This document shows, piece by piece, positions 1-64,000 of a stretch of DNA of 64,000 nucleotides. Positions within the stretch are counted from its first letter, which is position 1. Every line of letters begins with the position of its first letter. The position numbers were made by a program, and so were the translations under genes. Location: positions 4,573 to 68,572 of the forward strand of contig JAZDGF010000001.1 in NCBI GenBank assembly GCA_043807135.1, given 5' to 3'. The notes below the pieces were generated by a model that had not been told where the DNA came from, ran no database searches, and was given only the letters and a program-made list of their open reading frames with translations. The DNA comes from Candidatus Levyibacteriota bacterium. GTDB taxonomy: Bacteria; Patescibacteriota; Microgenomatia; Levybacterales; UBA12049.

Positions 1-1
1 A

Positions 2-445
2 ACAATAAATGACTTAGGGAAAATAGAAGTCTTTCCAATCCCCTATAATTTTCTAACTTCAATATCTATTGAAAAGGGAGAGGAGAAAGAAAATTCTGGC
101 AATCTTTTTGTTTTTGACATTCAACATCCAAATGAAAGTCTTTATATTATTAACTCTGTTCAGGGAGAAAATGGAACAATTGTTTTATCTCAAGCATATA
201 ATCCCGGCTGGAAGGCCTATTCTGTTAAGGATAATAATTTCCTTACAAAAACTTTTCCTTTTTTCTCTGCTAAAGAAATTAAAGATCATGTTTTAATAAA
301 TAACTGGGAAAACGGCTGGAACTTAAATAATTTTAAAGATAAGGCAATTATAATTGTTTTTCTTCCTCAATACCTTGAATATTTTGGCTTTTTCCTACTC
401 TTACTTACCCCAATATTCATCTATAGATCGAGGCTAAAAAATTGA
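2..445 (+). CDS. Partial CDS (5' end outside window): C-terminal part of a membrane glycosyltransferase/YfhO-like protein
   Basis: Open frame with no stop from position 2 to TGA at 443-445; no Met start inside the window, so it is absent from the ORF track. The C-terminus (...SQAYNPGWKAYSV...INNWENGWNL...) resembles the C-terminal domain of YfhO/ArnT-type membrane proteins. Confidence 0.4.
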   Translation, partial: TINDLGKIEVFPIPYNFLTSISIEKGEEKENSGNLFVFDIQHPNESLYIINSVQGENGTIVLSQAYNPGWKAYSVKDNNFLTKTFPFFSAKEIKDHVLINNWENGWNLNNFKDKAIIIVFLPQYLEYFGFFLLLLTPIFIYRSRLKN

Positions 446-470
446 CATATAAGCTTATTTATGCTAGAAT
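442..470 (+). promoter_or_regulatory. Sigma-70-like promoter (TTGACA-17-TAGAAT) upstream of the GT2 gene
   Basis: TTGACA at 442-447, 17-nt spacer, TAGAAT at 465-470. Confidence 0.4.
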
Positions 471-528
471 TCACGATAATAACTGCCTGAAAAAAACCTG
501 CTTAAAAAATTGAATTCCTCATAAGAAT

Positions 529-1290
529 ATGAATGATTTAAAGAAACCATTAGTATCTATCTTATTACCAGTACATAATGCTGAAAAGTATCTAGCATCT
601 TGTGTAGAAAGTCTTTTTACTCAAAGCTATTCAAATATTGAAATTATCGCTATTGATGACAAATCATGCGATAAGTCTTTAAGAGTCTTAAGGGGTCTAA
701 AGAAAAAAGATAAAAGACTAAGAGTGTATTCAAATGTAAAAAGGTATGGCCTTTCTCTTACCTTAAACAGAGCTATGAAGCGTGCAAAGGGTCAATTTGT
801 TACTATTATGAATACCGAAGACACAAGTATCTCAACCAGGATTAGTAAACAGATAAAATTTTTAACTACCCATAAAGAGGTTGTTGCTGTTGGAACCCAA
901 TGTCAATTTATTAATAATGAAGGTAAAAAGCTTGCAAAAAGCAATTTTCCTGCGCAAAATCATAATATTTACGCTTCTCCTTTGCATGGAATATCAATGC
1001 AGTTTGAAACAGTCTTAATTAATAGAATGCTTCTTCCAAAAGACATTATTAAGTTCAAATCTAATCTTTTTCCTTTTATTTATAGTGATTTGATGATAAA
1101 GATTCTTCCTTATGGAAAATTTGCCAATCTTAATGAATTCTTGCATTACCATAGAAATCATCCAGGGGCATACTTTATTGACCTTAAGCAAAACATCTCA
1201 TCTCTTTTTAAGCTTTGGCTTAAATCGCTTACCTTTTATAACTACACTTTAAACCGTACCTTCTTTTTTCCTCTAATTAAACTAAGATAG
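529..1290 (+). CDS. Glycosyltransferase family 2
   Basis: N-terminal VSILLPVHNAEKYL...IEIIAIDDKSCD is the classic GT2 (DxD-type) signature. Confidence 0.85.
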   Translation: MNDLKKPLVSILLPVHNAEKYLASCVESLFTQSYSNIEIIAIDDKSCDKSLRVLRGLKKKDKRLRVYSNVKRYGLSLTLNRAMKRAKGQFVTIMNTEDTSISTRISKQIKFLTTHKEVVAVGTQCQFINNEGKKLAKSNFPAQNHNIYASPLHGISMQFETVLINRMLLPKDIIKFKSNLFPFIYSDLMIKILPYGKFANLNEFLHYHRNHPGAYFIDLKQNISSLFKLWLKSLTFYNYTLNRTFFFPLIKLR

Positions 1291-1883
1291 GTCAAAAGTT
1301 GACATTTTTCTTTTTTCCATAAGTTATCCACATTATTATCATATATTTTGTTTTGCTTGATTTAACAACCTTTTCTCGCTATATGATACTATGAGTCTGG
1401 CAATTTTACCCCCTGTTTTTGCTATAGGATTGACATATCTTGACAAGTTATGCTAAAATCATGATAAGTATGAAATTAAACATATTTAGAACAAATAAAA
1501 GAGTTGTTAGAAAAACAATTTCAGATTACAAGCAGGAATTGCTTGTAAAACAAGGGAGAGATCAACTTAAAAAACTGGTGGAAAAAGGGTTAAATGTACC
1601 AGTAGCATTTTTATAATTGAGATTAGAATAAAAAAAGAGCATCGCTTTCGTTACACGGATCAATAATTTCAGGTACGATAAGCAATGCTCTTGGAAAAAG
1701 GGCAGATAGTTCCTTAGGCAGGAATAAACTATTTGCCTATTTGAATTAAATATCAGAATTAAAATTAGATGTCAAGGAAAACAGTCGAGGCTAAAATTGG
1801 ACGTTTTCGTTGACACAGTTTGATATTTTAAGAAAAGAAAATTAAAGCTAAATCGGTCAAACTAAGAAATTTTTCGTAGTTTT

Positions 1884-1926
1884 AAAAGAGGTAGGAGTGT
1901 TGGGCAGGCACCCTTACCTCTTTTAA
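1884..1926. terminator. Bidirectional intrinsic terminator hairpin (A-tract/stem/T-tract) downstream of the minus-strand PIN/TRAM gene
   Basis: aaaagaggtagg...ccttacctctttt: a ~9-bp stem flanked by an A-run and a T-run. Confidence 0.45.
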
Positions 1927-1984
1927 GTTGACCTACTAAAAACGCTTAAGAGTTTAATTAGAAATAATGTTTTGAGGAATTAAG

Positions 1985-2755
1985 TTAGAATATTTTTTTT
2001 GCAAAAAGAATTCTTCCTGCAGTAGTCTGAATTACTCGGGAAACCACAATATCTACATTTTTACCGATACTTTCACTGGCATTTTCTACAACGATCATGG
2101 TTCCATCATCAAGATAGCCTACTCCTTGAGTTACATCTTTTCCTTTATGTAAAAGCTTTATGGTAAATGATTCTCCAGGGATTGCAGTTACTTTTAAAAG
2201 ATTTGCCAAAGTATTTACATTAATAGCCGTAATTCCTGAAATATTAGCCTTTTTTCCCAAATTATAGTCACAGGTAATAATTCTTGCTTTACACGTTTTA
2301 CTTGCCTTAATAAGCTTTTCATCAACTTCTTTAATCTTATCTAAATCCAAGCTTTTTTCCTGTGAATCGGAAAAAACAGTTACCTTTATCCCTCTGGTCT
2401 TTTTAAGCTTTTCTAAAAGGCTAAGACCTCTTCTTCCCCGCTCTTTTTTAACCAAGTCTTGGGAATCTGCAATATGCTTCAGCTCTAAAAGTATGCTCTC
2501 TAGAATTACAAAAGTACCGTTAAAAACTTTTAAACTAATCACTTCAAAAATTCTCCCATCAATAATTGCTGATGTATCTAAAAAGATTGGATTATTAATC
2601 TTTTTTGCCTTTGCATTTTTTTTCTTTTTGGAACGAGGAATAGAAGGTAATCTCTTAGCAACCTCATCAGCGATCATGGCAATTACATTAGGGGAAAAAG
2701 CAAAGCCTTTCTCCTCTTTTACCGTTTTTTTGTTTTTAGATGTATTTTTAGCCAT
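1985..2755 (-). CDS. PIN + TRAM domain protein (YacL-like)
   Basis: LDTSAIIDGR PIN motif and C-terminal TRAM-like GESFTIKL...GVGYLDDGTMIVVENA. It sits next to radA, as yacL does in Firmicutes. Confidence 0.7.
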   Translation of the reverse strand: MAKNTSKNKKTVKEEKGFAFSPNVIAMIADEVAKRLPSIPRSKKKKNAKAKKINNPIFLDTSAIIDGRIFEVISLKVFNGTFVILESILLELKHIADSQDLVKKERGRRGLSLLEKLKKTRGIKVTVFSDSQEKSLDLDKIKEVDEKLIKASKTCKARIITCDYNLGKKANISGITAINVNTLANLLKVTAIPGESFTIKLLHKGKDVTQGVGYLDDGTMIVVENASESIGKNVDIVVSRVIQTTAGRILFAKKIF

Positions 2756-2781
2756 TTTCTAGATAAAAACAGATTCTAGAC

Positions 2782-4107
2782 CTATTCTAGTGCTTTTAAG
2801 ACACTATTTAAAGTCCTGTTGCTTTCTGCTGTGATTATATTCTTAAAACCAAGCTTATTAGCTTGCTTAATGCGCTTTTCAAGCATGCTTACCCCTCTTA
2901 ACTCTCCTAATAAACCTACTTCTGCAGCTCCAACCGTCTTTTTAAGCGGAACATTCTTAAGACTTGAAAAAACTGCAAGACAAATTGCAAGATCTGCTGC
3001 AGGATCTGAAAGTTTTAGACCACCTGCAACGTTTACAAAAATATCCATCGTGTCAACTGGAAGTCTGCACTGTTTTTGCAAAACTGCAAGAAGCAACTCA
3101 AGCCTTTTATAGTCAAATCCCGAAGCAACCCGTCTTGGCATAGGCAGTTTTGAAAAAACCGCCAAAGCTTGAATCTCAACCAAAAAAGCTCTTGTTCCTT
3201 CAAGAGTAACTGTAAGCACAGACCCTGAAGCATTTGCTTGAGTATCAGTTAAAAAAACTTGTTCTGGATTTTTAACCTCAATCATTCCCTCTTCCTGCAT
3301 CATAAAAATACCAACCTCGTCAACCGGTCCAAATCTGTTTTTAAGACCTCTTAATATCCTAGTGCCAGTATTTTTTTCTCCTTCCAAAAATAAAACTGCG
3401 TCTACCATGTGGGATAAAACCATTGGCCCTGCAACCATACCCTCTTTGGTAACGTGTCCTACAAGAATAATCGGAATATTAAATGCTTTTGCCATTTTTA
3501 TAAACGAAGAGGTTGCATATCTTACCTGGCCAATACTTCCTGATAATCCTCCCAATCCTTCTGACTCCATAGTTTGAATAGAATCAATAATTACCAGGTC
3601 TGGCTTTTCCTCTTCAATTGCTAAAACTACAGCATCAGTATCAGTTATTGCTAAAACCGAAAGATTATTAGCTTTGCCTTTTTTGGAAATTCTATCTGCT
3701 CTTAACTTTAGCTGCTGTTCTGATTCTTCTCCTGAGATATATAGAATTGATTTTTTTGCTTCTCCTCCTGAAAGACTTAAGGCAATTTGTAAAAGAAGTG
3801 TTGATTTACCAATTCCCGGATCTCCTGCCAAGAGAATTACGCTTCCAGGAACAATACCACCACCCAAGACTCCATCTGCTTCTATAAAATCTGTTTTAAG
3901 TCTGTCTTTTTCTTGATATTTTACATCTCCTAATTTTTTTGGAGTAATTGAACGAAGTGAAGTATTTGTTTGCTTACGTACAGATCCTACTTTAGGAGTT
4001 TTAAATTCTTTTAAGGAATTCCATTCTCCGCACTCAGGACATTTTCCAAGCCACTCTGGAGCTTCATATCCACACTCTTGGCAGACAAAAGAAATTAAAG
4101 ATCTCAT
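2782..4107 (-). CDS. radA: DNA repair protein RadA/Sms
   Basis: N-terminal zinc finger CQECGYEAPEWLGKCPECGEWNS, Walker A GDPGIGKSTLLLQ, and a Lon-like C-terminus. Confidence 0.9.
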   Translation of the reverse strand: MRSLISFVCQECGYEAPEWLGKCPECGEWNSLKEFKTPKVGSVRKQTNTSLRSITPKKLGDVKYQEKDRLKTDFIEADGVLGGGIVPGSVILLAGDPGIGKSTLLLQIALSLSGGEAKKSILYISGEESEQQLKLRADRISKKGKANNLSVLAITDTDAVVLAIEEEKPDLVIIDSIQTMESEGLGGLSGSIGQVRYATSSFIKMAKAFNIPIILVGHVTKEGMVAGPMVLSHMVDAVLFLEGEKNTGTRILRGLKNRFGPVDEVGIFMMQEEGMIEVKNPEQVFLTDTQANASGSVLTVTLEGTRAFLVEIQALAVFSKLPMPRRVASGFDYKRLELLLAVLQKQCRLPVDTMDIFVNVAGGLKLSDPAADLAICLAVFSSLKNVPLKKTVGAAEVGLLGELRGVSMLEKRIKQANKLGFKNIITAESNRTLNSVLKALE

Positions 4108-4137
4108 AATTGAAATTGTTAAGATTTGAAAATTTAA

Positions 4138-5229
4138 TTATCTGTATCCAATGGGTTTTTCCATTAAAACAGGAACCAAAGTTACTCTATGTTTTCTCTT
4201 ATCAACTTCTAAAACAATAAGTGAAACTGTTTGTCCCTCGTTATAAACTGTTTTTGGCGGAATTTTATCTTTTTTAACAATTCCTTCAATCCCATTTCCA
4301 AGATCAAATAATACCCCTGCCGAAATAACTTTAGAAACAGAAGCTGTGATTTTTTTCTCTTGCTCATATTTTTCAAGCTCCTTCTCAAATGGATCACTTT
4401 TTAATCTTTTTACTGACAGATTAACTCTGGCTGCTTTTTTATCAAAACCAACTACAACAGCCTCAATTTTATCTCCTGCTTTATATTCTTTTGGAATTTC
4501 TGTAAGCTTTTCCCAAGAAATTTCTGAGATATGAATTAATCCCTCAATTGGATTTATCTTACCCTGCAAGCTTACAAACACACCAAATGGAGCAATATTT
4601 GATATTGTTGAGGTTATTTTTTGTTCAGGCTTAATGCCAACAATTTCTTTTTCAAAATTAATAGATTGGTTTGCTTTTTGAGAAAATATTATTTTATGCT
4701 GATCTCTGTTTAATTCTATAACGTTTAATTTTATTTTTTTACCAACTGGACTTTGTCCTGCTTCTAAAAATGATGCTTGAGAGTTAGGCAAAAAACCTGA
4801 AATATTATCTGCTAAAACAATAAAACCGCCCTTGGTTGCTTCTGTAATAATTCCTTCTATAATTTTTTTTTGCTGTTGAAGTTCTGCTAATTTTACCCAA
4901 ATCTTATCATTTATAAATCTTCTTAAAGAAACAACTGGGTTGCCAAATTCAGATTCGGGATTAAGAACTGAAACAGTAACTCTGTCCCCTACCTTAAAAC
5001 TATTTAAAATATTTTTCAAAAGCCTTTTGTCTTTTTCTAAAACCAGCGCTTCAGTTTTTGCACCAATGTCAATTAGTATTTCATAGGAAGTTAACTTAGT
5101 AATTGTTCCTTCTAAATTTTCTCCTTTTTTAGGAGATACAAACGCTACTTTAACCGACTTCATTAAATCAGCCATTGAAGTCGCTTTTGAAGTTTTTTTC
5201 TGAAGATTATTTGATTTTTGATCTACCAC
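4138..5229 (-). CDS. S1 RNA-binding domain protein (short ribosomal protein S1-like)
   Basis: Four to five tandem S1-like repeats (GTITKLTSYEILIDIG..., ...GVFVSLQGKINPIEGLIHISEIS...). Confidence 0.65.
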   Translation of the reverse strand: MVDQKSNNLQKKTSKATSMADLMKSVKVAFVSPKKGENLEGTITKLTSYEILIDIGAKTEALVLEKDKRLLKNILNSFKVGDRVTVSVLNPESEFGNPVVSLRRFINDKIWVKLAELQQQKKIIEGIITEATKGGFIVLADNISGFLPNSQASFLEAGQSPVGKKIKLNVIELNRDQHKIIFSQKANQSINFEKEIVGIKPEQKITSTISNIAPFGVFVSLQGKINPIEGLIHISEISWEKLTEIPKEYKAGDKIEAVVVGFDKKAARVNLSVKRLKSDPFEKELEKYEQEKKITASVSKVISAGVLFDLGNGIEGIVKKDKIPPKTVYNEGQTVSLIVLEVDKRKHRVTLVPVLMEKPIGYR

Positions 5230-5299
5230 TCATTAAATTACCTTTCTCTAAAAGATTAGCTAAGTATACACTTAAACCCTTTTTATATCAAGGATTTAT

Positions 5300-7093
5300 C
5301 TAAAAAGAAGTAATAAAAGTTTGGCAAAATCTTTTAATGTCTAGTTTTTCAAGGCTAAAATCGCTTATTGATAAATTTGACGGATATCTTTTTAAATAAA
5401 ATTTAGAGCAAATTTGATCATTATATATTCGATATGTTTCTCCTCCATCATCAAGGCGAGGGATAATAATTTTTTTGTAATCCTTTTCTATTGGCGCACA
5501 TCCTTTGTCATAAATTATAACTTCTTCCATTTTTAAAGGGTCAATCGTATTGTCACAAGATAGAAATTTAACATTATTAAAGCGATACTCCTTTTTGTTC
5601 ACATTCTCTCTAACTTTAAAAATAGTGTCTTTTCTAAGACTGTTTGTGTAAAAAATATACTTTTTAAAAATATCAGGCGAGCTTGGTGAGTAAACTAATA
5701 CCTGTTGACCTTTATCCTTACTAAGGCTTGCATACTTAGACAAAACTCTTATTGGAAAATCAAAGTATCCTCTTAGGGGATGTTGGAAAAAATAGATATT
5801 TAAAAAATTAAGTAAAGAAAAAATGTATAAAAGTAAAATTACTGTTAAAACCGCAAAGTAATATTTCCCCTTTTTAAATAAGGCCAGTGTCTTACTTATT
5901 CCGTTGGCAATAAAGATAATCATAAAGGGAAAAATCAAAGCAAGGTGAGGCGTAAAATTACTAGTTGTAACTTTATGTATGATCTGCGGAAAACTTGCAA
6001 AAAGAGTAAGTATGGAAAAAAAGAAAAAAAGCTTTTTGTCTTTTGCAAATATAAAAATACCTCCCAAGATCAAAAACAATGAATCTAAATAGTAAAAAAG
6101 ACCGTGTCTCCAAACAGAAAAGAATTCATCCCCGGTAACAAATAAATAATTAACAGAAAATGAGTTAAATAGTTTTGTTTCCGCAATTCTTAAAAATACT
6201 GTATATTTATTCTCAAAAACCGTTAAAAGTGGGTTTTGAATTGATGATCTTCTGATACTATCTACTTCTTTTGCTATTTGAGGATTGTTAGGAGTTAATA
6301 TTACCCCAAGTCTTGAAGAGGAAGGGTTAACTTTAAGCATTGTTATGAAAAACAATACAAGAGCAAGTGAAAAAATTACGACGGCTAAATACTCTTTTTT
6401 AAACTTTCTTTTGTTTAAAACAAAGTAGCTATAAAACACTACTGCAAAGACAAATGGAAGAAAGAATACTTTTGTGGCAATGTAGGCATAAAAGGAAAGG
6501 AGCAAAAAAGGAATTGCCAAAAGAATGTGTTTTCCTTTTTTTGAGGTAAGGAAATAAAAGCTGAGTAGGTAAAATAAGACTGCAGATGTCATATCGTAAG
6601 ATGTTCTTCCATCGTAAATAAACCAAGGATTAATTGCAGCAATAAATCCTGCGATAATTGCCGTGTTTTTGTTAAAAAACTTCTTTGTTATAAGATAAAC
6701 TACAAAAACAACAAAGACAGATAAAAGAGCATTTGTAAACCTTGCTGCAAATAAAGAGAAGTTAAAAAAACCTACAACAGGTGCAAAAAGAAAGTATGGA
6801 AGCTCTGCCTGGATTTCTCCTGGAGGATAATTAAAAAAGAAAATTGAAAACGCTTTCCAGGTTCCAGAAAGATCTGATCCTGTTAAAAAAAGAGATTTGG
6901 CAGTAATTATGTATACGAGCTCGTCTCCTCCAATTGCCGAAGGAATTTTATCTAGCAAAAAAAAACGTAAAAAAACAGCAAGTAAAACAATTAGAATTAA
7001 TAAGAAATTGTTTTTGATAAATGCAATTGCCACTTTTATTATTCTATCATTTCTAAAAAATTCTATCCCTAAATTTATTTCACTCCTTGACAA
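5300..7093 (-). CDS. Polytopic membrane glycosyltransferase (GT39/ArnT/PMT-like)
   Basis: Many TM segments; the N-terminal [20 protein letters not shown] resembles family-39 glycosyltransferases. Confidence 0.5.
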
Positions 7094-7126
7094 AATGGGT
7101 TTATTTTCGGAAAATCTCTTAACGTA

Positions 7127-8041
7127 ATGAGTTTAAAGGAAGCACCTAGACAACAATATAAACCAAACACTCCAATAGAAATTTTTCAACCTGACGGAGT
7201 TATAGATAATAAGCCAGGCCCTGGAGAGTCAAACGACTCTGTGCAGGAATATTTCAATATAATAAGAAGAATTCCCCTTCTTACCCCTGAGCAAGAAGTT
7301 GATTTGGCAAAAAGAAAAGATAATGGAGATTCTTTTGCAAAAGAAAAACTTACAAACTCAAATCTAAGATTAGTTGTTTCAATTGCCAGAAAATACCACG
7401 ACGATGGCATAGATTTATCAGACTTAATTCAGGAGGGAAATTTTGGACTCATGAAAGCTGTAGAAAAATATGATTGGCGACGTGGTAATAGATTTACTAC
7501 TCATGCAACCTGGTGGATCAGACAATCTATTACAAGAGCAATAGCAGACCAGGGGAGAACAATTAGGATTCCTGTTTATATGATAGAGAACATTAACAGG
7601 TTTTTAAAATCTTCAAGAAAATTAATGCAGGAATTAGGAAGAGAACCGACTCCCGAAGAAATTGCAAAAGATCTTGGAATAAATCCTGAAAAAATACTTG
7701 AAATAGAAAGAATATACCAAAGACCTCTCAGTCTAGACGCTCCTGTTGGAGATGAAAAAGATACTGATACGAAAAATTTTATAGGAGATGGGTCTTTTGG
7801 AAATCCTTTTGATACTGTAGCGCTGACTATTAGAAGCGAAAATATAGCTAAGGCGTTAGGAGGTTTATCCGAAAGAGAAAGAGAGGTAATTGAGTTTAGA
7901 TTTGGCTTAGGCGGCAAACCTCCAAAAACTCTCGAAGAACTTGGAGAAAGATTTGGGGTAACTAGAGAAAGAATGAGGCAAGTAGAGGCAAAAGTCCTTG
8001 ATCGAATAAGCAACTCCCCAATAGCTGAAACTTTAAAATAA
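7127..8041 (+). CDS. RNA polymerase sigma-70 family factor (primary-like, short)
   Basis: Region 2 ([36 protein letters not shown]), region 3, and region 4 ([15 protein letters not shown]...[20 protein letters not shown]). Confidence 0.9.
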
Positions 8042-8058
8042 AACTTAAAAAGAGAAAT

Positions 8059-8170
8059 CTCCTGGCGATGACCTATTGTCCCAGATAAAATCCAGTATCG
8101 TCAGCGCTGATACGTTTCACTTCTCTGTTCGGAATGAGAAGAGGTGGTTCCATATCGCTCCAATCACCAG
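8059..8170 (-). rRNA. 5S rRNA
   Basis: The reverse complement contains ...CCACCTCTTCTCATTCCGAACAGAGAAGTGAAACGTATCAGCGCTGACGATACTGG..., matching the conserved 5S core. Confidence 0.75.
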
Positions 8171-8355
8171 AAAATTTCTCTTTTCAAATTGCTTTTTGAC
8201 TCCTTGCAAGCGAAGAGAAGATAATTTAAATCTACAACTTGACCATTAGTACGGGTAGGCTAAACACGTTACCATGCTTACACCGCCCGCCTATCAACCT
8301 GATAGTCTCTCAGGGGTCTTCCTTATAAATAAGATGAGATCTTATCTTGGGAACC

Positions 8356-8386
<31 letters not shown>

Positions 8387-8469
8387 GGTTGGGAATATAG
8401 CTACTCAGCGATGCTCCTTTATCGGAAACAGCTGACACACCAGGGATTCCCTCATCCCAGTCCTCTCGT

Positions 8470-9154
8470 CATTACGTTTTCTCAGATTTCTCTGAGGATC
8501 AGACTATATCTTCACCCAATCTAACTTGGGTGTTGGCGTATAATAAAAGGCTTAGATTTCGGTTTTTAGACCGATATACCTTCTATATGAGTCGTTACGG
8601 GGACTTTCAAAGAGATGTTCTCTGCGATGAATAATAATTATATTCTCGCATTTTCTTAATCCATTCTGAAACATTATATTTATTAATTATTTTCTGTTGC
8701 AATTTTGGAATAAGTTTTATTAATAAACTTGCTTGTTTTTGCTTAAGCCGTAAAAACGGCTTAAGAAGGGTTAAAACTTTTAATGTTTTTGTGAATCCTT
8801 CTATTCGAAGTTCACAAATATTATCATTTCTTGTATAAACATATCCTCCAAGTATTTTTTGCATCCATTCAATATCATTTTTATGACTATTATCTTGGTA
8901 GATGCAAATTACTGTTTTGATACGAATAGTTTTACCTTCTGCATTCTTGCGCAATTGAAGCATAATGCTTCCATCACCATCAAGAAAGCCAGCTATGTAT
9001 GCAAGTTTTTCTCTTTGAGAAAGTCTTCCCACGGTATTATCCTTTGGCACTTTATCTAAGTTTAACATAGGACTAAAATTAAACTCAAACCAAGAGGACT
9101 TCACCGTTATTAGCCAATTTCGATACTGTATTACTACAGTAAAGAGCAATTTCT
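8470..9154 (-). mobile_element. Group I intron with a LAGLIDADG HEG, inserted in the 23S sarcin-ricin loop (between CCUAGU and ACGAGAGGAC; E. coli ~U2656/A2657)
   Basis: The exon junction reconstructs CCCTAGT|ACGAGAGGAC. The intron contains the S-like core GAAGATATAGTCTGA and a single-motif LAGLIDADG ORF. Boundaries were placed by eye (5' exon ends in U, intron ends in G). Confidence 0.6.
8607..9068 (-). CDS. LAGLIDADG homing endonuclease (single-motif, I-CreI-like) encoded in a 23S intron
   Basis: LAYIAGFLDGDGSIMLQLRK motif. The ORF-track start at 9209 lies in rRNA exon sequence, so the start is taken at the internal Met at 9068. Confidence 0.7.
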   Translation of the reverse strand: MLNLDKVPKDNTVGRLSQREKLAYIAGFLDGDGSIMLQLRKNAEGKTIRIKTVICIYQDNSHKNDIEWMQKILGGYVYTRNDNICELRIEGFTKTLKVLTLLKPFLRLKQKQASLLIKLIPKLQQKIINKYNVSEWIKKMREYNYYSSQRTSL

Positions 9155-9215
9155 TACTAGGGACGAATTCCCTCAAATCTCGACGATTATGCAGGATAGA
9201 GACCGACAATTATGT

Positions 9216-9549
9216 TACTCAACAGAATAATTCTGTAGGGCGTATGTATTTCTACTACGCTCTCCGATTCGCATCGGAGTTCGGACTATATCTTCCCTTC
9301 GATAAACTCAGGGTCTAGTGTATAGTCTCTGGGGCTCTAAAAGATATTTTCTCTTAGTTGCCTGCTGATTGTCCGCACTTAAAACATTTTTACTTGTTAT
9401 AGAAATAAAATAACTCTAATGTCAAGTAGCTTAAGATGCTCGGAGTTTCCAGCATATAGCTAGATTTATTCCCGCTTTTATACGGGACCTTCAAATTTTC
9501 TCTTTACAGTTCAAAACGCTTGAAGGAAGACAGCAACGGTCATTTGCTT
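9216..9549 (-). mobile_element. ORF-less group I intron in 23S at the L2593-equivalent site (GACAGU|UCGGUC)
   Basis: Exons reconstruct CGTAAGACAGT|TCGGTCTCTATC. The 334-nt insert contains R-like CAGAGACTATACAC and S-like GAAGATATAGTCCGAAC core elements and no ORF of 60 aa or more. Confidence 0.6.
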
Positions 9550-9557
9550 ACTGTCTT

Positions 9558-9615
<58 letters not shown>

Positions 9616-9629
9616 AACCTTCTCCAGCT

Positions 9630-9665
<36 letters not shown>

Positions 9666-9704
9666 GCATCGTCGCTGTGGACGCTTGGATGCGATCAGCC
9701 TGTT

Positions 9705-10577
9705 CATGTATTTGTGCTTTTGCACATCTCCACAATTTCTTGTGGCACTGACTATATCTTCATCCGCCAAGATGGCGGAGTACGGCGTGTGATAGTTAAA
9801 TAACTATCTCACTACTTATCGCGTTATGCGATTTTCGATCAGTCGATACGGGGTCAAGAGGTAATTTATAACGCATTGATAAAATAATATATTTTCGTAT
9901 TAAACTTATCAATTTTTGCGTTTCTATGACACTAAAAATTAAAACAGATCCTTTCTTTTTCTTTTTAACTGTTGGTAAAAGATTGAAATTGTTTTTAAAC
10001 ATCTCCAGTAAATATCTTTTACTCTCTTTGTCAAAGTTTGGAATATAAAGATAGGCTATTTTATCTCTATGATAATAATATCCATCATCCATAAACCAAA
10101 CAGCTAAAGAAAGAGGATTTTTAAAGATTGTCGTTATTGTTTCTGGAATAATCTTTTGCGAATTATCGTAAAAGATGTTTCGCAATTTTCCAAAATCAGA
10201 ACTTGCTGTTGACTGAATACGAACATATTTATATGTTTTTTTCCAGATAGGATTTTTTCTTTCAAGAACTTTTATATTGCTTTGAAAATAGTTTCGTAAT
10301 TGCTCTACTTTCCATTCAAGATAATTTCTCTGAGAAATTCCTTGCTCAAGTCGTAATCTTGCATTCTGCTTACCTGTTTTTTGCAAATAAGCATCGCCTA
10401 AGATCAGACCTATCACGATATCTTTTTGTTTTCGTGTCATTTTTTCCTCCGACTTCCCACGGTATTACCCTTTGCCTCCTCGTAGTGGAAAGACTTGTAA
10501 CCACCAGACAAGAGGGCTTCACCGTTATTAGCCGTATACTTGATTCTATGTTACCATAAAATCGGGACACAGTAATG
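9705..10577 (-). mobile_element. Group I intron with a double-motif LAGLIDADG HEG in 23S at the L2449-equivalent site (GGGGAU|AACAGGCUGA)
   Basis: Exons reconstruct CCCCGGGGAT|AACAGGCTGATCGC. The S-like GAAGATATAGTCAGTGCC lies near the 3' end. It shares GGCTAATAACGGTGAAG(C/T)CCTCTTG and ATACCGTGGGAAG blocks with the intron at 8470-9154. Confidence 0.65.
9796..10440 (-). CDS. LAGLIDADG homing endonuclease (two motifs: IGLILGDAYL, AVWFMDDGYY)
   Basis: Both LAGLIDADG-type motifs are present, and the ORF lies entirely within the intron. Confidence 0.75.
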   Translation of the reverse strand: MTRKQKDIVIGLILGDAYLQKTGKQNARLRLEQGISQRNYLEWKVEQLRNYFQSNIKVLERKNPIWKKTYKYVRIQSTASSDFGKLRNIFYDNSQKIIPETITTIFKNPLSLAVWFMDDGYYYHRDKIAYLYIPNFDKESKRYLLEMFKNNFNLLPTVKKKKKGSVLIFSVIETQKLISLIRKYIILSMRYKLPLDPVSTDRKSHNAISSEIVI

Positions 10578-11032
10578 TATCCCCGGGGTAGCTTTTATCC
10601 GATAAGCTGTGTGCCTACCACTAGGCATCACAGGATCACTAACACCGACTTTCGTCCCTGCTCGACTTGTAGGTCTCGCAGTCAAGCTGGCTTATGTGTT
10701 TGCACTATCACCTTGATTTCCATCCAAGGTTAGCCAACCTTTGTACGACTCCGTTACTCTTTAGGAGTCAACTTCCCCAGTTAAACTGCCCACCAGACAC
10801 TGTTCCTTAGCCGAATTTTTTTGCGGCAATAAGGTAATGATCACTTATTTCAAAGAGAGGTATTTCACTAGCGCCTAAGCTCCCTCCTATTCTAAACAAT
10901 TAAAATAAACTTTCAAATGCCAAGCTACAGTAAAGCTCCCGGGGTCTTTTTGTCCATGCATAATTAGGCCGCGTCTTCACGGCCATCTCAATTTCGCCGG
11001 GTAGATGTTCAAGACAGTTACTCAGTCGTTCT

Positions 11033-11068
<36 letters not shown>

Positions 11069-11089
11069 CTTCGCTACCATAGAACAGTT

Positions 11090-11801
11090 CACTTTTGTTA
11101 CTTGCTCTGATTGATTACAGAGTCTCATGGTCGCCCATGAGGTCGGACTATATCATCCTCACCTTTTCAGGTGGGTTTAGCGTATAGTCTCTGAGGATTC
11201 CTTATTCGAAAATATCTTTATAGCCATATTTTCTTGTTCTTCCCTTACCTTTGTTTAATTTTTCTCTTAAGATTAAAATTCTTTTTAATCCTTTAGTATT
11301 TCTGTGTTCTCCACTTTTAACAAGCTTTGAAATATCACGAAAAATATTAAAGTTGTAAATTTTACTTTTAGAGAGTAAAGGATATTTTGTAAAATATGGA
11401 ATAATTTTATCGACTATTTCTTGAGAGCTTGTAACATCCAGAGAATGCAATCCGTCTTTTCTTACTTTAATAATTCCGCATTTCAATTCTTTTTTTAAAA
11501 CGTAAAGAATTGATGAATCTTTTTGTGAAACATTAAAGCTTAAAACAACTTGCCAATTAACTTTATAATCGCTCTTTTTACGAAGCGAAACATTAAAGCT
11601 TCCTTCTCCTTCTACAAACCCTGCAATAAAATAGCCTAAATTTTCTCGATCAAGGCCTTTCCTGCTGATTGTCTGCGCTGGACGTTTTTTCACCATATCT
11701 TTATATTAACATGGTACCGCCAGATACTTCAACCGTCTGTTTTATACAGTTGCGGTACAGATTTTCCAGCATATAGCTAAATTTTACAACTACAATTGCT
11801 T
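11090..11801 (-). mobile_element. Group I intron with a LAGLIDADG HEG in 23S helix 69 at the L1917-equivalent site (GUAACUAU|AACUG)
   Basis: Exons reconstruct GTAACTAT|AACTGTTCTATGGTAGCGAAG. The 3' core is CCTCAGAGACTATACGCTAAACCC...GAGGATGATATAGTCCGACC (R/P8/S). Confidence 0.65.
11202..11696 (-). CDS. LAGLIDADG homing endonuclease (single motif LGYFIAGFVEGEGSF)
   Basis: LAGLIDADG motif near the N-terminus, inside the L1917 intron. Confidence 0.75.
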   Translation of the reverse strand: MVKKRPAQTISRKGLDRENLGYFIAGFVEGEGSFNVSLRKKSDYKVNWQVVLSFNVSQKDSSILYVLKKELKCGIIKVRKDGLHSLDVTSSQEIVDKIIPYFTKYPLLSKSKIYNFNIFRDISKLVKSGEHRNTKGLKRILILREKLNKGKGRTRKYGYKDIFE

Positions 11802-12639
11802 ATAGTTACTGCTGCCGTTTACTGGAGCTTGTATCCTAAGCTGAACATTGCTGTCTCACTAGAGATACTTGACTTACCAGCACTGGGCAGGTGTCAGCCC
11901 CTATACTTTGCCTTTCGGCTTTGCAGGGACCTATGTTTTAGATAAACAGTCGCTAAATACACTTTTGTTGAAACCGCGTTCTTACACGCGGCAAGGCATC
12001 TCCCATAGGTTACGCCTAGCTTTTTTGCCGAGTTCCTTGAACATCTTTCTCCCGATCGCCTTAGTCTACTCGACCAGCCCACCTGTGTCGGTAATCGGTA
12101 CGGTAAAATATGAGTTTTTTCCGATAAATCGGAACCAATGAGGCTTTTCTTGGAAACTGAAACGTACTATATTGTTCCCTATTGCTAGGAAACTTTCACT
12201 CGTAGTTCAATTAAACAGATTAAGGGATTTGCCACTTATTCCTACTTTACTACTTGGACCCATCTTGCGATAGGCATAGTTTTTCCAATTCCGTTACCCC
12301 CTCAGAATACTCATATTCTGTAGTCGAATTTCAACGACTTATCCATCGAGTTACCCCCCATTATTAAGGGACACCCTTAGGACCGACTAACCCTCCGCTG
12401 ACTTACATTGCGGAGGAAACCTTGGGCATTCGGCGGTCCTGTTTCTCACAGGACTCTCGCTACTCATACCGGCATTCTCACTTCTGTCCGCTCCACAACA
12501 CTTTACAGTTGTTGCTTCACCGCAAACAGAACGCTCCCCTACCAACCTTACGGTTCTCCAGCTTCGGCAAAGAACTTAATCCTCGGTGGATTTTCGGCGC
12601 CAAGTACCAATCCTCCAGTGAGCTGTTACGCTATCTTTA

Positions 12640-12670
<31 letters not shown>

Positions 12671-13239
12671 TTGTCTCTGGAACCTGACTTCCTTCCAAAC
12701 TTAGTTCTTATTTAGAGGCCTTAGCTGGGAGTCTGGGCTGTTTCCCTTTTGACCCATCAGCTTAGCCCGAAGGGTCTGACTAGGATACAACAAGCTCTGG
12801 CATTCGGAGTTTGATTGGTTGCGAGAAATTACTTCCCCACGAACCATTCAGTGCTCTACCTCCAAAACTCTATACGTATCCCGCTATACCAAAATATATT
12901 TCGGGGAGAACCAGCTATCTCTGAGTTCGTTTGGCATATAGCCCCTAACCTCAAGTCATCTCATACCATTGCTACGGTAACGAGTTCGGGCCTCCTCCTA
13001 CATCTCTGTAGGACTCACCCTGCTCAAGGCTAGCTCACTCAGTTTCGGGTCTACTAACTGCAACTAACGACCAATTAGGTCACGCTTTCACTATGTCTCC
13101 GTTACGTTCCGTAACTTAGACTAACGCTGCAATCAATAACTCACCGGTTCATTCTTCAATAGGCACGCCATTATCCTTACGGACTCTGGCTGCTTGTTAG
13201 CCAACAATTTCAGGTCTATTTCATCCCCCTCCCGGGGTG

Positions 13240-13278
<39 letters not shown>

Positions 13279-13942
13279 AGACTTTGGTGTTTAGTCTTGG
13301 AACGTGGCCGCCCCAGCTTCCCACAGGGTTTTATCGTACCCCATGGTACTTAGGTACAAACTATCGGGGTCTTTCCTTTCATGTACGAGCCTTTCACTCT
13401 CTATGGGGGATTATTCCAAATCCTTCTATTAGAAAAAACCGCATCGAATATCGTCTGCCCTGCAACCCCCGAATAAATTCGGGTTTAGACTTTTCCGCTT
13501 TCGCTCGCCGCTACTTACGGAATCTCGTATGATTTCTTTTCCTGGTGTTACTAAGATGTTTCAGTTCACACCGTTCCCCACCAAACACTATATATATCAT
13601 TGCTGATATATTTTTATGTTTGGTTCTTGTAAAAACAAGGGGTTTCCCCATTCGGAAACCGCCGGATCATAGGTTTATGACACCTACCCGACGAGTATCG
13701 CCGCCATATGCGTCCTTCCTCGGCCAAAATCTCCTAGGCATCCATTATTGGCATTATGAGTAGATTTAAATTATGTTAATTCCGTTAAATTTTCCGTAAA
13801 CAAAAATGCTTTTGGAAAATCAAACGGAAATTCTTCTCCTCACTTGTCAAAGAGCCAAATCATTATCTTTTCGGGATAACCCCCTCTCACTAGGGGGCTT
13901 GCCCCAAAAGATAATCTTACTAGTTTTATTTAGCTTGACGAG

Positions 13943-14016
13943 TGGACCGGAAGAGATTCGAACTCTCGACCTTCGCGATGCAAACGCGACGCTCTACCAG
14001 ACTAAGCTACCGGCCC
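13943..14016 (-). tRNA. tRNA-Ala (anticodon UGC)
   Basis: Reverse complement GGGCCGGTAGCTTAGTCTGGTAGAGCGTCGCGTTTGCATCGCGAAGGTCGAGAGTTCGAATCTCTTCCGGTCCA folds as a cloverleaf: anticodon stem TCGCG/CGCGA, loop TTTGCAT. Confidence 0.9.
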
Positions 14017-14185
14017 AAATTAAGGCCAAACTATTAGATAGATTTGTCAATCGAGAACACTTTACAGAAGAAAATAATCGCTTTTAGCCAGAAAATTGAG
14101 GTCCCGAACGGGTACAAACTACTATTTTAAAAAGTTTCCTCATAAATACGATTAACCTCTGCTCTAAAGCAGAACTCGTTAAGAC

Positions 14186-14214
14186 ATCTTAGCACAGGGT
14201 AAAATAGGTGTCAA
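14186..14214 (-). promoter_or_regulatory. Candidate rRNA-operon promoter (TTGACA-17-TAAGAT) upstream of tRNA-Ala/23S/5S
   Basis: Reverse complement TTGACAcctattttaccctgtgcTAAGAT. Confidence 0.45.
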
Positions 14215-14606
14215 TAGTTGGTTTTCGCGGGGTTTACGGGTTTTAAACAAACAACATAACAAGAATCTTCTTTTATATCCCTCTTGTTTCTTTTTCCATT
14301 AAACTTTACTACTGGGTGTACGCTAAGTCCCTCTTCTAGAGCAATTCCTGTTTTTTTAGGTATCTCACTAAGTTTTATTTCTTCTACTGTCGCCTGAGTA
14401 AATCTTGCACCATCATAAGCAAACAAGGCATCTTCTCCACATGTAATATATTCATTATCTTTACTATCCTTTTCTAAAAACTCTATTATTGTAGCTAATT
14501 CACTGCGGCCTTGAAGCATTTGGATTACAGCATGTCCTTGATCGCAAAGATCTTCCCTTGCACAATTATATCCAGATGCTGTAAAAAAACCTGTTTCTAC
14601 TGCCAT
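14211..14606 (-). CDS. Hypothetical Cys-containing protein
   Basis: 131-aa ORF with a plausible context; no family recognised. Confidence 0.35.
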   Translation of the reverse strand: MAVETGFFTASGYNCAREDLCDQGHAVIQMLQGRSELATIIEFLEKDSKDNEYITCGEDALFAYDGARFTQATVEEIKLSEIPKKTGIALEEGLSVHPVVKFNGKRNKRDIKEDSCYVVCLKPVNPAKTNY

Positions 14607-14671
14607 ACCGGGATTATACCAAGTAATTAAGGATTGTCAAATTAGACTTTTGTAGATATTTATAGCTATTC

Positions 14672-15577
14672 TTATTTTCTTAACCACTTCTCAACTTCTA
14701 AGGCTGCCATGCAACCAAATCCAGCAGCAGTTATTGCTTGTTTATAGTAAAAGTCATGAACATCTCCTGCAACAAAAACACCATCTACATTAGATCTTGT
14801 ATGGTCATATACTTTTATAAAGCCTTTTTCGTCAATGTCTATTCCTTTAAAAACAGCTGTATTTGGAATATGTCCAATAGCAACAAATACTCCGTCCATA
14901 GGCATTTCTTTTTTCTCTTTTGTCTTATTATTTAATATTTCAACACTTTCCACTTTCATTTCACCTAAAATTTTTGTAATTTCTGAATTTAATATAAATT
15001 TAATTTTAGGGTTTTTCTTTGCCTTATCTTGCATTATTTGACTTGCCCTAAAAGCATCTCTCCTGTGGATAATTGTTACTTCTTTTGCAAACTTTGTTAA
15101 AACAATTGCCTCTTCCATAGCAGAATCTCCACCACCAGCAACAATTACATTTTTATCTTTGAAAAAAGCCGCGTCACAAGGAGCACAACTTGACACCCCG
15201 CGCCCAATTTTTTCAGACTCTCCGGGCACTCCAAGCCATTTCGTATCCGCGCCTGTTGCAATAATAATGGATTTTCCTTCATAAGTTTTTTCAGCTGCAG
15301 TTACTTTAAATGGTTTTTTGGAAAAATCTCCTGAAGTAAAATCTATTTCTACAATCTCTGCTCCAAATCGTTCTGCTTGCTTTCGCATTTTACTCATTAG
15401 ATCAGGGCCCATAACTCCTTCTGGAAATCCAGGAAAATTTTCTACCTCAGTTGTAAGCATTAATTGCCCACCCCACTTTAAACCACCAATAACAAGGGTT
15501 TTAAGGCTTGCTCGGGTTGCATAAATTGCGGAAGTAAGTCCTGCAGGACCGCTTCCGATAATTATAACGTCATACAT
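14672..15577 (-). CDS. trxB: Thioredoxin-disulfide reductase
   Basis: FAD site VIIIGSGPAGLTSAIY, redox CAPC (SCAPCDAAFF), NADPH site VAGGGDSAMEEA. Confidence 0.9.
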   Translation of the reverse strand: MYDVIIIGSGPAGLTSAIYATRASLKTLVIGGLKWGGQLMLTTEVENFPGFPEGVMGPDLMSKMRKQAERFGAEIVEIDFTSGDFSKKPFKVTAAEKTYEGKSIIIATGADTKWLGVPGESEKIGRGVSSCAPCDAAFFKDKNVIVAGGGDSAMEEAIVLTKFAKEVTIIHRRDAFRASQIMQDKAKKNPKIKFILNSEITKILGEMKVESVEILNNKTKEKKEMPMDGVFVAIGHIPNTAVFKGIDIDEKGFIKVYDHTRSNVDGVFVAGDVHDFYYKQAITAAGFGCMAALEVEKWLRK

Positions 15578-15588
15578 AAAATTTTAAG

Positions 15589-15915
15589 TTAAGAACTAAT
15601 AACTTCGTCTATTGCTTTTTTAAAATTGTCTTTTGACTGTGCGCCAATCATGGTTTTAACTGGTTTTCCATCCTTGAAGATATAAATACTTGGAATACTC
15701 ATTATGCCAAAAGACTGAGCTGTATCTCCACTTTCATCAACATTTAACTTACCTACTTTTATTTTTCCTTGATATTCCTTGGCAAGTTCATCGACTATTG
15801 GATCAACTACTCTACAGGGCATACACCATTCGGCCCAAAAATCTACCAAAACAGGTAGCTTTGCTTTTAATACTTCTTCTTCGAAGTTTTGATCAGTTAA
15901 TTTAACATCGGACAT
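15589..15915 (-). CDS. trxA: Thioredoxin
   Basis: WAEWCMPCR active site (a WCxPC variant); thioredoxin length and fold pattern. Confidence 0.85.
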   Translation of the reverse strand: MSDVKLTDQNFEEEVLKAKLPVLVDFWAEWCMPCRVVDPIVDELAKEYQGKIKVGKLNVDESGDTAQSFGIMSIPSIYIFKDGKPVKTMIGAQSKDNFKKAIDEVISS

Positions 15916-15993
15916 CTCTTCACCTCCTCTTTTTTATGCTACAAAAATCTAATTTATTGGTTTTTAAAAATTTTGTCAACAGCCTATATTTTT

Positions 15994-17568
15994 TTACTCT
16001 AGTTCTTCTCTTTTTCCCTGAAGAAATAAAAACCACTGCTCAAAAAAACTAAAAAGGCCTTTAAATGGTGCCTCTATTACAAAATCCAGGACAAAAAGGA
16101 AAACATTAATTTGTGAAATTCCATCAGTTAACCTTCTTCCAACTGCTACAAATGGAATAAAAAGAAAGTCAGCAATCGGAGTGAGGATATTTTTTCTTGG
16201 TTCAATTGAATAAATATGAGCAACTTGGTTAATTCTATATGAAAGGAAAGAAACAATTGCTAAAAAGAAAACAAAAACTACCATGCTAAATGGATTAAAA
16301 GAAAGTTTTTCAAGAATTAAAAAGATTGCTCCAAAACCAAGCACAAAAGTAATAAGCCAAAGAAAACTAAAAATAGAGTTTAAAAACGGCTTCATAATAT
16401 CAGGTTTTGTTTTAACAACAAGCTTATTGTTAAAACTTGGAGTCTGATCTAAAAGCATTGAACGAACATAATTAAAGATTCTTTTCGAATTATCTAAATC
16501 TGGAGTTTTAATAAACATTCCTACTGTTGCCATTAAAAACGGAGGGAATATAATATTTATTAAAGTAGACGACCATATTATTCCTCCATAAAAAATAGTT
16601 TCAAACGTTCCTTCTATGGTTAGAGCAAAAAAAGCTTTTGTTAAAAGTAAGAACATAATGCTTCTTATAATGGCAGTTCTTACTTTTGCCCCAATTCCTC
16701 CGTATCTTGCTTCACAAATACTGTAAACTATTTTTCTAAAATCTTGCTCGTTATTTACTAGATCATGAATCTCTCCCTGCTCTATGTTAAGTAAATCTTC
16801 CAATACGAAAAATACAACTGTTTTATCTTTAACGTAATTAACAATTTTATCTTTTCTTGGATAGCTTAATTGTCTGTTTATCTCTTTGAATCCTTTTAAA
16901 AAATTATCTGCTGTTGCATTAAGATTCTCTTCTTTTAGTTTTCCAAAATACTGATTAAATAAATGAAAACGAAGAAGTGCAAGATCTTCTTTTGCATAGC
17001 TTTTGTGTATTGCAATAAAAAGCTGAATATCTCTTTGCTGCTCATCCTCATCTAGAATTGAAACATTCTCGCGCAACACTTTAAGCATGAAATTACACAT
17101 GTATTCTTTTTTCTTTAAAAGACGTAATGCGTGCTCTATGTCAGAAGACATTAAATGATATATCCATTCGTTAATTGTTTTTTCAGAAAATGAAGTATGT
17201 TTTTTTAGAATTTCCTGCCTTAATTTAATGTAAAGATCTATTCTCTCTTTGACCCTATCAGTTGCGGATTCTGAAACACTCTCGTCTGGAAAATATCTAG
17301 CCCAGACAAGCTCACGCACTAAAGGTGCTGCAATTGTTTTAGCTGTTCCTCCAAAAAGAGTTCTTCTTTTTAAAATTCTTTCAATTGCCGCCCTAAGGAT
17401 TACTTCTTGGTCACGATAATCCATGGCATTCCGAACTCTTTCATAGATTGAAGCGACTTTAGAGATAACCGGATTTACGCTTATTTTTTTTCCTTCTGAT
17501 TCAGGCTCCTCTTCATCAAAGGCAGAAATTAAAATATTTGCAGGACTTGATAAGGATTTTCCTTCCAT
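15994..17568 (-). CDS. Hypothetical membrane protein (soluble N-terminal domain + C-terminal TM bundle)
   Basis: 524-aa ORF with multiple hydrophobic helices at the C-terminus; no family recognised. Confidence 0.45.
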   Translation of the reverse strand: MEGKSLSSPANILISAFDEEEPESEGKKISVNPVISKVASIYERVRNAMDYRDQEVILRAAIERILKRRTLFGGTAKTIAAPLVRELVWARYFPDESVSESATDRVKERIDLYIKLRQEILKKHTSFSEKTINEWIYHLMSSDIEHALRLLKKKEYMCNFMLKVLRENVSILDEDEQQRDIQLFIAIHKSYAKEDLALLRFHLFNQYFGKLKEENLNATADNFLKGFKEINRQLSYPRKDKIVNYVKDKTVVFFVLEDLLNIEQGEIHDLVNNEQDFRKIVYSICEARYGGIGAKVRTAIIRSIMFLLLTKAFFALTIEGTFETIFYGGIIWSSTLINIIFPPFLMATVGMFIKTPDLDNSKRIFNYVRSMLLDQTPSFNNKLVVKTKPDIMKPFLNSIFSFLWLITFVLGFGAIFLILEKLSFNPFSMVVFVFFLAIVSFLSYRINQVAHIYSIEPRKNILTPIADFLFIPFVAVGRRLTDGISQINVFLFVLDFVIEAPFKGLFSFFEQWFLFLQGKREELE

Positions 17569-17693
17569 AAAATTTATCTTAGCATATTTAAAACCTGTCT
17601 ATAGATTTTTCCCATCTGCTTAATAGAACAAAAGCCTAAAAAATATCCGTTATGAATTTTCAATAAAAAGCTTGTGATTTTATAAAATTATTA

Positions 17694-18695
17694 CTACTCC
17701 ACTATATTTAGTTTACTACCATTTAAAAAGGCTTTTATATTGGAAGCAGTAATATCAAGAATTTGAGTTAATGCTTCTTTGCTATTAAAAGCATTATGGG
17801 GAGTTATTATTACATCGGGACGCAGTAATAAAACGTGATTTAAAAGCTGGGTCTTTATATCACAGGACTTTAAAAATTCATTGGTTAAAAGTTCTCTCTC
17901 TTCTTTTAAGCTGCATTCTTCTTCCAAAACATCTATTCCTGCGCCAGCTAAAATTCCTTTTTCCAAGCCCTCTAAAATTGCCTGAGTCTCAACAAGAGAA
18001 CCCCTGGCAGTGTTTATTAGAACACTTCCTTTTTTAAATTTATTAATATTTTGCATATTAATAATGTGCTCCGTATCTTTTGTATGTGGAAGGTGAAGAG
18101 TTATAACATCTGAGTTTGCAAGCACTGTATCGATATCTACATATTTAACTCCTTTTTTAATCAATTCTTCATCTTCTGACTTGTTAAAAGCAAGGATCTT
18201 CATTCCGAAACATAAACCCATTTCTATAACTTTTTTGCCAATATGCCCTGCTCCTAAGACTCCTAAAGTTTTACCATACAAATCAAATCCAGTTAAACCC
18301 TCTAGAGAGAAATCTCCTCTTTTGGTGTGCTCTATTGAGGGAATTAATTTTCTTGAAATTGCTAAAATTAAAGCAAAGGTATGTTCCGCAACCGTATCTC
18401 CTCCATATTTTGGAATATTTGCAACAATAACATTCTTTTTCTTGCAAGAATCAATATCAATATGATCATATCCTACCGAACGTGTTGCAATAAATTTTAA
18501 GGAAGGTAGAGATTCTAAAATATCCTTTGAAATTTCAGAATAAATAAATGGAGAGATAATCGAAGCATCTTTCGCAAGAGGAATTGTATCCTTATCTAGT
18601 CTTTCTTTGCTGAAAAAGAGATTTTTATCATCAAGAGCTTTTTCTAAATACTCTTTTTCCCAATCTTCTATTTCAAAAAAGGCAATCTTGTCCAT
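17694..18695 (-). CDS. D-isomer-specific 2-hydroxyacid dehydrogenase (D-lactate/glycerate dehydrogenase-like)
   Basis: NAD-binding site GKTLGVLGAGHIGKKV and the catalytic R/E/H pattern. Confidence 0.8.
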   Translation of the reverse strand: MDKIAFFEIEDWEKEYLEKALDDKNLFFSKERLDKDTIPLAKDASIISPFIYSEISKDILESLPSLKFIATRSVGYDHIDIDSCKKKNVIVANIPKYGGDTVAEHTFALILAISRKLIPSIEHTKRGDFSLEGLTGFDLYGKTLGVLGAGHIGKKVIEMGLCFGMKILAFNKSEDEELIKKGVKYVDIDTVLANSDVITLHLPHTKDTEHIINMQNINKFKKGSVLINTARGSLVETQAILEGLEKGILAGAGIDVLEEECSLKEERELLTNEFLKSCDIKTQLLNHVLLLRPDVIITPHNAFNSKEALTQILDITASNIKAFLNGSKLNIVE

Positions 18696-18740
18696 AATAT
18701 CTTCTTTTATTATAGACTAAAGCTTTGAAAAAATAGCAAC

Positions 18741-18887
18741 TTATTTTTTTCCAATCTGCTTCCAAAGCCAAATTCCAAGCAAAATAAGATCTAGTAATAA
18801 CACTAGCGGAAGAATTGTCCAAAAAATTCCAAGCCAGAAAAATCCTCCGCTATATCCCATCATTGAACCATAGCTCCATGGACCCAT
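18741..18887 (-). CDS. Small hydrophobic peptide (48 aa) with a strong RBS
   Basis: AGGAGG at 18899-18904 sits 11 nt upstream of the ATG. Translation: MGPWSYGSMMGYSGGFFWLGIFWTILPLVLLLDLILLGIWLWKQIGKK. Below the ORF-track cutoff. Confidence 0.4.
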   Translation of the reverse strand: MGPWSYGSMMGYSGGFFWLGIFWTILPLVLLLDLILLGIWLWKQIGKK

Positions 18888-18903
18888 TTGTAAAATCACC
18901 TCC

Positions 18904-19557
18904 TTAGTGACTAAAACTCGATTCTCTTTTAAGCTGTTTTATATTTTTAATCAAAATCTTGCGATTCGAGTAGGAAAAAATCTTTTTTTCTTCTAAATTT
19001 TTCATCTCCGTACTTATAGTCTCTCTTGCCATTCCTAAAAGAGAAGCAATATCTTTATGCGTAAGAGGAATTTGAATACAAATTCCGTTACTTTTCTGTT
19101 TGCCAAACCTATCTGTTAAGATTAATAAAATCGAAGCAACTCTTTCCCCTGCTCCTCCGAATACAAAGTTCTCCATTCTCTGAGAAAATGCATCAAGCCT
19201 ATTTAAAAGCCTACTTATTAATTTTATTGAAGCTCCAGGTTGATTTATAATATAGTGTAAAAATTCGTCTTTAGGCGCTCTATACACTTCTACTGGAGTT
19301 ATTGATTCAACAAAATATCTTACTTGTGAATTATTAACTACCCAGCCTAAAGAAAAAATATCAAGCGGTTTATAAATTGAGGTTGTTAACTCTTTTCCTT
19401 CTCTTGAGACAGTAAATCTTCTAGCGTAACCCTTTTTAATAAAAAAAACGCCCAAGGGATTATCTCCGGCGCGAATTATCATCTGGCGCTTTTTGTAGGA
19501 AATATGCTTGTATTTAGAAAAAAAAACTTCTAAATCTGTTGCAGATTTTTTCTGCAT
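18904..19557 (-). CDS. Crp/Fnr family transcriptional regulator
   Basis: cNMP-binding beta-roll plus C-terminal HTH (DIASLLGMARETISTEMKNLEE). Confidence 0.8.
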   Translation of the reverse strand: MQKKSATDLEVFFSKYKHISYKKRQMIIRAGDNPLGVFFIKKGYARRFTVSREGKELTTSIYKPLDIFSLGWVVNNSQVRYFVESITPVEVYRAPKDEFLHYIINQPGASIKLISRLLNRLDAFSQRMENFVFGGAGERVASILLILTDRFGKQKSNGICIQIPLTHKDIASLLGMARETISTEMKNLEEKKIFSYSNRKILIKNIKQLKRESSFSH

Positions 19558-19752
19558 ATTTACCCTCCAGCATTATAGCATACATTGTAACTATTATTAC
19601 AATTTTTGTGTTAAAAAAATTACTGATTTAAAAATTCAAATCCTTTATTTTAGAGTTGTTAGGATTTAGGTAATTTAAGAAACCTGCCCGAAAATGAAAA
19701 ATAGCACTAAAGATATTATTCTAAAGATATTATTAGAAAAAGGAGGTAAGTT

Positions 19753-20427
19753 ATGGAAAGGCCAATTTTTGACTTTCCCAAAAAATATTTTAGTAAAGTC
19801 CTCACTCTTCCCGATGAGAAACTTGTTATGTCAAGGAGAAAACATGTATACGTACTCTTTGTCCCCTTAATATTTACTGTTTTTTTTGCCCTAGTTTTTT
19901 TATTTGCTTCTTACTATGTATTTATTTTCTTAATCCCCTCATTCTCTTTAATTACTGCAAGCATGATGGTTGTGTTAATGGCGTTATTTAGTTTTTCCGC
20001 AAAAATCATTACAGATTGGTATTTTCATTTTTATGTTGTAACCAATAAAAGGATTATCGAAATATCCCATGTTCCTCTTTTTTCTCATACAATGTATGAC
20101 GTATTATTAAGCCAGGTAAGATGTACCGAGATTGATGTAAAAATAAATGGAATCATTCATCAACTCTTAGATATTGGCGATATTACCGTTGCTTTTGACA
20201 GGCCAACTCATCAAGAGGAATTTGTTTTTTACGATATTAAAGATCCAAGAGCAATTGGAGCAATGCTAGGAGATGAGTTTACTGCTGGTAAAAACGAAGC
20301 ATTACTGGCTCCTATTTGGAATCAAGTAAAAAAAGATGTTGGTATAAATAGAAACGGAAAAACTTCTAAGTTTAAATTTATTGAAGAGATTTTTCCAGGA
20401 GAAGGATCTATTGGCCTTGCTAATTAA
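19753..20427 (+). CDS. Membrane protein with a bacterial PH (YdbT-like) domain
   Basis: Two N-terminal TM helices, then a bPH-like segment (VVTNKRIIEISH...). The RBS AAAGGAGGTAAG is upstream. Confidence 0.5.
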   Translation: MERPIFDFPKKYFSKVLTLPDEKLVMSRRKHVYVLFVPLIFTVFFALVFLFASYYVFIFLIPSFSLITASMMVVLMALFSFSAKIITDWYFHFYVVTNKRIIEISHVPLFSHTMYDVLLSQVRCTEIDVKINGIIHQLLDIGDITVAFDRPTHQEEFVFYDIKDPRAIGAMLGDEFTAGKNEALLAPIWNQVKKDVGINRNGKTSKFKFIEEIFPGEGSIGLAN

Positions 20428-20430
20428 AAT

Positions 20431-20643
20431 ATGAATTACTTAATAACTGTATTGCAAATAACATTTCTTTTAATTGCATTAATCTTTTTGGCTTTTGATT
20501 TTATTTATGTAAAAGAAGTTAATAGAGCAAAAGAACATATGGAAATTAATCTTCCAAATGCAGGAAAACAACTTTTGCGATTAAATGCTGTAATATCTGC
20601 AATTGGAGTTATTATTGTATTTTTACTTATTTTTGTCGGTTAA
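20431..20643 (+). CDS. Small membrane protein
   Basis: 70 aa with two TM helices; start overlaps the upstream stop. Confidence 0.35.
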   Translation: MNYLITVLQITFLLIALIFLAFDFIYVKEVNRAKEHMEINLPNAGKQLLRLNAVISAIGVIIVFLLIFVG

Positions 20644-20686
20644 AATGCAGGTTGACAAAAAATCTAAAACCTCTAAAATATAATAC

Positions 20687-21535
20687 ATGGCAAAAGAAAC
20701 TTCTAAGCTATCAGAGGTAAAAATTCCCTCATTAAAAGGAAATCAGATCACAATTTTATACATTCTTCTTATAGTTGCCGCCTTTTTAATCGGCTCTTTA
20801 TACACAAAAGTTTCCTTCCTTGAAAAAAACGGGAGCACAACTACAAATACTCAAGCTGAAAATACTGCTGCACAACAACCCCAAGGACAGCAACCTGCTC
20901 CTGTAAAAGTAGATATAAATGCAATAAAAGATTTGTTCAAAAAAGACTTCATTAAATTTGGAGATGCAAACAGAAAAGTTCTTTTTGTTGAAGTTGTAGA
21001 TCCATCTTGCCCATTTTGCCAAGTAGCAGCAGGCAAAAATCCTGAGCTAAATAAAGAAATGGGAGGTAATTTTGTTCTTGTAGAAGATGGCGGAACATAT
21101 ATTGCTCCTGTAGTTGAAATAAAAAAATTAGTTGATGAAGGCAAAGCAAGCTTTGTCTTTCTCTATCAAAATGGACATGGAAACGGAGAGCTGGCTACAA
21201 AAGCCCTCTATTGTGCTCATGATCAGGGAAAATTCTGGCAAGCACATGACAAGCTTATGACAAATGATGGCTATAACCTAATCAATAATGAAGTTAAAAA
21301 CGATAAGGCAAATACTGGAAAGTTGGTTGATTTTCTTACAGGATCTGTAGACAGCTCCGCTTTAAAATCTTGTCTTGAGAGTGGAAAATACGACGATGCT
21401 TTATCAACTGCTATTCAAGCTGCATCCAGTCTGGGAGTAAATGGAACACCTGGATTTTTTGTAAATGAAACTAATTTTGCTGGAGCATATAACTGGACTG
21501 ATATGAAAAGCGTAGTTGACGAAGCTTTAAAATAA
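20687..21535 (+). CDS. DsbA-like thiol:disulfide oxidoreductase with N-terminal TM anchor
   Basis: CPFC redox motif (VVDPSCPFCQ) in a thioredoxin-like fold. Confidence 0.7.
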   Translation: MAKETSKLSEVKIPSLKGNQITILYILLIVAAFLIGSLYTKVSFLEKNGSTTTNTQAENTAAQQPQGQQPAPVKVDINAIKDLFKKDFIKFGDANRKVLFVEVVDPSCPFCQVAAGKNPELNKEMGGNFVLVEDGGTYIAPVVEIKKLVDEGKASFVFLYQNGHGNGELATKALYCAHDQGKFWQAHDKLMTNDGYNLINNEVKNDKANTGKLVDFLTGSVDSSALKSCLESGKYDDALSTAIQAASSLGVNGTPGFFVNETNFAGAYNWTDMKSVVDEALK

Positions 21536-21539
21536 CCTC

Positions 21540-22280
21540 TTATTCCAAGACTAATATAAGAACGTACACCAGGGCAATTCCCAAAACAAAAAAGAATGAG
21601 TAATTCAATGCCAAATTTGTTTTTGCCCTATGATGAATCTCAGGTAAAAGATCTGTTGCTGATAAATAGATAAAGTTTCCTGTTGTTATTGCAAGTAAAA
21701 TTGGCACTACCATATGAAATAAGCTACCTAGGTAATATGCAATAAGCGCACCTACCATTGCTGATGCACCTGTTGCAAGATTAAATAATAAAACCTTTTT
21801 TCTTCCCCAGCCTTTATGAATTAAGATTCCAAAATCTCCTAGTTCGTGAGGAATTTCATGCACAAAAACAGCAGCTGTTGTAACAATTCCTAACGGCATG
21901 CTTACTAAAAATGCTGCAGCAATAGAAAGACCGTCAATAAAATTATGCAAAGTGTCTCCGAATAGTAAAAAAGACGTTGGAATTTTCAGATGATCTTCTT
22001 CTCCCGTATGGTCATGATGATGAAGAAAAAGAAAAAGTCTTTCTATTATAAAAAATGTTGCAATAGAAATTGTAATCCAAAGATAAGCCCGTTCCCCTAC
22101 AAGTTCTACTGTTTCAGGCATTGTTTCTAAAAAACCTGTAGCAAGAAGTGCCCCTGCAGCAAAAGCAACTAGTGAATACGAAAGTTTCTTAATTAAACTT
22201 TTATGTAAAAGAAGTATTCCTACTAATAAAAGAGATACAATTGAAGCAAAAAATGTATAAAATAAAATAGTAAATAACAT
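21540..22280 (-). CDS. ZIP family metal transporter
   Basis: HEIPHELGDFGILI signature and a His-rich loop (HHHDH). Confidence 0.85.
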   Translation of the reverse strand: MLFTILFYTFFASIVSLLLVGILLLHKSLIKKLSYSLVAFAAGALLATGFLETMPETVELVGERAYLWITISIATFFIIERLFLFLHHHDHTGEEDHLKIPTSFLLFGDTLHNFIDGLSIAAAFLVSMPLGIVTTAAVFVHEIPHELGDFGILIHKGWGRKKVLLFNLATGASAMVGALIAYYLGSLFHMVVPILLAITTGNFIYLSATDLLPEIHHRAKTNLALNYSFFFVLGIALVYVLILVLE

Positions 22281-22302
22281 TAGTTAATTTTTAATATTAC
22301 AA

Positions 22303-22572
22303 TTATATAATAATTTCAAACTTATCAAAATCTACATCTTTTTCTTCCCATTCAACTTTAACATCTTTAACTTCTGACAAAAATGGACCCTTACGGCATT
22401 TATTAATCATTTTATCTATTGCTTTTTTTTCTCCTATAAAAACAGCTTCAACTCTACCTTTATCAATATTTTTTACCCAGCCTTTTAATTCAAGCTTTTG
22501 GGCTTCTTTTTTCACAAACTGTCGAAAGCCAACCCCCTGAATAAATCCTGAAGTTATTATATGTGCAAACAT
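22303..22572 (-). CDS. acyP: Acylphosphatase
   Basis: VQGVGFR and GWVKN signatures. Confidence 0.85.
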   Translation of the reverse strand: MFAHIITSGFIQGVGFRQFVKKEAQKLELKGWVKNIDKGRVEAVFIGEKKAIDKMINKCRKGPFLSEVKDVKVEWEEKDVDFDKFEIII

Positions 22573-22573
22573 A

Positions 22574-23101
22574 TTAAATACGAGCTCCTATTGAAGCAAG
22601 AATTAAATATCTTAAAAATCTTCCTAAAGTGACTATTATTATAAATCTCTTGGGAGAAAAAACAAATATCCCTGCAATTAACCCAATTGCATCAAAAAAT
22701 GGATTTGGAATAAAGGCAAAGGCAAAAAGCATCCATCCTCCATACTTTTTAAAGTATCTTTCTAAAATAGTAAACCAAAAATTTTTTCCGATCTTTTCTA
22801 AAGCAATTTTTCTTCCTGAAAAACCGACCAAAAAGCCAATCATATCTCCAAGCGTTGCTGCAAATGAGGAAATCAATGCAACTAGGAAGGGGTTATATAA
22901 AGACCCTCCTGCCACAACAGATAGAAACGCAGGTCCTGAAACAAAAAATGAGGCATTTGATACAAAATTTATTAAAAATATTCCCAGTAAACCAAGTGAT
23001 TGTGAGTCTTTAAAAAAGTCTCTAAAAATAAAAAGAGCAAAAGGAAGAAAAAGTGAAAATGCAAATATTAAGTAAAACGCAAGTTTGTTTTTAAACGTCA
23101 T
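22574..23101 (-). CDS. DedA/YqaA-like (VTT domain) membrane protein
   Basis: Hydrophobic, with a GG-rich VTT-like core. The start is probably the Met whose ATG forms ATGA with the upstream stop (the ORF-track start is at 23143). Confidence 0.45.
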   Translation of the reverse strand: MTFKNKLAFYLIFAFSLFLPFALFIFRDFFKDSQSLGLLGIFLINFVSNASFFVSGPAFLSVVAGGSLYNPFLVALISSFAATLGDMIGFLVGFSGRKIALEKIGKNFWFTILERYFKKYGGWMLFAFAFIPNPFFDAIGLIAGIFVFSPKRFIIIVTLGRFLRYLILASIGARI

Positions 23102-23367
23102 TTCTTCTTTTCTCCTTCTGTTTTTAACTCTTTTAGTTTCCACATAAAGAGTGCTCCTTTATTTTTGGCATTACTGTCTACGGAAAAACTTAGTGCTTTT
23201 TCAAGAATTGCCCTATGCACTGTCTTGGCAAGTTTTATATAAAGACTTCTATGCTTATAATCATCAAGTTCTTCTGCTAAATGAATTCCATATGATTGAA
23301 ATTCACGAGAAATATACTTATCAGTTGTCGGATTAAATTTATTTAGAATTTGTTTTACAGAACGCAT
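23098..23367 (-). CDS. Hypothetical 89-aa protein, translationally coupled between pth and the DedA-like gene
   Basis: ATGA overlaps at both ends (23367 and 23098-23101). Confidence 0.4.
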   Translation of the reverse strand: MRSVKQILNKFNPTTDKYISREFQSYGIHLAEELDDYKHRSLYIKLAKTVHRAILEKALSFSVDSNAKNKGALFMWKLKELKTEGEKKK

Positions 23368-23996
23368 TATTTTGAATTATAGCGATTCATTGCTACGTCT
23401 AATCCTTTTTCTAATGCTGTTTCAATTGTCTTAACTCCTCTTTTTATTAATTTTCTTATTTCACCTGTTTCTCCATGGCCAAATTCACGAAGCACATAAG
23501 CTTCAGAACTTCTTAATCTTGAATTGTTTTTTGGCTTTCCAACTCCAAGCCTAAATCTCCAAAATTTTTCGGTTCCAAGGTTTTTAATAACTGATTCAAT
23601 TCCGCGATGCCCTGCTGAAGAACCACTTTGCTTAATCTTAAATCCCCCTAATACAAAATCCAAATCATCATGTAAGACCCAGACATCCTTAGGTTTTATT
23701 TTATAAAAATCAGATATTAATCTTACCGAAAGTCCTGAATTATTCATATATGTTATTGGCTTTGCTAGAATAACTTTTTCAATTATTTTAAGTTTTTTAC
23801 CAGAGGTTGATTTTCTAGTCCACTCAATTTCTGCAATTTCTGCTTTAAACTTTTTGTTTTCTCTAAAAATATTGTTTTTGCCAACGGAAAATTCTTTTAA
23901 GAATTTTTCTATGAGTATAAAGCCGAGGTTATGTCTAGTTTTTTCGTATTTTAACCCAGGATTACCAAGTCCAATTATTAATTTCATAAACATCAA
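23367..23996 (-). CDS. pth: Peptidyl-tRNA hydrolase
   Basis: LIIGLGNPGLKYEKTRHNLGF N-terminal signature. Confidence 0.9.
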   Translation of the reverse strand: MMFMKLIIGLGNPGLKYEKTRHNLGFILIEKFLKEFSVGKNNIFRENKKFKAEIAEIEWTRKSTSGKKLKIIEKVILAKPITYMNNSGLSVRLISDFYKIKPKDVWVLHDDLDFVLGGFKIKQSGSSAGHRGIESVIKNLGTEKFWRFRLGVGKPKNNSRLRSSEAYVLREFGHGETGEIRKLIKRGVKTIETALEKGLDVAMNRYNSK

Positions 23997-24024
23997 TCAT
24001 TATACTATTATTTTTCCACTTTTT

Positions 24025-24657
24025 TTAAGATGATTTTAGTATTAATCTTGCTTCTTTATTTCCTACTTGCTGAAAGCTTTTATAAAACTGTCCAACAGCA
24101 TAAAAATTTTTCGGTTTTTTAATAAAAATGACTTTGTCAAAAAAGCTTTTAATCTCTTTAAAAGTATCTTTTGCAATAACCGGAGTTGCTAGGATAATTT
24201 TTTTTGCTTTCTGTTTCTTTAAATAGATTTGTGCTGCCCTAACTGTTGCGCCAGTTGCTACCCCATCATCAACTAAAATTACTGTTTTATTTAAAAGATT
24301 ATCTGATCTTTTATCTACTAGTAATTCTTTTTCAAGTTTTTTTCTTTCTTTTTCTTTTCTCTTTCTAAGAGTTTCTTTTTCTTTTCTCGTAAGGTTAAGT
24401 CTTTTTAAAATATCTTTATTCCAGAAAACCGTATTTTTGGGACCAATTACACCAATTGCAAGTTCCGTATTTTGAGGCGCTCCTATTTTTTTTAAAACAA
24501 GAGCGTTTAGGGAAACGGAAAAATAGTCTGCAATTATTTTCCCCATCATTATAGCTCCTCTTGCTAAAGCTATTACAATAACATCTTTTTCTTTTACAGA
24601 GGCTAAAAGCTTTACGGAAAGCATGCGGGCAGCTTCTTCTCTGTTGTCAAACATCAC
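24025..24657 (-). CDS. Type I phosphoribosyltransferase domain protein
   Basis: PRPP-binding site VILVDDGVATGATV. Confidence 0.7.
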   Translation of the reverse strand: MMFDNREEAARMLSVKLLASVKEKDVIVIALARGAIMMGKIIADYFSVSLNALVLKKIGAPQNTELAIGVIGPKNTVFWNKDILKRLNLTRKEKETLRKRKEKERKKLEKELLVDKRSDNLLNKTVILVDDGVATGATVRAAQIYLKKQKAKKIILATPVIAKDTFKEIKSFFDKVIFIKKPKNFYAVGQFYKSFQQVGNKEARLILKSS

Positions 24658-24686
24658 CTATATTATATACCCTAAAGTCCACAAAA

Positions 24687-24720
24687 AGAGCTATCCTTTT
24701 TTGGATAGCTCTTTTTTTTG
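24687..24720. terminator. Bidirectional intrinsic terminator (10-bp perfect stem AGAGCTATCC/GGATAGCTCT with T-runs)
   Basis: aaaaagagctatcc-tttttt-ggatagctct-tttttttt. Confidence 0.6.
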
Positions 24721-24724
24721 CTCC

Positions 24725-25165
24725 CTATTTGTATTCCGGTTTTATTTGGAACAAGAAATAAAGCCAAACTAATCCTAAGATAACACCTGCTAATGTAAAA
24801 TTTATAACAGATGCAGCGATTCCCAATAATTCTGCCAAAAACAGATATTTCCAACCTAACATTATTCTTTTTAAAAGACTTGGGAAAGCAATAAGCATTA
24901 AGATACTTTCTACTAAACCAATTACTGAAACTACAATTAAACTTGTAGCTGTTCCTATTCCTCCTCCTAAAACAACTAAAGGAGAAAGAACTGTAGAAAT
25001 ACCAAATGCAGATAATGATCCAAAAACTCCCAAGACTCCAAAGATTAATGCAAGCCATGGAGCAATAGAAACTATTACGTCACGCCAAGCTTTTGGAATT
25101 GGAGGAAACTTTGCGTACATTTTCTCAATAGAATTTGTTAGGGAATCTAAACTTGATTGTGCCAT
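24725..25165 (-). CDS. Hypothetical membrane protein
   Basis: 146 aa with about four TM helices. Confidence 0.45.
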   Translation of the reverse strand: MAQSSLDSLTNSIEKMYAKFPPIPKAWRDVIVSIAPWLALIFGVLGVFGSLSAFGISTVLSPLVVLGGGIGTATSLIVVSVIGLVESILMLIAFPSLLKRIMLGWKYLFLAELLGIAASVINFTLAGVILGLVWLYFLFQIKPEYK

Positions 25166-25218
25166 TTTCCTTCACCTCCCTTCATATAAGCTCTAAATTG
25201 ATAGTATTCTAGCCTCGA

Positions 25219-26583
25219 TTAAAAGTCAAGCCCTAGTTGATTTTTCTTAACAGTCTTTTTTGAAGTTTTACCTTTATTATCCTCTTCTTCATTGTTCCAA
25301 ATCTTAACTTTTCCATATTGGCCATCAAAGCCAGGAGTTATAACAATGTCTCCTTTTCTTACTTTTACAATTCCTTCTGCAATTTTCTCTCCTGCCTGTT
25401 TTTTTAATTCATCAATTGGTATGTTTAATAATGCGTTCATTTCCGATCCAAAAACAGTGCATAGCTGATCAAACTTATCCCTTACTCTTTGGCTTATAAC
25501 AGTCATAGACATTGCTTCGGCAACAATTTCAAGAAGCGGAACCAGCTTTACAAAGGGTGGATGAATATTTTTTGGGTCATAGATCCATTTAACTCCCTTG
25601 TCGTCTATTTTACTTTTTTCCATGTTTTCTAAAGAAGCTAATTCTTCAACTCTGTGCATTACCCCAACTGTTAAATTTTTTTTACATACAGGGCAAGTCG
25701 TTCCGTTTTTCTTAGTTTCATTAGGATCTTGTGAGATATGACAATTGCGGTGTCCTGTGTAATGATATTTTCCTTCTTCAGGATAAAATTCAATTGTATG
25801 ACTAATTCTATCAGGGAGAGTTTGAGCGTCCGGTTTTAAACTTGGTCCAATAATTGCTCTTCTAATATTTTTAAAAGTCAAATCTTCAAGCTCAAAAACT
25901 GTAGCCTCTCTTCCCATTTTTGCCATAGAATGAGCATCTGATGAAGATAAAATTGTTCTTTTTTCAAGTTCTTTTATTCTCCAGTTCATTTCAGGATCAG
26001 AAGAAAGACCTGTTTCTATCCCAAAAATATATTTTGAATAATCAGCAAAGCACTCTTCAATCGAATCAAATCCGCTCATTGATCCATATAAAGAAAACCA
26101 AGGAGTCCATACGTGGCATGGAATTAAAAGTGCAGTTTTGTCAATTGACAAAACAAGCTCTAAGAGATTTCTTGAAGAAAGTCCGATTATTGGCCTACCA
26201 TCGGAATTTAGATTAAAACCTCTATTTCGCATTTCCTTGTTTATCTTTTCAACGGTTTCAATGCTTTCTGAGAGAATTAAATTGTGAACCCTTCTGGTTT
26301 TTCCGCCTTGTGAATAAATACTTGAAATTTCTGTAGAAAGAATAAACAAGAGTTCATTTTTATTGTTTGAATTTGCTACTGATTTTAATCCAAACAAACC
26401 TTGTTTCTTTTCTTCAAGAGAATCAACTATGTGTCTAAACCATAAAGGATGAGTCCAATCCCCGGTTGCTAAGATATCCAAGCCTTTTTTTATCCCCCAT
26501 TCACTCATTATGGGAAGAATCATTTTCTGACTTACTGCTCTTGAGTATTTTGAATGCAGGTGAAGATCTGTTGTATATTTCAT
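25219..26583 (-). CDS. PHP-domain nuclease, endonuclease Q (EndoQ)-like
   Basis: N-terminal DLHLHSKYS PHP metal site and a zinc-ribbon-like CHISQ...CPVCKK. Confidence 0.5.
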   Translation of the reverse strand: MKYTTDLHLHSKYSRAVSQKMILPIMSEWGIKKGLDILATGDWTHPLWFRHIVDSLEEKKQGLFGLKSVANSNNKNELLFILSTEISSIYSQGGKTRRVHNLILSESIETVEKINKEMRNRGFNLNSDGRPIIGLSSRNLLELVLSIDKTALLIPCHVWTPWFSLYGSMSGFDSIEECFADYSKYIFGIETGLSSDPEMNWRIKELEKRTILSSSDAHSMAKMGREATVFELEDLTFKNIRRAIIGPSLKPDAQTLPDRISHTIEFYPEEGKYHYTGHRNCHISQDPNETKKNGTTCPVCKKNLTVGVMHRVEELASLENMEKSKIDDKGVKWIYDPKNIHPPFVKLVPLLEIVAEAMSMTVISQRVRDKFDQLCTVFGSEMNALLNIPIDELKKQAGEKIAEGIVKVRKGDIVITPGFDGQYGKVKIWNNEEEDNKGKTSKKTVKKNQLGLDF

Positions 26584-26588
26584 TAATC

Positions 26589-29345
26589 TTATTTTTTCCC
26601 TTGCTGTTTATACATCTCAATTAATTCTTTAACTGTAGTTGCATCTTCTGCTTTTTTATCCCTTTCTCTAAATGAAACAAGTCTTGGAAAGCGAAGCGCA
26701 TAACCTGGATTATCTTTAATCATTCCAGCAGTATGAATTGGACTTCTGGTTATTTCATCTGCCAAGACTTCAATTACAATCTCCGGTCTAATCCAAACTG
26801 ATGGAATAGTCTTAGAATTAACCCGAGCCGGTTTATGATCTACTCTTATTTTATCTGCTCTTTTATGAATCTCTTTCCATTCCTCATCAGTTAATCCGGT
26901 ACCAATCTTTGAAACAGTCACAAATTCATCTAATTTTTTATCATAAATTCCTACCAAAAGTGCTCCGGCTCCAAAAGCTGTTCTTTTTCCTTTACCTGTA
27001 ACATAACCCAAAATTACACAATCAATTGTATCGTGTAACTCCCCTTGAGAATGTCTTTTAAGTTTTACCCAATTGAAATTTCTTCCTCCTGCTACGTATT
27101 TACTTTCTATTTTCTTAACCACTAACCCTTCCAATCCCTTAGAAATTGCATCATCTAAAAGAAGTTCCAAGGTTTTAGAATCCTTAACAATTTGGTTTTT
27201 AGATGGAATTAAAATATCATCTTCTTCAATAGTCTCTTTTAAAATCTTAAGCCTTTTATCTAAGGGTTCGTCAATCAAAGATTTTCCGTCTTTGTATAAA
27301 ATGTCAAAAACAAAAGCTTTTAAAGGAAGTTTTTCTGCCATTTCTTCAATTCTATGTTTTCTTCTTCTTTTAGTAGTTTCTTGAAAGGGTAAAAACTCTT
27401 CTGATTCAGTATTGTATGCAAGTGCTTCCGTATCTAAAATTGCTGTTTTTGCTTTTACTTGTTTTTTAGTTGCTTTAATAAGCTCTGGAAACATATGAGT
27501 CATATTTTCTAAGTTTCTTGAAAACATATATACCTTGTCATGATCCTTGTGAATTTGACAATTATGCAAAGTTGCCATTGGAATACAAAAGCTTTTATCC
27601 TCTTCTACTTGAAGATCGTAAAGCTGAATTCTCGGATCTCTTCTTATTATTTCCTGATTTCGCATTACCTTAACTATCAATCTTTGGTTTTCAATTCTTG
27701 TCTTCCTATTAGTCTTTGGGATTACCAATTGATAATAAGTTTTATTTTTTACCCTTATATAATGAAAACCAATAATAATATTATGCGAAAGAGCTATTAA
27801 TTGAGCCATTGTTGCTAAATCCCGTTCCTTAGTAGTAATTTTTGTAACTCCGTCTTTATCTATGTGTCCATCTGACTCAATCCAACCTTGCAAGAAACAT
27901 TCAAAATGCTTCTTTTTTACATGGACAAACCAATCAGGGATCATCTTTCCTAACCATTCTCTTCTAAAATAAGTAGAAAGCCAATGTTTTAATGGCTCAT
28001 CTCGCCAGTAAATATTTAATCCACCATTATAGATATAACGAGTTATCTTTTTAACTCCTAAGCTATCTTTGATCAATTCTTCATAAAAATTTGCTAATTT
28101 TTTTTCTTTTTTTGCATTAAATGTCAAACCAACTCTTTCGGTGTTATGAAAATCATTAGTAAAACCATCTCCAATCCAGAAACCTAAAAAACGATAGAAA
28201 TTTTCATTAAGTAAAAATGTCTTTTTGTACCCGGAAATTGTTTGAAGTTCTAGTTTTTTTGAGAAAGAATGAGAATTATTGAAGGGAAATTTCGGCAATG
28301 GAAAAACTACTTCATTTCCTGGCTTAAGATCCTCTATTTTTTTCCATATTTCCTTACCATTGTCAAAACATAATATTAGATGTCCTTCTGAAATTTTAAT
28401 TTCTTCACCTAGATAAGTTTTAAATTTAAATAATCGCTCTTTTCTTTCAATTGTTCTCTTATTTTTTGCAATTACTTTTTTAAATTGCCCTGTTTTTGTT
28501 AGAACTAAATCCCCTATTTTTAAATCTCTAACTGCTGTTATTCCCTTACTCTTAGCATAAATAGGAGTATAACCTGTAACGCAACGGAATCCATCGTACT
28601 TATACTGAACGTCCACTTTTTCCATCTTTTCAATTGTTTTTTCAGGAGTTGGAAGTCTTTCACAAAGCTCTGATCTTATCGGTTTTCCAATCTGAATATC
28701 CAACTTTTCTACAGCAGAAAGCCCATTTGTTTTTAAGGTTTTTGCAATCAAACCAAGATCTGATGTCCTGTTATATGCGCCTTCCAAAAGTTTTCTTTTA
28801 CTTTTGTCTCCTAATATTGCCTTTGCAAGGCCATCTAATGCTGTTGGGTCTCCTATGCCAAGACGAAGATTTCCAAGCGGGATTCTTACTAAATATCTTG
28901 CAGCTAAAGGATCCATTTTCATAAGAAGACTAGATAGTAAATTTTGCTTTATTTCAACGCTTCCTTCTCCTGAAGTTTTAGCAATCTTAATAAGTGTTTC
29001 AAAAACTTCTTCAACGCTTAATTTATTGCTTTTTGTATCTAATCCTTTGCTAAGTTTTTCTGAAACCTTTCCCATGTCTCCAAGCTCCTGATAAAGTTTT
29101 AGTACTTCTTTTTGAGTTGATTTAAAAGAACGGGCAATTGACTCTGCAACCATTTTATCTGCCATACCAATTTCCGTTGAGTCAAAAAAAGGAGTAATTC
29201 TGCCTTGAATTAAATAGGTAATTTTTTCAAGTTCTTCAGCTGACTTAATTGATTTAAAAAGATCAGATAAAATATCTATTAAAGTAAGCCTGGAAGATGT
29301 TTCTTCTAGTTTTTCAAAATATTTAGAAAGTTCTAAGAAAGTCAT
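26589..29345 (-). CDS. ATP-dependent DNA ligase interrupted by a LAGLIDADG (DOD) intein
   Basis: Ligase motif I YKYDGFR is followed by intein N-terminus CVTG...; the intein C-terminus is ...ATLHN|CQIH. The extein is ~577 aa with a ligase N-terminal DNA-binding domain. Confidence 0.85.
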   Translation of the reverse strand: MTFLELSKYFEKLEETSSRLTLIDILSDLFKSIKSAEELEKITYLIQGRITPFFDSTEIGMADKMVAESIARSFKSTQKEVLKLYQELGDMGKVSEKLSKGLDTKSNKLSVEEVFETLIKIAKTSGEGSVEIKQNLLSSLLMKMDPLAARYLVRIPLGNLRLGIGDPTALDGLAKAILGDKSKRKLLEGAYNRTSDLGLIAKTLKTNGLSAVEKLDIQIGKPIRSELCERLPTPEKTIEKMEKVDVQYKYDGFRCVTGYTPIYAKSKGITAVRDLKIGDLVLTKTGQFKKVIAKNKRTIERKERLFKFKTYLGEEIKISEGHLILCFDNGKEIWKKIEDLKPGNEVVFPLPKFPFNNSHSFSKKLELQTISGYKKTFLLNENFYRFLGFWIGDGFTNDFHNTERVGLTFNAKKEKKLANFYEELIKDSLGVKKITRYIYNGGLNIYWRDEPLKHWLSTYFRREWLGKMIPDWFVHVKKKHFECFLQGWIESDGHIDKDGVTKITTKERDLATMAQLIALSHNIIIGFHYIRVKNKTYYQLVIPKTNRKTRIENQRLIVKVMRNQEIIRRDPRIQLYDLQVEEDKSFCIPMATLHNCQIHKDHDKVYMFSRNLENMTHMFPELIKATKKQVKAKTAILDTEALAYNTESEEFLPFQETTKRRRKHRIEEMAEKLPLKAFVFDILYKDGKSLIDEPLDKRLKILKETIEEDDILIPSKNQIVKDSKTLELLLDDAISKGLEGLVVKKIESKYVAGGRNFNWVKLKRHSQGELHDTIDCVILGYVTGKGKRTAFGAGALLVGIYDKKLDEFVTVSKIGTGLTDEEWKEIHKRADKIRVDHKPARVNSKTIPSVWIRPEIVIEVLADEITRSPIHTAGMIKDNPGYALRFPRLVSFRERDKKAEDATTVKELIEMYKQQGKK
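27561..28583 (-). mobile_element. Intein (341 aa) with a LAGLIDADG homing endonuclease domain inserted after DNA ligase motif I
   Basis: The intein starts with Cys, ends with HN, and the +1 extein residue is Cys. Dodecapeptide motifs are FLGFWIGDGF and FLQGWIESDGHI. Confidence 0.8.
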
Positions 29346-29369
29346 TTATTTGTTTGCTTAAGCTCCATA

Positions 29370-30470
29370 TTATTTCATTATATATCTTGCACCTTTGGTT
29401 ACACCTTGTTTTTTGATAATTCCTGTTTTAAGCAGTTCCTTTAGTTCGTTTAAGATTGTATCCTCTGAAATCATTGGGAAGAGCTGATAAAATGCTTTAT
29501 TTTGTAAATATCCTGTTTTTTGAATATATTCAATTATTTTAAGCTGTCTTTCTGAAAGCATTAAGGGATGTCCTCCCAGCTTCTCTTTTAACTTTGCATC
29601 AACTGATATTTTTTCTACCTTTTCTTTTATCTTAGAGAGTTCAATCGAAAGCCCAAGTGAGAAGTATTCAAGCCAACGTGTTAAGTCACCGTTATTTTTT
29701 TCAACACTTTGCAAAGCTTCATAATATGACTGCGCGTTAGAATCAAAATATTCTTCTAAGGAAAAGAATTTTTTAATATCATATCCTTCCTTAAAGAGAA
29801 TAAGTGTTGACAGCGCTCTTGCAACTCTTCCATTTCCATCAACGAAAGGGTGAATTCTTACTAATTCATAGTGAACAATTCCACCCTTCAAAACAGGATG
29901 AATATCTTGCTCTGTAGAGCTATTTATAAACGCAATTAAATCCTTTATTTGAAACTGAACAGCAACTGCCATCGGAGGCCTAAAAGAGACTTCTCCAGAA
30001 ATACTATTTTTAACAACGACTTGTGTTTCTCTGTATTCTCCACACTTTTCCAACTCTAAAAGCTTATTTACTGTTAATTTATGAATTTGTTTTATTGTTT
30101 CTTCCACTACTTCGGATTCCGTAACTAACAAATGAGGCTTCTCAGCATATTCCATTACCTCTCTATAATTAATTACTTCTTGGATATCTCTTTCTCTTGC
30201 AGGAACATCCTGACCTTCTAAGACACGTTCTGCTTGTGATAAATTAAGTTCGTTTCCTTCTATATGCGTACCATGATGAATAGACCTAACCATTGCATCC
30301 TTTCTAAACTCTTTTTCGTAATATGGAAGAAGAGGTGCATGATCAATTACCTCTTTAGATGCTTCAATGCTACCAATGTTTTTCAGGATCTTATTTGTAA
30401 TTGTGTATTTAGGCGTAAACATAATTTTGGAATTGAAGCTTATTAACGCATATTTCCCGAGAAAATGCAA
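29370..30470 (-). CDS. Fic family protein (AMPylase-like)
   Basis: HPFVDGNGRVARAL Fic motif. Confidence 0.85.
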   Translation of the reverse strand: MHFLGKYALISFNSKIMFTPKYTITNKILKNIGSIEASKEVIDHAPLLPYYEKEFRKDAMVRSIHHGTHIEGNELNLSQAERVLEGQDVPARERDIQEVINYREVMEYAEKPHLLVTESEVVEETIKQIHKLTVNKLLELEKCGEYRETQVVVKNSISGEVSFRPPMAVAVQFQIKDLIAFINSSTEQDIHPVLKGGIVHYELVRIHPFVDGNGRVARALSTLILFKEGYDIKKFFSLEEYFDSNAQSYYEALQSVEKNNGDLTRWLEYFSLGLSIELSKIKEKVEKISVDAKLKEKLGGHPLMLSERQLKIIEYIQKTGYLQNKAFYQLFPMISEDTILNELKELLKTGIIKKQGVTKGARYIMK

Positions 30471-30553
30471 CCTTTACTTTGATCGCTTGCAATTAGTAGT
30501 GTCGAAAAAGTCTTTTCCTAAACCCCATCTCCTAAGCTATTTATGATTATAGA

Positions 30554-31405
30554 TTAAATATTTTTTGTCAACAAATTAATTACTTTAGGTATTTCGTCTA
30601 TTAGATCTGAAGCATTAAAATAAAAGCCAACTTTTTTAAAAAGTGCGTCTCCTGCTTTTTTGTTTACATACGATCCTGCTAAAGCTGCTAAAAATGCATC
30701 ATTTTTGCAATACAGGGAAGACACAAGCCCTGCGAGAACGTCACCTGTTCCTCCTTTTGTCATACCTGCATTTCCACCTTTAATAAAAACCGTTCTTTCT
30801 CCGTTTGAAACAATATCTTCTTTTCCTTTTAAAATAATTATGCATTTATGTTTTTTTGCAAACTCTTCTACTTTTTTAGAAACTTCATCTTTTTGTTCTA
30901 AATCTAATTTAAGACTAAAAAGCTTTTCAAATTCTTTTCTATGAGGCGTAAGAATTGCGTTTTCAGGAATAAATTCGGGGTCAATTGTCTGCAGAGATCC
31001 TCCATCTATTACCCATTTTTTAGAAGGATATTTTTTAAATAAGTTCTCAGTTAATAATTTTGTATTATTATCACTCTCCTCTTCTCCATCTTCTCTTGGA
31101 AGACCTGGCCCAATTAAAATACAATCTGCTTCGGTTATATAATTATCAATTTTTTCTCTAGAAACAATTATTCCGTCTCTAAACTCTTCTTTTTCCTTTT
31201 GTACAATTTCATTATTTTGCGGAACTGAGGAATAAAAAACCATATCAACAATTCTACTTGCAATTTTTAAAGACCAAAGCGATGCCGCATGGAAAAGATT
31301 GGATCCTCCAATTACCATTAATTTTCCATTTTGTCCTTTATGAGAAGAGGGGTATGGAATAAATAATTTTTTAAGATTTTTCTCATTAAACTCTTGCATA
31401 ATCAT
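30554..31405 (-). CDS. NAD(P)H-hydrate dehydratase (YjeF C-terminal/carbohydrate kinase-like)
   Basis: GGNAGMTKGGTGDVLAGLVSSL motif. Confidence 0.7.
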   Translation of the reverse strand: MIMQEFNEKNLKKLFIPYPSSHKGQNGKLMVIGGSNLFHAASLWSLKIASRIVDMVFYSSVPQNNEIVQKEKEEFRDGIIVSREKIDNYITEADCILIGPGLPREDGEEESDNNTKLLTENLFKKYPSKKWVIDGGSLQTIDPEFIPENAILTPHRKEFEKLFSLKLDLEQKDEVSKKVEEFAKKHKCIIILKGKEDIVSNGERTVFIKGGNAGMTKGGTGDVLAGLVSSLYCKNDAFLAALAGSYVNKKAGDALFKKVGFYFNASDLIDEIPKVINLLTKNI

Positions 31406-31411
31406 ATTTTA

Positions 31412-32485
31412 CTACTTTTTAAACTCAATTATCTTCACTTTATTAATAATTTTACTAGGAATTAATTCTTTATGTGCTGTTGTAATAATAGTTTGCTGTT
31501 TTTGAATCATTTCTAATACTAAGTTTATATGCTCTTCATCAAGCTCTGAAAAAATATCATCCAAGAGTAAGACTGGTCTTAAATTAAGCTCTTTTTCAAT
31601 ATATAAAAGCTCTAAAAGCTTTAGCTGTAGAATTGTCAATCTTTGCTGTCCTCTTGATCCATAGAACTTAATATCATGAGTTGTTCTCCTTTTGTCATCA
31701 TACATCGAGAAAGAAAAATCATCTCTATGTGGACCAACTAAGGTAACCCCTGCTCCAAGCTCTGCATCCTTATATTGAAGAAGTCTTGCTTTAGAAATTG
31801 AACTTTTATCGTAAAATGCAACAAAATCAAATATTTCTTTCTCACAAGTGTTTACAAAATTTATAAACTCTTCTCTTTTCTTAGTAATTTTTTCACCATT
31901 TTCTATAACTAAATGGTCCCAATATTCAAACTGTTTTTCATTTCTTCTTCCTTCTTCTCTAGCAATGCTTAAAAGAGCATTTCTTTGTCTTATTCCTTTA
32001 ATATATGCTGTTAAAGAAAGCCTGTATTCTCTATCAACTTGCTCAAGTACATTATCCAAGAATTTCCTTCTTAAAGAAGGTGAATCAACAATAATGTCTA
32101 AATCTTCGGGAGAAAATAAAACAGCAGAAAGATTTTCGGCAAAATCTACTCTTCTTTTAGAAACTCCGTTAACTAAGAATTTTTTGCTAACTCCTACTCT
32201 TTTGCTAAACTGACCAGCTGAAAGCACAGCTTCAATTTCATTTTCTTCACTTACTCCTTTTTTAACAATTCCTTTTATTCTTACTATTTCTTCTCCAAAC
32301 TTAATAAGCTGTTCGTCATTTTCAGCACGAAAGCTTTTGCCAAGAGAAAGATAAAAAATAGCTTCAATAAGGTTTGTTTTGCCTGAAGTATTTGGTCCAA
32401 CAACAACCGTGGTATCTTTATCAAATTTAAATTCGCTTTTTTGATAACTCCTGAAATTATTAAGAGAAATAGACTTTAAATTCAT
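31412..32485 (-). CDS. recF: DNA replication and repair protein RecF
   Basis: Walker A VVVGPNTSGKTNLIEAI and an SMC-like signature near the C-terminus. Confidence 0.9.
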   Translation of the reverse strand: MNLKSISLNNFRSYQKSEFKFDKDTTVVVGPNTSGKTNLIEAIFYLSLGKSFRAENDEQLIKFGEEIVRIKGIVKKGVSEENEIEAVLSAGQFSKRVGVSKKFLVNGVSKRRVDFAENLSAVLFSPEDLDIIVDSPSLRRKFLDNVLEQVDREYRLSLTAYIKGIRQRNALLSIAREEGRRNEKQFEYWDHLVIENGEKITKKREEFINFVNTCEKEIFDFVAFYDKSSISKARLLQYKDAELGAGVTLVGPHRDDFSFSMYDDKRRTTHDIKFYGSRGQQRLTILQLKLLELLYIEKELNLRPVLLLDDIFSELDEEHINLVLEMIQKQQTIITTAHKELIPSKIINKVKIIEFKK

Positions 32486-32536
32486 TGTTAGACTGATATT
32501 ATATTAGCAAATTAAAAACGAAGCAAATATGAAGGC

Positions 32537-33241
32537 TTATTCTATTACTGTTCCAACAAATTTTTTGCCTGCAAAATAATTTTTAAGGTTTTCAAAGTCA
32601 CCATTCATCACTATTACTTTTACTCCTAACTCTTCTGCTTTTTTTGCGGCAATCGGACCAAAAGGAGCGCTCATTCCAGGAGTCCACTTATCACCAACCA
32701 ACTTTCTAAAATCCTTCCAGGAAATTTTGTTAATTGGCTTTGCATCTTTAAATTTTTTAGGATCTTTATCATAAACTTGAGCAATGTTACTTAGGTTTAT
32801 AATAGTTTTTGGTCCATAGTCTTCACAAAGAACAACAGCATCATAATCTGTTGACCAACCAGGTTTCCAACCTGAAGCAACAACTACTTTCTCCGTAACC
32901 TTTTGTATAACCTCGTAGTCTTTAATCGTAATAGGATGAGCAATATCTCTAAAAATTGTTCTCACTAAATGACCGTTTAAGCGAGTACAATGAATAGCAA
33001 GCCAATCCAAATCATCATTTGATAATTCATGCCCCACAACATCTCTTCCAGCATCAATATAATGGCGTGCTATTCTTCCTCCTCCTGTGACCAAAAAAAA
33101 CTGGCAGTTTTTACTTGCCAGTTGTTCTCTTACAAAGCTATTAAGCTTTTTAAGAAATACAGTATTAATTCCTCCGTTAGGGACAATTAATGATCCCCCA
33201 ATGGACATGACTATTTTTTCTTGAAACCCATTATTAGTCAT
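32537..33241 (-). CDS. Amino-acid kinase family protein (archaeal-type UMP kinase-like)
   Basis: VMSIGGSLI...FLVTGGGRIARHYI pattern. Confidence 0.55.
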   Translation of the reverse strand: MTNNGFQEKIVMSIGGSLIVPNGGINTVFLKKLNSFVREQLASKNCQFFLVTGGGRIARHYIDAGRDVVGHELSNDDLDWLAIHCTRLNGHLVRTIFRDIAHPITIKDYEVIQKVTEKVVVASGWKPGWSTDYDAVVLCEDYGPKTIINLSNIAQVYDKDPKKFKDAKPINKISWKDFRKLVGDKWTPGMSAPFGPIAAKKAEELGVKVIVMNGDFENLKNYFAGKKFVGTVIE

Positions 33242-33323
33242 AAAAAAACTAGTATTTGTCGCGCTTTCCGCTGACTCGTACTAGAAAAGAATCATAACAC
33301 ATTATTTTAATTAAAACAACTTT

Positions 33324-34190
33324 TCATCTTTGACATTTAGGACAAAAGTAGGTTCCTCTTCCTCCTAGTTTTATCTTTTCAATAATTCCATTTCCTTTAG
33401 GACATTTCTGTCCTTTTTTCCCATACACCAAAGCATGATTTTGATAGCTTCCTTCCTGTCCTAATGCATTAACAAAGTTTTCATCAGAAGACCCTCCGTA
33501 TTCCATACTTTTACTTATTACGTAAAAAATTGCATTATAAATATTCTTAACTTCTGATTCTTTTAAATCTTTTCCTTTTCTTCTGGGATCTATTCCAGCC
33601 TTAAAAAGAGCATCGTTTGCATAAATATTACCAATTCCACCAATTCTCTTTTGATCCATTAAAAGCACTTTTATAGATAATTTTCCTTTTTGAACGACTT
33701 TTTTAAAGTATTCAAAGGTTAATTCTTTGCCAAAAATGTCATTTCCTACTTTTGGCTCTGGTCCCATTTCCTTAAAAAAGGGAATTTTCATAAGCTCTTC
33801 TTTTTTTATAACTTTAATCCAACCAAACCTTCTAAGGTCGTTATAGAAAAGAGTGGCGTTTTTATCTAAAGAAATAATGATGTGAGAATATTTGGAAGGA
33901 AGCATATTTCCTCCTGTTTTTTTGGAAAGTTTAATATTTTTAGTTTTATCACTACAATAAATTAGTTGTCCAGTCATTTTTAAATGAATTACCAATAAAT
34001 AATTATTGCTAAGTTCAATAATTAAACCCTTGCCTATCCTTTTTAGATTGGTAATTTTTGCATTAATAACCTTACTTTTGTCGCCAATAAACATTTTGGG
34101 AATTTTTATCTCAATATTTGTAATCTTGTGGCCTATTAAGTATTTTCTTAATCCTATTTTAATTGTTTCAATTTCCGGAAGCTCGGGCAT
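33324..34190 (-). CDS. mutM: Formamidopyrimidine-DNA glycosylase (Fpg/Nei family)
   Basis: N-terminal PELPEIETI and a C-terminal zinc finger CPKCQR. Confidence 0.9.
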   Translation of the reverse strand: MPELPEIETIKIGLRKYLIGHKITNIEIKIPKMFIGDKSKVINAKITNLKRIGKGLIIELSNNYLLVIHLKMTGQLIYCSDKTKNIKLSKKTGGNMLPSKYSHIIISLDKNATLFYNDLRRFGWIKVIKKEELMKIPFFKEMGPEPKVGNDIFGKELTFEYFKKVVQKGKLSIKVLLMDQKRIGGIGNIYANDALFKAGIDPRRKGKDLKESEVKNIYNAIFYVISKSMEYGGSSDENFVNALGQEGSYQNHALVYGKKGQKCPKGNGIIEKIKLGGRGTYFCPKCQR

Positions 34191-34195
34191 AGCAT

Positions 34196-35326
34196 TTATT
34201 TAATGACTTTTAAGTTTACAAAGTCTTTAATTTCTTTTATAAATCTTTCTTTAGAAAATTTATTTGCTTGCTTTATACAATCCTCTCTTATTTCTTTCTC
34301 GTTTTCTTTCCATAATAAGTCTAGTCTTTTCATAGCTAAAGCAATACCTTCTGCAGAATAATTATCAAATAAGACTCCTGTTTTCCCATCTATTACACTT
34401 TCCTTATATCCTCCACCATTAAAAGCAATAACCGGTGTTTCAAAACTCATTGCTTCAATCGGTGTTATTCCAAAATCTTCATCTTTTGCTAAGGCAAAAA
34501 ATGCTTTTGCTTTTTCATATAAACTTATTAACTCTTTGTCCGAAACTTGTCCTAAAAATTCAACTTTTCCATTTGATTTTTTTACCAGGTTTTCATATTC
34601 AAAATAGTATCCTGCAGGAGATCCGGCAATTTTTAATTTAAAATCTCCCTTAAGAGCTGCTTCTATGGCAAGATCAAGTCCTTTTGCACCGACTATTCTT
34701 GAAACTATGAAGTAATAATCTTCTTTTTGAATAGATTTATGTACTTGTAAATTTTTGTTTAATGAAACAGGAGGATAAATTACAACTGAATCTCTTTTGT
34801 AAATCTTCTTTATTCTACCTGCAACCTCTTTAGAATTAGCAATAAATAAGTCTACTTTTTGAGCTCTTTTTAAATCATATTTTCTTAAAAAGAACCCAAC
34901 AATCTTTGCATATATTTTAACTAATAAGTATTTTTGAAAATTAACAGAAGTTTTGTATCCGTAAAGCCAGCGAGGCGGCGTATGGCAATAGCATATTTCA
35001 ATAAATTTACTGTCTCTTTTTTTAAATCCTTTTGTTATATACCAACTTGCAGAAGAAATAACCAGGTCAAATTTAGAAAAATTAAAGCTTTGCCAAATTA
35101 AAGGCGTTAAAAACCTTAAGGGGCTTGCCAATTTTGGAAAAAAAGGAATTTTTGCTATCCAGGATTCAATTATTTTTTTGTTTTTAAAATGACTATATGC
35201 AGTTGATTTTTTGTCACAAAAGGCTGTGTAAATTGGCGCATCTGGATAAATTTCTGTTAATGCTTCAAGCACTCTTTCTGCCCCACCGAATTCTTTAATA
35301 TAATCATGAACAATTGCAACTTTCAT
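34196..35326 (-). CDS. Glycosyltransferase family 4 (GT-B)
   Basis: EDFGITPIEAMSFETPVIA motif. Confidence 0.8.
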   Translation of the reverse strand: MKVAIVHDYIKEFGGAERVLEALTEIYPDAPIYTAFCDKKSTAYSHFKNKKIIESWIAKIPFFPKLASPLRFLTPLIWQSFNFSKFDLVISSASWYITKGFKKRDSKFIEICYCHTPPRWLYGYKTSVNFQKYLLVKIYAKIVGFFLRKYDLKRAQKVDLFIANSKEVAGRIKKIYKRDSVVIYPPVSLNKNLQVHKSIQKEDYYFIVSRIVGAKGLDLAIEAALKGDFKLKIAGSPAGYYFEYENLVKKSNGKVEFLGQVSDKELISLYEKAKAFFALAKDEDFGITPIEAMSFETPVIAFNGGGYKESVIDGKTGVLFDNYSAEGIALAMKRLDLLWKENEKEIREDCIKQANKFSKERFIKEIKDFVNLKVIK

Positions 35327-35329
35327 AAA

Positions 35330-36262
35330 TTAAAAAAATCCTAATTGATCATTTTTTGTTTTTCTGTCTTTTTTGCTCTTTTCTACTTCTTTTGGTTTTA
35401 CCTCGGAAAGTCTATTAATTAAACTTTTAAAATTTAGTTCTTTAAATGATTCAAGAAGACTTTTATTATCAATGTTTCCAGTCATCGTTTTCTGAATATC
35501 CAAGCTAATAGGTGCATCAATTACAATTGTTGCAAGTTTTTTGGCAAGCGCTGCCTGCTCTGCGTCATTTGCAAGTTTCACTGCTAATTTTTCCGGGAGC
35601 TTATTTAAGTTTTTGTATAAGTTCTCAAAAGTTTTGTATTCCTTTAAAAGATTTGCTGCAGTTTTTGGCCCAATTCCCAAAACTCCCGGATAATTATCAG
35701 AAGAGTCTCCCACTAAGGCTTTATAATCAATCATCTGAGAAGGACTAAGTCCGTATTTTTCCTCAACTTTTTCTTTGTCAAATAAAAGCATTTTTGTAAT
35801 TCCTGTTATTGGAGCAAGCATTTTTACGTTTCGGTTTACCAACTGAAGAAGATCTCTATCCCCTGAAACAATAATTACCATTATTTCTTCTTTTTCTTTT
35901 AAAGCTTTTACGGAAATTGTGCCGATTAAATCATCTGCTTCATATCCATCAAGTTCAAAAATCTGTACTTTTGCCTTTTCTAAAATCTCATGGATTAGCC
36001 CTATTTGAGGAACTAAATCATCATCCATTTCTGGTCTTTGCGCTTGATAACCAACGTAAAGTTCTTTCCTGAAAGTTGGTTTTGGCCGATCGAAACAAAC
36101 AGTAAAATAATCGGGCTCAATGTTATTTAAGATTTTAAGAACCATGGAGAAAAATCCATAAACTGCATTTGTTAACTTTCCATCTTTACTATTTAGAGGA
36201 GGCAATGCGTGGTAAGCTCTATGAACAATAGCATTTCCATCAATTAGTATTAATTTCTTCAT
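35330..36262 (-). CDS. 5'-3' exonuclease (Pol I N-terminal/FEN-like)
   Basis: LILIDGNAIVHRAYHA start and acidic metal-site clusters. Confidence 0.85.
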   Translation of the reverse strand: MKKLILIDGNAIVHRAYHALPPLNSKDGKLTNAVYGFFSMVLKILNNIEPDYFTVCFDRPKPTFRKELYVGYQAQRPEMDDDLVPQIGLIHEILEKAKVQIFELDGYEADDLIGTISVKALKEKEEIMVIIVSGDRDLLQLVNRNVKMLAPITGITKMLLFDKEKVEEKYGLSPSQMIDYKALVGDSSDNYPGVLGIGPKTAANLLKEYKTFENLYKNLNKLPEKLAVKLANDAEQAALAKKLATIVIDAPISLDIQKTMTGNIDNKSLLESFKELNFKSLINRLSEVKPKEVEKSKKDRKTKNDQLGFF

Positions 36263-36281
36263 AGGGTTTGATTATAACACC

Positions 36282-36917
36282 TTACTTAACCTGAGAAAGA
36301 AGCTTACGGTAAACAAAAGCATTTGCAACCATTGTTAAAGGAACGGATATAAAAAGACCAACAACTAAAGCAATAAGCCCTGCAAGATTAATAAACATAA
36401 GTAGAAGTGCAAAAAGAAAAAGATTCCATTTAACTCCTTTTGTCATTCTCCAACTTTTTTGAATTGCTTCAACGGGCCCTAAACCTTTATCAACTACTAA
36501 GTAACTTGAAAATTGAATTTTTAAGGCAAAAATTATGCCTGGAACAATAAATAAAACTAAGCCGATTAAAACAATTACGCTACTCATAACTGAGGTTAAA
36601 ATATAATTTATTAAAGAAGGAGTGTAGAAAAGATCGGAGAAAACCGGCTTTTCATGATCTGCAAACTTAATTGCAATCCTGATAAGTCCCATATCTATTA
36701 CCATGTTTACGACAAATACTAAAATGTTACCAATTATAAAAGAAGCTGCATCTTTATTAAAAACAGTAGAGCTTTGAATTAAAGTTGTTAGTGCAAAAAC
36801 CAAGGTAACTATTACAAAAATGCCGATGAAGAATATGATGTTTTTTTTAGCTGTCTGAAAACCAAGTTTTATTGCTTCTTTTTTAGAAAAATGGGTATTG
36901 TTTTTTTTTGCTGCCAT
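36282..36917 (-). CDS. Hypothetical membrane protein
   Basis: 211 aa with multiple TM helices. Confidence 0.4.
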   Translation of the reverse strand: MAAKKNNTHFSKKEAIKLGFQTAKKNIIFFIGIFVIVTLVFALTTLIQSSTVFNKDAASFIIGNILVFVVNMVIDMGLIRIAIKFADHEKPVFSDLFYTPSLINYILTSVMSSVIVLIGLVLFIVPGIIFALKIQFSSYLVVDKGLGPVEAIQKSWRMTKGVKWNLFLFALLLMFINLAGLIALVVGLFISVPLTMVANAFVYRKLLSQVK

Positions 36918-36956
36918 ATAATATATCCACGCCTTATTCTTTTGTAAAAAATTAAA

Positions 36957-38825
36957 CTAACTTACTTTTCTTTTAGCATAGGCAAAAGCTTTTTTAGGAC
37001 CAATTAATCTCTCAAATTCTTCTGATTCTATGGTTTCTTTTTTTAGTAATTCTTCGGCCAACATATCAAGTTTTTTTCTTAATTTACTCAATATTGTAGC
37101 TGCACTCTTGTATCCATCGTCTGTTATTTTTATTACTTGTTCATCTATTTTTGCAGCCATTATCGAAGATATACTAACTGTTTCGTAAGGATTTCGTCTA
37201 TTTGACTTTTCTCCGCTTAAGTTAATTGGACCAAGCTCGCTCATTCCATATTCTTCAACCATCATTCTTGCAATTTCTGTTACTTTTTCAATGTCATTTG
37301 CAGCCCCAGTAGTCATTTCTTTAAAAATCAAGCTTTCTGCTGCTCTTCCACCAAGCATAACAGCAATTTGCTCCAAAAGATAAGTTTTTGTTTCGTGAAC
37401 ATGTTCAACTGGTTCCATCATGGTGTGCCCAAGAGACATACCTCTGCTAACAATTGAGATTCGATGAATAGGATCCATATGTGGCATGTGCCATGAAACA
37501 AGTGCATGTCCTGCTTCGTGATAAGCTGTCATTTTTCGATCCTCTTCTGACTGAAGTCTTTTTTTCTCAGGTCCAAGTTTTACTTTAGTTGCTGCTTCTT
37601 CTAAGTCACTCATGTCAATTGCTGTTTTAGCAAGTCTTGCAGCAAGAATTGCCGCTTCATTTAGCATATTTTCCAAGTCTGCCCCTGAAAATCCAACCGT
37701 TCTTCTGGCAATTTTATCCCAATTAACATTTTTTTCAAAAGGTTTACCGCGTGCATGAATTGAAAGAATTGATTTTCTACCATTTACATCAGGCATGTCT
37801 AAAACAACTCTTCTGTCAAATCTTCCCGGTCTTATTAAAGCTGGATCTAACACGTCCGGTCTGTTAGTTGCTGCAATAACTACTAATTGTTCGGTCGGAG
37901 CAAAACCATCCATTTCTACTAATATTTGGTTTAAAGTCTGTTCGCGCTCATCATGTCCTCCCATTAAACCAGTTCCTCTTTGTCTCCCAATTGCATCTAT
38001 TTCATCAATAAAGATAATTGCCGGCTGAGCTTTTTTAGCATTACTAAATAGATCCCTAACTCTAGAGGCACCAATTCCCACCAGCATCTCCATAAACTCA
38101 GATCCTGCCATGGAGAAAAAGGGTACATTTGCCTCTCCTGCTGTTGCTCTTGCAAGTAAAGTCTTTCCTGTTCCACTTAGGCCAACCATTAAAACACCTT
38201 TTGGGGTGCGTGCACCCATTGCTTTGTACTTCCCAGGATGCTTTAGAAAATCAACAATTTCTGAGAGTTCTTGTTTTGCCTCATCTACCCCAGCAACATC
38301 TGTAAATGTTATTTTGGGAGTATCTTTGCTAAAAAGCTTTGCTCCGGACTTTCCAAAAGAAAAAATGTTTTCCTGTGCTCCTCTTGCTTGACGGAAAATA
38401 AAGTAAAAAAAGGCAACCATTAATAAAACTGGTAAAACTGATCCCAAGATTCCAACCCAGTTGTTAAAAGCTGTATCATCTTTTACCGTTACTTTTGTTT
38501 TATTTAAAGACACTTCCGCATCTTTAAATAGTTGGTATAAGTTTGCGCTTGGTTCTTTAAAACCTTGAATATTTTCTCCGCCCTTTTGCAAAGCTGTAAC
38601 CTTAGTACCATCTACTTCGATTTGACTAACTTTACCGCTTTTTACCTCCTTAATAATTTGGGAAAGAGGAACTGTTTTTACATCTTGAGAATCGTTTGGC
38701 TGGGAAAAACCCATAAAGACAAAAGCTACAAAAAGAAAGAGAGAAAAATAAATAATTATATTTTTCCAAGGAGCTTTTACCTTAGCTGGCTTTAGTTTTC
38801 TGTTGATTTTTCTACCGTTTGCCAT
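36957..38825 (-). CDS. ftsH: ATP-dependent zinc metalloprotease FtsH
   Basis: N-terminal TM, AAA Walker [17 protein letters not shown] region, and protease motif HEAGHAL. Confidence 0.95.
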
Positions 38826-38868
38826 AACTATGGGAGTATATCATATTTGAAGCTAGTTTACTAGATTT

Positions 38869-39879
38869 TTAAGAAAATCCTACTCTTTGCTTAACCTCTT
38901 TAATAACCACAGAGGATTTATCCTTTGCAAAGTCTCTTCCTTCATCTAAAACTTTTCTAAGATACCCTTTATCATTTCTAATTTTGTTATATTTTATTTG
39001 GATTTCTCCTAATTTTTCTACTAAAAGATCAGCCAGTTTTGATTTAAACTCCGAATAACTCATACCATCAAGTTTATCAAGAGCTTCTTCAAATGAGCTA
39101 TTACTAAAAGCTGCAAAAATTACTAAAAGATTATGAATTGCTCCTTTTTCATTATGTTTTTCTTTAGAAATGGAGCTTTCTGAATCAGTTACTGCTTTTT
39201 TAATTTTATTTCTTATTTCATCTTCTGAGTCCAGTAAGTGAATTGCTCCAAGAGAATCATTGTCTGATTTGCTCATCTTGTTTTCAGGATCTTGAAGACT
39301 CATAATTCTCCCTGTTTCTTTCTGAATTACAGGTTTTGGCAACTTAAAAACTTCTCCAAATTTATTATTAAACTTTTCCGCCAAGTCACAAGCAAGTTCT
39401 ATATGTTGCTTTTGATCTTCCCCAACAGGCACTTCATCAGTTAAATACAAAAGAATATCTGAAGCCATTAAAACCGGATAATCAAAAAGGCCTGCTGTTG
39501 TTTTTTCTTTTTGATCCTGAGACTTATCTTTAAACTGAGTCATTCGCAAAAGAATACCAAAAGGAGTAATACAATTAAAAATCCAGGTCATGTATGCATG
39601 ATCAGGATTTTCTGATTGAATGAAAATGTGTGATTTCTCCGGATCTATTCCACAAGCTAGATATAAAGCTGCAAATTCTAATATTTTTTCTCTTAGTATT
39701 TTAGGGTCTTGTGGAACGGTAATGGCATGCAAATCAACAATGCAAAAAATATTTTCGTAATTATCCTGCATCTTTTCCCATTGGGAAATTGCACCGATGT
39801 AATTTCCGATATGAAGATTTCCGCTTGGTTGAATCCCTGAAAAAATAATCTTTTTCATACTTTTGATATTATCACACAA
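38869..39879 (-). CDS. trpS: Tryptophan--tRNA ligase
   Basis: HIGH-type (QPSGNLHIGNYIG) and KMSKS motifs. Confidence 0.9.
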   Translation of the reverse strand: MCDNIKSMKKIIFSGIQPSGNLHIGNYIGAISQWEKMQDNYENIFCIVDLHAITVPQDPKILREKILEFAALYLACGIDPEKSHIFIQSENPDHAYMTWIFNCITPFGILLRMTQFKDKSQDQKEKTTAGLFDYPVLMASDILLYLTDEVPVGEDQKQHIELACDLAEKFNNKFGEVFKLPKPVIQKETGRIMSLQDPENKMSKSDNDSLGAIHLLDSEDEIRNKIKKAVTDSESSISKEKHNEKGAIHNLLVIFAAFSNSSFEEALDKLDGMSYSEFKSKLADLLVEKLGEIQIKYNKIRNDKGYLRKVLDEGRDFAKDKSSVVIKEVKQRVGFS

Positions 39880-41041
39880 ACCAACTCTTTTTCATCTTCT
39901 CAAAATTATCACCAAGCATTGCCTCTCTTATCTTCTTTGTTAAATTAATTAAAAAATACGTATTATGGTAACTAGTTAGATGATAAGCTAAAAGCTCCTT
40001 TGCTCTAAAAAGATGGTTTATATATCCCCTGGTGTAATTCTTGCAAACCTTACAGTCACAATTTTTATCAAGTGGCAATTTTGATGCTGCCCATTTTGCT
40101 TTGATTATGTCAAATCTAAATTTATTTTTTATATTTCCCTCGTCTGGGGATATGAAAACAAAACCGGTTCTACCAAGCCTAGTTGGAATAACGCAATCAA
40201 AAGTATCCACTCCGCGTTCAATAACTTCAAAAATATCATCCACTTCCCCAACGCCCAATAAGTGCCTTGGTTTTTCATCTGGAAGATACGGCATAACCCA
40301 ATCTAAAACGTCATAAATAGCTTTTTTTGATTCACCAGCGTTTGCTACTCCACCAATAGCAATTCCATCAAAATCCAGAGATGTTATAAAGTCTGTTGAA
40401 AGTTTTCTTAATCGTTTAAAAGCAGCCCCCTGAATTACTCCATATAGAAATTGGTTTCTTTTAGAATGTTTCTTATGATATTTAAGTGACCGTTCCTCCC
40501 ATTGATGAATTCTTGGGAGAACCTTTTCTACCTGTTTCTCTGTTAAGAAATAAGATAAGCATTCATCAAAAGAAACAATTAGGTCTGCACCTAATTTATG
40601 CTGAATGCGAATTGATTCTTCTGGGGTAAAATAACGAAGCGAACCGTCCAGATGAGAACGAAACCTTACTCCATCATTTGTAATCTTAATTAGCTTTGGC
40701 TTTGCAGGATCTTTTTCCTGCCTTCTATCTCCCAGAGAAAATGCCTGAAATCCACCGCTATCTGTTATTGTTGGACCATTCCAACTCATAAATTTAGAAA
40801 GTCCGCCCATTTTTTCAACTACATCTTCTCCTGGACGAAGATGTAAGTGATAAGTGTTGCCAAATAAAAGTTCTACTCCAATTTCTTTTAAGTCTTCTGC
40901 GCTTAAAGCTTTTACTGTTGCCTGAGTTCCAACAGGGGTAAAACAAGGAGTGTTTATAGTTCCATGAGGCGTAGTAATTTTCCCAACTCTTGCTTTTGTT
41001 TTTTTGTCTTTTTTTATGATTTTGAAGCTAAATTTAGTCAT
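39872..41041 (-). CDS. tgt: Queuine tRNA-ribosyltransferase
   Basis: TDSGGFQAFSLG motif and zinc site CDCKVC...H. Confidence 0.9.
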   Translation of the reverse strand: MTKFSFKIIKKDKKTKARVGKITTPHGTINTPCFTPVGTQATVKALSAEDLKEIGVELLFGNTYHLHLRPGEDVVEKMGGLSKFMSWNGPTITDSGGFQAFSLGDRRQEKDPAKPKLIKITNDGVRFRSHLDGSLRYFTPEESIRIQHKLGADLIVSFDECLSYFLTEKQVEKVLPRIHQWEERSLKYHKKHSKRNQFLYGVIQGAAFKRLRKLSTDFITSLDFDGIAIGGVANAGESKKAIYDVLDWVMPYLPDEKPRHLLGVGEVDDIFEVIERGVDTFDCVIPTRLGRTGFVFISPDEGNIKNKFRFDIIKAKWAASKLPLDKNCDCKVCKNYTRGYINHLFRAKELLAYHLTSYHNTYFLINLTKKIREAMLGDNFEKMKKSWFV

Positions 41042-41052
41042 TAAAGCTAATT

Positions 41053-42444
41053 TTAATTCATTTCCATGCGGAGCTTGCGGACTTCTTCTTTAAACTGTTC
41101 CCCCCGTTCCTTATAATTCTTAAACGTTCCAAAACTGGCACAAGCTGGGGAAAGCAAAACAACATCTTCTGTTTCTGCAATTTTACTTGCTGCTCTAATT
41201 ATTTGCCCCATTGTTTCTGCTCCTTCTACTAAGAATGTTTTAGGCTTTAAAGCTAATATCTGATCTTTAATTCTTTTCCACTCTTCTCCAATTCCGATAA
41301 TTGCTTTAATATTCTCTTTCTCTGAAATAATTTTAGCTAATTCAGAAAAATCACTATTCTTACTTGATCCTCCCAAAATTAGAATTTCAGGAACATCAAA
41401 AGCTTCAATTGCGGCAATTGCTGTTTCTGGAGTTGTAGAAAATGAATCATCATAGTACCTTACTCCTTTTATTGTATCTACTAGCTCCAGTCTATGCTCA
41501 AGCCCTTTAAAGCTTTTTAAAATGCTAATTATATTTTTATTTGAAACTCCTAAAATCATTGCAACAATACTCGCTGAGCAAATATTCTCCAAATTATGCT
41601 TTCCAGGTAAACAAATATCTTTTATATTTATTAATTTTTCTTCCTTATTATCTTTTTTAAACCAAATAGCCTCATCTTTAACAAAAGCTCCATCATTTAA
41701 GAGCTCTTGGTCTAGACTTACCTGAAACACTTTTCCCTTTGTAAAAACGTCTGATTCATTACTCACGGGGTAATCTCTATTTACAATTGCAACGTCTTTA
41801 GAATCTTGAAAACGAAGGATGTTTCTTTTTGCATTAACATATTCCTCAATGTTTTTATGATAGTTTAAGTGATCACTTGTTACCATCAAAAATGCAGCAA
41901 TATGTGGACTCTTTTTAAGGTCTAAAAGCTGAAAACTCGACAGTTCATAAACTACTATTGAGTGTTTACTTAATTTATCCAATACTTCGAATGCAGGGCT
42001 TCCAATATTTCCAACTAAATACGCATCTAATCCCTGTTTTATCAGCATTTCATAAATTAATGCTGATGTTGTTCCTTTTCCCTTTGTTCCGGTAATACCA
42101 ATGATTTTTGCAGGAGATAGATCAAAAAAAAGCTTTGTTTGTGAAGTGATTTTTATTCCTTTATCTTTTGCTTTTTTTAGTTTTTCTTCAGAAAGCATTA
42201 TCCCAGGACTTCTTACAATTAAGTCAAAATCTAAAAGCTTGTCTAGATAATCCTCTCCCCCATGGAATTTAACTTTTAACTTTTTTAAAGCTTTTAAAAT
42301 ATTTAGGTCAATTTCTTTTTTTTCTTTTCTATCAAAAACCGAAACTAAAGCGCCTTTCTTTGAAAAAAAATTAACACTAGATAATCCTTCCAGACCAATA
42401 CCAAGCACAGCTATTTTTTTATTTTTAAGATTTCTATTAATCAT
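41053..42444 (-). CDS. murD: UDP-N-acetylmuramoylalanine--D-glutamate ligase
   Basis: Mur ligase P-loop GITGTKGKGTTSAL and domain order. Confidence 0.85.
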   Translation of the reverse strand: MINRNLKNKKIAVLGIGLEGLSSVNFFSKKGALVSVFDRKEKKEIDLNILKALKKLKVKFHGGEDYLDKLLDFDLIVRSPGIMLSEEKLKKAKDKGIKITSQTKLFFDLSPAKIIGITGTKGKGTTSALIYEMLIKQGLDAYLVGNIGSPAFEVLDKLSKHSIVVYELSSFQLLDLKKSPHIAAFLMVTSDHLNYHKNIEEYVNAKRNILRFQDSKDVAIVNRDYPVSNESDVFTKGKVFQVSLDQELLNDGAFVKDEAIWFKKDNKEEKLINIKDICLPGKHNLENICSASIVAMILGVSNKNIISILKSFKGLEHRLELVDTIKGVRYYDDSFSTTPETAIAAIEAFDVPEILILGGSSKNSDFSELAKIISEKENIKAIIGIGEEWKRIKDQILALKPKTFLVEGAETMGQIIRAASKIAETEDVVLLSPACASFGTFKNYKERGEQFKEEVRKLRMEMN

Positions 42445-42493
42445 AAAGGGATTATATCAAACTTGAAGCTAAATAGGTTTTTGGAGTTATTTG

Positions 42494-42568
42494 TACCAGG
42501 GGGGAGGATCGAACTCCCGAACCTCGGGGGTATGAATCCCGCGCTCTAACCAACTGAGCTACCCTGGC
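42494..42568 (-). tRNA. tRNA with CAU anticodon (Met-type; Met versus Ile2 versus initiator cannot be resolved by eye)
   Basis: Reverse complement GCCAGGGTAGCTCAGTTGGTTAGAGCGCGGGATTCATACCCCCGAGGTCGGGAGTTCGATCCTCCCCCCTGGTA forms a cloverleaf with loop TTCATAC. The first acceptor pair is G1-U72; no CCA is encoded. Confidence 0.8.
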
Positions 42569-43242
42569 ATATTTATCTTCAAACCCTCAATAAGTCCAAT
42601 AATTTTATGATAAAGGAGACCTGGCTTTCTAACTCTGATCCTAATTGTACCATAATGATTGTTGAAATTCTCATAAACCTTTTTGTTTTCAGTTTTTTTA
42701 AAACTAGTCTTTGTAAACTGATTTTCTTTAACTCTTAACGTTTTTAACCAATATTTTTTAACTACCTGCTCTCTTTTTCTATGGCTTTCATTAATTCCTA
42801 TGCTACATATTAAGTTATTAGAATTAATTCCGAAACATATTTTGAGCCAATGTGCAAAGAATTTTACCATTTCTGGATCTGAATTACAAAAAGAAAATTC
42901 ATTACTTTTTTTACTGCCTTCTCCCCAATAAATGCCTAGGCCGCTGACAAGAAATTCTCGTTTAGTAAAATTTTTTAACGATTTAATTCCAGATTTCTTG
43001 TTTTCAGCTATTAATTTTAATCTTTTTTCTTTTTGCAGAAAAGCACTCCTTAATCTTCCTAATTCTGCACCTTTTATTGAAGACTTTCGTAATTTTTCTA
43101 GTTGCTGCACACTTAAAATAATATCCCTTACCCAAATACTTGCAGTGCCTTTAGAAATGCTCAATTTTTTTGCAATTTTATTCACACTTATACCCCTTTT
43201 GCGAAGTCTCCGAGCCTCAATTTTTAATTTAAATTTAGCCAT
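42559..43242 (-). CDS. Free-standing HTH + LAGLIDADG-like protein (paralog of 50681-51385), 3' end overlapping the tRNA 5' end
   Basis: N-terminal HTH (RLRKRGISVNKIAKKLSISKGTASIWVRD). Central LVSGLGIYWGEGSK followed by NSDPEMVKFFAHWLKICFGI, reminiscent of a single LAGLIDADG motif and the following helix. Confidence 0.55.
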   Translation of the reverse strand: MAKFKLKIEARRLRKRGISVNKIAKKLSISKGTASIWVRDIILSVQQLEKLRKSSIKGAELGRLRSAFLQKEKRLKLIAENKKSGIKSLKNFTKREFLVSGLGIYWGEGSKKSNEFSFCNSDPEMVKFFAHWLKICFGINSNNLICSIGINESHRKREQVVKKYWLKTLRVKENQFTKTSFKKTENKKVYENFNNHYGTIRIRVRKPGLLYHKIIGLIEGLKINMPG

Positions 43243-43307
43243 AAAAAGAACTAACGAATAATCTAAGTACTTCTACTATACTGTAGGTTCTTATTATTTG
43301 TCAATAA

Positions 43308-43336
43308 TTGACTCAGGCTTAGTCAAATGCTATAAT
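43308..43336 (+). promoter_or_regulatory. Consensus sigma-70 promoter (TTGACT-17-TATAAT) driving the ncRNA below
   Basis: TTGACT at 43308-43313, TATAAT at 43331-43336. Confidence 0.55.
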
Positions 43337-43342
43337 ATTATC

Positions 43343-43626
43343 CACGCGCGGGGTAGTGTACAGTGCACATGAGGCTCAATATGGGCCCCTTTGCTAGTAA
43401 TGGCAAAAGAGAATTCGGCTGTATCGGTGAAATCCTAACAATATTTAAGTATTGAAGGACAACACCGAGGGAACCTACTTGTTAAGTGGGACACCGTAGA
43501 GACTAAACGCCGAACCCCTTTCATAAGGGTGATGATATAGTCCGACACTCTAAGTAATTAGAGAAACAGATTGCATAATCTCATAGGCTAGGCGCAACTC
43601 CTAGCCCCGCAACACAGGTTTTTTAA
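43343..43626 (+). ncRNA. Promoter-driven ~285-nt RNA with a group I intron catalytic core, not embedded in a recognisable host gene
   Basis: R-like GTAGAGACTAAACG, P8-like hairpin CCCCTTTCATAAGGG, S-like GATGATATAGTCCGAC and P9-like CTCTAAGTAATTAGAG. It is near-identical in order and sequence to the 3' core of the 23S L1917 intron. A 3' hairpin GGCTAGG...CCTAGCC is followed by CCGCAACACAGGTTTTTT. Confidence 0.5.
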
Positions 43627-43641
43627 CCTCAAGAATACTTC

Positions 43642-43669
43642 TTGACTTATATTATCAAAGTATTATAAT
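43642..43669 (+). promoter_or_regulatory. Sigma-70 promoter (TTGACT-16-TATAAT) 8 nt upstream of the antitoxin ATG (near-leaderless)
   Basis: TTGACT at 43642-43647, TATAAT at 43664-43669, ATG at 43678. Confidence 0.5.
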
Positions 43670-43677
43670 TGTAATGT

Positions 43678-43968
43678 ATGAATAAGACAATCTTACAAGT
43701 CCCAATTAATCAGGATTTAAAAATTAGTGCCGAAAAAGAAGCTATCTCTCAAGGATTTTCTTCACTTCAGGAACTAGTTAGAGTATTTCTCTCCAAGATT
43801 GCAACACATAAAATAGAAGTTACACTCCAGGATTCAACTATGCTTTCAGGAAAGAATGAAAAAAGATACCTTGATATGACAAAAGATTTTGAATTAGGAA
43901 AGAATATTTATTCTTCAGATTCAGTGACTGATTTAGTCAATAAATTACATGAAAATCCAGCATCATAG
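43678..43968 (+). CDS. DinJ/RelB-like antitoxin
   Basis: RHH-like N-terminus (ILQVPINQDLKISAEKEAISQGFSSLQELVRVFLSKIA); 20-nt overlap with the downstream toxin. Confidence 0.55.
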   Translation: MNKTILQVPINQDLKISAEKEAISQGFSSLQELVRVFLSKIATHKIEVTLQDSTMLSGKNEKRYLDMTKDFELGKNIYSSDSVTDLVNKLHENPAS

Positions 43969-44212
43969 AGAGTTTCTAAAGAATTATAAGAAAAGAGTTG
44001 CTCCCTATCCTAAACTTGAAAAACAATTTAAAACACAACTAGAAAAACTCCTTAAGGATTCCAATGATCCATCATTAAGAGATCATAAACTTATCGGTAA
44101 GAGAAAAAACTTTCGTTCATTTTCAGTTACAGGAGGTATTAGGGTGATCTATACAATTGTTGATAATAATATCTGGCTATATGATATTGGTTCTCATAAT
44201 CAAGTTTATTAA
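43949..44212 (+). CDS. YafQ/RelE family mRNA interferase toxin
   Basis: ...DHKLIGKRKNFRSFSVTGGIRVIYTIVDNNIWLYDIGSHNQVY matches the RelE/YafQ C-terminal pattern. Confidence 0.7.
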   Translation: MKIQHHREFLKNYKKRVAPYPKLEKQFKTQLEKLLKDSNDPSLRDHKLIGKRKNFRSFSVTGGIRVIYTIVDNNIWLYDIGSHNQVY

Positions 44213-44277
44213 AAGAATTAGATTCTATCATCGTCTATTCCACGTAGCACAAGTAGCATGTTAAATAAATATTTTAA

Positions 44278-44367
44278 CCTAAATCCGGTATAAATACTGG
44301 CGTGATCTGGAGAAGGAAGAAGGTGTGTATTTCTTCCAGTCCCCGCAACATCGGTTTTTTAGCCTCA
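44278..44367 (+). repeat. Inter-cassette repeat copy R1 (~90 nt)
   Basis: CCTAAATCCGGTATAAATACTGGCGTGATCTGGAGAAGGAAGAAGGTGTGTATTTCTTCCAGTCCCCGCAACATCGGTTTTTTAGCCTCA. Confidence 0.8.
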
Positions 44368-44377
44368 ATTTGACATT

Positions 44378-44386
44378 TGATATAAT
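44378..44386 (+). promoter_or_regulatory. Extended -10 element (TGaTATAAT) 6 nt upstream of the EEP-gene ATG (predicted leaderless)
   Basis: TGATATAAT at 44378-44386; ATG at 44393. Confidence 0.45.
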
Positions 44387-44392
44387 CTGATT

Positions 44393-45217
44393 ATGAGAAT
44401 TGCCTCATATAACATATTAAGTGGCGGTTTTAGTTCTTATAACTATGAAGCTTCATCACCCGAAAGAATTAAATTGCTTCAAAAAGCAATCAAAATCATT
44501 AATGCCGATTTTATTGGGCTAATTGATACTTTCAGGTGGGATACTTTATACAGCAATACTCAACTAGCTCAACTCTTTGGTTACAAAAAGGCATACTGCA
44601 TTAACCTAAATGATAGTCGTTTAAGAAAAAAAGGGCATAACAACGGGATAACCGTATTGACCAACATACCAATTAAACACTTTGAAACAATTAGTTTAAA
44701 AACAAGAGACGCTATTAAAACAACTCTTCAAATAAATAATAATAAATTAGACATATTTACGGTTTATTTGGATGATCTAAGCGAAGATGTCAGGGTTAAG
44801 CAAGCACAGATATTATTACAACATGTTAATCAAAAAAAACCAACAATTATAATTGGCGATTTAAATACGCTAAGCCCAAGTGAGATAACAAAAGTAACCC
44901 CGTTAATTAATAAGCTTTTCGTTAGATATCCGCAGCTATCGGAGAGCTTAATACCCGTTTTAGAGGAAATGAAGCGTGGTGAGGTAATTAAGATGCTTGA
45001 AGAAAACAGATTTCAAGACGCAAATAGAGCATGCACCCCAACCGTACCTAGTAAATTATTTCCAATAAAAACAGAACGTGCATTTCTAAGATTGGATTAT
45101 GCTTTCCATACAAAAAATATTCAGATTTCTAATTTCAGCGTGCCGAGAGACTCTATTTTTGATCAGACATCTGATCATTATCCGATAATTTTTGAAGCTA
45201 GCGTAAATCAGGAATAA
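44393..45217 (+). CDS. Endonuclease/exonuclease/phosphatase (EEP) family protein
   Basis: ASYNIL, IIGDLN and SDHYPI motifs typical of the DNase I-like EEP fold. Confidence 0.75.
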   Translation: MRIASYNILSGGFSSYNYEASSPERIKLLQKAIKIINADFIGLIDTFRWDTLYSNTQLAQLFGYKKAYCINLNDSRLRKKGHNNGITVLTNIPIKHFETISLKTRDAIKTTLQINNNKLDIFTVYLDDLSEDVRVKQAQILLQHVNQKKPTIIIGDLNTLSPSEITKVTPLINKLFVRYPQLSESLIPVLEEMKRGEVIKMLEENRFQDANRACTPTVPSKLFPIKTERAFLRLDYAFHTKNIQISNFSVPRDSIFDQTSDHYPIIFEASVNQE

Positions 45218-45291
45218 ACACTGGCGTGGTTTGGGAGAGAAAATAGGTGCGTATTTCTTCCAATCCCCGCAACATCGGTTTTTTAGCCTCA
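45203..45291 (+). repeat. Inter-cassette repeat copy R2 (5' end overlaps the EEP gene stop; hairpin degenerate)
   Basis: GTAAATCAGGAATAAACACTGGCGTGGTTTGGGAGAGAAAATAGGTGCGTATTTCTTCCAATCCCCGCAACATCGGTTTTTTAGCCTCA. Confidence 0.75.
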
Positions 45292-45326
45292 GTTTTTCAG
45301 AACTAAGTAGGGTAATTTGCACCTTC

Positions 45327-45335
45327 TGGTATAAT
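45327..45335 (+). promoter_or_regulatory. Extended -10 element (TGGTATAAT) 6 nt upstream of the FabZ-like ATG (predicted leaderless)
   Basis: TGGTATAAT at 45327-45335; ATG at 45342. Confidence 0.45.
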
Positions 45336-45341
45336 CTCCGT

Positions 45342-45815
45342 ATGTCCCCTGAACGACGCAGTTTAAAAAGAACTGATATAGAAGGTATTCTTCCTCATAG
45401 AAGACCTTTCATGTTTTTAGAAAGTGCTGAAATTGTTGAACCGGGCGTTAAAGCAATTGGTGTTCTTGCAGATTTATCACATCCAGATTTTGCTTTCCTT
45501 AAAGGTCATTTTCCTTCATTTCCTATAGTCCCAGGGGCAATTCTCATGGAAACGCTCGCAGAGCTTTCGGGTATAGCAGTTAGCTCTAGAGCCTCAGGAC
45601 AACATAATAAAATTGGTGTTTTGAGAAGAGATGCTATGGATTATAAGCAAATGGTGAAGCCTGGCGATTTGGTGCAGTTAGAGGCAGAGGTTTTTGCATT
45701 AAAGATGGGTATTGGAAGAAGCCGAGTAAAAGCGATTAAAGATGGAAAAACCGTAGTGGAAGGAGAAATAGTTTTTGCACTAATTGACAAACCCGAAACT
45801 CAACTCTTATCCTAA
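45342..45815 (+). CDS. FabZ/FabA-like hotdog-fold dehydratase
   Basis: ILPHRRPFMFLE...GHFPSFPIVPGAILMETLAELSG matches the FabZ active-site region. The ORF-track start at 45231 lies inside repeat R2, so the Met at 45342 is preferred. Confidence 0.65.
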   Translation: MSPERRSLKRTDIEGILPHRRPFMFLESAEIVEPGVKAIGVLADLSHPDFAFLKGHFPSFPIVPGAILMETLAELSGIAVSSRASGQHNKIGVLRRDAMDYKQMVKPGDLVQLEAEVFALKMGIGRSRVKAIKDGKTVVEGEIVFALIDKPETQLLS

Positions 45816-45897
45816 ATCTGGTATAAATACAGGCGTAGTTTGGGAGAGGAAGAAAGTGCGTATTTCCTCCAACCTCCGCAACATTGCAATTTAGGTT
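45811..45897 (+). repeat. Inter-cassette repeat copy R3 (supplies the FabZ-like stop codon; terminal inverted repeat CCTAAAT...ATTTAGG)
   Basis: CCTAAATCTGGTATAAATACAGGCGTAGTTTGGGAGAGGAAGAAAGTGCGTATTTCCTCCAACCTCCGCAACATTGCAATTTAGG. Confidence 0.8.
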
Positions 45898-45947
45898 GAT
45901 ATAACAAGTTAAACTAAAACCCGAACTCCCCTGATGATACAAATCTA

Positions 45948-46226
45948 TTATGCCTTTAATTCTTGATTCATTCTCTCGCTTATGAACATTTTCATTAAAG
46001 ACTGATAAGGAATATCTTTTTTGTTTGCAATCTCTTTAATGCGAGCAAGTAAATAAGATGGCAACCTTAATGAGATTGACTCTGTTGACGGTTTTAAATT
46101 GGGGAAAATCATTTCCTCACTTTTAGACCAATCAAAATATTCAGACGAGTCCGCTTTTGCCCAAAATTTTCTTTCCTCGTCTTCATTGTTAAAATTTGGA
46201 ATTTGTTTAAGTTTTTTCATATTCAC
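45948..46226 (-). CDS. brnA: BrnA-like antitoxin
   Basis: ...FWAKADSSEYFDW...ISLRLPSYLLARIKEIANKKDIPYQSLMKMFISE matches the BrnA pattern; 20-nt overlap with brnT. Confidence 0.7.
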   Translation of the reverse strand: MNMKKLKQIPNFNNEDEERKFWAKADSSEYFDWSKSEEMIFPNLKPSTESISLRLPSYLLARIKEIANKKDIPYQSLMKMFISERMNQELKA

Positions 46227-46503
46227 CTCTTTCTTTTTTGTGCATGTCTCTTGCTGAAATTACCCTAATTCTATTATTCCTAATCGTAAAAAAAATCGTT
46301 AACTTTCTATTTGTATTTGTTTTTCCCCAAAGCATATATCTTTTTTCTATTGTTGAATGTTTTTTATCTTCAGAAAAAACAATGGGTTTATTAAAAAATA
46401 CTTCTTCCGCTTCCTGATTATAAACATCATGTTTTTTAAGATTTTTATCAATATTTCCCTTATCCCATTCAAATGCGACTACTTTAGGCAAAACCTTAAT
46501 CAC
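46207..46503 (-). CDS. brnT: BrnT-like toxin (DUF497 ribonuclease)
   Basis: FEWDKGNIDKNLKKHDV...RVISARDMHKKERGEY matches the BrnT pattern; GTG start. Confidence 0.75.
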   Translation of the reverse strand: MIKVLPKVVAFEWDKGNIDKNLKKHDVYNQEAEEVFFNKPIVFSEDKKHSTIEKRYMLWGKTNTNRKLTIFFTIRNNRIRVISARDMHKKERGEYEKT

Positions 46504-46509
46504 AATAAA

Positions 46510-46539
46510 AGTATATTACAGAAATATACATCTGTCAAG
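46510..46539 (-). promoter_or_regulatory. Sigma-70 promoter (TTGACA-17-TATACT) 7 nt upstream of the brnT GTG start (predicted leaderless)
   Basis: Reverse complement TTGACAgatgtatatttctgtaaTATACTtttattgGTG. Confidence 0.45.
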
Positions 46540-46611
46540 TACTAATGGTATTTGAGGCTAAATCCCAAGCCTCTCTTATAGGCGATGTTGGAACAACTGC
46601 TTGGATTTTAT

Positions 46612-46701
46612 TCTAAATCAGGTATAAATACAGGTGTGGTTTGGGAGAGGAAAAAGGTGCGTATTTCTTCCAATCCCCGCAACACAAGTCTTTTAGCCTC
46701 A
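46612..46701 (+). repeat. Inter-cassette repeat copy R4
   Basis: TCTAAATCAGGTATAAATACAGGTGTGGTTTGGGAGAGGAAAAAGGTGCGTATTTCTTCCAATCCCCGCAACACAAGTCTTTTAGCCTCA. Confidence 0.8.
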
Positions 46702-46812
46702 AAATAGGTTCTATAACATCATCTATCCCTCGGAACTCAGGATTTCATTTGGAGATGTCTAGTACTGGGTATTGTCTATGTAGTTTTCAAAGCACCCGTT
46801 AAGGTGACTGAC

Positions 46813-47583
46813 CTATTTTTTAGAAGTTTTTTTTACCATGCCCTCGAAGGCACGAAGTATTTCTAGAGGCGTGACAAATACGATAGTGTTATTTTTATCA
46901 GCAGATAACTCACCTAGGGTTTGAAGAGTTCTAAGATGTAAACCTCCTGCTGTTGAAACAAGCTTTTTTGCTGCCAAAGCAATATTTTCTGATGCTGATT
47001 TTTCTCCCTCAGCCCGTATAATAATTGCCCTTCTTTCCCGTTCCGCCTCTGCCTGACGGGCAATTACCCTCTTCATCTCATCCGGCAAGATAATATCTTT
47101 TAGCTCCACTGATTCCACCTTTATCCCCCAAGGGTCTGTGGCTTTATCTATAATTTTTTGAATATTTTTTGCCACATCATTTCTTTTGGATAAAAGGTCA
47201 TCAAGGGCTGTTTCTCCCACTACATTCCGCATGGTAGTTTGAGCAAGTTGGGATACGGCATAATAATAATCTTCTACTTCAATGACTGCTTTGTTTGCTA
47301 TGTTTATACGGTAGTAAATAACTGCATTGACTTTTGCTGAAACATTGTCTTTGGTAATGGCTTCCTGATCCGGTACATCAACGGCTTTAACCCGCATGTC
47401 TATCCTAATCCAGGATTCTATAACCGGCAAAATAATCCTCCACCCAGGACTCATCAACCCTACATATTTACCAAATCTAAATTTAACACCACGCTGATAT
47501 TGATTGACCTGTTTTATGGAATAAATAAGAAGCAATAATAAAGGGAATATCAATAGACCTTCCATATAAATGTAGTATACCAT
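46813..47583 (-). CDS. SPFH/band-7 (stomatin/prohibitin-like) protein
   Basis: N-terminal TM, then an SPFH core (...RIDMRVKAVDVPDQEAITKDNVSAKVNAVIYYRI...). Confidence 0.8.
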   Translation of the reverse strand: MVYYIYMEGLLIFPLLLLLIYSIKQVNQYQRGVKFRFGKYVGLMSPGWRIILPVIESWIRIDMRVKAVDVPDQEAITKDNVSAKVNAVIYYRINIANKAVIEVEDYYYAVSQLAQTTMRNVVGETALDDLLSKRNDVAKNIQKIIDKATDPWGIKVESVELKDIILPDEMKRVIARQAEAERERRAIIIRAEGEKSASENIALAAKKLVSTAGGLHLRTLQTLGELSADKNNTIVFVTPLEILRAFEGMVKKTSKK

Positions 47584-47747
47584 ACTCTACTGACCAACTT
47601 CCTCATAGTATAAATCATTAAAGCGACACCAATAATAATTAAAGGCATGCCCAGTATCAAATTCCAACCAGAAACACGAGAGACAAAAAAAATTACGAAT
47701 ACTCCATTTAATTGCCGGGGTAGTCATACTTGCGATGGGCGTTGTAA

Positions 47748-48188
47748 TTATAGCGGGTTTGATTTAATGTTTTTGCAAGTCTTGCATTTTCCAAAAAATT
47801 CAACCTTATGCTCTTCTGTTTCAAAACCATAAAGCTTATTAGCTGTTTTTGAAATTTTATCAATCTGATCATGAAGTAAATCGCTTTTTATATCTTTAAC
47901 ATTTCCGCATTTAGTACAAACAATGTGATGGTGATGAGGTAAGGAAGTGAGTTCATAACGGAATTTTCCTTCATTAAACTCTACTTTATTAATAAGCCCT
48001 TTTTTAGTCATAAGATTAATGTTTCGGAAAACAGTTACCCTATCGATTTTTATACTTGTTTGATTAAGTTTTTCAATTATTTCACTTACGCTAATTGGCT
48101 TTTTTATTTTTTTTAATATATTTAAAATAGCAGTTCTTGCCAAAGTTTTCTTTATCTCTTTTCCTTTTAATATATTTTTTGTATTCAT
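47748..48188 (-). CDS. Fur family metalloregulator (likely Zur)
   Basis: HHHHIVCTKCGNV...CKTCK metal sites and an N-terminal winged helix. It is divergent from a ZIP transporter gene. Confidence 0.85.
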   Translation of the reverse strand: MNTKNILKGKEIKKTLARTAILNILKKIKKPISVSEIIEKLNQTSIKIDRVTVFRNINLMTKKGLINKVEFNEGKFRYELTSLPHHHHIVCTKCGNVKDIKSDLLHDQIDKISKTANKLYGFETEEHKVEFFGKCKTCKNIKSNPL

Positions 48189-48306
48189 AGAGTGATATTA
48201 TAACCAAAATCTATTCTTACTACAATTTCCACTTGACATAAAGTATAATAAGACATTATACTACTAAATGCAACTCTGTTGCATCTTATTACAAGACAGT
48301 ATTTAA

Positions 48307-49050
48307 ATGGAAAAACTTATTTTTATTTTTATTGCAACTTTTTTAATTAGCCTTGCTTCTTTAATAGGTGTTTTTACTCTTTCAATTAAAGAAAAGGTTT
48401 TGTCAAAATTTCTTCTGTTTCTTGTTTCGCTATCAGCAGGTGCCTTAATGGGTGGGGCTTTTCTTCACCTTTTACCCGAAGCCTCTGAAAAGCTCAACAA
48501 TGGAGATATGTATACTATTGTTTTACTTTCTTTTGTTCTGTTTTTCTTAATAGAGAAGCTTCTTCATTGGCGCCATTGTCATAAAAAAAACTGTAAAGTT
48601 CACACATTTGGCTATATGAATCTTTTTGGGGATGCTGTTCACAATTTTATCGATGGATTAATTATTGCAGCGACTTTTTTAATCGATGTAAATTTAGGTA
48701 TAGTAACAAGTTTTGCCATTGCTCTGCACGAAATACCACAGGAAATTGGAGATTTTGGAGTCCTCCTTTATTCCGGATTTAGTCGCAAAAAGGCTCTTAT
48801 TTCTAATTTCTTAGTAGGGCTGACTGCAGTTTTTGGAGGTATTCTTGGATATTTCCTCTCACTTCAAATAGAAAATATGACATCATATCTTCTTCCCTTT
48901 GCTGCAGGAGGATTTATTTACATTGCTGCTTCAGACTTAATGCCTGAAATGCGAAAAGAAGCCAGTCTTAAAAAATCTATGATTTCTTTTGGCGTCTTTC
49001 TTATCGGCATTCTTATTATGTTTTTAGTTAAATTTATTGGTCATGAGTGA
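48307..49050 (+). CDS. ZIP family zinc transporter (ZupT-like)
   Basis: HEIPQEIGDFGVLL signature; paralog of 21540-22280. Confidence 0.85.
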   Translation: MEKLIFIFIATFLISLASLIGVFTLSIKEKVLSKFLLFLVSLSAGALMGGAFLHLLPEASEKLNNGDMYTIVLLSFVLFFLIEKLLHWRHCHKKNCKVHTFGYMNLFGDAVHNFIDGLIIAATFLIDVNLGIVTSFAIALHEIPQEIGDFGVLLYSGFSRKKALISNFLVGLTAVFGGILGYFLSLQIENMTSYLLPFAAGGFIYIAASDLMPEMRKEASLKKSMISFGVFLIGILIMFLVKFIGHE

Positions 49051-49151
49051 AAGTGTATCTAAAATCATTTAACTAAAGCGCCTCACATATTAAATTTGAG
49101 CGTAAAAAGTTCCCACATAATCAACTAGAGCCAGAAGAATTGATAAGCTAG

Positions 49152-49227
49152 CCTAAATCTGGTATAAATATAGGCGTTGTTTGGGCAAGGAAGAATGTGC
49201 GTATTTCTTCCAACCCCCGCAACACAA
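49152..49227 (+). repeat. Inter-cassette repeat copy R5 (tail replaced by hairpin ATCGCTC-CAAAA-GAGCGAT + T-run)
   Basis: GCCTAAATCTGGTATAAATATAGGCGTTGTTTGGGCAAGGAAGAATGTGCGTATTTCTTCCAACCCCCGCAACAC. Confidence 0.75.
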
Positions 49228-49251
49228 ATAATCGCTCCAAAAGAGCGATTT

Positions 49252-49596
49252 TTAGTTCTTGAAAAATAAATTAAACCACTTTTGCCAATTAGGAGATTTC
49301 TCTTGAGGCTTTTTTTCCTCTTTTCCTTCTAAGAGCTTTGTTGGAATTATCACTGGCTGCTCCCCCGGTTTCCCCATAAAAAGCTTATTTCTTGCTTCCT
49401 GCTCTATAAAATTTTTACTTTGCACAATTGAAATTTGTGCTTTTAGTTTTTGATTTAACATCTTTTCATCATCAAGCTCTTTTTGAGCGCTAACTACAAG
49501 GTCCTGTTTTTGCATAAGATCATAAATGGAACGAGCCAAGTTATTTATAACAAAAAGTAAAGCTATAACGACTGCAATAAAAACTACCTTTTTCAT
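49252..49596 (-). CDS. FtsB/DivIC-like septum formation initiator
   Basis: TM helix, then a coiled coil and ...NFIEQEARNKLFMGKPGEQPVII, the family C-terminal motif. The internal Met is preferred; the ORF-track start is at 49692. Confidence 0.5.
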   Translation of the reverse strand: MKKVVFIAVVIALLFVINNLARSIYDLMQKQDLVVSAQKELDDEKMLNQKLKAQISIVQSKNFIEQEARNKLFMGKPGEQPVIIPTKLLEGKEEKKPQEKSPNWQKWFNLFFKN

Positions 49597-49720
49597 ATAT
49601 TTAATCTTAGCATAAAAATATTTAGTATATTTTTCTCCTTGACTAAATTTAAATTCAATGATATTATAGGACATTATTACTGCCAAATACATTTAAACCT
49701 AGATCGAGGTTATTAAAAAT

Positions 49721-50581
49721 ATGAAACCTATTAAATTACGGGATGCCCACCAAGAATTTACAAAATTTTTAAAAGATAAGAATCATTCAAATTCAACCGT
49801 TGTTGCTTATGGTAAGGATATTGATCAGCTTATTTCTTTTCTCGAAGAACTTGAAAAAAACCATATCCATGAAGTATCTAAAGAAAATATTGAAGCTTTC
49901 CTAGCTAAGATGGGTAAAAATGGCTATACCCCAAAGTCAATTTCAAGAAAAATTAATTCTACAAGAACTTTTTATAGGTTCTTAAAAGTAAACGAATATG
50001 TTACAGATGACCCTTCTCTTTTAATTTCTCATCCAACTTATCAACTTGCTCCACCCAGAATTCTTACACCAACCGAATACAGAGCTTTAAGAGATGCTGC
50101 TAGAAATGATGCTAGAATGTACGCTGTTATTGAGCTTTTGCTTCAAACAGGAATTAGAATCGGTGAACTTGCCAACCTTAGGCTTTCAGATATTAAGAAT
50201 GACAGTCTAAGAATTGCTCCTTTTGAAAAACATGAAGAAAGAACCGTTCCTCTTAATAGAAGAGCAAAGGAAGCTTTAAATAGCTATATTAAGATAAGAC
50301 CAAATGTAAAAGAAGAAACTGTTTTCATTACAAAATCAGGAAAGCCTTTCTTGATTAGAAATATCAGAACTGCAATTGAACGCTATTTCAGACTTGCTGA
50401 AATAAAAAATGCTAAAGTAAACGATTTAAGACATACTTTTGTTGCCCATCACTTAAAACATGGTGTTTCTTTAATTGTTCTATCTAGGGTGTTGGGGCAT
50501 AAAAGACTTTCTACGACTGAACGTTATCTTCAATACGTTGCTGATCGAGGAAAAGAAACTCAGTCTCTTAGCGAACTTTAA
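49721..50581 (+). CDS. Tyrosine recombinase/integrase (XerC/XerD-like size; no IntI-specific insertion seen)
   Basis: Catalytic R...H-x-x-R...Y pattern (LRHTFVAHHLKHG...LGHKRLSTTERYLQ); 286 aa. Confidence 0.85.
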   Translation: MKPIKLRDAHQEFTKFLKDKNHSNSTVVAYGKDIDQLISFLEELEKNHIHEVSKENIEAFLAKMGKNGYTPKSISRKINSTRTFYRFLKVNEYVTDDPSLLISHPTYQLAPPRILTPTEYRALRDAARNDARMYAVIELLLQTGIRIGELANLRLSDIKNDSLRIAPFEKHEERTVPLNRRAKEALNSYIKIRPNVKEETVFITKSGKPFLIRNIRTAIERYFRLAEIKNAKVNDLRHTFVAHHLKHGVSLIVLSRVLGHKRLSTTERYLQYVADRGKETQSLSEL

Positions 50582-50594
50582 AGTAGATTCCAGG

Positions 50595-50668
50595 TGGGTC
50601 AGGATGGATTCGAACCATCGAACTTCCATTTTATAAGAATGGCACTCTAACCACTGAGTTACTGACCC
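50595..50668 (-). tRNA. tRNA-Ile with UAU anticodon
   Basis: Reverse complement GGGTCAGTAACTCAGTGGTTAGAGTGCCATTCTTATAAAATGGAAGTTCGATGGTTCGAATCCATCCTGACCCA. Anticodon stem CCATT/AATGG, loop CTTATAA; the variable loop appears to be 6 nt. Confidence 0.7.
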
Positions 50669-50680
50669 AATTCGTGACAA

Positions 50681-51385
50681 TTATACCATGACTTCAAGTC
50701 TTTCTGCATAATAATTAGAGATAGCTTTTATTGTCATCATAATTTTTTCTTTTATCAGAATATTGCTTACTAATAAACCGCATGTTCCATGACCAAATCC
50801 CTTGTGATCTATCTTAACTCTCGTGCTTTGTTTAATATAAGGCTTTGCAAACTGCGACAGTGGAAGCTTTAATACTTTACTCCAATACTTCATTTCTTTT
50901 TTAATATCCATATCCTTATATAGCTGTAAGGTAACTTTTATTCTCTTTTTAGGAATTTCTAATGCATTTACCATCCAACATAAAGTGAACGTAAGCATTT
51001 CAGGATCTGTATTGTTAACAACAATTGGACCATTCATTCGCTTTGTTCCTTCTCCCCAATATAAAAATATTCCAGCTAGTTCAAGTTCTTTTTTGCTTAG
51101 AGATGACCAACGCTCTTTTTCTCTTTTATATGTTACATTTATTCTGCTTTCACGTTTTTTTTGTTTTGTAATCCTAATTTTCTCTATACTTAAAAACTTA
51201 TTTTTCTTTCTCGTCTTTTCAAGCTGAATTATTTGCTTTGTAGTTAGAGGAAGTTTTGCAATCCAGTCAGAAAGTGTACTTTTTGAAACATTTATTTCCC
51301 GTCTAATTTCACTATAAGTTTTACCTTGTTTTCTTAATCTTATCGCTTTTGCTCTATCGTTTAACCTTGCCATAAAACGAACCAT
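50681..51385 (-). CDS. Free-standing HTH + LAGLIDADG-like protein (paralog of 42559-43242), immediately 5' of tRNA-Ile
   Basis: N-terminal HTH (IRLRKQGKTYSEIRREINVSKSTLSDWI); LAGIFLYWGEGTK followed by NTDPEMLTFTLCWMVNALEI. Confidence 0.55.
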   Translation of the reverse strand: MVRFMARLNDRAKAIRLRKQGKTYSEIRREINVSKSTLSDWIAKLPLTTKQIIQLEKTRKKNKFLSIEKIRITKQKKRESRINVTYKREKERWSSLSKKELELAGIFLYWGEGTKRMNGPIVVNNTDPEMLTFTLCWMVNALEIPKKRIKVTLQLYKDMDIKKEMKYWSKVLKLPLSQFAKPYIKQSTRVKIDHKGFGHGTCGLLVSNILIKEKIMMTIKAISNYYAERLEVMV

Positions 51386-51468
51386 TAAATTATTTTGATT
51401 AGGTACACATTCATGGTACGATATTATTAAGAGTCTGCAAAGGAGAGATTATTAAAACGACATTAGGA

Positions 51469-53835
51469 TTAGAGCCTTGCTCTAGCAGCAATTTCTGCCT
51501 CAATGGAGTTTACTTCTTTTCCGTATTTAAGCCTAGATAATTCTTTTATAAGTTCTGCAACTCTTGGATTCTCCGCTGCTTTCTCTTTTGCCATATCCCG
51601 AGTTAAATCCATAGAAAAAGGCGGAATCGGTTCTCCATAAACTACTGTTTTTATATAGGCGTTATATCTATCAACATTAATAAGGTCTGCTTCGGTAAAT
51701 ACCGGCTGGAATTCATGTTGGAGATAGTTTGCATCTGTAACACCTACCCTAAATGCTGTAAGAGTTCCCACGTTTCCAAAAATTGCATTTTTAACTTCTT
51801 CATCCATTTGTCCAATAAACTGATTCGCAACTATTAAATTAAGCCTGTATTTTCTTGCTTCAGATAAAATTTGGGCAAAATCAGGAGTCGCAAAATTTTG
51901 AAACTCGTCTACATATAGATAAAAATCTCGCCTTGATTCTTCAGGAATATCTTGCCTACTCATTGCAGCAACTAAAATCTTAGGAACTAGAATAAGTCCC
52001 AAAAATGCAGAGTTTTCTTCTCCGATTTTTCCCTTGGAAAGTGAAACCAAAAGAATTTTTCCTTCATCCATTACTTTTCTAAAATCAAAGGAAGACTCTG
52101 ATTGTCCGATAATATTTCGCATCATTTTATTGGTTACAAAACGACCGAACTTAGAGACAATATAATCAAGTACTTCAGATTTATGAAAATCACTTGTCTG
52201 AGCAATCTGATCAGTCCAGTAACGTCTTATAATCGGGTCTTTTACTTTTGGTAAAAGTTCTTCTACAAAAGTAGAATCTGTTAAAACACGAACAACTTCT
52301 ATAAAAGTATTACCAGGCTCAGACATAACCGTAAGCATGGCGTTTCTAATTGCGTGCTCAAAACGTGGACCGATAATTCCTGTTTTATTAGGATCATAAA
52401 GCTTATACATAAGTCCAACGATTGCAGAAACTACATAGTGTTTTTGATCTTCTGTTTTTGCCTCAAGCATGTTTAATCCCATTGGCCGATCTACGTCTGA
52501 GGGATCAAATAATATTACATCTTCAGCTCGCTCAGGTGGAATAAGAGGTAAAAGCTTATCAATAGTATCATGAGGATCAATAAAACAAACACCTTCTCCG
52601 TTTTTAATGTCTTGCAAAATCATATCTTTTAGAAATTCTGATTTTCCAACACCGGTTTTTCCAATAGTATACATATGTTTTCTCCTATCATCTCTTTGCA
52701 TATAAATAGGTTTTGATAAGCCTCTAAAAATGCTCCTTCCTAAGAAAAGACCTGTGTCTGGAATTTGTGCAGGAGCTGGTGCTCTTTTTGAGGTAAGCCA
52801 GTGAATATGCGGAGTTTGCACCTGTTTATTTGGAAAATGAAAAATCGTTGCCAGCTCCTCACTTGTTAAGACTGATGTTTGACCTCGCATTGGCATATAT
52901 CTGTAAACAAAATCCGTCATAAACATGCCTTTAACCAAATGCTTATTTGTTGTAAAAGAATTTGCTCCAGAGAATTGGCTAAAAGCATTTTTAATATTAT
53001 TCAAATGAGCTTCTGCTGATTCTTTGGTGCTTGATGAAACAACCATTCTTATTACCACATTAAAGCCTGGTTTTGAAATTTTATTTTCAACCCCTTCTAG
53101 TTCTTTTGAATCAGATGAATACTTAGCAGTTTCTGGGTTTGCCTCAGATTTTTTAGTAGAAGCAATATAGCTCCTACCTCTTTTTTTCCATCTTGAACCG
53201 GCCGGCTCAACAATAATCTGAATTGCAGCTCCCTCCCCTTCAGCCATTTTTGCTAAAACAGAAGTAATTGAAGAAAGAGAATCAGTCGGTAAGTCTTTAA
53301 AAACTTTAATTGGTAAGTAATCCGAAGTTTTAAGCTTCATGCTCGCAACAACAACTTTTCCTTCATTGGAAAAAATATTATATTCATTACCAAAGGTATA
53401 TCCTTGTCTTCCAGACTTTGAATCAACTACTTTAATCTCTGCGTCAGGATATGCGCCATTAATTTGCTTTTCAATTAAATCCTTGTATTTATTTGGCACA
53501 TCAACATAAAAACGGATGTCTTGTGGAATACCGACAATCTCAAAAGTAAGATGCGGTTGAGATTTTAAAAAACTTAACTTCCCACTTTTTCTTAAACCTG
53601 CAATACCTGCAAAAAGCTGCTCTGCTGCGTCAATTTTTATTTCATTGTCTCTTGGAAGTGTAATTTGTAAAAGAGTTGAATTAAGTGAATCTTTTTCTCT
53701 ATTCCTATGTCTATACCAAAGATATATTACGTAAAAAATTGCTGCTGATGTGAGAACAATAAAAGAAGAAATTAAAAACCCAAGAAAAAGAGATATTAAA
53801 AAAGGGTACAGCTGATCTAGTGTAAAGTTAATCAT
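51469..53835 (-). CDS. VirD4/TraD/TraG-like type IV coupling protein ATPase (membrane-anchored)
   Basis: N-terminal TM helices, Walker A TIGKTGVGKSEFL, Walker B LYVDEFQNF. Confidence 0.5.
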   Translation of the reverse strand: MINFTLDQLYPFLISLFLGFLISSFIVLTSAAIFYVIYLWYRHRNREKDSLNSTLLQITLPRDNEIKIDAAEQLFAGIAGLRKSGKLSFLKSQPHLTFEIVGIPQDIRFYVDVPNKYKDLIEKQINGAYPDAEIKVVDSKSGRQGYTFGNEYNIFSNEGKVVVASMKLKTSDYLPIKVFKDLPTDSLSSITSVLAKMAEGEGAAIQIIVEPAGSRWKKRGRSYIASTKKSEANPETAKYSSDSKELEGVENKISKPGFNVVIRMVVSSSTKESAEAHLNNIKNAFSQFSGANSFTTNKHLVKGMFMTDFVYRYMPMRGQTSVLTSEELATIFHFPNKQVQTPHIHWLTSKRAPAPAQIPDTGLFLGRSIFRGLSKPIYMQRDDRRKHMYTIGKTGVGKSEFLKDMILQDIKNGEGVCFIDPHDTIDKLLPLIPPERAEDVILFDPSDVDRPMGLNMLEAKTEDQKHYVVSAIVGLMYKLYDPNKTGIIGPRFEHAIRNAMLTVMSEPGNTFIEVVRVLTDSTFVEELLPKVKDPIIRRYWTDQIAQTSDFHKSEVLDYIVSKFGRFVTNKMMRNIIGQSESSFDFRKVMDEGKILLVSLSKGKIGEENSAFLGLILVPKILVAAMSRQDIPEESRRDFYLYVDEFQNFATPDFAQILSEARKYRLNLIVANQFIGQMDEEVKNAIFGNVGTLTAFRVGVTDANYLQHEFQPVFTEADLINVDRYNAYIKTVVYGEPIPPFSMDLTRDMAKEKAAENPRVAELIKELSRLKYGKEVNSIEAEIAARARL

Positions 53836-54242
53836 TTTACGCTTCCTTTCATCATCTTAATTTGTCTCAAAACTGATAAAGCAAGCCAACGAATTGACTC
53901 TGCAATTTTCTTATGCATTTTTAACGTTTCTTCTGCTTTTTGCTCAGTCATTGGAAGTTGAACTTTGCCTGATGGCTCTGTTTCAACTGGTGTTGCTTCT
54001 TTTGCATAAGTTATACCCGCTTCTGCGTCTTCTTTTGTTAATTTTGGTGCTTCAGAGACTATTTCAACCCCTGCTGTTTTTACCTCTGGATGTAACTCTG
54101 GCTCTTTTTCGGAAGAGAGCACCAAAGGCTCACTTGCTGCAATCGGTTCTGTCTCTTTATGAATAACGTTTGCGCTTGTTTGCGACTGCTGAGGAACCGA
54201 GTCATTATTTGTATCTGATTTTTGCTGATTTTGGTCGCTCAT
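53832..54242 (-). CDS. Hypothetical acidic low-complexity protein (stop overlaps the start of the coupling-protein gene)
   Basis: 136 aa, rich in E/T/P; ATGA-type overlap at 53832-53835. Confidence 0.4.
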   Translation of the reverse strand: MSDQNQQKSDTNNDSVPQQSQTSANVIHKETEPIAASEPLVLSSEKEPELHPEVKTAGVEIVSEAPKLTKEDAEAGITYAKEATPVETEPSGKVQLPMTEQKAEETLKMHKKIAESIRWLALSVLRQIKMMKGSVK

Positions 54243-54305
54243 ACTTAATCATGATAGCACGAAAAAGAAACACTGTCATTACGTTTAGCTTACATTTTCC
54301 TTTTA

Positions 54306-55394
54306 TTATCTATTAGCTGATTCTTTGCATTTTGGACAGGTAATTTTACTCTCAGTTAATTCAGCGTTTACTGTTTCATGGCAAAAAGGACATTTAACAC
54401 AATTCATTGAATTGCTTTCTCTATTTAAAAGGGGAGTTATACTTCCTAAATTATTAAAAATATTGTTACTCTGTGTTCCGCTACTGCCACAGCTTCCCTG
54501 AACCGTAGGAGCTTTTTTATTTCCGTATTCAGAAACCAGTGCTCCAATATTTAACCCTCCTGCCTCTGTGATGAAAGCTTTTTCTGAAAAGAAAAAAGGT
54601 GTCTCTTTTCTTTCAAGCTCTATTGTATAGTTTTCAATTGTGTTAAAAAGTTTCATTCTTTCCTCTATGGAAGTAGCTTTGATAAATCTTTCTATTAGAG
54701 GCTCCATTTTTTCTGTAATACGTTTAAATCTTTCATTTATTAGAAGATCATCTTCTATTGTAAAATTATTTAATGCAGGTTCTATTTTATCCTCTACTCC
54801 TCTTAAGATAACGGGGTTTGCAAGAAACTCTTCTGCTGTTTTATACCCATATTCTTTTCCGGAAATCTCCGACAAGACTTTATTAAATTGATCCATAGAT
54901 GGAGATTCTACTCTTATTGCAGTCATATCTATCTTTTTTTCTGTTTTTGATATTTTTTTTATTTTCCCAACAAATACAAATCCATAATCTCCATAACCTT
55001 GTTCTCTGAGCCCTGGAGGACTTGCCCAAACAATATTACAGTCTTCTCCTGCAAAGCTAAGCATTTTGTCAAGCTTTTTAAGTCCTGCTTCTTCAGCCAA
55101 TTCTCTTTCAATCGGAAGTTCTTGTAATACCCTCTCATTTACTGCTCTTTTTGCTTTAGTAACCATTGGCTCAAGTCTATGCTTATCTCTTAAATGAAAT
55201 TTTCCATCTATGCTAGTAAAAAGCAATTTATAATCATAAGTTGAGAGTTTAAACCTATACTCTCCTAAATATGAAAGGAGATCATCTCTTAATTCCCCTG
55301 CGCTTCCTCTTTCTCCTTCTTTAATTCTAAAAGCAGTAGGTCCTGTAACTTCTTTTAAAGCAAGGTTGCCAAAAGTATTATTTTCTTTTCCCAT
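54306..55394 (-). CDS. Hypothetical protein with C-terminal zinc ribbon
   Basis: C-terminal CVKCPFC...CPKCK. Confidence 0.45.
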   Translation of the reverse strand: MGKENNTFGNLALKEVTGPTAFRIKEGERGSAGELRDDLLSYLGEYRFKLSTYDYKLLFTSIDGKFHLRDKHRLEPMVTKAKRAVNERVLQELPIERELAEEAGLKKLDKMLSFAGEDCNIVWASPPGLREQGYGDYGFVFVGKIKKISKTEKKIDMTAIRVESPSMDQFNKVLSEISGKEYGYKTAEEFLANPVILRGVEDKIEPALNNFTIEDDLLINERFKRITEKMEPLIERFIKATSIEERMKLFNTIENYTIELERKETPFFFSEKAFITEAGGLNIGALVSEYGNKKAPTVQGSCGSSGTQSNNIFNNLGSITPLLNRESNSMNCVKCPFCHETVNAELTESKITCPKCKESANR

Positions 55395-55546
55395 AAAAAA
55401 ACTCCTCGTTTCCGGAAGAGTAATAATGCTTCTGTTCCGGAAGTCTTTTTTCCCTTTAGGGAACGGGGTTCTGACTTGTTTTGCAAAAGCAAACTTTACA
55501 GTTGCGGCACAGCGTCGGACTTACACCGACATTTCACCCGTTTAAA

Positions 55547-56095
55547 CTATCCTGTTTTTTTAATCCAGCTAGTTTCTTTTTTCCTATCTAATAGATTAGC
55601 AAATCTTGCTAAAGTAAACAAGTGGTCCGAGAGCCTATTTAAATAGGAAATGATTTCAATATCTATTTTTTCTTTTTTAGAAAGCTCAACAATTTTTCTT
55701 TCCGTTCTTCTGCAAACAGTTCTTGCTAAGTGTAAAAATGCACCTGATTCTTTCCCTCCTGGAAGAATAAAATTGGAAAGTAAGGGAATCTTTTTAGTTA
55801 ACAGGTCTATTTGCTTTTCCATTTCTTTAATTCTTGTCTTTAAATATCCTTTTAGATTTTTTGTTTTCTCCAAAGGGTTTGCTAGGCTTGCTCCGATTTC
55901 AAAAAGATCGTTTTGAATTTTATGTATCTCTTTTTTAACAATTTTATTTTTATTTTTTACTAAAACTACCCCTAAGATAGTGTTAAGCTCGTCTATATCT
56001 CCATAAGAAGTTACTCTTGGATGAGATTTTAAAATTTTTTGTCCTTTTCTTAAAGAAGTTTCTCCCCTGTCCCCTTTTCTCGTATAAATTGCCAT
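55547..56095 (-). CDS. ATP:cob(I)alamin adenosyltransferase, PduO type
   Basis: MAIYTRKGDRGETSL...YGDIDELN N-terminal signature. Confidence 0.8.
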   Translation of the reverse strand: MAIYTRKGDRGETSLRKGQKILKSHPRVTSYGDIDELNTILGVVLVKNKNKIVKKEIHKIQNDLFEIGASLANPLEKTKNLKGYLKTRIKEMEKQIDLLTKKIPLLSNFILPGGKESGAFLHLARTVCRRTERKIVELSKKEKIDIEIISYLNRLSDHLFTLARFANLLDRKKETSWIKKTG

Positions 56096-56131
56096 AAAAA
56101 AATGAAAGTAATTATAGGGAAATGCAGATTT

Positions 56132-58615
56132 TTAACACTCGCTATAACCGCAGCTGTAACATTTTCTACAGCCTTCCTCGTAAGCAAGGCTTCCGGATCC
56201 GCATTCGGGGCAGATGTCAAAAAGTCCTGTTGATAAACCGTCTTGAGAGAGGTTTCCAGAGGTTGTACTTAATGTAAGCTGCTCCATGGCAACGATTTCT
56301 TCTTTTTTAACAGAAGGTGTTGAAGGTGTCGGCATTTCAATATGTGTTCTCACAGGCCTATTCAAGTCTCCGTTTAAAACACCATTTGAAACACCATTTG
56401 AAACACCATTATGAAGATTTCCATTTGCATGGCTTGCAGTATGCTTATCCTCTACTACTCCATTTACTGCAAAAGCAAAATGAGCCGACAAAACCTTAGC
56501 AACAGCATCAGGAAGTGACCTAACCTTGTTTCCTCCGAATCCAACGCTTTTAGTTCCGCCGATTCCAATAAGCTGCGCCACTATCTGTTTTATTCTTTCC
56601 CGTGGGGGGAGTTGACCATTAAGCCTTAGAGTTAAAGAAATCATTCTTCCTAAGGCATCTGCCATTGCGGCAACATCAGACCCTGATTTTCCAACCGTTA
56701 TAAACAATTCAAATGGTTGTTTTTCTTGATTATGATTAATCGTAATATATGTTACTCCAACCGGTGTTTCAGTCTTATAAGTCACTCCTTCAACCATATG
56801 TGGTCTTGGAGTAATTGGATTTACCGATTTTTCAATTTCTTTTTTATCTGTCTTTGCTTCCTCTTTTCTCACCAAGACTCCTTCACGAGATCCCTCTCTC
56901 ATGTAAGCAATCCCTTTACAACCATATTTATAAGCAAGCTCATATAATTTCTTAACATCTTCTACTGTATGTGTTTTTGGAGCATTAACGGTTTTTGAAA
57001 TAGAAGCATCAACATATTTTTGAATAAGTCCTTGTACCTTAACATGGTCTTCAGGTGTTAGATCATTTGCCGAAGCAAAATAATCTGGTTTTTGCTCATT
57101 GGGATAAGCATTTTTCCATTCTTCAAAAAGATGATGATAAATTTTATGCTCCCCAAGTCTATCACGCCTTGTAAATTCAAATTCGTAAATTGGTTCTATT
57201 CCGGAAGAAGTTCCAGCCAAAAGACTGGTTGAGCCAGTTGGTGCTTCTTGAAGAAGAAGTGAATTCCTAATTCCGTATTTTTTAATTTTTGCTCTAATGT
57301 TTTTTGGCAATTTTTTAATAAAATAACCTTTTAGGTATTTATTGGCATTGAATTTAGGAAAAGATCCTTTTTCTTTCGCTAACTCTGTTGAGGTCTCATA
57401 TGCAGCATCCCTTATTGTTTTAAAGATTTTCTCTATAACTTTTAATGCTTCGTTGGATCCATAGCGAAGATGCATTTTTATCAAAGCATCACCAAGTCCC
57501 ATGGTGCCAAGACCAATTCTTCTTTCCCCGTTTAGTTGAACTTCTTTTACTTGAGGAAGTGCGTAATTATCTATATCAATAACATTATCTTGAAGTCTTA
57601 CCCCTATTCTTGCATGCTCTGCCAAAGATTTATAATCCATTTCACCGGGTTTATCAACAGCATAATTTTTTACAAAAGCCGAAAGATTTAAAGAACTTAA
57701 ATTACAAACTCCCCACGCTGGCAAGCCTTCCTCTCCGCATGGATTTGTACAATTAACCGTATTCCAATACCAATTGTTATACCATTTGTTATATCTTTCC
57801 ATAAAGACAATTCCTGGTTCCGCAGACTTCCAGGCGGCCTTGCATATTAAATCCCAAAGGTATCTTGCTTTTATGGTTTTATAAACTTTTACTTTTTTCT
57901 TTGCAGCAATCCAGTTATTTAATATTCCATCCCATTTTTCGTCGTATTCTTTATCGGTAATATCCGGGAAGACCAAATCCCAATCATCATCATTTTTAAC
58001 TGCTTCCATAAATTTGTCTGAAACACAAACTGAAAGATTTGCTCCGGTTATTTTGGTTAAATCTTGTTTTACTGTCACAAACTCCTCTATGTCAGGATGC
58101 CAATCCCAAAGCATAAGCATTAATGCACCTCTCCTTGAACCGCCTTGCTGAATAATGTCATGAGTTGCAATTGAATAGAGTTGTGCCCAATTACATGGAC
58201 CTGAAGAAAAACCATTTACTTTTTTAACTCTTGCTCCCCTTGGTCTTAAAGACGAAAGATTAATCCCTGCTCCCCCTCCTCTTGCCATAATTTCAATCAT
58301 GGCTTTTAAATTATCCATTATTCCATCTCTTGAATCGTTAGGACATGGCAAAACAAAACAATTGTAAAAAGTAACGTCAAAACCTGTTCCTGCCCCTGCT
58401 AATATTCTTCCACCGGGAACAAGTTTAAAATCTTGCATTGCATCATAAAATTTTTTCTCCCATTTTGCCTTATCTTGTTTTTTCTCTGACATGACTACTC
58501 CTTTAGAAACTCTTTTCCACATCTCATCCGGAGTTTTTTCAATAGGGGTACCATTTTTATCTTTTAACGCGTATCTGTCTAAAAAGACTCTTTCTCTTAT
58601 GCCGTCTAATTTCAT
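56132..58615 (-). CDS. nrdJ: Adenosylcobalamin-dependent ribonucleotide reductase (class II, NrdJ) with C-terminal zinc ribbon
   Basis: NPCGEEGLPAWGVCNLSSLNL active-site region. C-terminal CPECGSGS...CRKCYSCGYSEC. Internal 4-aa tandem repeat NGVS x3. Confidence 0.9.
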   Translation of the reverse strand: MKLDGIRERVFLDRYALKDKNGTPIEKTPDEMWKRVSKGVVMSEKKQDKAKWEKKFYDAMQDFKLVPGGRILAGAGTGFDVTFYNCFVLPCPNDSRDGIMDNLKAMIEIMARGGGAGINLSSLRPRGARVKKVNGFSSGPCNWAQLYSIATHDIIQQGGSRRGALMLMLWDWHPDIEEFVTVKQDLTKITGANLSVCVSDKFMEAVKNDDDWDLVFPDITDKEYDEKWDGILNNWIAAKKKVKVYKTIKARYLWDLICKAAWKSAEPGIVFMERYNKWYNNWYWNTVNCTNPCGEEGLPAWGVCNLSSLNLSAFVKNYAVDKPGEMDYKSLAEHARIGVRLQDNVIDIDNYALPQVKEVQLNGERRIGLGTMGLGDALIKMHLRYGSNEALKVIEKIFKTIRDAAYETSTELAKEKGSFPKFNANKYLKGYFIKKLPKNIRAKIKKYGIRNSLLLQEAPTGSTSLLAGTSSGIEPIYEFEFTRRDRLGEHKIYHHLFEEWKNAYPNEQKPDYFASANDLTPEDHVKVQGLIQKYVDASISKTVNAPKTHTVEDVKKLYELAYKYGCKGIAYMREGSREGVLVRKEEAKTDKKEIEKSVNPITPRPHMVEGVTYKTETPVGVTYITINHNQEKQPFELFITVGKSGSDVAAMADALGRMISLTLRLNGQLPPRERIKQIVAQLIGIGGTKSVGFGGNKVRSLPDAVAKVLSAHFAFAVNGVVEDKHTASHANGNLHNGVSNGVSNGVLNGDLNRPVRTHIEMPTPSTPSVKKEEIVAMEQLTLSTTSGNLSQDGLSTGLFDICPECGSGSLAYEEGCRKCYSCGYSEC

Positions 58616-58642
58616 AAATAAATTTTTTTGTTAGTTAGCTAG

Positions 58643-59092
58643 TTATTTTATTAGTCTCTTGACTTCTTTTTCAAAGTCTTCAATATCTACAAACCTTTTA
58701 AAAACGCTTGAAAACCTGATGTATGCAATTTTGTCAAGTTTTTTAAGTCTTGTTGCAATCATTTGACCGATTTTCTTGCTTTCTACCTCAACCGAATCAG
58801 CTCCTCTTAGCTCCATTTCTATTTCCGTAACAATCTTTTCTATCTGTTCCAAGGAAACAGTTGTTTTCTCACAAGATCTTATTATTCCACTTTTTAATTT
58901 ATCTCTACTAAACTGTTCGCGTCTTCCGTCTTTTTTTATTACAACTAATGTAACGTTTTCAACCCTTTCGTAGGTTGTAAATCTTTTCTCACATTTCAAA
59001 CATGATCTTCTTCTTCTAATTGTTTGTAAGTCTTCGCTATCTCTTGTTTCTACTACCTCTGTATCTTTGCTTCCGCAGTATGGACACTTCAT
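58643..59092 (-). CDS. nrdR: Transcriptional repressor NrdR
   Basis: MKCPYCGSKDTEVVETR...CLKCEKRFTTYERVE zinc ribbon plus an ATP-cone. Confidence 0.95.
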   Translation of the reverse strand: MKCPYCGSKDTEVVETRDSEDLQTIRRRRSCLKCEKRFTTYERVENVTLVVIKKDGRREQFSRDKLKSGIIRSCEKTTVSLEQIEKIVTEIEMELRGADSVEVESKKIGQMIATRLKKLDKIAYIRFSSVFKRFVDIEDFEKEVKRLIK

Positions 59093-59359
59093 AAAATATT
59101 AAGTTAAATCTCAAATCTCTTTACCCTTATGTGTCCTGAAATTTAACCTATTTTCACTATATCTAGTGCTACAACAAATCATAGAACCCTAGATCTGTGC
59201 TGTCAACTATTAATAACTAGATCAAAAAGGGTCAACTTGCTTTTTAGCTTCAAATTCTAAAGAAATTTAAAAAAATTCAAATAGACAGAAAAATTGAGTG
59301 ATAAGGGGGTAAGCTCCAGAGTAAGAATAGTGTTCTAATAAAAAGATTTAAGCTCTAAA

Positions 59360-59905
59360 TTAGAGATTAATTTGCATTGCCTTTTTTTCAAATTCACTAA
59401 TTCTCTTCTGGCTAGCAATTAATTGTTCTCTTGTTTTTTTGGAAACACTACTTTCCATCTTTTTAAGATTTAACCTATGTCCTTTTAAAGAAGACTTTAA
59501 TTTCGTGTTAATATCTGCTATGTTAACCCCCTGTTTTTTAGCAAGTGATATTTTTCCCAAGGCATCATCAAAATAATTTTGCCCTTTGGAAATTGTTGAA
59601 ATTGCCAGCTCGTCTGTTTTTGGTGATTTTTTGTATAAAAGATAGATACCAGCATTAAGTCTTTTATCTGCTTGCAAGATATCAAACTCCGCTTTTTTAA
59701 CAGGGTCTGAAATAAAGAAACCGATTATGCGGTCTCTAAACATTTTTAAAAAGTAAAAAGGGTGATCTGGAAGAAGCCCGGGATATGGAAGTTCATAGTT
59801 TTCCATTACAGCTGGCGTTGTTGCTACTTTTTCTTGCGCAAAAGACATTTGAAAACTTAATAAAAATATGGGGAGGAAAAAAAGAATAAATAATATTTTT
59901 TTCAT
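59360..59905 (-). CDS. Hypothetical secreted protein
   Basis: N-terminal signal peptide MKKILFILFFLPIFLLSFQMSFA. Confidence 0.45.
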   Translation of the reverse strand: MKKILFILFFLPIFLLSFQMSFAQEKVATTPAVMENYELPYPGLLPDHPFYFLKMFRDRIIGFFISDPVKKAEFDILQADKRLNAGIYLLYKKSPKTDELAISTISKGQNYFDDALGKISLAKKQGVNIADINTKLKSSLKGHRLNLKKMESSVSKKTREQLIASQKRISEFEKKAMQINL

Positions 59906-59917
59906 ACAACAATTATA

Positions 59918-61150
59918 CTACCTTTTGGCAACAACATTTAACCAGTCACTTTCCTTTGGATTAAAAGGCTCTTTTAGTAAGCCATTGTTTTTAGAGCCGT
60001 AAGAAGAAATTTTAGTAAACCCAATTTTCTTAAGGATTTTTAAAAGATCTTCTTTGGTAATATTTGCGACTGATTTTGTACGAATACCTCTAAAAGACCA
60101 TTTCCCTTCAAAATAATCAAAAATTGCTCTAGAAAACGTTAATTCTTTCATATTTGTATAAAAAGATATGAATATTTCTCTTTGCCCATTAAGAAATTCT
60201 CTTTGAGTAAATTGTTTAAACCCAGAATTTTTTTCGATTATTTTTTTAACATTTGAGGTTTGCAATACAAGTAAGCCTTGTTTAGGCGCAAGCTTTGAAA
60301 CAACTTCTTGTAAAATATTTCTATCTGTTTTCATAACGTGTGATAAACCGTTTCCCATGAAAATAGCAGCGTCAATATCTTTTGGAATTTTTACCATGAC
60401 TTCTTTATAACTACCTTCTAGAAATTTTATTCTTTTTTTTATTTTTTCTGGTAATTTGCTTCTCTTTTTTTCTGCTGCTCTACACATCAATCTACTGGCA
60501 TCAATTCCTATAACGTTAAATCCTTCTCTTGCTAAAGCTATTGCATGCTCGCCAGTGCTTGAACCTATGTCTAAAACTGTTTTAACATTTTTTTTCTTAA
60601 ACAAACTTACTAAATCTGGTATTTCTTTTGATAACCTTTCTTCCCAATCATTAAAAACATCAAAATATGTTGACATCCAATCATAAAAATCTGCTTCCTC
60701 TTCCAATGGAAGCTTGTTTCCGACAACTGATTTAAAAATATCACCTTTTGTAAGAATTCCAATTAAATTTCCTTTTTTATCTATAACTGGAAGTCTTCCT
60801 ATTTTCTTAATTAGCATTGTTGATTGTGCTTTAAGAATCGGCGTATCAGATGAAACACATGTGGGATTTTTACTCATAATTTTTCCTACTGGAAGCGCAA
60901 GGATTTCTTCTGCTTTTTTTTCCATTTTCTCAAAATCAGACATGTGCACAGGGTCTTCCATATAATCCTGCATGCTGGGATAAAATTTAGAAAGAATATC
61001 TTTTTCTGTTAAAAATCCAACTAGCTTTTTTTTCTTTACTACTGGCAGACCGTTTATTCCTTGTCCAAAGATTAACCTTGAGGCTTCATCAACACGGGAG
61101 TTTAAACTTACGAAAGTAACTTGTTTTTGCATTATGTCTACAACTTTCAC
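59918..61150 (-). CDS. CBS-pair domain + class I SAM-dependent methyltransferase fusion
   Basis: Two CBS repeats at the N-terminus; methyltransferase motif I VLDIGSSTGEHA. Confidence 0.65.
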   Translation of the reverse strand: MKVVDIMQKQVTFVSLNSRVDEASRLIFGQGINGLPVVKKKKLVGFLTEKDILSKFYPSMQDYMEDPVHMSDFEKMEKKAEEILALPVGKIMSKNPTCVSSDTPILKAQSTMLIKKIGRLPVIDKKGNLIGILTKGDIFKSVVGNKLPLEEEADFYDWMSTYFDVFNDWEERLSKEIPDLVSLFKKKNVKTVLDIGSSTGEHAIALAREGFNVIGIDASRLMCRAAEKKRSKLPEKIKKRIKFLEGSYKEVMVKIPKDIDAAIFMGNGLSHVMKTDRNILQEVVSKLAPKQGLLVLQTSNVKKIIEKNSGFKQFTQREFLNGQREIFISFYTNMKELTFSRAIFDYFEGKWSFRGIRTKSVANITKEDLLKILKKIGFTKISSYGSKNNGLLKEPFNPKESDWLNVVAKR

Positions 61151-61253
61151 AGTAGAACGATTTTAGCTTAAAAATTTTTCTTTTGCAACCATTAGCTAGT
61201 CTAAGCGCTAAGTTGACTTTAAGTATAATCTGAAGTAGAATAAATAACTTAAA

Positions 61254-62153
61254 ATGAATCAAGAACGAGAAAAATCCAGCTTAATTTTAGATCGATATAC
61301 TCAACAAGAGCTTGTAACCCCAAAAGGAGAAGGTTTTTACATGCTTTTTGACAGTGAAGGCTATTACAGAAAAAGAGTAGAAGAGTGGAGAAACGCTCCA
61401 GTGGAAATTATCAAATATGACGCGGGGGCAATTATCATAAACAATGGAGATTCTTCTAGATTAATAACATATGCCGCGGGAAAAAGAATGGTAATAGGCG
61501 AAAAACAAGTAATGGACACTTGCGAACTTCCATGGGTTAAAAAAACCGTCGACGAAGCTTTTAAGCAAACAGCTAATAGAAGAAAAGAGCAGGGATTAAG
61601 AAATAAACCAATTGATGTTTTAGACGTAGGTTTTGGATTAGGCTTGGTTGCAGATGAAGTATTAAAAAGAAAAGTTGGGAATTATACTTCAATAGAGCTG
61701 AATAAACAGGTTCTACAGAGAGCAGGTAGATGGAAAAAGAGAATGGAAAAACAGGATGTACAAACTAAAATAGAGATACTTCCTGGAGAAGCAGGTACAA
61801 TCTTAAACGAACTTGTTGAGGACGGGAAGAAATTTGATATAATTATTTCTGATACATATCCCCTTATAAAGGGCGAAGCAGGTTTTAATGATCTAAAATA
61901 TATGGATTTAATTACAATGCTTCTGAAGCCATCTGGTGTTTTTGGGTTTTTCCCTTTTTACCAAGATGCTGCAGAGGGAACTGAAGGTAAATTAACTCAT
62001 GAACAAGCCGAGGAAATTACAAAATATTTTGATCGATACACTCGCGATAGTGCTTCAGTTAGACCTTCTAAGGATTATAAATATTTACAAACTTCTAAAG
62101 GGTGGGTTCTAGAATTACCTGTAGTTGTTGCAAGCATGCTTAAAGCTGTTTAA
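61254..62153 (+). CDS. Hypothetical protein, possibly SAM-dependent methyltransferase/aminopropyltransferase-like
   Basis: VLDVGFGLGLVADE...FDIIISDTYP resembles motif I and the post-I segment of class I methyltransferases. Confidence 0.4.
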   Translation: MNQEREKSSLILDRYTQQELVTPKGEGFYMLFDSEGYYRKRVEEWRNAPVEIIKYDAGAIIINNGDSSRLITYAAGKRMVIGEKQVMDTCELPWVKKTVDEAFKQTANRRKEQGLRNKPIDVLDVGFGLGLVADEVLKRKVGNYTSIELNKQVLQRAGRWKKRMEKQDVQTKIEILPGEAGTILNELVEDGKKFDIIISDTYPLIKGEAGFNDLKYMDLITMLLKPSGVFGFFPFYQDAAEGTEGKLTHEQAEEITKYFDRYTRDSASVRPSKDYKYLQTSKGWVLELPVVVASMLKAV

Positions 62154-62773
62154 GTTATATTTTTAAGAGCTATGTTGAGGCTTTCTTTTGCATTATGGTC
62201 AAAAGTATTGATTACTAAATCATAATATTTTTTATCCCAATATCTCCAGCTAGGATTATTGTTTTCATATAATCTTCTCCATTTTTCTAAATCGTTTTTT
62301 TCTCTTTGTAAGATTTCCTCTTTAGCAGCTTCTACTGACATCGCTTCCCTGTTTACCAATCTATCTATTCTTATTTGTGCTTGATCACTTTTTTTTTCGT
62401 CATCACAAACAACTAGTATTTTAAAGACTCCTTTTACTTTTTGTGCGTTAAATCCGGCAAGCTTTGTTTCCACTATAATGTGTTTTTGGGTTTTTAAAAT
62501 CTTTTTTAAAAATTTATCAAACAAAAAGTCTATATTATCAGGTCTTTTGTTGGTATCTTTTGGGCTTGCCCCAAGTTTATCAATCCTTGATGCTTCCCAG
62601 ATTATCTCTCCCCCTTCAATATGCTTCCACTGCAAAACATGAGCAAGTTTTTTGGCAAGAGTTGTAGAACCGGATGCAATTCGCCCGGAAACTGTAATAA
62701 TTCTTATATTTTTAAGGTCAATAGGCTTGTCCATCTTCTTGCGGAGCAGGAGTCTCTTGATTATTTTGTCCAA
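62150..62773 (-). CDS. P-loop nucleoside monophosphate kinase (cytidylate kinase-like)
   Basis: Walker A IITVSGRIASGSTTLAKKLA. Confidence 0.55.
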   Translation of the reverse strand: MDKIIKRLLLRKKMDKPIDLKNIRIITVSGRIASGSTTLAKKLAHVLQWKHIEGGEIIWEASRIDKLGASPKDTNKRPDNIDFLFDKFLKKILKTQKHIIVETKLAGFNAQKVKGVFKILVVCDDEKKSDQAQIRIDRLVNREAMSVEAAKEEILQREKNDLEKWRRLYENNNPSWRYWDKKYYDLVINTFDHNAKESLNIALKNIT

Positions 62774-63797
62774 CCATTAAAACCTCTTCAACCAATCTAT
62801 TAGCATAACCGTATTCATTATCATACCAGGCAATAATTTTAACTAAATTTCCTCCCACTACTTGCGTAAGAGATAAATCCGCAATTGATGAAGCAGGATT
62901 TCCGATAATATCACTTGATACAATCGGATCCTCGGTAACTTTTAATATACCTTTGAGGTCAGGACTTTCTGCTGCTTTTTTCAAAACAGCATTTACCTCC
63001 TCTTTTGTTGTCTCTCTTTTTAAAACAAAAGTGAAATCGGAAAGCGATCCAACCGGAACCGGAACCCTTACGGCTAGGCCATTGAAAATTCCTGACAATT
63101 CGGGAACGGTTTTTGCAGCAGCAATTGTTGCTCCTGTAGAAGTTGGGATAATATTAAGGCCTGCTGCTCTTGCGCGTCTTAAATCTTTATGTCCTCCGTC
63201 TTGAAGTCTTTGATCTGAAGTATAACCATGAATTGTTGTCATCATTGCTTTTTCTACTCCAAAATTGTCAACCATTACTCTAGCAATAGGAGCAATGCAG
63301 TTAGTTGTACAAGATGCGTTATTTATAATGGTTTCATTTTTATAATCTTTTCCGTTTACTCCTAAAATAAAAGTTGGAGTTTCATCTTTTGCAGGAGCTG
63401 ACAAAATAACCGCTCGTGCACCTGCATTTATATGAGGTCTTAATTTTTCCTCTGTTGTAAAATGACCCGTTGATTCAATAACTACGTCTATGTTTAAATC
63501 TTTCCAGGGAAGAAGTGAAGGATCTTTTTGGGAAAAAACCGGAATTTTTTTGTTTTCAATAATCAAGCTCCCTATTTGTCCGTTTTGTGCTCCTTGAGCT
63601 TCTTCGTAATTAATTTCTATTGATAAAATTGGTCCGTAAACTGAATCATATTTTAATAAATTCATCCAACCCTTAATATTTGTTGAGGATCCTACATTAA
63701 TGGCCGCTACTTCGATGTTTTTATGAAATTTTTCCAAGATTACTCTGTGAGCAACTCTCCCAATTCTACCGTAGCCATTAATTGCAACCTTAATCAT
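62718..63797 (-). CDS. gap: Glyceraldehyde-3-phosphate dehydrogenase
   Basis: INGYGRIGR NAD site and ASCTTNC catalytic motif; ~20-aa C-terminal extension. Confidence 0.95.
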   Translation of the reverse strand: MIKVAINGYGRIGRVAHRVILEKFHKNIEVAAINVGSSTNIKGWMNLLKYDSVYGPILSIEINYEEAQGAQNGQIGSLIIENKKIPVFSQKDPSLLPWKDLNIDVVIESTGHFTTEEKLRPHINAGARAVILSAPAKDETPTFILGVNGKDYKNETIINNASCTTNCIAPIARVMVDNFGVEKAMMTTIHGYTSDQRLQDGGHKDLRRARAAGLNIIPTSTGATIAAAKTVPELSGIFNGLAVRVPVPVGSLSDFTFVLKRETTKEEVNAVLKKAAESPDLKGILKVTEDPIVSSDIIGNPASSIADLSLTQVVGGNLVKIIAWYDNEYGYANRLVEEVLMVGQNNQETPAPQEDGQAY

Positions 63798-63839
63798 ATT
63801 AGTAGTATATATTTTAAAGGAATTTACATCAAGAGGAAA

Positions 63840-64000
63840 TTATTTTAAAAGAATTTTAATTCCTGGAAGTTTTTCACCCGCTAAAAATTCAAGCATTGCT
63901 CCTCCACCGGTTGAAACAAAGGAAAATTTATTTAAAAGATTCTGTTTTGTTAAATAAGAGACCGTATCTCCTCCCCCAACAACAGAATAAGCATTGCTTT
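63840..64000 (-). CDS. pgk: Phosphoglycerate kinase, C-terminal fragment (start beyond the window edge)
   Basis: Minus-strand translation ...[14 protein letters not shown]...[22 protein letters not shown] matches the Pgk C-terminus; it lies downstream of gap in the same orientation. Confidence 0.8.

Follow-up and report, generated by a model that had tools for sequence, protein, structure and literature searches.

Within the 64,000-nt stretch of DNA analyzed here (the window), a gene pair for a BrnT/BrnA toxin-antitoxin (TA) system lies backwards in a row of small gene cassettes, each of which ends in a repeat. The original prediction explained this layout by an inversion of the whole unit through a crossover within or near a conserved GCAACA block. 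The question is whether the cassette was flipped where it now stands or reached this position with its layout already reversed. The window was compared with 49 fetched loci, some of which overlap one another, and metagenome assemblies were used throughout.

A cassette array anchored at a tRNA gene

The array starts at a tRNA-fMet(CAU) gene with a group I intron (43347-43614, plus strand), which forms its anchor as an attB-like site. Exon 1 (43347-43376) and exon 2 (43574-43612) flank the intron (43377-43573), which is matched by the Rfam model Intron_gpI at 43367-43564 (78.9 bits, E = 2e-19), and the spliced exons give a tRNA-Met(CAT) of 70 nt with a C1xA72 mismatch in ARAGORN. The terminal bases of the gene, CCCCGCAACA (43605-43614), are here called the core, and every repeat closes with a copy of them. 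The repeats are ~75 nt long and stand one at the end of each cassette, with the copy of the tRNA 3′ end in the last 10 nt; all five repeats in the window end in CCCCGCAACA, as the tRNA gene does. GCAACA is the 3′ end of this intron-containing gene and marks the cassette boundary. Most cassettes open with a conserved tail and a promoter module.

Arrays in more than 10 other loci begin with the same tRNA. Across the 49 fetched loci, some overlapping, the flanks of the array (from the tRNA to an ftsB-xer gene pair) are conserved and the repeats are co-directional, while the cassette content varies. In this Patescibacteria (CPR) bacterium, the tRNA-fMet gene with its intron evidently carries, inserted at its 3′ end, an integron-like series of small cassettes.

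The repeat itself has no family match in Rfam and no consensus structure in RNAalifold, and helices drawn by hand on it are 81% paired with covariation not above that of shuffle controls. A tRNA-like acceptor helix has partial support, in a minority of the copies. The repeat arm was also considered as a diverged copy of tRNA exon 2 with the intron 3′ end before it, but this was dismissed: the similarity to the tRNA gene is limited to the last ~16 nt and the tail.

Reversed payload between forward repeats

The brnTA cassette runs from core to core (45884-46684, plus strand) and consists of a palindromic junction, the reversed payload, a linker, and its own repeat R4 with the core. Both genes are on the minus strand, as had been predicted: brnT, encoding the ribonuclease toxin (46207-46503; PF04365, E = 6.5e-23), and brnA, encoding the CopG-type antitoxin (45948-46226; PF12441, E = 2.8e-32; 48 bits with the NCBIfam BrnA model, under its curated cutoff of 60 bits). 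The brnT (DUF497) gene is followed by the CopG/RHH brnA gene with an overlap of 20 nt, identifying the pair as a BrnT/BrnA type II TA system. Its promoter, TTGACA-17-TATACT (46510-46538, minus strand), matches the consensus at 11 of 12 positions.

The repeat to the left, R3 (45811-45883, plus strand; nhmmer, repeat-model positions 3-84), consists of the arm and the core CCTCCGCAACA. It is intact up to CCGCAACA and leaves the consensus exactly there to continue as TTGCAATTTAGG, in agreement with the original prediction. The repeat to the right, R4 (46612-46684, plus strand; nhmmer, 105 bits), consists of the arm and the core CCCCGCAACA. It is followed by the canonical forward tail of the next cassette, CAAGTCTTTTAGCCTCAAA (46685-46703, plus strand), with a forward copy of a further motif, M, directly after (46705-46735). 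R4 is thus in the standard orientation, and the whole interior from the R3 core to R4 evidently reads backwards. On the minus strand, this interior shows the canonical order of M, tail, promoter, brnT, brnA, M, ~36 nt, and CCTAAAT. The claim that the payload, tail and promoter included, runs opposite to the canonical layout of a cassette therefore stands.

The reverse complement of the tail (TTTGAGGCTAAA; TTTAGCCTCAAA on the minus strand) lies beside the brnTA promoter at 46551-46562 and is conserved in locus L046. In the 64 kb, the word TTAGCCTCA occurs in three plus-strand tails and in one minus-strand copy, at 46553, and nowhere else, and the chance expectation of the 12-mer TTTAGCCTCAAA is ~1e-4 in a 728-nt segment. 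The predicted reverse-complement tail is accordingly real. Together with the tail after R4 (46692-46703) it makes a perfect 12-nt inverted repeat. The proposed check by alignment was also performed, in which the junctions of core and tail were aligned locally with the reverse strand of 45884-46611 and tested against shuffles. Beyond the tail word of 10-12 nt, the alignment was no better than those of the shuffles.

Motif M and the palindromic junction

Motif M accounts for the other word that had been read as an inverted core. Upstream of the tail in the gene orientation, M (CAGTTGTTCCAACATCGCCTAT; 46578-46599, minus strand) contains CCAACATCG and aligns with GGTTCTAACATCGTCTAT of M in L046, L021, L058, and L050. 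The reading of CCAACATCG, or CAACATCG at the right-hand end, as a copy of the core fails, because the block aligns instead with M (GGTTCTnAACATCGTCTATCCCTCGG). M followed by the tail is the usual inter-gene junction in the compact arrays L058, L066, and L072. A degenerate M (AATAGATTTGTATCATCAGGGGAGTTCGGG; 45916-45947, minus strand) lies downstream of brnA, as judged by eye from comparison with M of L072, L021, and L050. The distance from this M to CCTAAAT is 36 nt, similar to that in canonical 3′ modules (37-39 nt). When viral contigs were scanned with the repeat and M, one marginal partial match to the repeat was obtained (E = 7e-4), in an uninformative context.

The left end of the cassette is different. 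TTGCAATTTAGG, taken in the original prediction for a reversed repeat start, matches one over only 7 nt (CCTAAAT), and these lie inside a 28-bp imperfect palindrome, AATTTAGGTTG-ATATAA-CAAGTTAAACT (11-6-11; 45888-45915), which takes the place of the tail. The palindrome is conserved in six copies, each directly after a core: one in the window, one in L046, three in L021, and one in L006; it is absent elsewhere in the loci. The arms match at 8-9 of 11 positions in five of the six copies (at 6 in the remaining one, L021c), the 6-bp spacer varies, and both arms read as tail-like TTTAGnTTG words.

The palindrome is kept across unrelated payloads, and its combination with minus-strand genes recurs in cassettes of L021 and L006 unrelated to brnTA. 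Minus-strand genes were found in five of six palindrome cassettes, and six of 39 canonical-tail cassettes had genes on the minus strand only (Fisher p = 0.002). A homologous TA pair appears in both settings, running forward in cassettes with the canonical tail and backwards in one with the palindrome. These observations clearly point to the palindrome as the mark of a recurrent class of reverse-payload cassettes, and it may be a binding site for a protein or a recombinase. The palindrome-type cassette at 3056-3732 of L021 has its gene on the plus strand, and the reversed tail is not clear in the palindrome-type cassette of L006. Several canonical-tail cassettes also have minus-strand genes; therefore, junction type and payload orientation are not strictly tied.

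The reversed cassette in a second genome

Among the loci examined, the brnTA cassette occurs in one other genome only, that of L046. In that locus it follows the tRNA immediately, and the payload is reversed in the same way. The window cassette (45884-46684, 801 bp) is collinear with L046 10441-11244, with 83% identity overall and 89-95% in the non-coding scaffold, while the housekeeping flanks of the two loci are only 65-71% identical in nucleotides. The left flanks of the cassette are unrelated (R3 in the window and the tRNA in L046), and the right flanks diverge past the generic tail. A second, canonical cassette, shared by L046 and L041 at ~96% identity (estimated by eye from the alignment), has the same limits. 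In these two independent pairs, which involve different genomes and array positions, homology sets in exactly at the base following ...CAACA and ends with the CAAC(A) in the cassette's own repeat, showing by comparison that cassettes evidently move between genomes as core-to-core units.

These limits decide which repeat belongs to the cassette. The homology with L046 begins only past the last base of R3, so that R3 lies outside the brnTA cassette and evidently forms the 3′ terminus of the FabA-like cassette before it (45275-45883). Since the homology spans 45884 to the R4 core (46684), R4, not R3, is judged to be the brnTA cassette's own recombination repeat; it is 89% identical to the repeat after brnTA in L046.

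The presence of the reversed layout in L046 at another array position indicates that the reversal travels with the cassette, and the layout evidently was inherited rather than produced by a local flip at GCAACA. The original prediction can be separated accordingly. GCAACA is retained as the point of site-specific recombination, where both cassette pairs break, but a local crossover of R3 with the GCAACA-like block at 46578-46591 is not, because L046 shows the same reversed layout and the departure of R3 from the consensus is a normal boundary. The model is thereby corrected to one in which GCAACA is the cassette boundary and the reversal a heritable cassette architecture, with no local inversion scar.

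Origin of the reversed layout

The explanation that we consider probable is a heritable reverse-payload cassette in a tRNA-anchored array with core-to-core exchange, the reversal being an earlier event and a Xer-like enzyme the candidate recombinase. A tyrosine recombinase crossing over in the core would integrate and excise the cassettes, and the syntenic Xer-like enzyme is a candidate for this role. Having a promoter of its own, the TA module would be free to face either way as a payload. The reversal would have occurred earlier, once per lineage, by either of two routes. The whole segment between the repeats may have flipped at two inverted hexamers, ATTTAG behind the core and CTAAAT at the repeat start, or a reversed module bounded by M and tail may have been captured from a compact array. 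The palindrome would then be the head-to-head tail junction left by the reversal. The right-hand end is unlike that of a clean flip, with 12-55 extra nt, M included, from the reversed tail to the next repeat.

An account without any inversion, in which brnTA bounded by M and tail in a compact array (as in L058, L066, and L072) was captured backwards beside a repeat, is unlikely, yet it fares best among the alternatives. M+tail junctions of the compact-array type are found on both sides of the payload in the gene orientation, and the two TTTAGnTTG arms of the palindrome can be read as two tails head to head. The 605-nt payload module (45942-46546, with the promoter inside) is 90-94% identical to brnTA modules of the unrelated loci L050-L065, including copies in compact-array contexts. 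However, no mechanism is known for such capture, the palindrome is conserved over unrelated payloads, and the distance of 36 nt from M to CCTAAAT (canonically 37-39 nt) is that expected if a complete canonical cassette was flipped. Among homologues of BrnT (n = 967), the closest are 92-97% identical and occur in other CPR contexts, and exact-protein look-up of BrnA and BrnT of the window, with three start choices each, gave no record. Close BrnT homologues amounting to nine clusters (L050-L073) had the tRNA-like repeat in none of their contexts, and therefore a forward-payload version of the window's cassette was not found there.

A programmed invertible element, phase-variable or shufflon-like, with the palindrome or ATTTAG as its left end and the reversed tail or CTAAAT as its right end, is improbable. 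As in the inversion switches Hin/Gin, Fim, and shufflons, a gene segment is reversed, short inverted words surround it (ATTTAG at 45889-45894 and CTAAAT at 46613-46618, in addition to the 12-nt tail pair), and a tyrosine recombinase gene lies a few kb away. A precedent also exists in Acinetobacter, where brnTA pdif modules occur in both orientations, inverted between related plasmids (PMC7885321). In contrast to such switches, the inverted words here are no more than 6-12 nt in length, and R4 rather than the payload lies between the copies of the long one; the promoter is inside the segment, so that a flip would not switch expression; and the reversed state has passed between genomes with the cassette, both assemblies that carry it having the same orientation. 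In addition, the 106 repeat hits in the window and the 49 loci (some of which overlap) share one orientation within each locus, and the data gave no sign of present-day flipping of the segment.

Inversion of a forward brnTA cassette in place, by a crossover of the GCAACA of R3 with an inverted GCAACA-like block (CCAACA, 46586-46591), retains only a slim probability. The segment is flanked by the inverted 5-mers CAACA (45879-45883) and TGTTG (46586-46590), and its reversal in silico gives a canonical-looking junction, CCGCAACA joined directly to TCGCC...TTTAGCCTCAAAT. Nevertheless, the right-hand word is within motif M and has homologues of its own (GTTCTAACATCGTCTAT), an insert of 18 nt separates it from the tail, the alignment is not significant, and the left junction is the conserved 28-bp motif common to unrelated cassettes. 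The identical reversed layout behind the tRNA of L046, with homology through both supposed breakpoints, largely refutes this account. Chance resemblance or an assembly artefact, for which the shortness of the single words and the tendency of MAG assemblies to mis-join at repeats might speak, is refuted by the 12-mer expectation of ~1e-4 and by an independent assembly that reproduces the whole 801-bp layout, and the architecture appears again in L021 and L006, leaving this account a negligible probability.

Candidate recombinase

A Xer-like tyrosine recombinase of 286 aa (49721-50581, plus strand; PF00589 and PF02899) is encoded downstream, and its gene shows synteny with the distal array end, the ftsB-xer pair following the last repeat in at least 12 loci. 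The protein scores 150-169 bits with the XerD/XerC/XerA models, under their equivalog cutoffs, 65.5 bits with the integron-integrase model TIGR02249 (cutoff, 265), and only 25-28 bits with invertase models. No recombinase domain was found in the tested proteins from the window's cassettes. The Xer-like enzyme is a candidate trans-acting recombinase, and the gene may simply be a housekeeping xer.

Comparison with known systems

The array resembles integron arrays in its cassettes of one or two genes, each with a terminal recombination repeat in a fixed orientation, in its conserved flanks and variable content between genomes, and in the lack of a recombinase in the cassettes. In sedentary chromosomal integrons, TA cassettes have their own promoter, so that gene orientation need not follow the array (PMC13108822). 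The differences are considerable. IntI is missing here, the only nearby tyrosine recombinase scoring higher on XerD/XerC/XerA; the anchor is a tRNA 3′ end instead of attI; and a downstream half-site is missing from the last repeat. The window's repeats have no supported single hairpin as attC has, and a regular-expression search of the five repeats on both strands for attC boxes (RYYYAAC...GTTRRRY) gave no ordered R''/R' pair. Whereas integron cassettes are promoterless and served by the platform Pc, most cassettes here have their own -10/-35 module after the tail.

In tRNA-targeting integrative elements and tandem islands, as here, the tRNA 3′ end is the insertion point, the tRNA gene stays intact, and a direct copy of its last 10-16 nt bounds every unit. 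The units here differ in being only 0.4-2.5 kb, without integrase or excisionase, and in the extra ~65-nt non-tRNA arm conserved in all of them, with up to six units in a row. The pdif (Xer) modules of Acinetobacter are likewise small, have no recombinase of their own, and often carry TA pairs, brnTA among them; the array here has one 11-6-11 site of 28 bp together with a Xer-like gene. Compared by eye with the proteobacterial dif consensus, the window's palindrome matches in the outer TAAACT alone. Moreover, unlike in pdif modules, the palindrome here is at the left end only (45888-45915), the right side having only half-site-like tails, and the boundaries are the tRNA-derived core, not the palindrome, in a chromosomal, tRNA-anchored array.

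A literature search on integron-like or tRNA-anchored cassette arrays in Patescibacteria found nothing relevant. We tentatively suggest, as a possibility with less than an even chance, a new Levybacteria-like CPR platform without IntI or attC. It would have the Xer-like enzyme in trans, two start classes (forward tail and palindrome), a pool of M+tail modules, and brnTA reversal via inverted half-sites. Patescibacteria have tiny genomes for which few gene-acquisition mechanisms are described, and at this locus cassettes of 0.4-2.5 kb have been exchanged precisely, core to core, among genomes with housekeeping flanks that are only 62-71% (protein) and 65-71% (nucleotide) identical. Such exchange at tRNA-fMet, without integron integrase or attC, would mean that the problem addressed by integrons has been solved independently here. 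Through the reverse-payload cassettes and their palindromic junction, the sequences that the recombinase recognises can be approached, and because the junctions are defined, synthetic substrates allow a direct test of the system. When the ~45-nt M+tail junction was folded in an attC-like manner, the energies were no better than those of shuffles, with one exception: the copy in the window forms a GAGGCT/AGCCTC hairpin (z = -2.2).

The tRNA anchor and layout of the array

The conserved GCAACA block is the end of a tRNA, comprising the 3' acceptor strand plus the discriminator base and two more bases, since a group I intron is detected at 43367-43564 (Rfam search: 78.9 bits, E 2e-19) and the joined exons (43347-43376 and 43574-43612) give a 70-nt tRNA-Met(CAT) with a C1xA72 mismatch in ARAGORN, which missed the unspliced sequence. 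This tRNA-fMet(CAU) gene (43347-43614) has an unusual T-loop, CGCAACT; its group I intron, 197 nt long, separates positions 33 and 34, an intron site known before for tRNA-fMet (PMC13011429). The invariant tail word AGCCTCA (44360-44366, 45284-45290, and 46694-46700) complements UGAGGCU, the 7 nt that end tRNA exon 1 (43370-43376; the 5' strand of the anticodon stem plus C32-U33, part of intron helix P1), which may be due to chance.

The tRNA-end block recurs at the end of every repeat. A repeat search gives a unit of ~97 nt in five plus-strand copies (44275, 45199, 45808, 46609, and 49149), plus an incomplete sixth at 43599 that has in common only the last ~16 nt and the following tail. Pattern searches across collections of genomes and metagenomes, metagenome assemblies throughout, found the same family in 49 loci, drawn from metagenomes and from MAGs of Patescibacteria and Levybacteria. 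The repeat orientation is fixed, being uniform inside each locus in all of them. The array starts with the tRNA-fMet gene and a tail, and ends with a repeat without a tail that meets an ftsB-like gene at the gene's 3' end; a Xer-like recombinase gene comes next. The flank order is kept (Tgt-MurD-tRNA-HTH, array, FtsB-Xer-tRNA-HTH-TraG-like), while the cassette content between these syntenic flanks varies by genome.

Cassette boundaries and transfer

Cassette boundaries were set from two cassette pairs. The brnTA unit aligns between the window and L046, a locus from another genome, from the first base past ...GCAACA (45884) through the core of repeat R4 (46684). On its left lies R3 of a FabA-like cassette in the window and the tRNA itself in L046; on its right, the two part ways beyond the generic tail. 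The canonical toxin–antitoxin (TA) cassette common to L046 and L041 (~96% identical as judged by eye in the alignment) has agreeing limits, starting directly past ...AACA and ending at CCCCGCAAC. Both pairs break at the core, and GCAACA is thus a genuine recombination point, as originally predicted; cassettes move from core to core. The segment 45811-46611 runs from R3 through the base preceding R4, and the match of R3 to the repeat model does end after ...CCGCAACA, but this departure from the consensus is merely an ordinary cassette boundary. R4, not R3, is the repeat belonging to the brnTA cassette.

The non-coding scaffold of this cassette, found in the window and one other genome (L046), is 89-95% identical between the two, whereas murD and tgt are 65-71% identical, which shows that the cassette moved horizontally.

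The reversed interior of the brnTA cassette

BrnT (46207-46503; PF04365, E 6.5e-23) and the CopG-type antitoxin BrnA (45948-46226; PF12441, E 2.8e-32) are encoded on the minus strand behind a near-consensus promoter, TTGACA-17-TATACT (46538-46510, minus). The tail word TTAGCCTCA occurs in the 64 kb only in three forward tails and a single minus-strand copy at 46553, adjoining the brnTA promoter as the forward tails do. The reversed tail is also present in the L046 cassette. Its 12-mer, TTTAGCCTCAAA, would be expected by chance ~1e-4 times in the brnTA segment and forms a perfect inverted repeat with the tail following R4. The predicted reverse-complement tail thus holds for the 12-mer, but the remainder of the motif fails: the longer similarity is no better than shuffles in gapped local alignment, and CCAACATCG aligns instead with M (AATAGGTTCTAACATCGTCTATCCCTCGG), a conserved motif in its own right that opens the 3' module 25-50 nt ahead of the repeat in canonical cassettes. 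On the minus strand, the interior reads M, tail, promoter, brnT, brnA, and M, the canonical order, confirming that the tail, promoter, and genes are reversed jointly with a word resembling a repeat start. The last M lies 36 nt from CCTAAAT; in forward cassettes this distance is 37-39 nt (by eye).

The payload alone (promoter, brnT, and brnA; 45942-46546) matches brnTA modules from unrelated, repeat-less contexts at 90-94% identity; therefore, the reversed tail and M motifs are parts of the cassette scaffold and not of the TA module. Between window 45884-46684 and L046 10441-11244, brnT (75% identity) and brnA (82%) fall below the non-coding scaffold (92-95%). Together with the payload copies elsewhere, this suggests allele replacement within a conserved scaffold.

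A palindrome marks reverse-payload cassettes

A 28-bp imperfect palindrome, AATTTAGGTTG-ATATAA-CAAGTTAAACT, beginning with TTGCAATTTAGG, lies at 45888-45915. It follows the core in six cassettes (window, L046, three in L021, and one in L006) and was found nowhere else in the compared loci. The arms match at 8-9 of 11 positions in five copies and at 6 of 11 in L021c, with a variable spacer. Minus-strand genes occur in five of the six palindrome cassettes versus 6 of 39 with canonical tails (Fisher p = 0.002). The TA pair of the L006 palindrome cassette is 44-55% identical to the forward pair in canonical cassettes of L008 and L043. Reverse-payload cassettes are a heritable, recurrent class marked by the palindrome.

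Mechanism and origin of the reversal

Mobility would involve crossover by a tyrosine recombinase inside the tRNA-derived core. The syntenic Xer-like enzyme (150-169 bits on XerD/XerC/XerA models, under the equivalog cutoffs) is the only candidate in view, assigned by synteny alone. The reversal itself probably predates the divergence of the copies in the window and in L046. Its breakpoints do not appear to map to GCAACA, where the original prediction placed them; the best candidates would be the inverted hexamers ATTTAG (45889-45894) and CTAAAT (46613-46618), a pair that flanks every inter-repeat segment. From the reversed tail to the next repeat there are 12-55 extra nt including M in all examples, which contradicts a clean flip; therefore, a reversed module bounded by M and the tail may have been captured.

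Relation to known systems

The array operates in similar fashion to an integron but lacks IntI; the Xer-like recombinase scores 65 bits on the integron-integrase model, far under the cutoff of 265. The window repeats showed no attC boxes and no supported hairpin fold. The window cassettes are not promoterless, which sets them apart from integron cassettes on that test; TA cassettes with their own promoters are likewise typical of chromosomal integrons (PMC13108822). With integrative islands the array has in common the tRNA 3'-end target and direct repeats, but its units carry no integrase. The reversed module has its closest precedent in the Acinetobacter pdif system, where brnTA is inverted between related plasmids (PMC7885321), although the window has a dif-like 11-6-11 site on one side only, and off the cassette boundary. 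We found no description in the literature of tRNA-anchored arrays of this type in Patescibacteria.

Related arrays and neighboring genes

Compact arrays in other CPR genomes hold small genes, of which many form TA pairs (brnTA among them), split by one ~45-nt junction, AATAGGTTCTAACGTCGTCCATCnnnGGGAGCnnnnnTTAGCCTCAAAA, that consists of M and the tail alone (L058 2340-2400; L066 2360-2445, 3055-3095, 4465-4500, and 5185-5235; L072 690-735, 1190-1245, 1865-1915, and 3055-3095). The tRNA-like repeat is absent from these arrays, and the junction folds as ssDNA no better than shuffles; its role could be that of a recombination site or of a terminator/promoter module. A second locus group (L007, L028, L030, L034, L045, and L049; e.g., L034 2421-2470) has in common only the 3' half of the repeat and the core, followed by a different tail, the terminator-like hairpin AATGTTTTTAGCCCGTAACAGCGGGCTATTTTT, and may be a sister family of arrays.

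The 2.5-kb R4-R5 interval (46685-49224) encodes SPFH/Band 7 (minus), Fur (minus), and a ZIP transporter (plus), housekeeping-looking genes that lie within the array. A forward M directly after the tail of R4 resembles an "empty" cassette start. Paralogous HTH proteins, both kept in related loci, flank the whole array region: one of 227 aa (42559-43242, minus) adjoining tRNA-Met (42493-42568), and one of 234 aa (50681-51385, minus) adjoining tRNA-Ile(tat) (50593-50668). A protein of 788 aa with weak TraG/TraD/TrwB coupling-protein domains (51469-53835, minus) is also beside the array flank in related genomes (75-92% identity). Elsewhere in the window, the 23S rRNA match at 10541-13766 spans 3226 nt against a 2925-nt model, and the gene therefore probably carries insertions or introns.
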